A stretch of 64,000 bases of DNA from the NCBI RefSeq assembly GCF_009914755.1, contig NC_060926.1, one strand, 5' to 3'. The notes beneath the pieces were generated by a model. That model had not been told where the DNA came from and ran no database searches. It was given only the letters and a program-made list of their open reading frames with translations. Position 1 is the stretch's first letter. Each line of letters starts with the position of its first letter. The position numbers and the translations under genes are program-made. Shown one piece after another: positions 1 through 64,000 of this stretch. Source of the stretch: the human T2T-CHM13v2.0 reference genome, Homo sapiens.

Positions 1-146
1 TTGTAAAAAGAGCAAAAGGACAAATGAAGAGAAAAAAACAAATTATTTGCATCTGTAAAAATAATTTTGTTTTCTTATGCTTTTTTTATAGCTCTTTTTA
101 ATAGATACCTGAAGGCTCCAGGCCATAAAGTTCAAGTCTTAATATG

Positions 147-757
147 TGCCAAGTGCGGCAGCTCACACCTGTAATCCCAGCACTCTGGGAGGCAGGAGGG
201 TTGCTTGAAGCCAAGTGTTCAAAACTAGCCTGGGCAATAAAGCAAGACCTTGTCTCTACAAAAAAAGAAAAGAAAAGAAAAAAGCTGGGTGCGGTGTCAC
301 ATGCCTGTAATCCCAGGACTTTTGAGAGGCTGAGGCTGGCAGATCACTTCTGCTCAGGAGTCTGAGACCAGCCTGGGCAACATGGTGAAACCCTGTCTTT
401 ACAAAAAATACAAAAATTAGATGGGCTTGGTGGTAGGCGCCTGTGTCCCAGCTACTCAGGAGGCTGAGGTGGGAGAATCGCTTGAGCCCGGGAAGTAGAG
501 GCTACAGTAAGCCAAGATCACACCACTGCACGCCAGCCTGGGCCACAGAGTGAGACCTTCTCTCTAAATAAATAAATAAATAAATAAATATTAGTTGGGT
601 ATGGTGGCATGTGCCTATAGTCCCAGCTACTCAGGAGGCTAAGGCAGGAGATTGCTTAAGCCCAGGAATTCCAGGTTGCAGGGAGCTATGATGTGCCACT
701 GCACTCCAGCCTCAGTAACGGAATGAGTCCCTGTCTCTTAAAAAAAGGAAAAAAGAA
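147..757 (+). mobile_element. Nested Alus: full Alu (283-589, TAAA tail) inserted in the linker of an older AluJ-like element (147-282 + 590-757)
   Basis: Left monomer, complete dimer, then orphan right monomer. Confidence 0.85.
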
Positions 758-1806
758 ATATCTTAATATGCATGCTTAAGATCAATGGGAAATGCAAATC
801 AAAACAAAAATGAAATTAGATATATAACAATCTGATTTACAGGATATTTTACAGAAATATATCAATGATGTGAGTTTATTATGTTTAAAATATTAATTCC
901 ATTGAATTTTAGATTTTGAGAGCTTCTAAAAATTTGAAGGAAAAAAAAAGTAGTTCCAAAATAAATATGCCTCTGTCAGGTCAAACTGCTGGTCCAAGGA
1001 AATAATAAAAATAAATTAACAAAACAAAACAAACATGCCTGAAATTTTAAATTTTAAAATAAAGTATATGTATAAATCCCTTCAGCATAGCAGACAAGAT
1101 TCAAGTTAGCTACATTTTGTGTATATTGGAATTCCTGTACACTGTCATCATAAGGCTATGATGTCTTTTATTTCCAGAGGTAAAGGGGCAATAATTTAAA
1201 AAATAAAGACTTTCAGTCTAAAATTTTCAGGTTATTTACTTCAAGTTTACATATAATTCCTCCAACAGAATACAGATTTTTATTAGCTAATTCATAAAAT
1301 CTTCATCATCACTTAAGAACAGTAATTTGGTCTGCTATCAAAACCAAAAATATACTAAGTTATTTAATAAATTTTAAAAAACAACAATGCTGTTCAGAAG
1401 GAGTCAAAAGAAGGACTCAAAAAAAAATATTTCAGGTAGTCGTGAAACAAACAGGAATTAGAGTCAAGGTATCCCATCATCTGCTATGGTTATTACTGCT
1501 TAACAGTAAATAATGGTATTAGTATCTTACTGTTCCTAAAGCTAAAGTACTTCTCTAGAAAGTATTTTAAATCCGTATATATTATTCTTAAATATTCTCA
1601 TTAATCAAACAAAATTATGATGACGGAAATTCCTACTAGAATAGGGATTATTCTTATAGTCAGTATTTATATGATGACACATTGCATTTTGTACATTTAA
1701 AGATAGGGAAAAAATATATTATTTCAACATGTTAAGTCTTGAATTACTAATCTGAAATTAAAGAAAAAGCCTTAGAGCATTAAAATCCCACACCTGAAAG
1801 ACTTAC

Positions 1807-1883
1807 CATTTTATCTAGATGTTCAATGGATCTATAAATCTCCCCCTGGGATTCATCATAGTAACTGTAACGGAACCTTTGAC
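1807..1883 (-). CDS. MEMO1: MEMO1 coding exon (77 nt; [26 protein letters not shown])
   Basis: Translation matches MEMO1. AAG acceptor, donor GTAAGT 1801-1806. Phase 1/0. Confidence 0.97.
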
Positions 1884-3494
1884 CTTGAAACAAATATCAT
1901 GTACAAAATAAAATAGGGAAAAATTAGAAGCTAAAAAGAAAGCAAGCGCTTACCAAATAATTTCAGTTCTCATGAAAGGCAAAGCACAGCTTAAGCCTCT
2001 GAGAGAATCATTCCCAAGAGCCCTTGTACATAAAAATAAAAGGCACATTTGGGAAGGTAATAAAGAAATGATATCACCAATGTTTTATGATGTTAAGAAC
2101 TGTTTCAAATTGTAGAAACCTTAAAATCACCAGAAATACAAGATTAAGGAAACAAAATAGCTTAAAAGTTAGAAGCATTGTTAAACATTTTATCAGTCTA
2201 TATTGGAAAGTAAACCCAAAGAATATTACTTAAGAATATTTGGTTTAAGAAAACTATCTTGGTATAACAAATCACTAAAAGCCTTAGCTTTTGCTGTACA
2301 AAGTTTTGATCTCTATTACGGGGGAAAAAAAAAAAAACCATGAGGTCGCAAATACTGTGACTTGTGTGACTTTTATGAAGTAAATTTTTTAAAAATTATC
2401 TCATTTTTGCACAACTTGGAAAAGGATCAATACAAGTGCCTTATGCAACGTGAACAGAATACACAAAAGGGTAAATATAATATAAATATAATAAATATTC
2501 CTACCCTGACATAAAATCTCAATAAGATTATAAGCATAGAACATTCAATGTTTTGGCTATTCTCCAAAGAATAGAGAAGGTAAAATGAAAGAAGCTTAAA
2601 GAGAAAACAGAAAACAAAAGTCTCAGAAAATAAATTCTGTTTCCTACTAGTTACATGAAAATCAAGTTAAAAATTTTCTTAACTAATTATGGGGAGTATT
2701 ACTCAACTGACTGCAACGTATTTCAGATACACCTAAATCTTTTAGCAGTGCCTTTTTTCTAAGAACTCATTACTTTTGTATTTCCTTAAAGATTGACCAA
2801 AATGCATTTCTAAAGGAATTAGACCATACAAATCATGTACACACATCATGTGTCTTGTGCTTCACGTTCAGAGCAATGTTGATATATCCAGTTACCACCC
2901 TCACACCTGAAGACATGGAACTCTTCGGCTAGATAATTAAGATTTTTAAGTTTTCTGTTCATCTTACTAAAAAAATTATGTAAATGATGGGCAGTGCAAA
3001 ATTATAAAACCCTCTTTGATGTCCTTTTCTGAAAAACCACACATCATAGAACTGAAACACTTCATTCATTTGTTGATACTGATCACCTTTGATGGTCACC
3101 TTTCTAAAATATGTCATATTTCCTTAATGTTCACATTTTAACTTTTCGTATACAGTAACATAATTACTCAATGTAGCAGTCCTTATTCTCTCCCAAGAGC
3201 CATTATTCACTCAATATTGCATCTTATAACTTAACTGATGATATCCTAGAATTGGGCAACAGGGACTGAAACAATATCTGCTTCCTGAATAAAACAATAA
3301 AGATTACTGCATGTTACCTTAGCTATGAGATCAACTATAGTCTTTGAACTAAAAATTCTTAAAACAATGATAATTTATTGTTCAATGCCTCTATATTGAT
3401 AATTCATTAAACATTTCTTTTAAAATTTAGAGTAAGGTATAGCTTTATTTTTCTGTAAAGAATGTATATATTAATACTTCATACATAACAATGA

Positions 3495-3829
<335 letters not shown>

Positions 3830-5197
3830 TGACACTATTTTTCTCATTGCCAGGTGGCTGTGAGAAGGCTGCTCAGTGCCAAATCTAAAGTGCAGTTATA
3901 ATAATTTATCGATTCAATTCATTTGATACTAAATTTTTACTTCTATTTCAAAGTTATTTTGACAAAGCTGTCCAAAATCTTTCTGAAACAAATGAACACC
4001 TTAGACAAGAATATTCTGACTCACTCTCACTATAAGAACAATATTCTTGGAGGAAATCAAGGTAGTATACACCTCAATTCTTTGAACCTGAACTGCTTTA
4101 GGTTTACACTAATACATTCTCTTTTCCCTGCTTCTGGAAATAGCTGTTAGTTTTGGCTACTATCAGTAAGCCCTGAAACTGGGACATAATCTACTGCTAC
4201 TCCCAGGTTCAGAGAAAAACGCATATACTTCATGATAGTCGTTTGCTACTCAAAAGTCTTTTCTGCTTAATTCCAAGTAAAGAGTTGCTGTTCCAAATGG
4301 CTGAAGTTGGTCAACCCAGACTTAACAGTAAGTGAAAAGTCTATACTTTAAATTGCTATCTTGTTCATATGGACCATTTTCTATGTAACTTTCACTTTTT
4401 AAAAACTGCTTCTGAAGGAAAAAAAGAGGAAATGTTTGAAATACTTTAAAATACTGGATCGGCATGGGATTTAATGAGAATGCAAAAATGCACAGAGAGC
4501 CAATGGCAGTAAATGCCATCTACTTTTTGTTACTCTTTAGTAGCCACCTCATATTTAGTAACTGAAAAACTGACTATAAATATTTGAAGGACTCTAAAGA
4601 ATGTTTCGATTAAGTAGCTAAATCCACACTACATATAGCTACTACACTGAATAAATATTTTAGTTGCAACAGCTCAAATCGTCTCATGGTAATTTTTAAA
4701 AATTATACAAATATTTAAAAATCACTTGAGCAATGTATTCTGGTCAATATACATACAGAAGGCATCTAATTTGAAGTAAATAGTTGTCATCATCATAGCC
4801 TATATGTATGTGTGTATTTACGTATGTCTGCATACACACACACAACTTTAGTCAATCATCATTTAGAAACTGAGTTTAAAATACCACTTTTTGGTTTTTA
4901 TTATTTTAAAAGTGTCTCAAAATTTTATTTAATAATAAAGAAAATTATAGCACAAGTACAATAAACTGATCATAAATACACCTTTAACTAAAAATGTATT
5001 ATTGACTTAAAATAAATTATATGTATCTCAAGAGCAAATATATTTTATTTTTATAAGTTTTTGTGTTTCTGACATTCAGTAAAGGTTATGAATCTAAACT
5101 ATAAACAAATACAATTGCCCATGTACCTGGAGAACTGGACTTTTGTACTTTTTAAGTATGAATAAAGCGTATCACATAGTAAGAGAAAATTACTTAC

Positions 5198-5497
5198 CTG
5201 AAACTTATCCTTTCAGAAGGTACACTGGGAAAATGGATTCTTTGAGCCCCTGTTTCAACTCCAAGTATGAGCTTTCTAGCTTTAAGAGCCATTGACACTG
5301 CCCCTAGGGGCAGCACAAGCTTTGGAACTCCCCTAGTGAGTATGTCAGTAGTTTCTTCAGGTGCCTTCCCTCAGTTCTTTTCAAATTCAAAAGATGAGAG
5401 GAAAAATAACCCAAGAAAAAAATCCTGTAAAGCAGAAACCTTACTCTTTGAGGGAAGGAGGGTAGCTCATTTGTGAATCCATTCCAGAGCACGCTTT
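5198..5497 (-). other. Predicted 300-nt cryptic/poison cassette exon of MEMO1
   Basis: Minus strand: cTTAC branch-like motif, tttctttttctCAG acceptor, CAG|GTAAGT donor. In-frame TAG at 5304-5306 when spliced to the 10402 exon. No transcript evidence is available here. Confidence 0.55.
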
Positions 5498-6589
5498 CTG
5501 AGAAAAAGAAATACAGGTAAGTAATTTTCCCATCTCCAAAGGTGACTGGTGATTAATGAGTGGATTCACAGAGTGTGGAGAATAAGCTCCAGGGATGTCT
5601 GTTTAACACACAACAATCAACTAATGAGGACAAACATAACAATGAATGGTACAAGAACCAATGCTACTTTTTAAGTACCTTAAAACAAAAGGTAAAAGAA
5701 CAGTAAATACCTCAACATTAAGCTATGCACTGAACTGCAAAAATAAATAATGACCTTGGAAAGTTGATCTATAAAGCCCCCAAAAGATCAGTCAATAAGA
5801 TAGATTTTCAGATACATAAAATAAAAATTATACTGTCACACATTTACTTAATCACATCGTTTATATGCTAAGCCACTTTCAAATATTTAAGTTAAACCTC
5901 ACAACAACCTTGTGAGATAAATTATTAGGCCATTCTATACTAAGGACCCAACCTGGGGACATTCATAATTGAAATCACTACCAAAGAAAAAACGTATTTC
6001 ATAAAGGAAATATTATGTAAGTAGCATCAAATAAGGTAATCTCTTTTAAAAGCTAAATACGATCATCCTTTCAATCTGAAGTGCTAATGTATAAGTATTA
6101 GCCTTATCTCAAATCTGCAAAAAGTCAAAAACTAAATATGTAAAATCTGCATGTACAAATATTTGAGAAGACAAATATGATGGCTTGGTTAAGGTATATT
6201 TTAAGAATTAGCTAACTTACACTCAAACCTATTTAACTATTTAGAAAATAGCAACAGCCTTATACCCAAGAGACTGACAGAAAGGAAGAGTATGCATGAA
6301 TAATCACATTAATATACAGTAAAGAAGAAATCTGAATGTTATCAATTTCATAAATATTTAGGGGAATGCCACTTTTAATAAGTGGTATGTATTTATAAAA
6401 AGGTAGTTATGTAAACCAAAACAAATATAAATGTATGCATAAAAATTCAAAATTGCTGAAAAGACTACAGTAAACTTCTCATATTTAAAAAAATATATGT
6501 CATAAATATTCACCAAGTAAACTTATCTAAACTGATTTGTAAAACCACCATAAAAGGCAAATCAAATAAAGCATGAAGTCCACTTTTAC

Positions 6590-6710
6590 TTTTTGTTTAT
6601 TTTTTGTTAGAGATGAGGTCTCACTTGTTCTCCAGGCTAGATTCAAGTAATCCTCCTGCCTCAGCCTCCCACATAGCTAGGACTATAGGCACAAACTACC
6701 ATACCCGGTT
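6590..6710 (-). mobile_element. Degenerate Alu monomer/fragment
   Basis: gagatgaggtctcac...cctcctgcctcagcctccc. Confidence 0.75.
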
Positions 6711-9096
6711 CATAACTCCACTTTTGAAAAATATATTTTCACTAAATCCAATTTCATTTAGAAACTTCTTAGAAGTGAAAATTACGTTAATGAAAGCTGC
6801 CAACAATCTAAATTTAGAAATATAAATTTCAGGAAGGTCAGGAAAACACAAATATCAATCACATATATGAAGAAGGCCAAAACTGAAACTTGAGAAAACA
6901 GAATGAAAATTCTACTAACTGAAAAAATTAAAATAGGTCCAGACAAAATTCTCTCATACGGAGCCATCCTATAGGATATAGAACTTAATAAGCACAAAAA
7001 GTATTGGAACAATTTATTTAACCATGGTAAAGCACACAGACTAGTGGCAAATGTCTTTTCACTTAATCTACTTCCTGCTAGTAACAGAAAGGATGAAATG
7101 AGGTGAAACTATTTTAAGTGTTGCCTGAGAAATATAATCTGGCATTTCTATATGTACAAGACTGGTGATGCAATAAAAGGCAGGAACTGAAATGCAGGGT
7201 TTCTTTTTGGGGAACTCAAATGAGGGGATTGAAAGAAGGGGGATAATGGAATCTAGGTTCCTGTCTCTCCCTTGGCTTAACTCAACTAGAAAGAAAACTT
7301 GAGAGTACTTCAGTACGTCTACCTTTATTTCTCTAATGTCTCTTTTCAAGTCTAAATAAAAGCTACAAGGCATCTGAAAGATGAACATCTTTAAAGTAAA
7401 ATAAATTTAAGAAAATAAATCATGTTTATAAAGAACACTGGCTAACAAATAAGGTCAACAAGAAAAATCTTTCCAATTTACAGATAAAAATCTGGAATAT
7501 CTCTATCACCAAGGTTTTCACTTCACTTTCTGCAAAAGGTAGGCACAATATAGAGAGAACCAATGACTAGAAATGAACAGTGTAGTCACTGCCAGTAATC
7601 TAATAATCAAAACAAAGAAACTTCCACTGTGTGTAGCTGAGTAATTTTTCAAGTGTACTGCAATAATTTTTTTCCCCAAAAAATTCAGGTATTTATAGTG
7701 TGTTAAGAGGAAACTCAATGAACCATTTAAGACCTCTGCATGCATGAGGAACTGAATCCCTCCTGTGAAATTTAGAAGTCAGTGTTATGATTGCTTCTAT
7801 ATAATAAAAATCAAGCTGTATAGTATCTCTTTAAAAAGAAAGAAAAACCATTAAGTATTATCTTCATGAGAAAAAGCTGAATTTTTGAGATGATAATATG
7901 GCACACTTACTAATTTAGGAAAGATACCCATCGCCACTACAATATGAATGTGAGAAACATGAAACTTAATTCTTTAGATAGCTTAACCCATAACTGGTCA
8001 ATAATTCATAATACTTTAGTCAGCATGCAAAAGAGAAAATGTATCTCACTTTACAAGAATTACTGTGGTAGTGAAAAGACTATCAATTTTGGAATATTAT
8101 CTATGTTACACCTTTCACTTATCCCCAGAACCCCAACATATTTCTCAATAAGTAGTAGCACGGTGCTTTCCATAAGTACAAAGAAAACATTTAATGAGTA
8201 TTATTAATGATGATGATACTAAAAAATGAACACTTGAAAAGTTCTACTACTTAAACACCAAACATAAATCTAAAAAATGTTTTAGTCTCTGGATAATTCT
8301 TATAACTATTATTTATGAGTCTTTAAAATTTTTGAGCTCTTTTTTGTAACTATCACCTGGAAATCCTATCTTACAATTTAGATACCAAAATTTCCAAGAA
8401 ATCAGGAGACAAAACAACCTCAATAATTTTCTAAGAATCTAGGTAGAAGGTAAAACAAATTTATGTTTCTCTCTCAGCCACTGTAGTTACATATAGCAGT
8501 GGACTAGGCTTTGGTTACTTTAGAATTCTTTATTAATGAGGTAAAAAGGATGATTCCACAGAAAAGAGCAATATTGAAATGTTTACTGACGTTTTATGTG
8601 AATTTATGTTACAGTTGCACAGGTTGCCAACCTAGAGAGAAAGCCCAGGTTCTAAAAAATAATATCAAGGGAACTAATTATGTAAATCAAGTGATTAATA
8701 AGAGCCTTAAAAATGAAGGAGGTGTGGGACACTTGCTTCAAGAATTTTAATTTTCAAAACATACAGACATGCTTTGTTACCAACACAAATTCACAATATT
8801 AAGGAAAATATGCTGTTTTGCAGTAATGATACTTAAGTTTTCAAGGTCACTTATTACATTTCAAAATTCCACAGAAAGGCACTCCTTTTAAGCATCTACC
8901 TAGCCTTCAGATCTAAGTAGTATACTTATATCCATAAAATGTAACTTCTGCCAAAGGTAGCAAACCAGCTAACCAATAAAATCAGTAATTAAAGAACCCT
9001 GAATATTAAAAACAGATTTAAAAAAAGAAGAAGAACCCTGAGAGCTTCTCTGGGGGGTTGGAAAGGAAGTGCAACTACCTGCATATCCTAAAAATC

Positions 9097-9322
9097 TGGG
9101 TTTCCCAACCTCAGCACTGCTGACATTTTGGGCCTGGTAATTCTCTGATGTGGGAGCCATCCTGTGCCACTGCAGGATGTTTATTTAGCAGCTACCCTGG
9201 ACTCTACTCATTAGATACCATTAGTATTGCCACCCTCCAAACCATATCCCAGTTGTGGTGATCAAAACTGTCTTCAGGAATTATCAAATGCCCCTGAGAG
9301 TAAAATCACTCCAGTTGAGGCT
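9097..9322 (-). mobile_element. MER20-like hAT DNA transposon
   Basis: ttcccaacctcagcactgctgacattttggg...aaaatcactccagttgag resembles the MER20 consensus. Confidence 0.8.
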
Positions 9323-10401
9323 AAGTACCTTATGCAAAAAACTAATCTGTACCATTACAAAAGATAGTTCTCTTGAACTGAGATCTCAACTTTGAAAAGG
9401 CCATTCAGAGATAGAAGCAAGAGAAGACACCAGCCCAAGCAGGCCAGATAAATGTTGAATCAATTCTGGCAATCAGTGGGTAAGACACATAAAATGCCAT
9501 GGCTCCCTATATTTCACTAAGGATGTTCTCCTGGCTATTCTAGCGTTGTATCTTAAAAATTATGGTCTTACATTTTAGGTTTCCTTATAATCAAAGAAAT
9601 AAGTGATAAATGAACAGATATTGGCATCTTAAACCAATAAATTAATAGGTCAAAGAGATGTCCTAAAACGAACAAAACTTAGAAATATTCTGGGACAGTA
9701 ATGGATAAAGGAAAGCAAACTGCATCCAAAGACTGTAGAAGCAACGTTTACTAAAAGAGGCATCCACAAACAGCTCACTTCTCTTACAACGTACTCACTG
9801 TGACGTGTCCTTGCTCTTACAATAATCAAAAAATCACTCAAGAGTCCTTACCCTTATAAAAACATTACCAATGATGACCACAGTGCTTAATAGCCAATAT
9901 TTTATAATCTTTGGAGGGTAGCTTTAAACTGATGGCAATTGTGAGTAAAAACTAAGCACCAAAGGGGAAAAAAAAAAAAGACTAATTACAAAAAAGGAAA
10001 TGTGGAAAAGGACTGGCACAGCACACAGTGCTCTTCTATACTCTAAAGAACATTGGATTTATCCACCAAAACTAACTTCAGAGAATCTACCATACACACC
10101 TACTTGGAAATGAGGTTAAAAGATCTTAACTCCCACTAAATAAGTGTCTAAACAAGGATGCCTTCACAGTGTGAATCCAATTATACCAGTCGCCTTTGGA
10201 AATGTACCCATAATCCACTATTGTAATCTGATCCTTTTTAAAGGATCAAAAGATTTTTTATTCACTTTTAAACACTGCTGCCAGAAGTAAAACTTTCCAA
10301 GGAAAGTGATAAAAAACTGAAAATCAGAGCTTAGAATGAAAAGATACCTTTAACCAGAAGTATATAACATCTACCATGATATGTTAAAATCTAGAACTTA
10401 C

Positions 10402-10544
10402 CCCAATGGCAGAAATCAGAAGAAACCACAAAGAGATTACTAGGATCCGCTAGATATTTACTGAAGAGTTTTCCGAATTCCTGTTCTTTTGACTCACTCA
10501 GAGCTCCAACCAGTACAGGAATAATGGTAAACTCATCCTTATGG
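10402..10544 (-). CDS. MEMO1: MEMO1 coding exon (143 nt; [14 protein letters not shown]...VVSSDFCHW)
   Basis: SSDFCHW motif, visible in ORF 10391..10576. AAG acceptor after a poly-T tract, donor GTAAGT 10396-10401. Phase 2/1. Confidence 0.97.
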
Positions 10545-13500
10545 CTTAAAGAAAACAGAAAAAAAAAAAATGTCATTTAAGATGCTTAAATGAAAGTTTT
10601 CCAAATGTGTTGGCATTAGAAAGTGGAATATGTATTAATAGTGGTAAGGATAACATATGTAATTATTATTGATGAATTCTTAAAATCCATAAATTAAATG
10701 TTTAAAGGGTACAAGGGTACGATTAAAAATATGAGTCATACAGAATACTAAAAATATCCATTTAAACTACAGAAATATATACTACCTCTTTAGGTAAAAA
10801 AAGCTATTTTACTACCAGGTATAATAACATCTCAAAAAATAAAAACAAGCCCATCAGAAGAGCACCAATTCAATTCTTTTCAAGTACTTATCAAGGCTAC
10901 AGTCATCTGCCAAATCCTTCTGTGATTATAAAAGACCATTAAACTCTTCCTCACCTATTTTAATCCTATCCTATTATAAAAACCATCATTTCTGGCACTT
11001 GCTCTATAAACCTGCCAAGTGAGACCTAAAAACTTAATCTTGGCTCCCGTAAGTTTTATCAACTGCACTTTTACACTTATCCTAATGATCAGATACAAGA
11101 CAGTCTGAAATACAACTCAAATTTCATTGGCATCTAGAATAGACAAAGAATTAAAGGAAGTAAGTTTTAATTTCTAGCAGCAGAAAAAGACACCACACCC
11201 ACCCACAATGTTTATGGCATATCCACAAGTCCCTTTTTCACTCTACAGATTGACAGATTTATGGAAAAGAAACAAAGTAGATTAATAAAGAATAACTATG
11301 ATGAGCTATAGAAACAGATGTTCATTCAAAACCTTTTTTAAAAATGTTATTGTGAAATTTTACTTATATATATTCAATATTATTTATATTCTAAATGATC
11401 CCAGATTTGGTATTTTAGAAGCATGAATCATGTTTGTCTGATTTGTTCTCAACAGGACCTTTTTAAAAAAATCACCATTATAATAAATGCTTTTTAATAT
11501 GATAATCTGGCACTTAACTGATGTAGGACAAACAAAATTCACAAAAGTTTTTAAAAATACTAAGTTTAAATAATCCCCAAATAAATGTTAGCCCAGCTGC
11601 ATAAAGCTAAATTTAGGGCACCCAAGCACCTCCCCCATAAGGCCCCCTTACCCTGTCAATTGCGAAATAAACAGATCATACAGATCTCCAGTCCCTCTGC
11701 AATGCAGGGGCTTCTTGGGCAGAATCTGCATCTATGGAGTAAGAGAAAAAAAGGAAGCTGGCAGAGGAAGCTGCCACAGGATCTCTTTCTCTAACTGTTA
11801 CCAGTTTGCTAAATAACTCCCTGACTGAATAGGGGCTCTTCAATTAGTTAAGACTGATTGTCAATTGAAAGAAAAGAATTAATTATTCTAACCTCATCTA
11901 CTACCTACATAAAAAAATACATTAAGATAATCAAAGTGTCTGTGAGTAATTATGATATGATTGGGAAACAGTTATACAGAGTATAAAGAACAAGGAGAAA
12001 CCAGAAGAAATGGGTTCAAGTGCCATCCCCACCACATACAAATGTTCAGAGCATAGGTAAGTTCCCGAATTGTAAATATATTTCCGTATCTGTAAAATGA
12101 TCATAATTACAATACTTACTTCATAAAATTGTTATGAAGTGAAGAACACTATAGGAAAGGTACTTCGTCACAAGAGTTGGCTCACTCTGAATAAACAACA
12201 CATGTCTACTCTCCACAAGAGCCATTAATCCCTTCAATTAACCTCAGTTTGAGCTTACAAATCTATCTGTAAGGAGGTATAAAATTCTATCCTCTGTAGA
12301 AACCTAGGACTTGAATCGAGGCTCATTTATCCACCCCTCTGTCATCTCTCTTTTAAAAAATTACTTGTTCTCTATCTCCACAGACAAATACTCATGAATT
12401 AGAGAAAAGAGCATTTAGCTTTGAAATGTAATACTACTAGGATTTAAAATCCAAGTTCTGAAGTTGAACTTCCAGTGAAGGAATACAAAATCTCACCCCC
12501 AAAAAGCAATTATAAAACTAGATAAAAGCGTCAAAAACAACCATCTTTGTGTTATGGAAATCAACTAAAGGCAAAAACAAACAAGCAAACAAACAAAAAC
12601 AATGAGAAGAGCATGTTCATGAAAAACTACAGAACTTCTTGGTAACAACAATGGAAACCTGGCATCTTACCAGGAGCTGCCTCCATCCCCTACCCTAGCT
12701 CCACTGAGGTATAAGTTCCATCAAGGAACAGCACCTTCATTGCAAAAAGGGGATGACTTTGACTTGGAGCAGAGAGTGGAAAACCCACACTCAGTAGGAA
12801 ACAGAAAAGCCTGCAGATTTCTTAGTCCGAGATTGCTGTTGTTGGGGTGAGCCAGAAACCTGAGGACTAACTAGAAATTTAATAGACAGATCCTAGAAAT
12901 GGCACAGCCATAGAGAGACTTGATAAATTTTCCACACATCCTGAAGAGAGACCTATGCCCTCCACACAACACTGGCTGACTAGGAGGCTGCACGCATGTA
13001 CAGGGGACTCCCATAAGGTCCTAAGCTCCACACAAAACGCAGGCTGAGAGACTGGCAGCGTATGCACAGGGGAAGCTGGAAACCTGAGAGACCTAGCTCT
13101 CCACACACGCCTGGCTAACAGAAAATTTGGGTACGTGCACAGGGTCTTAGGTCTAAGACAACATAATAAAAAGTAAAAGAAACAAACATGAAAACAGACT
13201 ATACTTAGTTGATTCTTTCTTTTAATGAGAAATGGGGTCTCACTATGCTGCCCAGGCTAGCTTCAAACTCTGAGCCCAAGTGATCCTCCCTTCACAGCCT
13301 CCATACAATCTCCCAGCAGAGGGTGAAAGTCTTTCTGGCTCAAGGTGTTTAGGTACAGCCTTCAACCAATAATTAGCTAAGCACTAAATTAAGGAATTGC
13401 AGGTGGGAACCCTACAAAGCCAAGCTTAAAATTAAAAATTAAGAAGTTTTAAAAGCTGGGGAGACACATAAGTGACCACACATAGTGGGAGAGACAGATT

Positions 13501-14247
13501 CTGCAGTTGAAGTTCATGAAAGTTCCTAATAAATAAATAAATACAACCTGCAAGGGAAAAAATGAGTAAAAACCGAATCCAAAGTTACTATAACATACTA
13601 CACAAAATGTCCAGTTCCAAAAGAAATTATAAGTCATGCAAAGAAACAGCAAACTATGACCCATATTCGGCGGGAAAAATAAGCAGCCAGCAGAAGTTGT
13701 ATCTGAGTAAGAGCAGATATTGGATTTAGCAGACAAAAACTTCAAAGGAGTTATTATATATTCGAAGAACTACAGGAAGCCATGCTCAAAGTTATGATGA
13801 TATAACTAAATAGGGAATATCAACAAAGAAATAAATGCAAACTATTAAAAAGAACCAAGTGGAAATTTTAGAGTTGAATAGTAACCGAAATAAAAAATTC
13901 AAATGAGTTCACCAGATGGTCTGAAGAGCAGATTTGATATTATATAGGAAACAGTCTGTGAAATTACAGATAAAGAAATTAACCAATCAGAACAGAGAAA
14001 AAGAACAGAGCATTGGAGACTTGTAAACAACATCAAGCATACCAGCATGTATATAATGGGAACTTCAGAAAGGGAACAGTAAAAATATTACAAGAAATAA
14101 CTGCTGAAAACATTCCAAATCTCATGAAAAAACATTAACCTACAGATCTAAGAAATTCAACAAATCCAAAGTATGATAAGCACAAAGAGATCCTCACCCA
14201 GATACTTCATAATCAAACAGCTGAAAACAAAACACAAGAAAAAAATC

Positions 14248-14551
14248 TTTTTTTTTTTTTTTTTTTTTTTTTTGAGACGGAGTCTCGCTGTCGCCCAGGC
14301 TGGAGTGCAGTGGCGAGATCTCAGCTCACTGTAGGCTCCGCCCCCCGGGGTTCACACCACTCTCCTGCCTCAGCCTCCCGAGTAGCTGGGACTACAGGCG
14401 CCCGCCACCTCGCCCAGCTAATTTTTTGTATTTTTAGTAGAGACGGGGTTTCACCGTGTTAGCCAGGATGGTCTCGATCTCCTGACCTCGTGATCCGCCC
14501 GCCTCAGCCTCCCAAAGTGCTGGGATTACAGGCGTGAGCCACCGTGCCTGG
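14248..14551 (-). mobile_element. Young AluY (Ye-lineage-like)
   Basis: CpG-rich, long pure poly(A), TSD caagaaaaaaatc. Variants GGGCGAGGTGGC, CCCCGGGGGGCGGAGCCT and GACAGCGAGAC. Confidence 0.9.
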
Positions 14552-14762
14552 CAAGAAAAAAATCGTGAAAGCAGCGAGAAGAAAATAACTTCTAACATAT
14601 AGGAGAGTTTTTAACAAATAGTACTAGGACAACTGCATATCCATACACCAAAATAAAAATAAAAATAATAATGAACTTGTCTCTTTGCTTCACACCATAT
14701 GCAAAACTTAATTAAAATTGGATCCTAGAACTATAAGAGCTAAAACTGTAACACTTCTAGAA

Positions 14763-14976
14763 CAGGGGTTAGCAAACATTTTTTGAAAGGGGCCATTAAG
14801 TATTTCAAGTTTTCTGGGCAGTACAGTATAGCAACTGCTCAACAGTTCAGGTAGAGAAAAAGCAGGCATAGACAATATGTAAATACAAAAGTATGGCTAT
14901 GTTTAAATAAAACTTTATTTACAAAAGTAGGCTGTGGGCCAGATGGGGTTCACAGGCTAAAATTTGCTGACTCTTG
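14763..14976 (+). mobile_element. MER58A-like DNA transposon
   Basis: caggggttagcaaac...tttgctgactcttg termini and an internal aataaaactttatttacaaaa motif. Confidence 0.8.
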
Positions 14977-15320
14977 TTCAAGAACGAAACAAAGGAAAAA
15001 ATTTCTATGACCTTGGAGGAGGCAAAGTTTTCTTAAATTTGATACCAGAAACAGAATCTATACAAGAAAAAAAGTTGATAACTGAATTTAACAAAATGAA
15101 AAACTTCTGCTCTTCATTAAGAAAATGAAAACTCAAGTCATACATTAGGAGAAGATATTTGTAAATCATATATCTAATAAGGAATTTGTCTCCATAAATA
15201 CTCTTATAACTCAATAAAACAACAAATTACCAAAATAAAAATTGGGCAAAAATGTATGAATAGATATTTCACAAAAGAAGATATACAAATGGATAATCAG
15301 CACATAAAAATTGCTCAACA

Positions 15321-17437
<2,117 letters not shown>

Positions 17438-19110
17438 GGAATAAGAGAGAACACAAACAAATGGAAAAACATCCCACGCTCATGGATAGGAAGAATTAAT
17501 ATAGTGAAAACAGCCCACCGCCCAAAGTAAGTTATAGATTCAATGCTATTCCCATCAAGCTACCATTGACTTTCTTCACAGAATTAGAAAAAACTACTTT
17601 AAATTTCATATGGAACCATAAAAGAGCCCATATAGCCAAGACAATCCTAAGTAAAAAGAACAAAGCTGGAAGCATCATGCTACCTGATTTCAAACTATAC
17701 TACAAGGCTACAGTAACCAAAACAGCATGGTACTGGTACCAAAACAGATATATAGACCAATGGAACAGAACAGAGGCCTCAGAAATAATGCCACACACCT
17801 ACAACCATCTGATCTTTGAAAAACCTGACAAAAACAAGCAATGGGGAAATGATTCCCTATTTAATAAATGGTGTTGGGAAAACTGGCTAGCTATATGCAG
17901 AAAACTGAAACTGGACCCCTTCCTTACACCTTATACAAAAATTAACTTAAATGGATTAAAAACTTAAACGTAAGACCTAAAACCATAAAAACTCTAGAAG
18001 AAAACCTAGGCTATACCATTCAGGACATATGCATGGGCAAAGTCTTCATGACTAAAACACCAAAAGCAATAGCAATAGAAGCCAAAATTGACAAATGAGA
18101 TCTAATTAAACTAAAGAGCTTCTTCACGGCAAAAGAAACTACCATCAGAGTGAACAGGCAACCTACAGAATGGGAGAAACTTTTGCAATCTATCCATCTG
18201 ACAAAGGGCTAGTATCTAGAATCTACGAAGAACTTAAACAAATTTACAAGAAAAAAACAACCCCATCAAAAAGTAGGCTAAAGATATGAACAGACGCTTC
18301 TCAAAAGAAGACATTTATGTAGCCAACAAATATATGAAAAAAAGCTCATCATCACTGGTCATTAGAGAAATGCAAATCAAAACCACAGTGTGATACCATC
18401 TCACACCAGTTAGAATGGCAATCATTAAAAAGTCAGCAAACAACAGATGCTAGAGAGGATGTGGAGAAACAGGAAAGCTTTTACACTGTTGATGGGAATG
18501 TAAATTAGTTCAACCATTGCGGAAGACAGTGTGGCGATTCCTCAAGGATCTAGAACTAGAAATACCATTTGACCCAGCAATCCCATTACTGGGTATATAC
18601 CCAAAGGATTATAAATCATTCTATTATAAAGACACATGCACACATATGTTTATTGTAGCACTGTTCACAGCAGCAAAGACTTGGAACCAACCCAAATGTC
18701 CATCAATGATAGACTGGATTAAGAAAATGAGGCACCTATATACCATGGAATACTATGCAGCCATAAAAAAGGATTAGTTCATGTCCTTTGCAGGGACATG
18801 GATGAAGCCGGAAACCATCATTGTCAGCAAACTAACACAGGAACAGAAAACCAAACACTGCATGTTCTCACTCATTAACTGGGGCTTTAACAGTGAGAAC
18901 ATATGGACACAGGGAGGGAAACATCACACACCGGGGCCTGTTGGGGAGTGGGGGACTAGGGGAGGGATAGCATTAGAAGAGATATCTAATGTAGATGATG
19001 GGCTGATGGGTGCAGCAAACCACCATGGCACGTGTATAACTATGTAACAAACCTGCACGTTCTGCACTGTATCCCAGAACTTAAAGTACAATAATTTAAA
19101 AAAAAAAAAA
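17438..19110 (+). mobile_element. L1PA 3' segment (ORF2 C-terminus, 3'UTR, poly-A)
   Basis: ORFs 17566..17967 and 18517..18777. Poly-A followed by the TSD ttgctcaaca. Confidence 0.95.
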
Positions 19111-19503
19111 GTTGCTCAACATCATTAGTCATTAAGGAGATGCAAATTAACAGCATAATGAGATTACACTAAATGTCTATCAGAATGGCTATAATCAAAA
19201 ATACTGACAATAACAGATATTGGCCAGGATGTAAAGAAACTGCAAGCCTCATGCACTATTCCTAAAATATAAAATGGTACAGTCACTTTGGAAAACACTT
19301 TGGTAGTTTCTGAAAGAATTAAAATATAGGCTTATCATATGACCCAACAGTTTCCTTTGACATAAAAATGTGTACAAGAATTTTTATACCATTATTCGTA
19401 ATAGCCAAAAACTGGAAATGTTCAATAGTTTATCAACCGGTAAATGGACAAAATGTGGTATATTCATATAATGGAATAATTATTTGGCAATAAAAAAGAA
19501 TGA

Positions 19504-19850
<347 letters not shown>

Positions 19851-19992
19851 TCAAAAACAGTATCCTAAGTGAAAAATAGACTACATTTTGTACAATTCCA
19901 TTTATATGAAATTTCCACAAAATGCAAATCTAGAAACAGAAAGCAAATCAGTGGTTGTCTGAGACTGAGAGTAAGAACAAGGATTGACCTCA

Positions 19993-20836
<844 letters not shown>

Positions 20837-21144
20837 TTACATGAGTGAATTTTAGTGTATAAATCATACCTCAATAAAGCTGTTGCAGAAGAAAAAAAAG
20901 AAAATCCATCCCTGCCACTCACAAGCTGCTACCTACAGCAGATTACTATCCTAAGCCTCAATTTTGCCATCTGAAAAAAACAGAAAAAACAGTTAATAAT
21001 ACCTCACCAGGTTCTTGCTAATTCTTTAGTAACACAGAGGAATCTTTTAGCCCTTCTTTTTTTGTCTTATAGCTTAAACCATGCTGCAGGAAATGTATCA
21101 ATCCAAGATAAAAGAGCTGAAATCCAAGAACCTCCCCCTCACAT

Positions 21145-21258
21145 TTTGTTTGTTTGTTTGTTTTGTTTTTTTTTGTTTAGACACAGGATCTTGCTCTGTC
21201 ACCCAGGCTGGAGTGCATTGGTGCCATCACAGCTCACTGCAGCCTCAAACTCCTGGAG
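21145..21258 (-). mobile_element. AluJ fragment
   Basis: Tail plus the start of the right arm. Confidence 0.8.
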
Positions 21259-22569
21259 CCCCTCACTTTAAAACAAAAACAGAAACACTGTATTACCAAT
21301 GCTCTTACTAAAACAGACTATGAAAATTCTAAATTCTAATTCTAACATAAAAAGATGAATTCTAATAAAAAAATACACGCGATAAGAAAACATTATAATT
21401 TAATTGAAAGTGGTTTATTAATTTGTGGTATATAAATAATTAAAATCTTAAAATTTTAAATTTGTTTAAATATTAACAAATTTATGAAATATACAAATTA
21501 AATATTTACATATTTATGAAATATACAAATACTTATTTGCTTAATCTTCCCCTGCCATTAATTTGAACATTTCTCCTCTGTATAACATTGACGAATATGC
21601 AAATTTTCCTTCCTATACAAATTCTTCCAGTTTCCTAATGAGTCTAGAAGCAGTCCCAGTATCTTAAGATGTGAGGAGAATTAAACCAACTGTAACAACA
21701 ACTACAGTTAGCCAGTCAGAAGGGACAGGATCCTTATCCCTAAGGTGCCAAGGTTGTTGTCATAGTAATACCACTGTGATTTATTCTCCTCTCCCCTTTC
21801 AGTTTGAAAATACTCACAGAAAAAAACAGGGGGGTGGGGGGGGACAAAAAGTTATGTGGGTAAATATAAAAAATCTTTACGCTGATAAAATATATTCTCA
21901 TCTTCTCAAATGTCTTTTGCTACCTCCTCTTTAGGCTTTTCGTGGTCATAGAAACTGAAACTATTCCATTACCACCAACAAAGAATGATTTGCTATTATT
22001 CTGGAGCTCACTCATGTTCTATACGTCTTAAAAATGCTCTTGCTGATAGGAGATATGGTAATACTCAAAGGGAATCAACATACAGAAAAAGAGGAAACTG
22101 AGAAACATAAAGTTACATTTGCTCTAAAAACCTCAGTAAATGCTCTAAAACCAAAAATAAAAAAATTTAACTGTAAGACATATGCAGAAATATACAAATA
22201 ACTGTAAATATAAAAGTCACAGAAAAAGAAAACATTTGAAAAATGCCACTGCTCTGTGACTGTCATTAAACTGGGCAGAGGAAGAGAATCTCTGGCTTCT
22301 TTTTATTCTACGTCCAGAGAGAAGCCATTCCATTCCTTAAAGACTACCTATATAAAAGCACATCTACTTTTCTCTATTTCTAACATTTGAAGACCTTCAT
22401 TGAGGCCACAATCAGAAAGGAAAGTAAAAATCTTAAGATCCAGTGAAACCTAAGCTATAATAAAGGTTAAGATGGCATTTCAGAGAGTCAAAAATACAGA
22501 ATGGCAATATGGTAGCCTGTAACTGGGAAAGAGGCATAGGAGCTTTACCTGAGAGTTAACATAGCTAGG

Positions 22570-22940
22570 CCTGATGCTACAATCTTTAGAAGGGCCTGTT
22601 TGTAAGACTGGTCCTTGGTTAGCATCTGTGAATTTGGTTTTTAGAATATTACTTATGTTGATAAGGCTGTTTTACCCACTTGGGACACTGAATTCTGCTA
22701 TACCAGCTTGCTGAGATTGTTTGTAAACAATGTGATTACATACAGTAAACACTTTCCTTCTGAGAGCCTGGAATTTTGGTAGCTGTGGCTAGCTACACAG
22801 GCAGAATGCCTACATGACCAGTCCCCAATAAAAATCCTGGATTTTAAATGTTAAAGCAGCCTTCTTTGGGCAGAAATACTATGTACTTTCTATGCAGCCC
22901 ACCTCCACATAAGGGAGAACAGTACACACCTGTAACTGGA
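22570..22940 (+). mobile_element. ERVL-type LTR fragment (MER21/MER68/MER77-like)
   Basis: ttccttctgagagcctggaattttggta...tgaccagtccccaataaaa. Confidence 0.6.
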
Positions 22941-22943
22941 TTC

Positions 22944-23130
22944 TAGAGCACGCAACCTAGATCCCTCACATGTGCAGTTCACAATAGGGTTCACACTCCT
23001 ATGACAACCTAATGCTGCCGCTGATCTCACAGGAGGCGGAACTCAGGTGGGTAATGCTCGCTGGCCCACCGTTCGCATCCTGTTGCACAGTCCAGTTCCT
23101 AACAGGCCACGGACCAGCTGAGGACCCCTG
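22944..23130. mobile_element. MER1B-like partial DNA transposon
   Basis: gcaacctagatccctcacatgtgcagttcacaatagggtt...gaggacccctg. Confidence 0.8.
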
Positions 23131-23306
23131 CTCTAGAGAATCGCCAAATGTGAGGGTGGTCATGAAAGTTTCAAACAGGTGTTAAAGGCAAAGTGATATA
23201 AAAGAATCATCACTGCAGTTTTAAAGAGTCCTATAAGGAAGAACTCTCATCTTTTTCTCTTGATCAAATTCACTTTCAGACCAAAGAGACATGCATATAG
23301 AATTTA

Positions 23307-23730
<424 letters not shown>

Positions 23731-24373
23731 CTAGCTGTCAATGACTGAACTAAAATTAACATTTAAGTCATTATAAATCTTTACTGTTTGATCAGTTAAA
23801 TGAATGCAATGAGATTCCCAAAATTAATTTTTAAATCTTTCCAAATTTCCATTTAAATAGGCATGATGATAAGAAAGTTTTTCTAAGAAAGGGCATACTT
23901 CAGGTACTAGAGAGCCATTCTAAACTCTATTTTTAAAACTCAACCATTTGAAGCTACTATGAAGCAACACAATCTTATAAACTGGCCAAGTTTGCTGTCA
24001 GAATCATAGAGAAATTCCTGCATGTTTTTAAAAACAAGTCAACATTTCCATACCCTACATTCTCTTAAACTTACACTCTTTTCTGGCTTTACCATTTCTG
24101 ATAATGGCAATATTATAAGGCCTTGAACTTCATATTCTCTTCAATTCATCTTAACTGTCTCACATAGGAACATTTCTATCTGCATAGAATTCTGTGTAGA
24201 ATCCTCATGATTCTAACCCTTAAACATCTCCCACATCTGTTCAGTTTGTTACCCCACCTGTCACTGCCTTGGTTCAAAGCCCCCATGATTTTTTTACTAC
24301 ACTATTTCTATTTATTTCTTCCAACTCCAATCCATCCTTCATATTGCCATCACACCATCAAGGAGAGCTATTC

Positions 24374-25032
<659 letters not shown>

Positions 25033-25922
25033 TAGGAGTGCTATTCTTCTTCAGTCCCAATCATCACTCCTTCCTTTGCTAAGAACTTTTATTAGCTCTG
25101 TACCAGTCACAGAATAAAATACAAGTATTTTACAACGGCATTCAATTCCCTCCATAATCTGGTTCCAATCTATTTTCCAGTTCTCTAATTCTGCCCCTCT
25201 TATACTGTATCTCTATAAGTCAGCTACTCAAATGCCTCCAGCCCCAGGGTGGTGTTACGTATGTGTGAAAAGGTAGACAAGGTGTAAGATAATAGGGAAT
25301 GGTAGGACCAATATCTAGCTATAAATATCTGTATAAAAAAAATTTTTTCTAACTATGCAACCCAGACAAAAAACATCTACAAACAGATCTCAGTTACTAG
25401 CCAAGCCTTTTACAACTCCTGCAAGTTAAGCCAAATAGTTTCCTGCTATTAAAAATAAGCTCTGGGCTTTCCTACTACTAAATACTTTGTGTGTACATAA
25501 CTCCCTTTCTCATTAAAACCTTATGCCTAATCCCATGAAAACTGCAGGCACCTTCAAAATCCATTCAAATGCCACCCCCTTAATGAAGCCCTTTCTGTGC
25601 TTCCCTAACTCAACTATTACCTCTTTCCTCCCAAATCCCTACTCTCTGCTCCTGTAACTCTTTAATTATACTTAGTACATTTTGAATTATATTATAATCA
25701 TTTATATTCATTTCTTATCTCTTCTACAAGGCTACAAGATGAGAAAACAAATAGGGTGTTTCCTTATTTTTGTATTCTCCATCCTTAAACATAGATTAGT
25801 ACAATTAGGTACATCTACTATATTTGAAAAATTCAATTTAACCAAAATTTTAAAAATCTTAAAATGTTGACAGTAAATGTTATCTTAAAAACAACCCAAT
25901 TTTTATAAAACATAACTAGTAA

Positions 25923-26194
25923 GTCCGGGCACAGTGGCTCACACCTGTAATCCCAGCACTTCAGGAGGCTGAGGCAGGCAGATCACTTGAGCCCAGGAGT
26001 TCAAGATCAGCCTGGGCAACATGGCGAAACCCCCTCTACAAAAAATACAAAAATTAGCCAGGTGTGGTGTTGTGCATCTGTGTTCCCAGCTATTTGGAAC
26101 GCTGAGGTAGGAAGATCACTTGAGCACGGGAGGTGGAGGTTGTGGTGAACCGAGATCACATCACTGTACTCCAGCAGGAGCAAGACCGTGTCTT

Positions 26195-26232
<38 letters not shown>

Positions 26233-26234
26233 AC
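25923..26234 (+). mobile_element. AluJ with (CA)n tail
   Basis: TSD aactagta. CA microsatellite at 26197-26234. Confidence 0.9.
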
Positions 26235-26739
26235 AACTAGTACAACTAGCAAAACAGAAAAGATGAAAAATTACCATTTGGAAGCCAAAATGAGTTTCAT
26301 TAACTTATTTATTTACTCCCACATATAAAATGCATTATTCTTAATCTGTGGTTAAGAGAGACATCAGAAAAGAGTCTCTTATTCTGTGTATTCTTCAGAA
26401 GGTGGTAAAGTTAAATGGTAAAAAAAATTCTTTTTACAACCACCACAAAATAGCAAATTTTAAATAGTGAAATTAGAGCTATAAACTGGTATAATTCCTT
26501 TACATGGTACTTGGGTCATTCAATAATTCATTTAGAGGAGTTTTCTTTAAAAAAATGAAAGAAGCTCAGATTTGTAAATGTCTACCTTTTTTTCCTAAAC
26601 ATTCTTGACCCTTGACCCTCTCTTCCTAACTCCAGTCCTACCCACACAGTGCTTAAAGTGACTGTCTACAGAATGCACTGAATCTTCCTTAAGAATGAAA
26701 ACAGGTAGTGATATAAACAGGTGCTAGTTAAGATTTCAG

Positions 26740-29700
26740 GAAACTTCAGACTTCCTCCCATATGGTGAGAGTAAAAAAAACAATGAAAGAGATTTCCAGT
26801 TTCTAACCTAACATGTAAAGATTTTAGAAGGTATTACTCTTATCCTGACAGGAAAAAAAAAACGTGAATTAAAAACCAATAACTCTTATCAGATCTATCT
26901 GAGAATTGAGGTGACAGAGCAAACCAATGCCCCAAAAACTGGAAGTATGGACAGAATCAGAGAATCCTAAACCACCCTTGGAGCTAGCAGGAATACTTAA
27001 AGGGTAATGAACTAATTGCTGGAGACTAAATGTGGACTACCCTGAGAGATACAAACTCCTGAGAGCCAAGGAATCAAGCTGTAGAAGGTTTTATGAAAGT
27101 TTTACTTCCAAGGGCCCCAACAAATACCCACTTCACTGAGTATTCTGTTCTCTTTACAAAAATGCCTAACTGCAAGAGAAACTATTTTACCAGAGCCTAA
27201 CAAAATTGGGCCTTACAAGAGTTTAACAGACTTGGAGTAAAAGTAATACCCAAATCCAGCCCCCTCCAGCCTTCTTGTCTGACCTAGAGTGGGAGAAAAT
27301 CTGAGAAGAACTTCTTAAGTCACAGACCAGTGGCACAGGCTCACCAAAAGAATTACAACTGATCACAGAATTATAGAATGTGTCTCCTCTCCTCATCTTA
27401 CCACTACATCAACAGGGCACCTGTGTAATAACAGGGGAAAGTAACTGAAAGAAATGCAGGACTTGGACCTCATCTAACAAGCCTCTTAACAAATTGGGTG
27501 TAGAAGGAACATACTTCAACATGATAAAGACCACATATGACAAACCCACAGCTAATATCACAATGAACAGGGAAAAACTGAAAGCCTTTCCACTAAGATC
27601 TGGAACAAGATAAGGATGCCCACTTTCACCACTTCAATTCAACATAGTACTGGAAGACCTAGCCAGAACAATTAGTCAAGAGAAGAAATAAAGGGCATCC
27701 AAATGTAAAGGAAAAAGTCAAATTATCCTTGTTTGCAGGTGACATGGTCTTATATTTAGAAAAACCTGAAGTCTCCACCAAAAACCCTAAGATCTGATAA
27801 ACAAAATCAGTAAAGCTGCAGGATACAAAATCAACACAGAAAAATCAGTAGCATTTCTATATACAAACAGCAATCAAACTGAAAAAGAAATCAAGAAAGC
27901 AATCCCATTTACAATAACTACCAAAAACAAAACAAAATACCTAGGAATAAATTTAACCAAAGAAGTGTAAGAGCTATACCAGGAAAATTTTGAAACACTG
28001 ATGAAAGGAATTGAAGAGGACATAAAAAACTGGATAGATATCCCATGTTCATGGATTGGAAGAATTAATATTGTTTAAATGTCCATACTACCCAACACAA
28101 TTTAAATATTTAATGAAACCCCTATCAAAATACCAATGACATTCTTCAAAGAAATTTTTTTAAATCCTAAAATTTATAAAAGGTATAACACATATAAAAT
28201 GGGAATAGCAGAAGGAGAGAAAGAAATACAGTAATTACTGAGAAGTTTCCAAAATTAATGACAGACACCAAACCACAAATCCAGGAAGCTCAGAGAACTC
28301 CAAGAAGGATAAATACCAAGAAATTGACACTTAGGTATATTATATTAAAACTGCAAAAAACCAAAGACAAACAAAAGATCTTGAAAGAAACCAGAGGACA
28401 AAAACACTTTATCAATAGACAAACATGGATAAAAATGATAAGAAACATAAAAATGATAAGAATTATGTAAGATTTCTCTTCAGAAACCGTGCAAGAAGTG
28501 ATAAAATAAAGTGCTGATAGCGAAAGAAAAAAACCCACTAATTTAGAATTCTATATCCAGGAAAAATTTCTTTCAAAATTAAAGAAGAAATAAAGCTTTT
28601 GTTAGTCTAACAAAAATTGAGGGAGTTTGTCAATTTAGACATTAGATCTGCCTTGCAAGAAATGTTAAAAGAAGTCCCTCAGAGAAGAGTAAGGATATAG
28701 GTCAGAAAACTATATCTACATAAAGCAAGCAAGCAAGTACATTAGAGAAAGAACAAATGAGGGTAAAATAAAATATTTTATTTCATTTTTTTCTTATTCT
28801 TAATTGATCTAACAAATAATTTGTTCAAATTAATAAAAGCAGCAATGTATTTGGTGATTATAGCTTATGGATAAGTGAAACAAATGACAGTAATGTCATA
28901 AGGGACAGGAGGGAGAAATTAGAAAGACCCTCACATGATGCTTCTACTACCCATGAAGCAGTATAGTGTTATTTGAAAGTTGTTAGCCGGGTGCAGTGGC
29001 TCCTGCCTGTAATCCTGTACTTTGGGAGGACAAGACAGGAGGATCACTTGAGCCCATGAGTTCAAGACCAGCCTGGGCAGGATAGTGAGACCCTGTCTCT
29101 ACAAAAAATTTAAAAATTAGCCAGGCATGGTGGTGCATGTCTGTAGTCCCAGCTACTCGAGAGGCTGAGGTGGGAGGATCCCTTCAGCCCAGGAGGTGGA
29201 AGTGGCAGTAAGCCAAGATTGTGCACCCCTGCACTCCAGCCTAAATAAGAGTAAGAGCCCGTCTCAAAAAAATAAAAAATAAAGAAAGTTGTAAATTAGT
29301 TGTAAATGTATGCTGCAAAAACTAAAAGACAGTAATAAAAACAATATAAACATATATATGTATAAATGATATGATGAGAGGAAAAAATTATAGTCATATA
29401 AAACACACAATTAAAACCAGAGAAGGCAGGAAAAAAGTGGAAGACAAAAAAAAAGGGGGAGAAGATTGGCAATGATTAGAAAAGGATAGTAAGTAAGGTA
29501 GATATTAATTAAATATAGCAACAATCCTTCAGGAGGTGGAATGGATAAGCAAACTATGGTACATCCACAAAATGAAACAAAAAATGAAATACTATTCAGT
29601 GATAAAGAGAAGTTACCAAGCTCTAAAAAGACATGGAGGAATCTTGAAGGTATGTTGTTAAATGAAAGCCAATTTGAAAGGCTATATACTGCATGATTCC

Positions 29701-30020
29701 CAACTGTAGGTCATTCAAGAAAAGGCAAATCTACTGAGACAGTAAACTGATCAGTGGTTACTAGGCACTCAGGGAGAGGGGAGAAGAAGGCGATGAATAG
29801 GTGAAGCACTGATTTTTAGGGCACTGAAACCATTCTGTATGGTATTATAACAACAGAGACATAATAGGCATTTGGTAAAAACCGTAAGACTATCCAACAC
29901 AAAGAGTGAATCCTAATTAAACTATAGACTTTAGTTAATATAATAATGTATCGATATTGGTTCATCAGTTGTAACAAATGTACCATACTAATTCAAGATG
30001 TTAAGAACAGGAAAAACCGC
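26740..30020 (+). mobile_element. Composite old L1M (5'/ORF1 and 3' end) with an L1 ORF2 fragment (~27480-28180) and an AluJ (28986-29283)
   Basis: ORF 28258..28470 is L1 ORF1-like (QIQEAQRTP). The RT segment encodes LFAGDM. Alu TSD gaaagttgt. Confidence 0.75.
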
Positions 30021-30129
30021 TTAGGTAGGAGTAGTATTTAATGCCATATAAAAGCATCTAATGTAGCATTCTCACTTAGGGAACTCAAAAATATCATCAA
30101 TATGGATAAACATAACAGATGAACATAAC

Positions 30130-30374
<245 letters not shown>

Positions 30375-30457
30375 TAATTTTTTCTACATGATTTCTATAT
30401 ATCCTAACTGAATCTGAATTGAACCTCCCTCAAGAGCAATTATAAAAAGCAATTATA

Positions 30458-30938
<481 letters not shown>

Positions 30939-31403
30939 GCAATTATAATAGTAAAATTTATTATGCATTTCAATATTAAAGATAATATATGGTGACATAC
31001 AAAAGAAAGTAATCATAAGAAAAAAACTTTTTAATATATGCAAAAAAACAGAACAAAGTGTATAAGATATGATCTCTTGTTTATATATTTTAACTCAAAC
31101 ATAAACGTGTATGTATAAATTTTACATATATACACAAACTTACATATGCAAAAATATATGTTAGTGTATGCATAAAAACCTTTACTGGCAGTAAACACTG
31201 GCTGAGTAGAACCAGAATCTTCCACCATTCATTTTGTACTTCTTGACTCTATTTACATTTTCTAACCATGCACGTATATTTTTTATGTCAGTAGAGTTAA
31301 CTGAGCAATGAGATTGTAAGTCATTTTATGTTTTCTCCTTTAGACTACTATTTTTTTAAAAAGCTCTAATGAATACAATTTTTAAATCTATTAAAAACAT
31401 GCA

Positions 31404-31679
31404 GCCAGGCATGGTGGCTCATGCCTCTAATCCCAGCACCTTGGGAGGCCAAGGCGGGCGGATCACGAGGTCAAGAGATGGAGACCATTCTGGCCAACAA
31501 GGTCTACTAAAAATACAAAAATTAGCTGGGCATGGTGGCAGGTGCCTGTAATCCCAACTACTCGGGAGGCTGAGGCAGGAGAATCACTTGACCCAGGAGG
31601 CGGAGGATGCAGTGAGCCATGATCCAGCCTGGTGACAGAGCGAGACTCCGTCTCAAAAAAAAAAAAAAAAAAAAAAAAA
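31404..31679 (+). mobile_element. AluS with internal deletions
   Basis: Alu motifs and poly-A. Confidence 0.9.
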
Positions 31680-32199
31680 GCAGAAATTTAAATAATACCT
31701 TAGACATCTATTTTTTAAAAAATACAAAATGTGGTTTATAATAGTGAAAAATGGGGGGAAGCTTAAAAGCTAAATGGTCAAGAACTGATTAAAGCATTAC
31801 AAGGATCTTTACTAGAAAGTCTCAGGTATAGCCTATAAAGTGGAGTAAAAAAATGACAGGGAAATGAGTTCATGACAAGAAAAGCAGTTTAAAACAAGAG
31901 TATTTGTAGCCAAAGATGATTAAGAGTTTTTTTTTTTTTTATTTTTTGAAAATTAAAAAAACATGTAATTTTTTTTTAAAAAAAGAACATTTGATCCACT
32001 TTTTGGAAAAATAATTAAAGTACTGAAAATGGCAAGACAGTTATTAATTCATTCAACAATCAATTACTGAAATCTTTTTGTGTACCAGGTACTGTGCTAT
32101 GCATAGCAGATACAGTCAAGACTAGTTGCTCCAGGCAGAAAACATTATGGAACTACCATGGAAGGGACACAGACTTATATACAAATAATCCGTCAACTA

Positions 32200-34310
32200 T
32201 TTAACCACAGTTTCTACAAATCCAATCACCAAAAATTCTTCCCACCTCTCAATGCTCAATGTCACTCCTCCCATCAAAAATAGCATCCCTAGTTCCCTCT
32301 CCTTGAATTTAGCCTTATGATGCGGTTTGACCAGTAGAATGAGGCATAAGTGATGCTGTGCCAGTTCTAGACTTCGATATTAAGAGGGCTGGAAATTTCT
32401 ACTTTTGCTCAATTGCTATCCTGCTAGAGAGGATTCACCACGTGAAGAGAGAAGTCCTGAAGGGTGAGTGTCAACAGGCAGAGATAGACGAGAACCAAGA
32501 TGAAAACTGATGTGCCTCAAGAAGACAACCAGCACCACGGCCCCAGAGAGGAAGCTAGGGCATCTTGGAGTCTTTAGCCTAAGTCAAACTGCCTCAATTG
32601 GCAGCAGATGAAACAGAGACAAATTATCTCCACTGACCCTACCAAATTTCCAAACTATAGAATCGTAAGTGAAAAAAATACACATTTGTGGGACCTAAAA
32701 ATCAAAGCAACTGAATTCACAGACGTGGAGAGTAGAAGGATGATTACCAGAGGCTGGGAAGAATAGTGGAGGGCTAAAGGGTAGGTGGGGATGGTTAATG
32801 GATACAAAACAAAATGAGTAAGAACTAGTATTTGGTAGCACAACAGGGTGACTATAGTCAATAACTCAATTGTACATTTTTAAGTAACTAAAAGAATATA
32901 ACTGGATTGTCTGGAACACTAAAGATAAATGCTTGAAGTGATTAATATCCCATTCTCCATGATGTGATTATTTTACACTGCATGACCGTATCAAAACTTC
33001 TCATGTACCCCATATATACACCATGCACCCACAAAAATTAAAAAATTTGTTTTCAATTAAAAAAAATGCATACATTGAGGTGATTTGTTATGCTGCAATA
33101 GGTAACTAAGACATTACTTGGGAGGCTGAAGTAAGAAGCTCACTTGAGACCAGGAGGTCAAGATCAGCCTGAGGAATAAAGTAAGCTCCCGTCTCTTAAA
33201 AAAAAAGTTTTTAAAATTAGCCAGATATGGTAGTACATACCTGTAGTGCCACTACTCTGAAAGCTGAGGTAGGAAGATCCCTTGAGCCTAGGAGTTCAAG
33301 GCTACAGTGAGTTATAATTGTGCCACTGCACTCAAGCCTGGGTGACAGAATGAGACCCTGTCTCTTTTTAAAAAAAAAAAAAAAAAAAAGAGGCCAGGCA
33401 CAGTGGTTCATGCCTATAATCCCATTGCTTTGGGAGGCTGAGGTGGGAAGATTGCTTGAGACCAGGAGGCAGAGGCTACAGTGAGCCATGATCATGCCAC
33501 TGCACTCCAGCCTGGGCAACAGAGCTGAGACTCTTTCCCCCAACACCCACTTCTCCAAAAAAAGAGAAACCACACTCAAGGAGCCTCATTCACATCCTAA
33601 CTTGATGGAGATCACAAGATAATAGATTTTGAGCCTAGGGTCATAGCAAGTAAGATTTCTGAACATCCTGGGAGGGCTGGGTGTATATGACATGTTAAAG
33701 AGACATGAATTGTCCACCAGAGGAAGAACTGTAGTAGACTATCAGCAAAGACGGCTGTCAACAGTTTCTCTTATTCCTGTATATACATGCTACTCCTCCC
33801 ATCAAGAGGAGCAATATATTGCTTTTTTCCTTAAATCTTGGCTGACACAGTGATCTTATTTGCTTTGGAAAACACAATTCACTGGAAATGTGCTATGTAG
33901 TTTCCAGCCTAGGACATAATAGGCCTAGAAACTTCTGGTTTTACTCTCTTGATCCAAAAACAGAAGGGGGAAAAAAAAAGAAGAAGTCTAAGCTATTCTT
34001 CTAGAGAGTAGCAAAAAAAAGAAAGAAAAAAAAAGTCCTACTTGAAGAACAAACAGGTCAGCTGGAGAAGAAATGAGGGGTCTCAACAGAGAGCCAGCAC
34101 TAAGGCCCAAGACACAGGAGTGATGCTATCTGAGATACTGTAGCCCCATTTGAGCCACCTAAGTCAGTGTCTTGTGGACCGGAGCAAGGTGTTCTCTGCC
34201 CCAATTCCTGGCCCCCAAATTTTAGGCAATAAACAGCTGTGATTTTAAGTCACAGTTTAAATCTAAGTTTTACTAAGTTACTTTTACTTAGTAAAAGATA
34301 ACTAATATAG
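32200..34310 (+). mobile_element. Two MLT1-like MaLR LTR remnants interrupted by an L1MA 3' end (~32670-33065) and Alus (33115-33570)
   Basis: actcctcccatcaa...ttgaat and tgctgtgccagttc motifs recur at ~32260 and ~33790. Confidence 0.6.
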
Positions 34311-34567
34311 GTAATTTTAAGTAAGAGGTTTTGTTACTTAGTAATAAATAACTGACATAGGTAATGAGTCCAACTAATGCTACAAAGAAAAGACACTAAG
34401 TACTATCTAAGGGTCAATATTAGGGACCCTAATGTAATGTGGCAGTAGTTTATTTGATACTATTTAAAAGGGGGAATTATAAATAGGAATTTGGTTTGCT
34501 GGCTTTTAAGTTTCTATTTTCCTAAATGTTCCACAATATACATGTTTTACTTTTAAAATAACAATAA

Positions 34568-34945
<378 letters not shown>

Positions 34946-36329
34946 TAAGTCTAAATTATATTTTCTCATGACAAAATATGCAAACATCTCAGTGAATAAC
35001 AATATTCAATTGTCTTTTCCGGTTGAAGAAGAGAAAGTTCTGATTACAACAACAATTCAAGAAGTAATATATATGGTTTCACATTTCTGAAGAATTAGGA
35101 TGTATTAAAAACCCTAAAATTATATTGCTTATAATGTAGTATCACACTGATTTTTTGAAAATTCTTCAGATTTATATAATTCCTCATGGTTATCATTGTG
35201 AGCAGAAGCAGACAAAAGATTGAGAAAAGTAAATAATACTTTGAATACAGAATTAGAGTGGAAAACAATCCAAAAAGACTGCGATAATGAACTAAACAAG
35301 AAAAACTAAACAGCAATAATTGAGAAGACATACATATTTAGGGTAAAAAAGAAATAACCACACAAAAGTCTGAGAACAGAAAATAATCCATCTGAATATT
35401 ATGAAAAGGCCTTGGGCTTTGGCTGATCACAAGTACATTTGCCAACAGTAAGCTACATCAACATAAAAAATATAATGTTATCTTAGACTTTATTAGTACA
35501 TTTAATTAATATTTACTGAGAGCGTACAGAGCATCATGTACTTTACTAATATAATGAACAAATCCAGAAGGAATCATCTTACCATACTTAGAACTGCCAA
35601 ACTAAATATGAAATATTAAGTCCATATATAGGAAATGGTTTTAAAAATTAGAGAAACCTACAAAAGAGAAGACCTCCTAATCCAAATGTTTCACTAAAAG
35701 AAGAAAACCCTTGAAATAATTTTTTTATTTTATCAAAATACATAATAACTACTATGTGCTGGACACTGTGCTAGGCGGTGGGGTATACAGTAGAGAACAA
35801 AATAGATATTGTCCCTGTCCTCGTTCGGCTCACAGTACAGTGAGTAGCCCATCACAGGAAGACCTTTAGCAGGTACCACGTAACAGTCTGTCGAGCATAC
35901 CATAAAAGAGATTCATGTACCTTGCACAAGGTTGAAATAAATGACCTCCAACATTAAATACAAGCCTAAAATTTTACGATTAATTATAGCATTGTACCAT
36001 AAAAGAATGTAATTATTATTCTGAGATAAAGAAATGTCTAATGAATAAAATACAAGCAAAGCAAGATATATACATACCCACATACACTCACATACCCATG
36101 GGTTTTTTAATACTTCCACCTAATAAAACCATCATGTCAATTCGTATGTTCAGCCTTCATAGGCAAACTATTCAAAACCAACAATCCACCTTAAGACATT
36201 CTTGTCTCAATTTTTTATCTCACATCTTAATCTCCTTACCCTGATAATTACTAGGATTTACTAGTTTTAAATTACCAAAGAAATTAATGTCTATGATTTC
36301 CTGGGGATTTCTTATATCAATCAATATAC

Positions 36330-36441
36330 CTTTCCATGGCTTTAGCTGTATAAGGCAAATGCATTTCAATACTGTGTTCATCTTCATCTGTCTGCAGAGA
36401 CATGCGTTCAAACATTCCTGTCTTCCACAGTTCTCCGTAAA
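36330..36441 (-). CDS. MEMO1: MEMO1 coding exon (112 nt; [37 protein letters not shown])
   Basis: EHSIEMHLP motif, also visible in ORF 36317..36556. Acceptor TAG, donor GTATAT. Phase 1/2. Confidence 0.97.
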
Positions 36442-37514
36442 CTAAAGAGATTTCAAAATACAGTAAAATAAATATATTAATGTATATCCTTATCCTGTGA
36501 GATTCCACCCAGTAACACAAAACTACATGCTTTTTGGCAAGAGACAGAAACACCATATAATATTCTCATTTTTATTAAAACAAAACAAAACAATAGAAAG
36601 AAAGGAAAGGAAGGAGGGAGAGTAAGGAGAAAGAGAAAAAAACAGAACTAGTTTTTATGTAACAGGTAAAACAGTAATACGTGTAAAGACTTACTCATCA
36701 TTTGTATATGTTACATAGTTATATAAAAAATGATAATTTAAATTCTTCATCAGCTCCTTTCATTATTTCTAAAATCACCTTCGGGTCTAGGCTTTTCCTT
36801 GACTTTAATCAGTACATGCTAGCAAGAACATAATTAGAATTCCTACTGAAATATGGAAAAACCACTAGTCTATTTAACTCATGAGGTCAAAAGCACAGTT
36901 TCTGAGTTTTGTTTTTTAATAAAATGTGTGGTATTATTTCACACCTGAGGTTTCTGCCATACCAAGAAGAGAAAATTCTCACTAATGCTATTTTCCTGAA
37001 AATTCAAAATTAAGCTTGTAGGATGGATCAAAATATAAATTCGCCACAATACCGTCCCAACTTTAAAACACCTAGTAATTCAGGCCTTTCTGATGAACTG
37101 TGCTTAAAATTGAATATTGTGGAACAAGAAAAAGATAAAAGTTAACATGTAAAAAATATGTATAAGAATATTTTTAGCATAGAATAGAACCAATTTTATA
37201 ATTAGATCCTTAAATGGGTTTACCTGTATCAAAGAAAGAAATAAATGGTTGTATGACCTCTTTTCTTGAAAAAATTCTCTATTTCTTCACTGGCAAGCTA
37301 CCCAAAATTAAAATTTTCTGAATGCCCCAACAAGGTTTTAAAAGTAAAATGTGTTCCCTAAAACCCTCTCAGGAAGTAAGGTTAGAAATACTCATTTCAT
37401 TAATAAGACGCATTAACAAATTGCTAATATTGTGTGATACCTAAAGCCTCAAATTATGAAAACTTATGCCAAAAATAAGAAAGAAGAATTTTTTCTTGCA
37501 AATGGACTCTTTTA

Positions 37515-37855
37515 TTATTTTATTTTTATATTTATTTATTTATTTTTGGAGACAGGGCTTCACCCTGTCACCCAGGCCAGGCTGGGTGACAGCATTTTGC
37601 TGGGGACAGCAAAATGATTTCAGCTCACTGAAACCTCTACCTCCGGAGCTCAAGCCATCCTCCTACCTCGCTGCCCCATGCCCTCCCCCAACCTACAGCT
37701 ACGTGCTACCATGCCCAGCAGATTTTTGTATTTTTTTGTACAGATGGGGTTTTGCCACATTGCTCAGACTGGTCTCAAACTCCTGAGCTCAAGCAGTCTG
37801 CCCATCTCAGCCTCTCAAAGTGCTGGGATTTCAGCCATGAACCACCACACTAGGC
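37515..37855 (-). mobile_element. AluJ with internal rearrangement
   Basis: TSD gactcttttatt. Confidence 0.9.
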
Positions 37856-37873
37856 CTTGACTCTTTTATTCTA

Positions 37874-38238
<365 letters not shown>

Positions 38239-38350
38239 TATATATATGTGTGTGTCGGGGTGTGTGTGTGTGTGTTTATATATATACACACATATGGGCG
38301 TGTGTGTACATATATATGCATATGTATACATGCACATGCACACACACATA

Positions 38351-38385
<35 letters not shown>

Positions 38386-38398
38386 ATGCGTGTGTGTG
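38239..38398. repeat. Compound (TA)/(TG)/(CA) microsatellite
   Basis: About 160 bp of alternating purine-pyrimidine sequence. Confidence 0.95.
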
Positions 38399-39203
38399 AA
38401 TAATTTGACTAACTGAAAGGACATATACCCAGATCATGAAGGTGGTTACTTCTGGGAAGGTAAATTGGGTTCAGGATGAGCGAGAAATTCTGAATAAATT
38501 GTGGATGTTAAGTACATCAGTTAATTTCTTATAGTACTCTTTATACTGTTCTATATTTTTAAAATTACTCCCCCCCCCAAAAGAAAAAATACCTTTATAA
38601 AATCAAAAGATTTTTACTTTATACATCTATTGTGTAAGAACTACTAAATAAAAACGTGACTCTGGACGCCTATGGAAAAAAATAAATCAACCAAAATTGT
38701 AGGCATGTTTAAAAATAAAATATATTTATCATTTATATAGCACCTTTCTTTCAGAGTTTCATAATTAAAGGCTCATTTTTTCCCATAAAAATCATTTGAA
38801 AGAAAATAAAGATATTATCAGCATTATCTATTTACAGTGAGAAAAGTGGCGTTACATGGAAGTAAATTAACACGCCCAGAATCTTTATGAAATTGGTATG
38901 GGTACTAATTTTTTGTCTCCTGGTACACTGAGTACATGGCATTTTTCTGAATATTAATGTAACCACTACAATCTGCACACTGGCAGATCTGACAGATTTC
39001 TGTAGCTAGCTAAAAAACACTAGTTGCCTTTTAGGGATATGGAAGAGTTTCTTTTTTTGCTGTTTTATGCAGATTAGTTATAACAATTTTTATTTTAAAT
39101 ATTGAGATATTACTTATGATATTCATAAGTTTTTAAATTAATTTACAAGTCCTGTTAAAAGAACATTAGCTATTTGAAAGCTATAATATTTCTATATACT
39201 TAC

Positions 39204-39316
39204 TCTTTTGGTCAATACGAAGGTCATACAGAGGTGTCCTATATATATCCACACTGGAAAGTGCACATCGAGAGAGGGGCACATGATGAGAAGGCCCAAG
39301 GATGAAAATTCTCCGG
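39204..39316 (-). CDS. MEMO1: MEMO1 coding exon (113 nt; [37 protein letters not shown])
   Basis: Contains the GPSHH motif of the MEMO/AmmeMemoRadiSam family. AG acceptor 39317-39318, donor GTAAGT 39198-39203. Phase 2/1. Confidence 0.97.
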
Positions 39317-39432
39317 CTAGGAGATACACAACAAAAAAACACGTAACAATTGCACTTCTACACAAACCTTATTAAATAAAAGAGAAAAAAGTAATTCTTA
39401 CAAATCACTTGTTTTCCTTCTTAATTACCAAC

Positions 39433-39779
39433 TGTTAATGGCTGAACTGTGTTCCCCTCCAAAATTCACATGTTGAAGAACCAATCCCCAGTAGCACAGA
39501 CTGTAGTGCTATTTAGAGATAAGGTCTTCAAAGAGGCGATTAAGTTCAAATGAGGCCATTAGAGTGGGGACCTCATCCAATGAGTCTGGTGTCCTTATAG
39601 GAAAAAGAGACACCAGAAGTATGCCTGCACAGAGATATGATCATGTCAGAAGGGGCCCAACCCTGACAGAAACTTGATATTGAATTTCAAGCTTCCAGAA
39701 TTGTTAAAAAATAAATTTGTGTTGTTTAAACCACCTAATCTGTGGTATTTTGTTATGACAGCCCTAGCAAACTAATACA
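39433..39779 (+). mobile_element. MLT1A/B solo LTR (MaLR)
   Basis: tg...gctgaactgtgttcccctccaaaattcacatgttgaag...gcaaactaataca. Confidence 0.85.
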
Positions 39780-40879
39780 CCTAATAATGACTTGCTCCTC
39801 AGTTAAGTTCAATTCCTTATTTCTGTCTTTGTTGGATGGCCTTTAAGAGAATCATATTCAATACTTGGAAATACCAGTTATCAATTAATACAGTAAACCA
39901 ACCCACTATGCATAAAATAATCTCTATATTCTCAATGACAAGGATGCAACAGGTATTCAGAAGCTGTATTTTATTAAATGGATTTTATGCATTTAAGCTA
40001 CTAAAATTTCAAAATTCTAACACATTCTAAAATAACCTTCTAAGATCCACCATGATTTTAATAAAAATGCATAATAGCATAAAATTCTAAATATCTATAC
40101 AAAATATCCATTATAAAAAAGCATTCTGATAAAGCTATTTCCATATTTCTTCCATGGTAGGGTGAAAAAGGCATCTTGTTGAAAAGAATTCTATATAATA
40201 AGCTTTCTCTATTCCCATTCAAGTAGAAGTCATTCTCAAAAACAAAGAAACTAGATTATGTGTTATTTGCACTGTAGTCTAAAGAAAAGAACTGAGCTAA
40301 AGTGTAGCTTAAATCTTTACAATCTCTTTATCTTGACATCAAGAGTAATGTTAATTTCCTCTCATTCTGTCAAATACCCAAACCTGCCCTACAATCTGAA
40401 TTCCAAAACTATCAATTTTCTCTGTTCTCCAAAATTCATATGAACCAACCTTCCCACATCACATACAAAACTTACAGACTCATAAAGCCAAAACTATGAG
40501 AAGAAAATATATGATATGCTATGTAGCTAGAAAAGTATTACTGATTGCTCAATTAATGAACAAAAGCTGAGAGATGAGCTAGTTCTTTTCTGTCAAAAAT
40601 TTGCAGGCCAGGGAATGTGTGCTTTAGCAATGTATTTATTCTCATAAAATTCTATTACAGCTAAGAAAATTAACCAATTATTGGTTATATGTTACTTCAT
40701 AAATTGCAGGGAGGAGATAAAGCTGTGGATATTAAGTTGTTCTGCTATGAAAAAAAAAAAAAAAAGAAAGTTGTGGGTAAGTGATTCTCAGTTTAGAGTC
40801 CCAAAACCTCCTTAAGACAGCACATACAGCAAACATTAAGACTTCATCCACAGGCCATTTCTGGTCAGAAACAGATTAT

Positions 40880-41755
40880 CCTTTTCTTTAACTTTTACTT
40901 TAAGTTCAAGGGTACCTGTACGGGTTTGTAATATAGGTAAATTACGTGTTGCCAAGGTTTGGTGTACAGATTATTTGGACACCCAGGTAATAAACCTAGT
41001 ATTCCATAAGTAGTTTTTTTATCCTCATCCTCCTCCCACCTTCTACCCTCCAGTAGGTCTCGGTGTCTGTTGTTCCCTTCCTTACGTCCATATGTACTCA
41101 ATACTTAGCTTCTACTTGTGAGAACATGCAGTATTTGTTTTCTGTTCCTACGGGAGTTTGCTTAGGATAATGGCCTCTAGCTCAATGTTGCTGCAAATGA
41201 TATGATCTCATTCTTTTAAAGAGCTGTGTAATATTACATAGTGTATATATGTACCACATTTTCTTTATCTAGTCTACCACTGATGGGCATTTATGTTGAT
41301 TCCATGTCTTTACTATTGTGAACAGTGCTGCAGTGAACACATGTGTACATATGTCTTTATGGCAGAACAATTTACATTCCTTCAGGTACATACCCAATAA
41401 TGGGACTGCGGGGCCCAGAGTTACTTCTGTTTTAAGTTCTTTGAGAAATCGCCACACTGTTTTCCACAATGATTGAATCAATTTACACTCCTACCAACAA
41501 TGTATAAACATTTATTTTTCTCCACAACCTTGCCAGCATCTGTTAATTTTTGACTTTTCAATAACCGCCACTCTATTATCAGGTGGTATCTCATTGTGGT
41601 TTTGATTTGCATCTCTCTAGTGATTAGTGATTATGAGAATTTTTTCATATGCTTGTTGGCCACGTATGTATCTTCTTTTGAAAAGTGTCTGTTCATGTCC
41701 TTTGCCCTCTTTTTAACTGGATTGTTTCTTGCTCGTTAATTTAAGTTCCTTATAG
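40880..41755 (-). mobile_element. L1PB/L1MA 3' end
   Basis: ORF 41269..41481 is the L1 ORF2 C-terminus, followed by 3'UTR. Confidence 0.9.
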
Positions 41756-43600
41756 ACGACAGAATCTTTCTACCTCTCTTCCTTCAATATGTAATTATTA
41801 GCACTGCTAATCCTCACTTCTTGTCATCACCTCTATCATCAATTCGAGAACCATTTCAAAAAAAAAGTCAAATCTATAGATTTCTAAATGAAGAAAAACT
41901 AAAAGATAGCACTCTGGTCACCTATCTTAATAGCACATAAATAACATGACACTTTTTTTTAAATTAAAGGCTAACGTGGGCTATAGAGAATGGTAACTCA
42001 GAAATGTTTAGGTAGCCTGACTAGGGCCAGGTAGTATATGAACCAAGAATCAAATAATGAGAAAGGGCATTTTTCTGATTGAGGAAAATATGAAAAGACA
42101 GAGAGAAAGGATATTTAACATCAGAGCACTCCTGGAAAATCTGAAACACACAGTCAAAATATGAAGTGATTTTTAAAATAACAATCTAAATTCAAGGCAT
42201 ACATAAATTTCCTAAGTAAGTGTAATAAGGTTCTAACAATAGCCAAAAGATACACTGCTCCAGAAATAAACACCAGAGGTCTGCTGGAAGCCTAATTAAC
42301 TCTTCTGATACCTGACTACTTTCCTTGTTTGCCTTTTTGTCTGCCCCAATCTAGATGAAGGAAAAAGAGCCCCACCAATCTGAATTAACCAATTGTGTAC
42401 TCTACAGATTCTTTCTGGTTTGGTAGAAAACTCGCCAATAGCCAAATCAAGTTCCATATTTGATTAAAAGAAATAATAAGAAAAAAAGGTTTAAGTCCTC
42501 AATATAAAACCCTTAAAAGCAATATATCTAAAAACAAAACCAGAAAAAGCTAAATGTCATTGAAAGGAAAGTAAAATGGGACATTTAAACCAGCCGTAAT
42601 CTCAAAATGGGTCTCCTTGTTAGCTAAATGCTAACAAAAAAAATGAATAGTGTACATTAAAGTTCATGCATTTTCTTTGTTAGAATGCTAGATCCGTAAA
42701 CACCAAGGCCACAGGGATATTTTGAAGAGAAATAAATAATAGAGGCATTAGAAGCAATGCCACTTTCTCTTCCTTTATTTGACTGCAAGGTGCTTTGTCT
42801 TTAAAGGAGTAACTTTTCAATATTAGCACATCATCGGTGATACACAAGTTAAAAAAAAAAAAAAACCTTTAACACGAAAAAATGGGGGGAAGGAGCAAGA
42901 TCAGTAGGCATTCTCTTAGAAATAAATGTACTTCATATATAATAGCTATAATAGAGAATTCACATTTGCAATGATAGTCTGTGCACCCAATGTATAAGCT
43001 GCCTGAGTGTGTACCCTCATGACTGTTTATTCAGCTACTTAGTCCAAATAATGGAACATAAGTAATTTTGTAAACGTGTTTCACAGGAAGTGAAGACATT
43101 TTAACCAAAGAATAAAATGTCATCTGGCCCCAAAAAGCATTCCTTTTTGCTCTCTTTTTCTGTCCTGCAAGGCTTGCTGAAAAATATGTATCAAAATCAA
43201 GTTACTACTACCTAAGGACATCCTGAATTCTGAGTTTTTAGAGTTTTAATAATAGTCAACTACCAATATGGAAAAGAACTAAAATGTATCATTGTTAAAC
43301 TTCCTTAAACAGTCAAAGTGATTTTCTGGAAACATAGATCATATCACTTTCCTTGCTTAAAGCCTTTTATGGCATTTCATGGTCACAGGATAAAATCTAG
43401 AATCCTTAAAATGGGCTCTACACTCTTAAATGCCCTAGCAAATTAGCTATTACTCTTGCCCACCTTGATCATAATACCTGATGTATACTGGTCTTCTTGC
43501 AGTTCCTTGATAACACCAACAACTTTGCCTACTTCAAACTTTTCACCCATGCTATTGTTCCCCATTGCTTGGCTACCCTGGCTTAAAAAATGTGTTCCTC

Positions 43601-43960
<360 letters not shown>

Positions 43961-43981
43961 TCACCCTCTTAAGGTCTACCA

Positions 43982-46290
<2,309 letters not shown>

Positions 46291-46670
46291 AGTTCACTTT
46301 CAGCTTTTTAATTAAATTTTTAGCTTTTAATAAGATATCTATATTCATTATCATATGCTTAATATCTATCTCACCTACCAATTTAGCAGCACAGGGCTAA
46401 AACCATGCCTGTTTTATTAATCACTGTGTCTCTAGCACTACCACAATATCTGGATCATAGCAGTCACTTAATAAACTTTTAAAATAAATATGCTTTAATT
46501 TATTCATCCATTTCTCTTGGAAAACAACACCTGAAAACCTTTGCTACCAATTCTTCATAGAACAGGCAAGTTTGTTTGTAAACAATCTTCATTATCACCT
46601 CAAAAGCTGCCTCTCACACTCCCCATTAAGTTATCAGCCCCCTAATAGTTACTGTGAAAAGAAAAATCTT

Positions 46671-47012
<342 letters not shown>

Positions 47013-48386
47013 CTATTATAAATCAAAGAATCATTCTGTCAGTTTAAGAATCATTAGTCCCCACAACTTGTAATCATTTTTGCACAAATGCTTTTAAATT
47101 TTATATTTTTTACCATAAAAATATATCCATTTCTCATATAAGAAAACACATGCAAACTATTAGCATTCGTTATAATAATTTATTTAACCTCATATAGTAC
47201 ATTCTCTTTTTTCCCAATTTTACACAATGTTATACCCCGCTTTTTTTATTTAGTCAATGCACTATCAGAAACTTAGACTCTTTAAAAAACAATGCTGCTG
47301 TAGAAAACCTAACACATTTAACTTTTTCCATTTTGGGACTTATTAGGATAGAGCTTCCGAACGTGAATTTCTAAGCCAGTAACTATATACATTTTTATGA
47401 CTCTTAATATATATTATCAAATTGCTTTCCTAAAGTATTAACCTGATATAGTCCATTGAAATGCATTTTTTTATAAAAAACTAATTTTGCCATAATCTAG
47501 CCAGTTCTGGATTACAGGAATTACATAGCTGTATTGTTCTTCAAACTGTTCATTTAAATTGGTACCTCACTACTGTTTTTATTTCCATTTTTTTGAAAAA
47601 TAAAACATATTTCCATTTTTATTTTTATTAATTACATTTACTTTTTGTAATTTCAGTTAATATTCTTTGATGATTTAGCCTCTAAGTACTATGATTTTTA
47701 TTATTTTTGATATTATCCTTTGTCTTTTTTTGCAAATATTTTTCCCATTCCGTTCATCGCTTCCACTGGTTACATTATGACATGAGTTATTTTTTCATGT
47801 ATTTAATTATAATTTATCATGTTTTATACTCTTCCCAACAATGTCTCATAAACATTAAGACATATTGTGTTCCAAATTAGCTGTGGCTTGAAATTCCTCT
47901 CCAGATATGTTAATACCCTTATCTAACTAGTATTTACTTTGATGGATGGTGTTAGCAGAGGTTCTAAACCAATTCTTTTTCCAAGCTGCTAGTCAGCATT
48001 CTATCATCAATTTTGGAATAATTTTTACCTGTTATTTGTAATGCCTTTTAAAATCATATTTGTACCCCCCACCCACTTTTAAATTCTGGAAAGTGACAGG
48101 GTATCATTTACATTTTCAAAAGATGATCCTGGCTGAAATATAGAACAAAAATGGATTAATGTGGAAGGTAAGAATAGAAAGTGGTAGTATAGAATTTAAC
48201 CTTTCTCTAAGGATGTTCTTCCTCTACTTTCTCAAAGCACTCTAAAGACACTATAATTCCCAGAGAGTGCCTCTTTCAAGAGAATTCAACTGTGACTGTC
48301 AATTATTAATTTTACACTTAGACCTTAAAATTTATTCATTCAGAATTCAGTTATTATATACTAATTACAAAAAATAATTTGATCGG

Positions 48387-48700
48387 GCTGGGCACAGTGG
48401 CTCATGCCTGTAATCCCAGCACTTTGGGAGGCCGAGGTGGGCGGATCACCCGCAGTCAGGAATTTGAAACCAGCCTGGCCAAAGCCAGGCGAAAGCGTGT
48501 CTCCACTAAAAATACAAAAAATTAACTCAGTGTGGTGGCGTGCACCTGTAGTCCTAGCTACCTGGGAGGATGAGGCAGGAGAACTGACTGAACCTGGGGG
48601 CAGAAGTTGCAGTGAGCCAAGACTGCACCACTGCACTCCAGCATGGGTGACAGAGCCAGACTGTGTCTCAAAAATACTTAATTAATTAATTAGAATAAAA
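48387..48700 (+). mobile_element. AluS
   Basis: TSD aaaataatt(t/c)gatc. Confidence 0.92.
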
Positions 48701-49039
48701 TAATTCGATCACATCAGCCATCATTTGCCTCTCTTTCTACTCATCTTCTTAAATCTTCCTCTTCTTAGTCCTTGGCGCTCTTCCATTTTTTCCTCTTTCC
48801 TTTTGCCTTCTTTCTCACTTTCCATTAACCTATTTAACACATGCTTTCCACTTCTATGAACATAAACTCTATCTATACCCCTCTACAAATTCCTAAACCT
48901 AATTTAACTCTGGGGTGTCCCATCAGCACAGGAGTTTTATCAATAAAACTTCTGCCAAATAGAGGAAGGTTTCAAAAAGAAAAGGCTGTTATATAAACTA
49001 ACTTTTATTATAGCTGGTTTATAGGCCCAAGTCAAATGA

Positions 49040-49365
<326 letters not shown>

Positions 49366-50473
49366 CTAAAAAATCATTTCAATTTAACTTCTATTTGCTC
49401 TTATTCATGAAATTACTTAAGATTATATATTAAGCATGTATCAAGGAATAATTGTTAACAATGCTCCTCAAAACATCATAAATGAGACAGGGCTAGCCAA
49501 AACCTCACCAATTTAGAAATATTATTGCTTTATTTTTAGTAAAAACTTGCTAAAAATAATTTTCAATGAATTATAATACAATGTACAGAGAACGCTACAT
49601 AAAAATTTGAAAGAACAGCTTTTTTGTTTTAAAACTTTGAATGAACTGCTCAAAGGCAAGTGGTCTGTGCATGATTTTCTTTATTAAATCATGGCTGCTA
49701 TGAGCTATTTCTTTTGAATAACTATCCTACATTTCTACTAATTCAGACCTAACAATCAGTATTTGACAGAACTAAGATGATCGCTTTACCTATTCACATA
49801 GCTTGTACATCTGGCAAAGAAGGGCCAGATATTGGTTCATATCTAGTAAATTAACTGTGTAAATAAAATGAGTGACTATTTCCAGCAAAACCTCTTGTAA
49901 GTTCACAAGTTTCTTACAGAGTAGTATACTATTAAAAGAGTCTCAAGTTCCCAGGAAGTTTTTTTTTTCTAAGCTAATTTCAGAGCTGTCATTGAATTAT
50001 TAAGAGTTAATATGCCTCAAACACCATATTAAATTCACTGTCAGATTCTAAAATATTTCAAATACCTTATCCTGTCAACGAGAAATTATCCTTTCAGTAA
50101 CCACAATTTTAACAAGTACAATAAAGAATCTTAAATTACGAAATGATTAAAACAGATCAGAGGGCTTTGCATTTTTCTTAAGAATGCTCATCTCTGGGTT
50201 TTCAAAGAAATATCAAAAAACAAAATATTTAACCTTCATAACTAAACATTTTACATGCCAAAGGGAAGGTAAAAATCAAATGCTCCAACAACAACAAAAA
50301 AGAAGTATTGAAGTTTTCAGTAACCTATACAAAGTATAGTAAAATTCATCAAAAGTCAAATCCCTCATGAAATTGAGTACATAATAACAATAAGTATAAA
50401 AAGCAAATTACTTCTATAACAAAGCAATAAATTCTCAAGCTTCTCCGACTTAAAACAAAACTACATTACTTAC

Positions 50474-50542
50474 GTAATAGACGGATCCACTTGTTTATAA
50501 GCATGGGCAGCACAAGACCCACAGTACGTATATCCTGCATGG
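50474..50542 (-). CDS. MEMO1: MEMO1 coding exon (69 nt; [23 protein letters not shown]), includes His49
   Basis: Translation matches MEMO1. Acceptor TAG, donor GTAAGT (50468-50473). Phase 2/2. Confidence 0.97.
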
Positions 50543-50837
50543 CTACAAAACAAAATATTTTTAAACTTAATCATCAGATTCAAAATCAAGATATTCTAGA
50601 AAGAAAAACCTTGAAATAAATACAGTACCTATGGTAAACACAACAGAATTGAGAGCATATGTTAAATAACAATGTAGTTAATGATGTGACTTCTAGAAGA
50701 AATTAGGAAACACATGATCTATACTGTGTTCCAATTCTAAACTTTAAAAATACTTTGTAATTTTTTTTTGTCTGAAAGACAAATTTAGAGGTGTTCAAGT
50801 TTACTTGAAGTTGCTATGTAACACGATTATTGAGGTT

Positions 50838-51141
50838 GGTTTTTGTTGTTGTTTTTTTTTTTTGAGACAGAGTCTCACTTTGTCACCTAGGCTGCAATAC
50901 AGTGGTGCAATCATGGCTCACTTCAGCCTCAACCTCCCAGGCTCAAGCAATCCTCCTGCCTCAGCTTCCTCAGTAGCTGAGACCATAGGCGCATGCCACC
51001 ATTATCTGGCTCATTTGTTATTTTTAACAGACCTGAGTTCTCTGTTGCTGAGGCTGGTCTTGAACTCCTGGGGTCAAGTGATCCTCCTGCCTTGGCCTCA
51101 AAAAGCACTGCAATTACAGGCATAAGCCACCGCACTTGGCC
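50838..51141 (-). mobile_element. AluJ
   Basis: Full-length Alu. Confidence 0.9.
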
Positions 51142-51389
51142 TATAACTGAGTTTTTTTATACTCCTCTTCAGTAGCATTAGCAGACTATTACAGAAAAAT
51201 GATAAACCAACAGGAAGTCAAGTCAGACCAAAACAAATACCCTACAACTATTATAACAACTCACTTCCTTCGAAGACAAAGATAATTATTCTCGTTTTCT
51301 CTCCATACTATTTTTCCCTTTCATCCTCTGGTCTCCGAATTCAGTCAATTCTCTTATCACGCACAGAATGACTGTTTCCTGGTCTCAAA

Positions 51390-51717
51390 AGGTATATGAA
51401 AAAATAGAGATATATCCATACAATGGAATACTCTTCAGCAATAAAAAGAAGTGAACTACTGACACTCAAAATAACTATACTTTTTTTTAAGGGGGTAAAA
51501 ATAAATATACTGAATGGAAGAAAGTCAAACAAAAATAGCTTATTCTGTATGGTTCCATTTAAATAAAATTCTAGAAAATAGCGAGGCATGGTGGCACATG
51601 CCTGTAGTCCCAGCTACTGAAGAGGCTGAGGCAGGAGGATTGCTTAAGCCAAGTTCTATATTACAGTGAGCTATGATCACGCCCACACACCAGCCTGGAT
51701 GACAGAGCGAGATACCA

Positions 51718-51796
<79 letters not shown>

Positions 51797-51995
51797 AGGG
51801 GAAGAGAGGGGAAAAAGAGGTACAGGTACAGAAAGGAAGAATTATAAGCGAACACAAGGAAACTTTTGAGGGTGATGAATATGTTCGTTTTCTTGATTGT
51901 GATAGTTTTATCCTCATACATAGGTCAAACATCAAATTGTGTGCTTTAAATGTACACATTGGTATGCCAATCATATCACAACAAGGCTCTTTTTT
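51390..51995 (+). mobile_element. L1M 3' end with inserted Alu right arm (51577-51760) and A/(TA)n tail
   Basis: tacaatggaatactcttcagcaataaaaag L1M motif. Confidence 0.75.
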
Positions 51996-53404
51996 AAAAA
52001 TGGTCCTAATCTGAAGTAGCTTAAGATATGAATGGAGAAAATGAGACTCACAGCTGTCTACTACAGCAATACAAGATAGTAGTGGCGTTTAATTGGGAGC
52101 TCAATAATATGGAACATACACTAAGTTCACTGAAATCAGTGAAGGCCTTAATTAATCGTAGTCACTCTAGCCCTATACCTCTGGTAAAGGAGCCTATCAA
52201 GTTGCCTCAAAACAGCAATATTCTCACAACCCAGTTCTGATCTTAGCCAGAAGGAAATTTAGTAGTCTTTTGGCTCAGCACACTCAGTTTTGATGTTATC
52301 CTGTGCTAATTTTGATACTAGAGCCTTACCAGGAGACCTATTTTATTCTGTTACAACTCCAGTCTCTGAGTGCCTGAGACGTCACTGCTCACTGCTTCAG
52401 ACTGCTAACACCTGGTTCTTGATCTTAACTAGTTCTCTTACCAGTTTATAAGTACGCCATCTTGCCTGTCCATGTGGACCTTAAAACCAGCTGGTCCATC
52501 TGGATCTGCCCAGCTCTATCTCAAACCTTAGCGACATCTCAGATGTTCAACACTCCCTAGAAATTTTGCTCTCAGTTGTCACTCATATACCATCCCTTCA
52601 CTTCCTAATCCTTACACCTTAAACTGCTCCTTCCACCTTAGATCTTCTTTTCAGACTTTAGCTCCTCTTTGTCATTCTTAAATTTAAAGGCTCTAATCCC
52701 CAATCCATACTCTGATCTCTAAATCAACCTGTCTTTCTAGTCTGAGTCTCTCCCATTTCTACCAATCCTGTTCCTGACCAAGCTCAGTTCTTAACATCCA
52801 GAAAGGCTCTTAGAAACACTGGATTCTTCCCATAACTGCCCTCCACCTGGGTGACTGAGCGAGACTTTATTTCAAAATTAAAAAAAAAAAAAACAAGAAA
52901 AGAAAGAATCATTGGATTCTTTATGTATGGCTAGGACAGAAATAATAAGAGTACAAAGGTAAGGACATTAAGGAAGGGCCTAAAGACTAAAGGAAGAACA
53001 TGAGCAAATGTCCAAGTACATAAGGTAGATGAGAAAATACAAGACAGGCCTGAGTAGAGGAAGAGAGTAATGATAAGCCAGAGTCAGGTAAGGGAATAGG
53101 GGCTTGATAAAACAAGATTCTGAAAAATGCTGTGAGCTCTTGGGCAGGGGTGTGACAATATCAAACTGTTATTAGTCTAGTACTGAAAAGCACTGGCACA
53201 AACTAGCAATTAGAGGCAGGAGGGTGTTAATAGAAGCTCTCTTGAAAATTGTGGCAGTACTCTACCCAAGCATGAGGTACTAATGTCATGGTCTGGAACT
53301 CTATCAGTGCTGGTGGGCAAAGAGAAGCAAATGTGATAGAGTCTAAAAAAGAAAAATTAACAAATCTCAGTGACTGAGCATGGGAGATGATGAAAAGGAT
53401 AATG

Positions 53405-53650
53405 ATAATAATAGTAACATTTACTGACTACTTCCTATGTATCAGGCATCTTCTATGTACTTCAAAGTATTAAATCATGTAATCCCCACTCCAACCATAT
53501 GAGGTAGGAATTATTATTATTGTCATTTTACAGATGAAGAAACTAAAACAGAGAGGTTAAGAAACTTGCTCAAGTTCACAGAGATAGCCAGGACCAAGTC
53601 AGGACTTCAGCCAGGACTGCCTGGCTCTAGAATACATACTGTTACCCACT
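53405..53650 (-). mobile_element. MIR
   Basis: cattttacagatgaagaaact...agaggttaag core. Confidence 0.85.
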
Positions 53651-54332
53651 ATAAGAGATCTTTACATGTTTGAAGGAAGAAAGGAAGGAGTCTGTGGCAT
53701 AGGAAAAGCAATAAGCCTGAAAACGAGAATTCTTACAGAGCATATACCCTATAAAACTACACGAAAGGATGAAAGTTTTGAAAACACAATTAGCTAAGGT
53801 AAATACATGATTAATAATGGAACTCAGATTTCGTGGTTTCAGTCCATTCAGGAGCTGAAGACTTCCAAGTCTGCTTGGAGTAAAGACAAGACAGTTACAG
53901 GGAGAGAAGGAGAGTCTTAAGTTGAAAAGGTCTTAACTTCGAGGCTACACTGCAGAGTATTGAAAAAAAAAATCTGTCAGTGCACTGTGCCTCTTTACCC
54001 CACCACAAAGAACTCTACTTCATCAAAGGAGGAAGAAGATAATAATCAAAGAAGATAATTTCTTGTAATTTCCTTTATCCTCGCCCAGAAACATGGTAAT
54101 GAAGAAAATCAGAATAATGACAATCAAATCACACTACAGATGCTCTTTTCCTAATCCTTCTCTCGCTAACAGACCCTGCGATTCTACATGTATGTGGAAA
54201 CAACGTTTTATCAAGAGATCATTCATAATAAAGGAGGCTTCACTAAAGAAACGGCTAAAGTTTTTTCTTTTGTGCATAACAGCCAAAACAATGAAAATTT
54301 AAGCTCTACAGATATTCTAATATGCACTGTAA

Positions 54333-54671
<339 letters not shown>

Positions 54672-56774
54672 TGTCCCACTTAGTCTTTTAAAAGCTCTTA
54701 AAGTCCTTAATGCAAAAAGCCATCCCCACTAACTTTTCCAAGTCACTCTGATTCCCAACCTAACATATCATGAAGGCAAACACAAAATTATACTTAATAC
54801 CTACAACATTTTATCAAGCTAAAACCTTGCCTCTAAAAATTGATCCTTCTTTTAACAGGGAGTGCTTTTGCTTCTCCCTTTGCTCCTACACAGTAGACCC
54901 TTTACGTCGGCAAGTCTAGTTCCTGACACCAGAATTTCTGTTTTTCCCTGTGGAACTGCAATCAAGTGAGGATGCAAAGGCCATTCATTGCTCATGAACA
55001 TTTACTGGTTATGTGACAGTTTCCCACACAGCAACCTTCCAATGTGGGTATAATTCAAATTCTTACCATAGAAAAATGACCAATTACTACAGGACATGGA
55101 TTTTCACTTGTTCATTCTGAGACCTTCAGGGTCACAGGTGAACAGTATAAACTGTCAATGCCAAGAGTCTACCACACATTCTATGTAAGGCTTTTCATCA
55201 AAGAGGATACAGGGAATAATAAAGGAATACTTAACTAAGATTCAACAAAGTCAGGTCCAATAGTCCTAGTTCTACTTAATAGTAGCAAAATGCAAAATAA
55301 AAAGATTGAACTAGATGAAATGAGAAGACTGAACCAGAGGAAATGGGAAGATCTCCTCCAACAATAGGAAAAGTCACAAGATCTACTTAAGCTAAGGTAA
55401 GATCTAAAAAGCTAGAAACTAAATTAGAAAACTCCTCTGAACAGATGGGATCAATTTGATTGACAACTGGCCCTATATAATTTGCAAATGCAGCAGCTTC
55501 CACATTGCCTCTCTCAATTTAATTTTGCTGTACCTAGTCTTTTATTCTTTTATTTTGTAGGCATTGCTCAATGGCCCTCAAGATTCCTGTTTTGATAAAA
55601 AATATCAGTAGATAATTGTGCCCAAAAAAGTCCAAGTTAGATAGTTATTATTCAGAATATTTTATTTTTACATAATAGAATCTCATAAATATTAAATAGT
55701 CTGAGCTAAGGAAAGTTATTAAAGTTATTGAAGTCAAATAAGAATGAACTAACCAGAATGTTGCATATCTAGATATTTTTTGTACTGTCATATAGGATTT
55801 GAGACTTTGACATGAATATCCTATGGCTTAGTACAAACAATAATTAGAGACAAATAAGCTGTGCATCCTCAGTAACTTGAAGAACTAAATAATGTATGAA
55901 GATTGTCTCATGATATCCAGTGGTAGAGCACTGTACAGGTATGCTTCACTATATACAAACTTGTCTTCTATATACACGCTTTTTAGCATTTACATTTTTT
56001 AAACTAATTTTTATATTAAAAGTAACACATGCACACAGTAAAAAAGTCAAACAATAAAGGGTACACAATGAAAAGTGGAAGTATCCTTTCTCCCATACTA
56101 CTCCTACTAGGTTAACTAATATCAAGTCAAAGTCCTACTAGGTTAACTAATATCAAGTATTTTAAATGTATAAGGGGGGCTTCAATATTCAAAGTACCTG
56201 TTTTATAGTAAAAAAAATTCATGTTAACCAATTATTTGATTACATTTTTATATTTAATAAGTTTCTTAAGCGATGCATATCTGTACAGCTTCATTCTAGG
56301 GGTTGCTGACATATTTCTGCATAGTGCAAGACAAGCAAGAAGATTGGTATGAAGATATCTGGAAGTCATGTAGAAAGGCATTTCAGACTTTTAGCTCATG
56401 AGATCATTTCAATATATATCTCTGCGACACATACTGTCTCCTACACATCAAGGTAAGGTAGTTCTGAATTCAACCACAGTACATTTCTAATCAAATTAAT
56501 TTCTTTTAAATCCTCCAAACGTGCCTGCCTTATGTCACACAGATTAGAATTCATTAAGATAGAACAACAGTTGACAGGTCAATATTTATTCTTTAATGGT
56601 ATTTATTCTATTTAATCTATATCAATATAAAAATGAACAATATTTTTAAGCACTTTCAAAAACTTGCCATTTTCACACAGCCTAATTAGTTACAACTATA
56701 TCCAGGTTCTGAGTTTATTTAAGGTTTCCATGATATGATTTATGCCTATAAAGGTAAAAAAAAAAAACTAAGAA

Positions 56775-57153
<379 letters not shown>

Positions 57154-57195
57154 CTAATTATTAAATAGCATAACCCTTTCATGCCATAGAACAAT

Positions 57196-57490
57196 ATTTT
57201 TTTTTTTTTTTGAGACAGGGTCTCACTCCCATTACCCAGGCTGGGGTGCAGTGGTGCAATCTCAGCTCAGTGCAGCCCCAACCTCCCGGGCTCAAGTGAT
57301 CCTCTCATCTCAGCTTCTGGAGTAGCTGGGGCTGCAGGCTCATGCCACCACACCCAGCTAATTTTTGTATTTTTTGTAGAGGGGGTTTCGCCATGTTGCA
57401 CAGGCTAGTCTCAAACTCCTGAGCTCAAGCATCTTCCCACCTCAGGCTCCGAAAGTGCTGGGATTACAAGCATGAGCCACTGCACCCAGT
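57196..57490 (-). mobile_element. AluJ
   Basis: Full-length Alu. Confidence 0.92.
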
Positions 57491-58099
57491 AACAATGAAA
57501 GATTTGTTTTCTACCTCAAAAAAAAAAAAAGATAGCCTTGGAAAGGAAAATAATTACTTCTGGAAACCATATAAGATAAAACTTGGCTATACTTATAAAG
57601 TCTTCCTATGTTAACGAAATAGAAATTGCCTATGAATGCACATTTATATATGTTTATTGTATGTTTATATTTATGTTTTTATATGTTTATATGTTTATTA
57701 TAACATTTATTATACGTTATATACAAAGTCAGCATGTCACAGAAACACACCAAAGCCAAAACTATTTTCAAATATCCATTTTAAAATCTGGGGTAACTTG
57801 GAAATCAACATATTTGTAATTTAGGCTAAAACATTCCATTTCCCAGGTCACTCCCAATTATTCCAATTTAAAATTAATTACAAAAAGGAAACAAGTCTGG
57901 CTACTTTTTTATGAATACTAAACTCAACTTAATTATATGTTGATTCAACTCAGCTCCCAAATTTAGAACAAGTTTTAACTGGAAAGGTAGCATACCATAA
58001 TAGTCAAATACCAGCAAATTGATGAAATGAGAATGTCTCTCGTGAGTTACTATAAAGAAATTATTATTAATCCATTGTTTCTCACCTAATCAAGGATCC

Positions 58100-59990
58100 C
58101 TCTTAGGTAAATGTCCCCTCTTATCCCTGCATCAATTTTTCTTCCCCTACTGACTCACTTCATATACAAACACTTTAAAATCTCACAAATGAAATAAAAA
58201 TCCTCCTTACCATATAGATACTATCCTATTTCTCTGTTTTACAGCAAAATTCCTCAAAAAACTATCTATACTTACGTCTTCATCGCCCTCACCTCTCATT
58301 CTTTCCTAAACCTACTCCAATAATACTTTCATTTCCACCACCCCACAGAAACTTTTCTTCTCAAGGTCACCAGTGATTTCCACATTGCCAAATCCAATTA
58401 TCAATCCTCAGTCCTCACTGGCAGCATTTGATACAGCTGATCACTTTTTCCCCCGACACATTTTTCATCCTTTGGCCTCTCAGAGACATCACTCACTCTT
58501 GATTTTCCTCCTTCCTCACTTATTCTCCCTTCATTATCTCCTTTGCAAATGTTCATCTTTATTCTAGCCTCTAAAAAGGTGGCTTATCCAAGGGGCTAGT
58601 CCTTGAAACTCTTCTCCTGTTTATCTTTATTTTATTCCCTAGGCAACCATACCCTCTGTGATTATATATACTAATAAAGCCTTTATTTCTATCTCAAGTC
58701 TGGTGCCTCTTCTTTGTACTCCAGATTCATATAGCCAGCTGCCCATTCTAAATCTCCATTTGGATATCTAATAAGCACCTCAACATTAACAAGATCAAAA
58801 CCAAAAACCTAGATTCTATACGAACACTTCAAAATCTACTCCATACTTCCACTTGTCTTCCCCTTATCAGTATAAAGGTAATTCCATCCTTCTAGTTTCA
58901 CAGGACAAAACTTAAGAATCATTCAGTCATGATATTTTAAAACCATGTCTTAAAAATATATTTAAAGACAGGGTATCTCACTGTTGCCCAAGCGGGAGTA
59001 CAGTGGTGCAAACAGACCATAGCTCACTGTAGCCTCCCCCTGGGCTCAAGGGATCCTCCTCCCTCCATCTACCAAGTAGCTAGGACTACAGTTGCATCCC
59101 ATCACATCCAGCTAATTTTTGTAGAGATGGAGTCTTGTTTTGTTGCCCATGCTGATCTCAAACTCCTGGCCTCAAGCAATCCTCCTGCTTAGGCCTCCCA
59201 AAGGGCTGGGATTACAGGCGTGAGTCACTGCCCCTAGCCAAGTGTCATTCTTGACTCTTCTTCTCTCTATCTTGTTGGTCCAACCTTTAAAACATATCCA
59301 GAATACACTACTTCTCATCATCTCTGCCTCAAGCCCCCAATCCAAGCCACTATGTCATCTCTTTTCTATAATTATAATTGTAAAATAAGCCTCCTAAACT
59401 GGACTCCCTGTTCCCACATAATATAATATCCATACAGCAGCAAGAGTAATTCTTTTCAAACCTAAGTCAGATCATGTCATTCTACTGCTCAAAACTTGTC
59501 ATGACTTGCCATATCACTCAGAATAAAAACCAAAGTCCTTATGACTACAAAGCCTCTTCATGATCTAGCCCTCCGCTGCCTATCTCATCTACCACTCTTC
59601 CCCTTGTACTGCCACTCCAGCTGCACTGGCCTCCTTGCTTCTCCTCAAACACACTAAGCATACTCTTGTTCCAGAGCCTTTGTGCTCACTGTTCCTCAAC
59701 CTGAAACCCTCTTCCCTCAGCTATCTGCACAGCTTGCTCTCTCACATCATTCAGACTAAAATGTTACCTTACCAGGGAGTCCTTTTCTTACTAATCCTAT
59801 ATAAAACAGTAACACCCTACCCATACTGTCACTCTCAATCCTCTATCTGCTTTATTTTTCTTCTTAGCACCCATCAGCACCTGACATAGAATATAATTAT
59901 TTGTTTACTGCCTGTCTTCCCTAGTACCAAAATGCTAGTACCACAAGAGTGGCAACTTTGATTTACTCAAAATGCAGCACAAAGAAGAGC
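58100..59990. mobile_element. L2 relic interrupted by an AluJ (58955-59240, minus)
   Basis: caaggtcaccagtgat...gcagcatttgatacagctgatcac and aagtcagatcatgtca L2 motifs. Confidence 0.8.
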
Positions 59991-60915
59991 ACTTGGCCTT
60001 TAGCCTGGTATGTAAATGACTAAATAAATAGTAGTAAGTCATTTGCTGTAAGTTTTATAAAGATTAGTTCATTTAATCTTTTGTTAAAAGCGTTAAGGAA
60101 ATACTATTATTATTCCAGCTTTACCAATGAGGAGCTGAAATCCCAACAGATAAAAAAGTTGCATGTCACATAGCTTGTAAGTAGGAGTCAGGCTCCTGCA
60201 CCCATTAAATGAGATCAAGTTAGATATACAAATAAGGCATTTAACAAAATATTTGGTATATAAAATGCCTACCATTAATAGTAGGCTCTTTATGTGTATT
60301 TACTATTTGCTCATTTAATTCTGATATTGATTAAAAACGGTTATTATATATTGTCATCACTATTTACTATTTATCAGGGCATGAACCTTAACCCAATAGA
60401 AGTCACAAACAACAACATGCTATGAGACAAATGGCACAGAGTAAACCTTCACTCTTCTCAGAAAAAATGTTACCATGTGTTTCAAACAATATGTTGTGAA
60501 GGTTAGCACTGGAAACCAAATCAAAATTAACTGAATTCATATCATACACAGACACACATCATTAACTGTGTATGTGCTAGCTTGCAGTTCTAAAAAGCAA
60601 ACTCTAAAATCCAAAGACAAAATAATCAGATTTTCTCAATTAAAAAAAGACACAATCTACTCCTCCTCAAAAATTAAGTTGCTATTCCATGTTGCACCAT
60701 ACTATGCTTAATATATCTTTTTCATTATAAATTAAAAATCATCGGGATTAAATTAGATCTCTTTAATATTTAAAATAGAACTTATTCATTTATAGCAATG
60801 GCTACCAAAATTGGCAAGTTTACCTGATGTAAAAAACACTTTTCTTTAAAAGTCAGTTTTATTATCAAAAATACATTTTGAAATTACTCTATCTGAGGAA
60901 ATAAAGTAGCCAATT

Positions 60916-61232
<317 letters not shown>

Positions 61233-61417
61233 TAGCCAATTCTTTTATCCTTAAGTTACAGTGAAAACCCACAAGAATTGTGAAAATTACTGAATACAAT
61301 TTCTTCAGCTCAGTATAGACTTCAGTTTTTAATTTTTAGTTCAATCTGTAGATACTCATTTACTAATAATAAACATACAAAAAAGATTTTAAGTAGACTC
61401 TTAAAACTTACAGTGCA

Positions 61418-61701
61418 GGCCAGGCGTGAGCGAGACCGAGGCAGGTGGATCATTTGAGGTCGGCAGTTTAAGACCAGCCTGGCCAACATGGTAAAACTCC
61501 GTCTCTACTAAAAATACAAAAATTGGCCAGGTGTGGTGGCACACGCCTGTAGTCCCAACTGCTCAGGAGGTTGAGGCAGGAGAGTCGCTTGAACCTGGGA
61601 GGCGGAGGTTGCAGTGAGCCGAGACCATGCCACTGTACTTCAGCCTGGGCGACACAGGGAGACTCCTTCTCAAAAAACAAAACAAAAACAAAAACAAAAA
61701 A
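61418..61701 (+). mobile_element. AluS abutting the MEMO1 splice donor
   Basis: Alu with a deletion near its 5' end. The tail ends 7 nt from the exon boundary at 61709. Confidence 0.92.
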
Positions 61702-61708
61702 GACTTAC

Positions 61709-61790
61709 GGGGCAATAATGGCTCTAGCAGGTCTTTTTGTAGACTGTACTTGTGAAAGCCAACCTTCTAGCTGTGCATTCAGCTGCGGTC
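61709..61790 (-). CDS. MEMO1: MEMO1 coding exon (82 nt; [28 protein letters not shown])
   Basis: Manual translation matches MEMO1 residues 21-48. Acceptor TAG (plus ct 61791-61792), donor GTAAGT (plus acttac 61703-61708). Phase 1 in, phase 2 out. Confidence 0.97.
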
Positions 61791-62149
61791 CTATAAAAAG
61801 ACAAAGACAAAATTAGAGTCAGCAAAGCAATGTACTACAGATAAACATATGTGGCATAAAGCCCTCACTGAACTTATGTGGGACTAAACTAGCTTAATGC
61901 GCAATAGGATCATCAGTTGGGATGTTAATGTTTGAATTTACCAACTACACAGTCTCTAACAAGCCATATGATAAGGCCAAATTCTGACTAAACAAAATTT
62001 GCTTTTATCGATTTACTTATTTACAGCTGTCTTCATTTCAGAGCAACACAATGTGATTTACAAGTTGAGGCAATATTTAAACAAAATAAAACAGGAAGCA
62101 GAAACTCTCAGTGTATGAAGAGGAAATAATTGAATATGTTATAGAGCAC

Positions 62150-63880
62150 CAAAATCTGCTCTACAGATTAATCACTGAAATGACATCCACAGAAGGTAAT
62201 CACTTCCACACCCAATGATCTTTTCTTCCATCCCACTCCAGTCCCCTATTCTCATAATGAAATATCGATAACCAGTAACTACGCTACCTTAAAAATCTCA
62301 GTTTCAAGCATCTCAGCTTCTTTACTCAATATACTAATTTTTCCAATTCACTACCAGAAACCTGTTAACTCCAACAGACCCTACAAATTTTTCCACTGTC
62401 CTTCGTCTCTACTTCTTACCTAGTCTGAGACTCAAAAATCCATCATCACAGTCATTTCCTTGCTGTGGCCTCACTCCTCTGCTCCTCTCTCCCTCCATCA
62501 CAGTCAAAACATAGTTTAAAACCAACTTTCCACTTAACTCAGTACTTTTACCTGAATAGCTGAATGAGACTAAAGAGAAATACAACCATATAAACTTTAA
62601 AATAATAACCATAAATTTCAGCAGACCCCTAAAATGCTCAGAAATCCCATCACATTAACGTAGTGAATCTGCTCTCCTATCTTTAAGATAGAGAATTAAC
62701 TCATACCTTCTCTTTTCACCTTAAGCCTCAATACTTCCTTCATCCCCTTATCACTTCCAGAAGATAATAATCAATGCTTTTCATTTTGTCAAGGAAAAAC
62801 AATCAGAAGTTGGCCCAAGACTTTCCCAGTTTTAGCACTGGAAGTGCTGCATTCTGAGAAACTGCTAAATCACAAGCAAACCTGGATGTTGGTCACCCTA
62901 AACTGAGAAGATAACTACTTCATCTTCCCACCACTTATTCTGCTTTCCCTCGTATTTCAACAAATTGTCCTTGTTCCTATCAAGAGCCAAACGGTATTTC
63001 TGTACTGGATCCCATTATTTTTTTCTTTCTCAAGGATTCTGCTCCCATAACTATTATAGGTCTCCTATACCAATTCTTCCCTTTTTTACTTTATCATTAT
63101 TATTAGCATGCAAATGTGTCATACTAACACTGATTAATTTCCCTTCAACTACCCCTCCATTTCTTTGGTCCCCTTTACAACAAATTTTCTTGAAGAGTTG
63201 TCCTCATTTCCTTCCACTGCTTGCCATCCATTCTTTCTTTTAAAACTTTTAATCATTAAATATTTAAACATTACAAAAGAATCTAGGTAATAATATAACA
63301 AACACACACATACCCACTGCCTAAATAAATTAAATCTTAACATTCTACCTTATTTACTTAAGATTTTCCTTGGTTAAGAAATAAATGAATACCTTGCTGA
63401 TCCCTTTGTACATCTCCCTCCTTAGAGGTAACCACTTCCTGAGTTTGGTGTTTATCATTCTATTCTACTTTCACTGTATATGTATCAATAAACAATAAGT
63501 GGTATTGTTCTGCATGTTTTCAAATGTTGTATCAATATACTGTACACAACCTTCTGCAACTTGCTTTAGTAATTCAACATTGTTTTGAAAATTACTCAAG
63601 TTGATATATGTTGCCCTAAATCATTCATTTGCAGGGCTGTATAGTACTGCACTATACGAATATAGCAAAATTTATCTATTCACTTTCCTACTTACAAATA
63701 CTTTAGTTGTTGCCAATGTTTCACTATTAATACATAATGCTACAAGTATCCTATGAACATATGTTAACAGTTTCTCTAAAAGTAAAAGTGCTGAATCAGA
63801 GGGTGTACTCTTCTTCAACTTGACTACAGCATTGCTAACTTGCCCACTAAGGTAGCTGGATCAACTTATCCATCAGTATA
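62150..63880. mobile_element. L2 relic followed by old L1M 3' sequence
   Basis: Pyrimidine-rich L2-like blocks, then an L1ME-like gaggtaaccact...tttcactatt motif. Confidence 0.55.
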
Positions 63881-64000
63881 CAGGCAAATTAAAATTTAAA
63901 ATAAGAGGCCTAATTCTACCTGTACTCCCCGACCCCCTTTTCTTAGAGGATTTTCTTTCAAAACCTGGTAAATTCTTTCTCTGCCTGCTTAGAGATGTAT

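What the first reader, a model, noticed from the sequence alone, without database searches (positions are those of the whole stretch)
5198..5497. Predicted NMD-coupled poison exon in MEMO1
The upstream exon ends in phase 1 (TGG G). Splicing to 5497 reads E-S-V-L-W-N-G-F-T-N-E-L-P..., the frame of ORF 5304..5492, and stops at TAG 5304-5306. That stop is about 106 nt upstream of the next junction (5198), beyond the 50-55-nt EJC rule. Inclusion would therefore trigger NMD or truncate MEMO1 just after the SSDFCHW motif, removing the C-terminal third including Cys244. Inference: a dosage-control switch for MEMO1.
Basis: partly seen in the sequence, partly recalled or inferred. Interest (0 to 1): 0.75.

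Follow-up and report, generated by a model that had tools for sequence, protein, structure and literature searches.

The report
Self-locking poison exon in MEMO1
A hidden 300-base exon with a stop codon inside the human MEMO1 gene, already listed in a 2024 catalogue, is almost never used despite perfect splice signals, likely because its two ends pair into an RNA helix that hides them, while splicing drugs switch on a shorter 53-base version and MEMO1 mRNA falls.

Summary
In detail: 5497..5198 (minus strand) is a 300-nt AG/GT cassette with an in-frame TAG at 5306-5304, 106 nt before its end and 288 nt before the last junction. It is already catalogued as MEMO1 cryptic poison exon 7b (PMC11632617 table ST1: phastCons 790, GTEx maximum PSI 0.022 in brain, cycloheximide dPSI 0.0). 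A 53-nt form (same acceptor, donor 5444) is a published target of branaplam, HTT-C2, SMN-C3 and U1-GA; branaplam lowers MEMO1 mRNA (log2 -1.19). So poison exon: yes. Physiological dosage switch: unsupported so far. The predicted branch A pairs with the U of the donor GU; the region folds at z -5.4; opening the donor costs about 20 kcal/mol with the upstream arm and 7 without. This likely explains why the best donor of the window is skipped. The repeat also creates a mirror 300-nt exon-like unit on the other strand. No other genomic copy was found; a transposon origin is untested.

The parts
5198..5497 (-). 300-nt cryptic poison exon (MEMO1 exon 7b)
   Evidence: listed as chr2_31886788_31887087_- in PMC11632617 ST1
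5445..5497 (-). 53-nt short form: same acceptor, weak AGA|gtaagg donor; frameshifting, drug-inducible pseudoexon
   Evidence: PMC8674292 supplement rows print this acceptor and donor; PMC8894458 supplement
5304..5306 (-). first in-frame stop (TAG) of the 300-nt form
5205..5207 (-). second in-frame stop (TAA)
5514..5531 (-). upstream arm: 16-nt perfect (18 with one G-U) complement of the donor; holds the predicted branch point A at 5518
5183..5200 (-). downstream arm: perfect-consensus donor (5200-5192) plus following intron bases
5496..5513 (-). polypyrimidine tract and acceptor AG; imperfect inner extension of the upstream arm
5201..5218 (-). 3' end of the exon; imperfect inner extension of the downstream arm
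5439..5447 (-). internal weak donor (6 of 9 consensus), outside the long helix
5217..5516 (+). mirror exon-like unit of 300 nt on the opposite strand (pyrimidine tract + CAG, and CAG|GTAAGT), a by-product of the inverted repeat; no transcript annotated
10402..10544 (-). upstream MEMO1 coding exon, ends in phase 1
1807..1883 (-). downstream MEMO1 coding exon; holds the PTC (1817-1815) of the 53-nt form
5008..5915 (.). RefSeq functional element 'enhancer' overlapping the whole cassette
   Evidence: annotation added to the finding; not tested here

Best explanation
The 300-nt cassette is a conserved cryptic poison exon with the strongest splice signals of the region, and it is likely kept off by its own ends: the donor and the branch-point region are perfectly complementary over 16 bases and are predicted to pair in the pre-mRNA. 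Shown by sequence: AG/GT ends, in-frame stop 288 nt before the last junction, the inverted repeat. Shown in published tables: rare inclusion (PSI up to 0.022), high conservation, and drug- or U1-GA-induced use of the same acceptor with the internal donor at 5444, with a fall in MEMO1 mRNA under branaplam. Inferred: the upstream arm captures the donor as it is transcribed and outcompetes U1; the acceptor stays usable during the roughly 300 nt of transcription before the second arm appears, which is why the 53-nt form can be switched on; included transcripts go to NMD. The element would thus be a default-off switch, opened by anything that melts or delays the helix (elongation rate, helicases, RBPs), with the opening condition not identified.
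For: Donor 9 of 9 consensus, unique on this strand; the six annotated donors in the window score 7-8 of 9, yet PSI is at most 0.022: a silencer is needed. 16-bp perfect inverted repeat, the top-listed one in the 8.5-kb intron and the only exact 16-mer inverted pair within 1 kb in the window outside Alu-like and T-run stretches (Alu-like by recall). Chance from intron base composition 3e-8 over 45 places; 6e-7 if the branch pentamer is granted. The only YTNAY within 45 nt of the acceptor has its A at 5518, and it pairs with donor +2 U at 5196. Fold of 5160-5560: -139 kcal/mol, z -5.42, 0 of 100 shuffles as good; core pair probability 1.0 in 4 of 4 contexts computed. Opening the donor costs 19.9 kcal/mol with the arm, 6.7 without, and 2.9-6.7 for the six annotated donors. 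The arm binds this donor at -24.2 and seven other donors at -6.6 to -11.0. Branch region unpaired probability 0.58 until the second arm is transcribed, then 0.0. Known class behaviour: 25% of cryptic poison exons have a flanking conserved complementary pair; such helices control BRD2/BRD3 poison exons (abstract).
Against: All structure evidence is computed; no probing, covariation or mutagenesis, and no vertebrate orthologue could be fetched. U1-GA raises the 53-nt form by 74 PSI points, so the branch point is not locked outright; the kinetic rescue is my inference. Part of the complementarity is built in, because an anti-donor resembles a branch-point motif. Conserved complementary regions usually avoid branch points. 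Cycloheximide dPSI of 0.0 in A549 gives no direct sign of NMD of the 300-nt form. No condition with substantial inclusion is reported. Skipping could also come from protein silencers, not examined.
Confidence: 0.6

Rival explanations
1. A regulated physiological dosage switch: in some tissue or state, likely brain, a large share of MEMO1 transcripts includes the exon and is removed by NMD, which hides the flux at steady state.
For: phastCons 790 against a median of 280 for 394 cryptic exons; detected in brain with split reads at both junctions. Strong splice sites. MEMO1 is down-regulated during granule-cell differentiation by another route, so level matters in brain. Compatible with the helix as the control element.
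Against: PSI at most 0.022; dPSI 0.0 on cycloheximide in A549, 0.004 in TCGA, 0.038 in ENCODE knockdowns. None of 4 MEMO1 retrocopies carries the cassette (weak, since NMD isoforms are rarely retrocopied).
Confidence: 0.3
2. The stretch is conserved as a DNA enhancer; the exon and the inverted repeat are side effects, and the helix only keeps an accidental exon harmless.
For: RefSeq annotates an enhancer at 5008-5915 over the cassette (annotation in the finding). Very low inclusion. An inverted repeat also reads as a palindromic DNA site.
Against: The perfect pairing falls exactly on donor and branch point; G-U-compatible mismatches line the extension, which suits RNA. The assay behind the annotation was not seen (one search listed no MEMO1 paper).
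Confidence: 0.2
3. Origin, not exclusive of the above: the element is a relic of an old mobile element with inverted terminal repeats (DIRS-type retrotransposon ends, a resemblance recalled from memory and not tested) whose ends read as acceptor inward and donor outward, making a ready-made, self-silenced exon in either orientation.
For: Two-fold symmetry with a mirror 300-nt exon-like unit on the plus strand; only 1 of 24 loci examined had an acceptor-like tract on both arms; arm similarity continues inward beyond the core (41 of 5000 shuffles, 259 of 25399 window stretches reach the score); GC 0.41-0.44 against 0.20-0.36 in the flanks. Pre-amniote DIRS fossils exist in human (37) and DIRS-derived exons of TMPO and ZNF451 were inferred to bring an acceptor.
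Against: No second copy in the genome by DNA search or by pattern (16 vs 29 control; 9 vs 17 control). No similarity to 29.7 kb around the TMPO and ZNF451 relics (best E 0.14). No Pfam match in 8 reading frames (best E 0.25). Not among the longest masked repeats of the annotation. Selection for an RNA helix explains the symmetry equally well.
Confidence: 0.2

Closest known systems
MEMO1 cryptic poison exon 7b (Margasyuk et al. 2024, PMC11632617, table ST1)
   Same: The same exon: 300 nt, minus strand, same acceptor coordinate as the drug-induced form, classed poison.
   Different: A table row only; MEMO1 is not named in the main text, and no structure is given for it.
AGA|guaag pseudoexons (psiExons) induced by branaplam, HTT-C2, SMN-C3 and U1-GA, as in HTT (PMC8674292, PMC8894458)
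   Same: The 53-nt form is one of them.
   Different: Those exons are described as poorly conserved; this one borrows the acceptor of a highly conserved longer exon whose perfect donor lies 247 nt further on and is passed over.
[quoted passage not shown]
   Same: Poison exon looped out by complementary arms; likely sensitive to elongation rate.
   Different: There the arms are described as lying in the flanking introns (abstract); here they are the splice signals themselves, donor paired to branch point, which such regions usually avoid. Shown by mutagenesis there, predicted here.
TE-derived alternative exons: DIRS1-derived LAP2alpha exons of TMPO and ZNF451 (PMC4495291)
   Same: Proposed route by which an element with inverted terminal repeats brings a splice acceptor into an intron.
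   Different: Those are large coding terminal exons with protein homology to DIRS; no sequence link to the MEMO1 element was found.

Membership tests
Poison exon (NMD-coupled cassette exon) | Canonical AG/GT ends with branch point and pyrimidine tract | tested here: met
Poison exon (NMD-coupled cassette exon) | PTC more than 50-55 nt upstream of the last junction | tested here: met
   288 nt (300-nt form), 113 nt (53-nt form)
Poison exon (NMD-coupled cassette exon) | Spliced into mRNA in cells | tested here: met
   published table: split-read support 14, coverage 20, PSI up to 0.022 in brain; not re-analysed by me
Poison exon (NMD-coupled cassette exon) | Inclusion rises on NMD block | tested here: inconclusive
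   cycloheximide dPSI 0.0 in A549 only; brain cells not tested there; values for UPF1/SMG knockdown not in the row
Poison exon (NMD-coupled cassette exon) | Regulated inclusion sets host gene level | tested here: inconclusive
   only under drugs, through the 53-nt form: log2 -1.19 branaplam, -0.48 HTT-C2 100 nM, classed no change; correlation, not shown causal
Poison exon (NMD-coupled cassette exon) | Evolutionary conservation | not testable with these tools
   no vertebrate genomes on hand; published phastCons score 790 of 1000
Splice-modifier pseudoexon (nGA|guaag psiExon) | AGA|guaag donor and induction by compound or U1-GA | tested here: met
   donor at 5444; dPSI +24.3, +42.9, +74.1 from basal 0-0.07; log FC 4.94
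[quoted passage not shown] | Stable complementary arms enclosing the exon | tested here: met
   (computed)
[quoted passage not shown] | Pairing conserved across vertebrates, ideally with covariation | not testable with these tools
   no orthologues; catalogue is a track hub, 5 supplementary files searched had no MEMO1 row
[quoted passage not shown] | Breaking and restoring the helix changes inclusion | not testable with these tools
   needs a minigene or ASO
DIRS-type or other inverted-repeat transposon relic | Inverted terminal repeats | tested here: met
   34 nt at 76%, looser to about 62 nt
DIRS-type or other inverted-repeat transposon relic | Other copies in the genome | tested here: not met
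   these searches miss old, diverged copies
DIRS-type or other inverted-repeat transposon relic | Homology to a known element or its proteins | tested here: inconclusive
   no Pfam match, no match to TMPO/ZNF451 regions; no repeat library on hand

The most novel reading that the evidence does not exclude
A self-locking, two-way exon: one inverted repeat serves as branch point plus acceptor at one end and as perfect donor at the other, so the exon hides its own splice signals and works as a transcription-timed poison switch for MEMO1; it came in ready-made as the ends of an ancient inverted-repeat retrotransposon, a route by which elements could land harmlessly in introns in either orientation and be recruited as NMD switches.
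Probability: 0.12. Interest if true: 0.7.

Novelty: new variant of a known kind. Interest (0 to 1): 0.38.

Why it matters
The helix would explain a clear paradox (a perfect donor that is ignored while a weak one 247 nt upstream can be switched on) and gives a clean, testable case of a donor paired to its own branch point. It also names an on-pathway off-target of splice-modifying drugs: MEMO1 mRNA falls about twofold under branaplam in SH-SY5Y cells. A variant that breaks the helix is predicted to activate a poison exon without creating any new splice site, which splice-site scorers would miss.

Tried and rejected
Family of like elements in the genome: exact 11+11 pattern at 300-330 nt gave only this locus (control 0); 10+10 with one mismatch at 270-330 gave 16 vs 29 control; 9+9 exact at 60-120, 121-181, 182-242 gave 3, 2, 4 vs 9, 5, 3 control; spacings 243-269 and above 330 were not searched; none of 23 other loci resembled the cassette (best E 0.045). 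A profile search of the genome with the two arms could not be run, so diverged copies remain open. DNA search with 601 and 76 nt found only the locus itself. Rfam: 0 matches at E up to 1. Pfam on 8 of 19 open frames: none below E 0.25. Coding role of the cassette: rejected, stops in all three frames. Retrocopies: 4 found, 0 of 4 hit the cassette; the 630-nt insertion in L005 is unrelated and Alu-like by recall. DIRS link through TMPO/ZNF451: one 9-nt motif about 680 nt upstream of the TMPO exon, 1 in 29.7 kb, within chance; best BLAST E 0.14. Interior of the exon alone folds only weakly better than shuffles (z -1.9, 5 of 200). Blocking only the outer 10-11 nt of either arm did not free the donor in silico. 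Supplements without MEMO1: PMC8052449 (5 files), PMC10325915 (1 file), PMC9004415 (1 file); PMC10573301 supplement not readable.

Full report
1. Observation. On the minus strand 5497..5198 is a 300-nt stretch between a pyrimidine tract ending in CAG and a CAG|GTAAGT donor. Joined in silico between exons 10544..10402 and 1883..1807 it reads ...SSDFCHW-ESVLWNGFTNELP...SLCCP and stops at TAG 5306-5304, 106 nt before the exon end; a second stop lies at 5207-5205. The next exons were located outside the window with the help of retrocopies: a 105-nt exon and the last exon. The PTC is 288 nt upstream of the last junction and 104 native residues are lost.

2. It is already catalogued. Table ST1 of PMC11632617 (I read the supplement row, parts 1-3 of 7 of the text, and passages) lists chr2_31886788_31887087_-, MEMO1 exon 7b, poison, absent from VastDB and CHESS, phastCons 790, split-read support 14, coverage 20, inclusion/retention ratio 0.824, cycloheximide dPSI 0.0, GTEx brain, maximum PSI 0.022, TCGA 0.004, ENCODE 0.038. 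The median score of the 394 exons is 280. I ran no liftover; identity rests on the 300-nt length and on the end 31887087, shared with the branaplam pseudoexon, whose hg19 twin row prints this acceptor letter for letter. MEMO1 is not named in the main text.

3. A shorter form is the inducible one. An internal donor AGA|gtaagg at 5444 gives a 53-nt exon. Supplements of PMC8674292 (rows and passages seen) give basal PSI 0.07, +5.6 and +24.3 with HTT-C2 at 24 and 100 nM, +42.9 with SMN-C3, +74.1 with U1-GA, and a gene change of log2 -0.48 at 100 nM, classed as no change. PMC8894458 (supplement part 2 and passages seen) gives log FC 4.94 for the pseudoexon and -1.19 for MEMO1 under 100 nM branaplam in SH-SY5Y. 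This form shifts the frame to a stop at 1817-1815, 113 nt before the last junction. The fall in mRNA is a correlation; that it runs through this exon is inferred.

4. The only perfect donor motif on the plus strand lies at 5514, that is, the minus-strand branch region is the reverse complement of the cassette's donor. Positions 5529-5514 pair perfectly with 5185-5200, with one G-U and one G-C further out, and the register continues through tract and AG: 34 nt at 76%, listed first of 186 pairs in the intron. It is the only exact 16-mer inverted pair within 1 kb in the window apart from Alu-like and T-run stretches (Alu-like by recall). The only YTNAY within 45 nt of the acceptor has its A at 5518, opposite the U of the donor GU. 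Chance from base composition is 3e-8, or 6e-7 granting the branch pentamer; this ignores how the site was picked, but the genome holds one such 11+11 arrangement at this spacing. The region folds at -139 kcal/mol, z -5.42; the core pairs with probability 1.0 in 4 of 4 contexts of 400-1000 nt. Opening the donor costs 19.9 kcal/mol with the arm present, 6.7 when the arm is outside the folded stretch, 8.9 for the internal donor and 2.9-6.7 for the annotated donors. Before the second arm is transcribed the branch region is 0.58 unpaired, afterwards 0.0.

5. Mechanism. Best reading (0.6): a default-off poison exon that hides its own signals. The upstream arm is made first and waits; when the donor emerges it is caught in an intramolecular helix longer than the U1 duplex (U1 length recalled), so the exon is skipped in spite of the best sites of the region. 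The acceptor is open for about 300 nt of transcription, so a drug- or U1-strengthened internal donor can commit it first. Shown: sequence anatomy, low inclusion, drug induction. Inferred: helix formation in cells, timing, NMD of the long form. Against: the 74-point induction by U1-GA shows that the branch point can be used; no probing or covariation; cycloheximide had no effect in A549. Rivals: a hidden physiological switch in brain (0.3; compatible with the helix), conservation as a DNA enhancer (0.2; RefSeq element 5008-5915), and, for origin, a relic with inverted terminal repeats (0.2).

6. Origin. The repeat makes the element symmetric: the plus strand has a tract + CAG at 5216 and CAG|GTAAGT at 5516, again 300 nt apart; 1 of 24 loci examined had this on both arms. 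Arm similarity runs inward to about 62 nt, modestly above chance (41 of 5000 shuffles; 259 of 25399 window stretches; the innermost part 108 of 5000). From memory the ends resemble those of DIRS-type retrotransposons of reptiles and amphibians; this is a lead only. DIRS relics exist in human (PMC4495291, parts 1-2 of 3 read; PMC9004415 and PMC5753468, passages). My tests gave nothing: no other copy, no likeness to the TMPO and ZNF451 regions, no Pfam or Rfam match.

7. Comparison with what is known. It works like the BRD2/BRD3 poison exons, where complementary arms control inclusion (PMC10789245, abstract only). A quarter of cryptic poison exons have such a flanking pair, and these pairs obstruct cryptic sites but tend to avoid branch points (PMC8052449, passages). 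The difference here is that the arms are the donor and the branch point themselves. I found no paper that describes this helix: searches MEMO1 + poison exon (0 papers), MEMO1 + nonsense-mediated + cassette exon (1 listed, listing only), (listings only, apart from the papers named). The full PCCR catalogue is a track hub that I could not see (5 supplementary files searched, no MEMO1), the RIC-seq supplement was not readable and bioRxiv supplements are closed, so the pair may already be a row in those resources.

8. Verdict. Real feature; exon known; dosage-switch role not supported by present data; a predicted self-locking donor-branch-point helix is the new and testable part. New variant of a known kind, interest 0.38.

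Noticed in passing
window 1807-1883 (-): This annotated 77-nt coding exon is listed as a cassette with PSI 39.6 in control SMA fibroblasts, +25.2 with SMN-C3. Skipping it gives a PTC 64 nt before the last junction, a second possible NMD route, perhaps coupled to the pseudoexon; may be a low-count artefact.
   Followed up: partly
window 5445-5497 (-) with 1807-1883 skipped: The 53-nt exon plus skipping of the 77-nt exon restores the frame (96 residues after the W, normal stop), so a drug-induced NMD-escaping MEMO1 variant is possible on paper.
   Followed up: no
window 5433-5447 and 5486-5500: A second, nested inverted repeat (15 nt, 80%) pairs the acceptor AG with the internal donor of the 53-nt form; others: 5364-5373/5449-5458 (10 nt perfect), 5293-5310/5330-5347 over the stop codon, 5472-5484/5558-5570.
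   Followed up: no
L003 (G000:C6:136085086-136088228), L004 (C21), L005 (C23), L006 (C3): Four processed MEMO1 retrocopies, 73-98% identical over exon 10402-10544; L005 has a 630-nt insertion with an Alu-like core.
   Followed up: partly
L010 (G000:C2:119421664-119421979): An unrelated 316-nt stretch with long inverted arms (59 of 80 identical) found by the pattern search; no likeness to the MEMO1 element.
   Followed up: no
L016, L020, L021 (C7, C19, C19): Three pattern hits share sequence with each other, likely paralogous gene-family introns.
   Followed up: no
window 39204 donor (-): An annotated MEMO1 exon (39316..39204) itself ends in AGA|gtaagt, the splice-modifier-responsive type.
   Followed up: no
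L025:3430 (TMPO intron, about 680 nt upstream of the LAP2alpha exon): One anti-donor motif like the MEMO1 arm upstream of a DIRS-derived exon; single occurrence in 29.7 kb, within chance.
   Followed up: yes

What the first reader, a model, noticed from the sequence alone, without database searches (positions are those of the whole stretch)
5531..10204. 4.6-kb long-range complementarity linking the cassette to the upstream exon, with competing RNA stems
Seen: 5531-5550 catctccaaaggtgactggt is the reverse complement of 10185-10204 accagtcgcctttggaaatg at 18/20. One of the two differences is a G-U wobble on the MEMO1 strand. Also 5561-5570 tggattcaca is exactly complementary to 10170-10179 tgtgaatcca and to 5472-5481. 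The distal box lies about 200 nt into the intron from the donor at 10401. The pre-mRNA can therefore form alternative structures. (a) The distal box pairs with 5531-5570, looping out 4.6 kb and bringing the donor next to the cryptic acceptor. (b) The distal box pairs more weakly with 5212-5240, looping out the cassette. (c) Local stems 5185-5240/5475-5529 or 5472-5481/5561-5570 hide the splice sites. Inference: a docking/selector-type splicing switch.
Basis: partly seen in the sequence, partly recalled or inferred. Interest (0 to 1): 0.82.

Follow-up and report, generated by a model that had tools for sequence, protein, structure and literature searches.

The report
Long-range RNA duplex beside MEMO1 poison exon
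Two short matching sequences 4.6 kb apart in a MEMO1 intron could pair in the RNA right next to a published, rarely used "poison" exon that is itself folded into a long hairpin, but whether this pairing controls splicing is untested.

Summary
5531-5570 and 10170-10204 are inverted complements: 18/20, then 10/10, 33 bp in all, about -44 kcal/mol on the MEMO1 strand. The pair is the best inverted match in the 8.5-kb intron (1 of 200 shuffles reach its score). Each box is the other's best partner, and the composite motif occurs at only these two places in the genome. It is therefore not a transposon pair. Across a whole-genome scan, chance is still possible.

The "cassette" is real. 5198-5497 (minus strand, 300 nt, in-frame stop) matches MEMO1 exon 7b, a conserved, brain-only cryptic poison exon published in 2024 (phastCons 790/1000, PSI at most 0.022).

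One thing is new here. The exon sits inside a 345-nt hairpin (5185-5529, z about -7) that pairs its branch-site and acceptor region with its own donor.

The "competing stems" switch is not supported. The long-range duplex and the hairpin coexist in every fold. The 10-bp local stem has probability 0.00. Alternative (b) is at background level. Docking/selector membership fails.

Conservation of the distal box could not be tested with these tools.

Verdict: a credible candidate of a known kind, with function unproven.

The parts
10170..10204 (-). Distal box B'. It lies 197-231 nt downstream of the exon 7 donor in the pre-mRNA and is the 5' arm of the long-range duplex.
   Evidence: (I8, I16). It is the reciprocal best partner of 5531-5570. 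Its opening energy is 10.7 kcal/mol.
5531..5570 (-). Proximal box B, the 3' arm of the long-range duplex. It ends 1 nt from the hairpin and 9-13 nt upstream of the predicted branch adenosines. It overlaps a YCAY cluster.
   Evidence: Its opening energy is 12.3 kcal/mol.
5185..5529 (-). Imperfect palindrome / long hairpin P that encloses the whole poison exon. The outer arms 5185-5242 and 5472-5529 form 49 base pairs.
   Evidence: I1; MFE -133.5, z -7.06, 0 of 100 shuffles; plus strand, z -7.23; -4.8 sd against 205 real windows of the intron.
5198..5497 (-). MEMO1 cryptic poison exon 7b: 300 nt, acceptor ...tttctttttctcag|, donor CAG|gtaagt, with an in-frame stop codon.
   Evidence: best of 36 AG...GT intervals of 300 nt. 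It matches the row chr2_31886788_31887087_- MEMO1 7b in supplementary table ST1 of PMC11632617.
5514..5529 (-). Upstream 16-nt perfect core of the hairpin (GAAAAUUACUUACCUG in the RNA). It contains the predicted branch sites (A at 5518 and 5522) and a sequence that resembles the 5' end of U1 snRNA. It pairs with the exon 7b donor.
   Evidence: The branch-site reading and the U1 resemblance come from the sequence and from recalled consensus, not from a tool.
5185..5200 (-). Downstream 16-nt perfect core: the exon 7b donor CAG|GUAAGUAAUUUUC.
   Evidence: 9 of 9 match to the donor consensus.
5472..5481 (-). Third copy of the 10-mer, inside exon 7b 16-25 nt downstream of the acceptor. It is the alternative partner of 5561-5570.
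   Evidence: 3 copies in the window, 0.23 expected, 0 of 100 shuffles with 3 or more. The stem has probability 0.00 in the ensemble.
10402..10544 (-). Upstream constitutive coding exon, taken to be exon 7. Its donor at 10401 starts the intron that holds both boxes.
   Evidence: The hub's RefSeq table; (open frame, GGG|gtaagt donor).
1807..1883 (-). Downstream constitutive coding exon, taken to be exon 8.
   Evidence: The hub's RefSeq table.

Best explanation
Boxes 10170-10204 and 5531-5570 are a single-copy, mutually best-matching pair of complementary sequences in MEMO1 intron 7. In the pre-mRNA they can form a 33-36-bp duplex (blocks of 12, 7, 4 and 10 bp, about -44 kcal/mol) that closes a 4.6-kb loop.

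The proximal arm ends one nucleotide from a 345-nt hairpin (5185-5529). That hairpin contains the whole conserved cryptic poison exon 7b (5198-5497). It pairs the exon's branch-site, polypyrimidine and acceptor region with the exon's own donor, through a 16-bp perfect core.

My reading is that the hairpin is the main silencer of exon 7b, which would explain a PSI of at most 0.022. I read the long-range duplex as an accessory helix of the same RNA-structure module. It would tether the exon 7 donor region to the base of the hairpin and cover the stretch just upstream of the branch site, including a YCAY cluster. By doing so it would tune how often exon 7b is spliced in, and so how much MEMO1 mRNA is sent to nonsense-mediated decay.

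If the duplex acts at all, I favour a repressive effect (stacking on and extending the hairpin) over an activating one, at about 60:40.

Shown here: the sequences, the statistics, the predicted energies, the coexistence of the helices, and the match to the published exon.
Inferred: that the duplex forms in cells, and that it affects splicing in either direction.
For: - The pair is the top inverted alignment of the intron; 1 of 200 dinucleotide shuffles reach its score.
- It is the best seeded RNAduplex pair; 0 of 60 shuffles reach it.
- The boxes are reciprocal best partners: about -51 kcal/mol against a background of -16 +/- 4.7 over 1671 windows.
- The composite motif occurs at only these 2 places in the 3.1-Gb genome, with 0 in the control. 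The 16-mer has 6 genome hits against 4 in the control. BLAST of 5511-5590, 5100-5700 and 10000-10400 finds only the query itself. The flanks are not similar: 235 of 500 and 264 of 500 shuffles do as well. Together these rule out a transposon pair or a segmental duplication.
- The duplex energy is -44.2 kcal/mol against opening costs of 10.7 + 12.3.
- The duplex is kept at probability about 0.9-1.0 in the co-fold. It is also kept in the minimum-energy fold of the contiguous 5,321 nt (36 pairs), each time alongside the 49 outer hairpin pairs.
- The hairpin has z -7.06, with 0 of 100 shuffles folding as well, and lies -4.8 sd from 205 real windows of the intron.
- The exon is real and conserved. 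Table ST1 of PMC11632617 lists MEMO1 7b as poison, phastCons 790, split-read support 14, GTEx brain, maximum PSI 0.022. 5198-5497 is the best of 36 candidate 300-nt intervals and carries an in-frame stop.
- The same paper's discussion reports that 25% of cryptic poison exons have a flanking pair of conserved complementary regions.
- The 10-mer occurs 3 times in the window, all within this system, against 0.23 expected.
Against: - Conservation of the distal box, and any compensatory change, could not be examined. No vertebrate genome other than this one is reachable with these tools.
- There is no strand asymmetry. Duplex energies are equal on both strands and the hairpin z-scores are equal on both strands. 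The sequence therefore does not tell RNA-level selection from a DNA-level palindrome or duplication.
- The one true mismatch on the MEMO1 strand (C-A at 10192/5543) is a CpG-to-TpG type difference, which is what neutral decay would give.
- A p of about 0.005 per intron scales to many chance pairs across a genome-wide scan. The extra coincidences were noticed after the fact.
- MEMO1 is absent from the 3 text-readable supplementary files of the PCCR catalogue paper, though the catalogue itself is not in those files.
- Both boxes lie upstream of exon 7b, so they do not flank it in the way the published exon-looping cases do.
- Minimum-energy folds of RNAs several kb long are unreliable. They ignore proteins and co-transcriptional folding.
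- Published inclusion is very low, and no regulator or cycloheximide response was recorded.
Confidence: 0.4

Rival explanations
1. The pair has no function. It is either a chance match or the relic of a very short (about 40 nt) templated inverted duplication. It may or may not pair in the RNA, and it has no measurable effect on splicing. The hairpin alone explains why exon 7b is silent.
For: - An 18/20 match alone is near chance (0.37 expected per 5.9 kb).
- 1 of 200 shuffles reach the gapped score, and the best of 60 shuffles reaches -52.2 against -53.7. Across roughly 48,000 human windows, many such pairs would occur by chance.
- Both differences between the boxes are transitions, one of them at a CpG, as neutral decay predicts.
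- There is no strand asymmetry.
- Similarity stops abruptly at the box edges.
Against: - The composite motif is unique to these two sites in the genome.
- The boxes are reciprocal best partners at about 7 sd.
- A third copy of the 10-mer lies 80 nt away.
- The proximal box abuts, to within one nucleotide, the hairpin of a highly conserved poison exon.
- The two paired blocks are nearly intact while the 10-nt/5-nt spacer between them has diverged. That pattern fits constraint on the blocks better than uniform decay.
Confidence: 0.35
2. This is the first reader's model: a docking/selector-type switch. The distal box chooses between mutually exclusive structures. Pairing with 5531-5570 brings the exon 7 donor next to the exon 7b acceptor and activates the exon. 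Pairing with 5212-5240, or the local stems, silences it.
For: - The duplex would shorten the donor-to-acceptor path from about 4.9 kb to about 230 nt (coordinates).
- The 10-mer of box B has two exact partners, at 10170-10179 and 5472-5481.
- During transcription the distal box is available before the downstream arm of the hairpin exists (inference from the order of the sequence).
Against: - The duplex and the main hairpin are not exclusive; they coexist.
- The 10-bp local stem has probability 0.00.
- Pairing with 5199-5254 is at background (rank 89-113 of 1671).
- Only one full partner exists in the genome.
- The RefSeq table lists no cluster of mutually exclusive exons.
- Similarity between the hairpin arms and the boxes is limited to the 10-mer. 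Outside it, the tails are not similar (82 to 257 of 500 shuffles do as well).
Confidence: 0.12
3. This is a DNA-level element. The boxes and the palindrome act as protein-binding sites or as a cruciform-prone structure within the RefSeq enhancer 5008-5915. The RNA complementarity is a by-product.
For: - The hub's annotation places an enhancer over 5008-5915, which covers the hairpin and box B.
- The palindrome and the duplex are equally good on both strands, as expected for a DNA-level feature.
Against: - The distal box lies 4.3 kb outside the annotated enhancer.
- The composite motif recurs nowhere else in the genome. That is unlike a general transcription-factor module.
- The palindrome arms carry a perfect donor and a strong acceptor that are used in brain RNA.
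Confidence: 0.08

Closest known systems
[quoted passage not shown] 2021, PMC8052449). I saw the search listing, the start of the abstract and a search of the supplements only.
   Same: Two intronic boxes of 10 nt or more lie within 10 kb in one gene and are predicted to form a stable long-range duplex near a regulated exon.
   Different: Conservation of both arms, which defines the class, was not testable here. MEMO1 does not appear in the 3 text-readable supplements.
RNA structures that control poison-exon skipping in BRD2 and BRD3 (PMC10789245; search listing and start of the abstract only).
   Same: A conserved poison exon whose use is proposed to depend on intronic complementary regions. 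The exon 7b list comes from the same laboratory.
   Different: According to that abstract and the discussion of PMC11632617, those structures flank the exon and loop it out. Here both long-range boxes lie upstream of the exon, and the exon-enclosing structure is a local hairpin whose arms include the splice sites themselves.
Dscam1 docking-site / selector-sequence system (recalled knowledge; PMC8791459 and PMC12962786 seen as listings only).
   Same: An upstream intronic box is complementary to a box just upstream of an alternative exon. One 10-mer has two possible partners.
   Different: There is no array of mutually exclusive exons. There is only one full-length selector. The alternative structures are not exclusive.
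Donor-site sequestration by a stem, as at MAPT exon 10 and SMN2 exon 7 TSL2 (recalled knowledge, not from any call).
   Same: The exon 7b donor lies in a stable helix (16 perfect bp within 49 outer pairs). That should hinder U1 binding.
   Different: The stem here spans about 300 nt. Its other arm is the exon's own branch-site and acceptor region, so both splice sites are buried by a single helix.

Membership tests
   33 bp, -44.2 kcal/mol; gapped score 41.
PCCR (pair of conserved complementary regions) | Both arms intronic, in the same gene, no more than about 10 kb apart (recalled) | tested here: met
   Both arms lie in intron 1884-10401 of MEMO1, 4.6 kb apart (and the hub's table).
PCCR (pair of conserved complementary regions) | Both arms lie in evolutionarily conserved intronic regions | not testable with these tools
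   No other vertebrate genome is reachable. The only evidence is indirect: exon 7b, 34 nt from box B, has a mean phastCons of 790/1000. Nothing is known for the distal box.
PCCR (pair of conserved complementary regions) | Listed in the published catalogue | tested here: inconclusive
   There are 0 occurrences of MEMO1 in the 3 text-readable supplementary files of PMC8052449. The full catalogue is not among them. Paper reading closed.
Docking-site/selector-sequence system (Dscam type) | A cluster of mutually exclusive alternative exons | tested here: not met
   The RefSeq table shows no such cluster in this intron. Only one cassette (5198-5497) was identified.
Docking-site/selector-sequence system (Dscam type) | One docking site complementary to several selectors, one per variant exon | tested here: not met
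   The composite motif is present only twice in the genome. The 20-mer occurs twice in the window even with 3 mismatches allowed. Only the 10-mer has a second partner.
Docking-site/selector-sequence system (Dscam type) | The alternative pairings are mutually exclusive | tested here: not met
   The long-range duplex and the hairpin coexist. The one exclusive stem has probability 0.00.
Cryptic/poison cassette exon | Functional splice sites, RNA-seq support and a premature stop on inclusion | tested here: met
   Donor 9 of 9, pyrimidine tract 17 of 20. In-frame stop. Published split-read support 14, coverage 20, labelled 'poison'. The mapping from GRCh38 to this assembly is inferred from gene, strand, exon number, the 300-nt length and the splice sites.
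Interspersed repeat pair (for example inverted transposon copies) | Many related copies in the genome, with homology extending beyond the core | tested here: not met
   Only self-hits. Motif counts are at control level. The flanks are not similar. No repeat library (Dfam/RepeatMasker) was available, so very old families cannot be excluded.

The most novel reading that the evidence does not exclude
MEMO1 dosage is set by a conserved three-part RNA device.
1. A 345-nt hairpin uses a U1-5'-end-like sequence to lock the donor of poison exon 7b against the exon's own branch site and acceptor.
2. A 33-bp bridge to a box 200 nt from the exon 7 donor stacks on that hairpin.
3. A YCAY cluster inside the bridge arm lets a neuronal factor such as NOVA compete with the bridge. 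That would give the brain-only use of the exon.

This would be a protein-gated long-range RNA switch for unproductive splicing.
Probability: 0.08. Interest if true: 0.7.

Novelty: new member of a known kind. Interest (0 to 1): 0.45.

Why it matters
MEMO1 is a conserved gene that mediates cell motility. A structure-controlled poison exon would be a handle on its dosage, and antisense oligonucleotides against one arm could raise or lower productive mRNA.

More generally, this locus is a clean test case. It has only one Alu and no inverted Alu pair, both boxes are single-copy, and the poison exon is published and highly conserved. It could show how a local exon-enclosing hairpin and a kilobase-range bridge cooperate.

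If the boxes prove not to be conserved, the case is an example of how strong, unique complementarity can arise without function.

Tried and rejected
1. Transposon or repeat origin of the boxes or the palindrome. BLAST of the genome gave only self-hits. Motif counts are at control level. Rfam found nothing at either box or the hairpin; its only matches in 1700-10700 were Alu/SRP-like hits at 3546-3828 plus three weak hits elsewhere.

2. A larger inverted duplication with the hairpin as an insertion. The co-fold suggested it, but the flanks are no more similar than shuffles.

3. A third helix closing a three-way junction (10215-10224 with 5174-5182). It appears in the folds but is at background level: 218 of 1174 windows and 749 of 2956 random window pairs do as well.

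4. A four-copy repeat family (A, A', B, B'). The apparent alignment rests only on the shared 10-mer. Outside it, the tails are not similar.

6. Literature. No paper holds MEMO1 together with 'cryptic exon', 'conserved complementary regions', 'poison exon', 'long-range RNA', or 'alternative splicing' plus 'intron 7' (0 papers each). These searches cover main texts only.

- Paper reading closed. The supplements of PMC10573301 (RIC-seq) and PMC10691357, which may list contacts or structures in MEMO1, could therefore not be seen. The methods of PMC8052449 could not be read either.
Full report
**1. The observation**

Reading the window confirms every stated string. 5531-5550 and 10185-10204 are inverted complements at 18 of 20 positions (pair I8). 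5561-5570 is exactly complementary to 10170-10179 and to 5472-5481.

A gapped alignment joins the two blocks colinearly: 40 nt against 35 nt, 33 matches, 2 mismatches, 5 gap columns, score 41. With softer scoring the match extends only to 5575/10165.

On the MEMO1 (minus) strand the duplex has blocks of 12, 7, 4 and 10 bp, with one U-G wobble and one C-A mismatch, at -44.2 kcal/mol. The opposite strand gives -45.0. The wobble therefore says nothing about which strand matters.

**2. Is it more than chance?**

- An 18/20 inverted match alone is near chance: 0.37 are expected per 5.9 kb (30 shuffles).
- The two-block match is the highest-scoring inverted alignment in intron 1884-10401, and 1 of 200 dinucleotide shuffles reach 41 or more.
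- By seeded RNAduplex it is also the intron's best pair (-53.7). None of 60 shuffles reach it, although the best shuffle comes close at -52.2.
- Each box is the other's best partner among 1671 windows of the intron: about -51 kcal/mol against -16 +/- 4.7.
- The 10-mer TGTGAATCCA occurs 3 times in the 64-kb window, all in this system, against 0.23 expected; 0 of 100 shuffles have 3 or more.

Against this, about 0.005 per intron scales to many chance pairs in a genome-wide scan. The added coincidences were noticed after the fact. Elsewhere in the window, hundreds of stronger inverted pairs exist (612 seed pairs at 41 or more). To judge from their seed words and from the hub's masked stretches, these look like Alu pairs in other introns (no repeat annotation was available to confirm this).

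**3. What the boxes are not**

- BLAST of 5511-5590, 5100-5700 and 10000-10400 against the whole assembly returns only the query itself.
- The 16-mer core has 6 genome hits against 4 for the reversed control.
- The composite motif (10-mer, a gap of 3-14, then 10 more bases) occurs at only these two places in 3.1 Gb, with 0 in the control.
- Sequence outside the boxes is not similar. For the left flank, 235 of 500 shuffles score as well; for the right flank, 264 of 500.
- Rfam has nothing at the boxes or the hairpin.

The pair is therefore not two copies of an interspersed repeat, and not a segmental duplication. No repeat library was available, so a very ancient family cannot be fully excluded.

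**4. The cassette is a published exon**

On the minus strand, 5198-5497 is bounded by ...tttctttttctcag| and CAG|gtaagt. It is the best of the 36 AG...GT intervals of 300 nt in the intron (donor 9 of 9, pyrimidines 17 of 20).

Inserted between the coding exons 10402-10544 and 1807-1883, it brings an in-frame stop. One search used an end one base off; the stop lies upstream of that end.

Supplementary table ST1 of Margasyuk et al. 2024 (PMC11632617) lists chr2_31886788_31887087_- as MEMO1 exon 7b. I saw that paper's abstract, passages and ST1. The row reads:
- labelled 'poison'
- not in VastDB or CHESS
- mean 100-vertebrate phastCons 790 of 1000 (the paper's median is 280)
- split-read support 14, coverage 20
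- GTEx tissue brain, maximum PSI 0.022
- cycloheximide dPSI 0.0
- no ENCODE regulator

The match to the window rests on gene, strand, 300-nt length, exon number and splice sites. The coordinate offset between assemblies (48,410) is my arithmetic. A liftOver was not possible. MEMO1 is not mentioned in that paper's main text (0 occurrences).

**5. The surroundings: a 345-nt hairpin (new here)**

5185-5529 is an imperfect palindrome. The outer arms 5185-5242 and 5472-5529 form 49 pairs, including a perfect 16-mer core at 5185-5200 / 5514-5529.

- The 356-nt window folds at -133.5 kcal/mol, z -7.06, with 0 of 100 shuffles as good.
- The plus strand gives z -7.23.
- Against 205 real windows of the same intron it lies 4.8 sd below the GC regression, the strongest in the intron.

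In the MEMO1 RNA, the upstream arm carries the predicted branch sites (A at 5518 and 5522), the pyrimidine tract and the acceptor. The downstream arm carries the donor. The branch-site segment reads ACUUACCUG, which resembles the 5' end of U1 snRNA (recalled, not tested), and it pairs with CAGGUAAGU.

One helix therefore buries both splice sites. This is a sufficient explanation for the exon's near-silence. Because of the palindrome, the plus strand carries a mirror pseudo-exon (5217-5516, also 300 nt).

**6. How the long-range duplex relates to the hairpin**

Box B ends at 5531 and the hairpin starts at 5529. In the local ensemble the hairpin dominates: the mean probability of 5500-5529 pairing with 5185-5215 is 0.82. 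The 10-bp stem 5561-5570/5472-5481 has probability 0.00.

Opening the boxes costs 10.7 and 12.3 kcal/mol, against -44.2 for the duplex. Co-folding 201 nt around the distal box with 521 nt around the exon gains 32.4 kcal/mol. The box pairs sit at probability about 0.9-1.0 and all 49 outer hairpin pairs are kept.

The minimum-energy fold of the contiguous 5,321 nt (10420 down to 5100) keeps 36 box pairs and 49 hairpin pairs. The two main structures are therefore compatible, not competing.

A possible third helix that would close a junction is at background.

Caveats: these are equilibrium predictions. They ignore proteins and transcription kinetics. The multiloop model carries no penalty for a 4.6-kb loop; by my own estimate from the usual logarithmic extrapolation, that penalty is several kcal/mol and does not change the sign.

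**7. Mechanism**

Most likely (0.40), the boxes are a genuine long-range element of the structure module around exon 7b. The hairpin is the main silencer. The bridge tethers the exon 7 donor region to the hairpin base and covers the 40 nt just upstream of the branch site.

I cannot decide the direction of the effect. I lean to repression, through stacking on the hairpin and occlusion of the region where U2 snRNP anchors. Activation is also plausible, by bringing the donor within about 230 nt of the acceptor before the downstream hairpin arm is transcribed.

The rivals are:
- a functionless coincidence or a short templated duplication (0.35)
- a DNA-level element of the annotated enhancer 5008-5915 (0.08)

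Equal scores on both strands, and a CpG-type mismatch, keep the neutral reading alive.

**8. Comparison with known systems**

The pair works like a PCCR-type long-range pre-mRNA structure next to a poison exon, as described for BRD2 and BRD3 by the same laboratory (listing only). That laboratory reports that 25% of cryptic poison exons have a flanking PCCR.

Membership in the PCCR class needs both arms to be conserved, which I could not test. Membership in the Dscam docking/selector class fails on three tested features.

No paper in the searchable library links MEMO1 to a poison exon, a cryptic exon or a long-range structure in its main text.

**9. Verdict**

This is a new candidate member of a known kind. 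The exon-enclosing hairpin is, in my view, the more solid and more interesting feature. Interest 0.45.

Noticed in passing
window 5185-5529 (both strands): The whole poison exon 7b lies inside a 345-nt imperfect palindrome. Its z-score is about -7 on both strands, the strongest structure in the intron. Because of the symmetry, the plus strand carries a mirror pseudo-exon at 5217-5516, also 300 nt, with ...cctttcag| and ACAG|gtaagt.
   Followed up: yes
window 5536-5591, minus strand: Box B overlaps one of the three densest YCAY clusters of the 8.5-kb intron: 4-5 per 40 nt against a mean of about 0.56. YCAY clusters are the recalled NOVA binding motif, and the exon is reported only in brain. Pairing with the distal box would hide this cluster.
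   Followed up: partly
window 5514-5529, minus strand: The segment just upstream of the exon 7b pyrimidine tract reads ACUUACCUG, which matches the recalled 5' end of U1 snRNA. It is a perfect 16-nt complement of the exon's own donor, so it would act as an in-cis U1 mimic.
   Followed up: partly
window 5304-5313: A perfect 10-bp self-complementary word, CCCCTAGGGG, lies inside exon 7b and forms a side hairpin in the predicted fold.
   Followed up: no
window 3546-3828, minus strand: Rfam SRP and miRNA-family hits mark one Alu-like element. It coincides with the only masked stretch that the hub's list places in this intron (3519-3835). No other inverted pair in the intron reaches score 41, so no inverted Alu pair competes with the boxes here.
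   Followed up: partly
window 10232-10249: A local 8-bp palindrome, GATCCTTT..AAAGGATC, lies about 30 nt upstream (in the RNA) of the distal box.
   Followed up: no
window 9189-9244 versus 5526-5580: This is the second-best partner of box B in the intron: -36.5 kcal/mol, with a 21-nt arm at 76% complementarity (pair I15). It is far weaker than the distal box.
   Followed up: no
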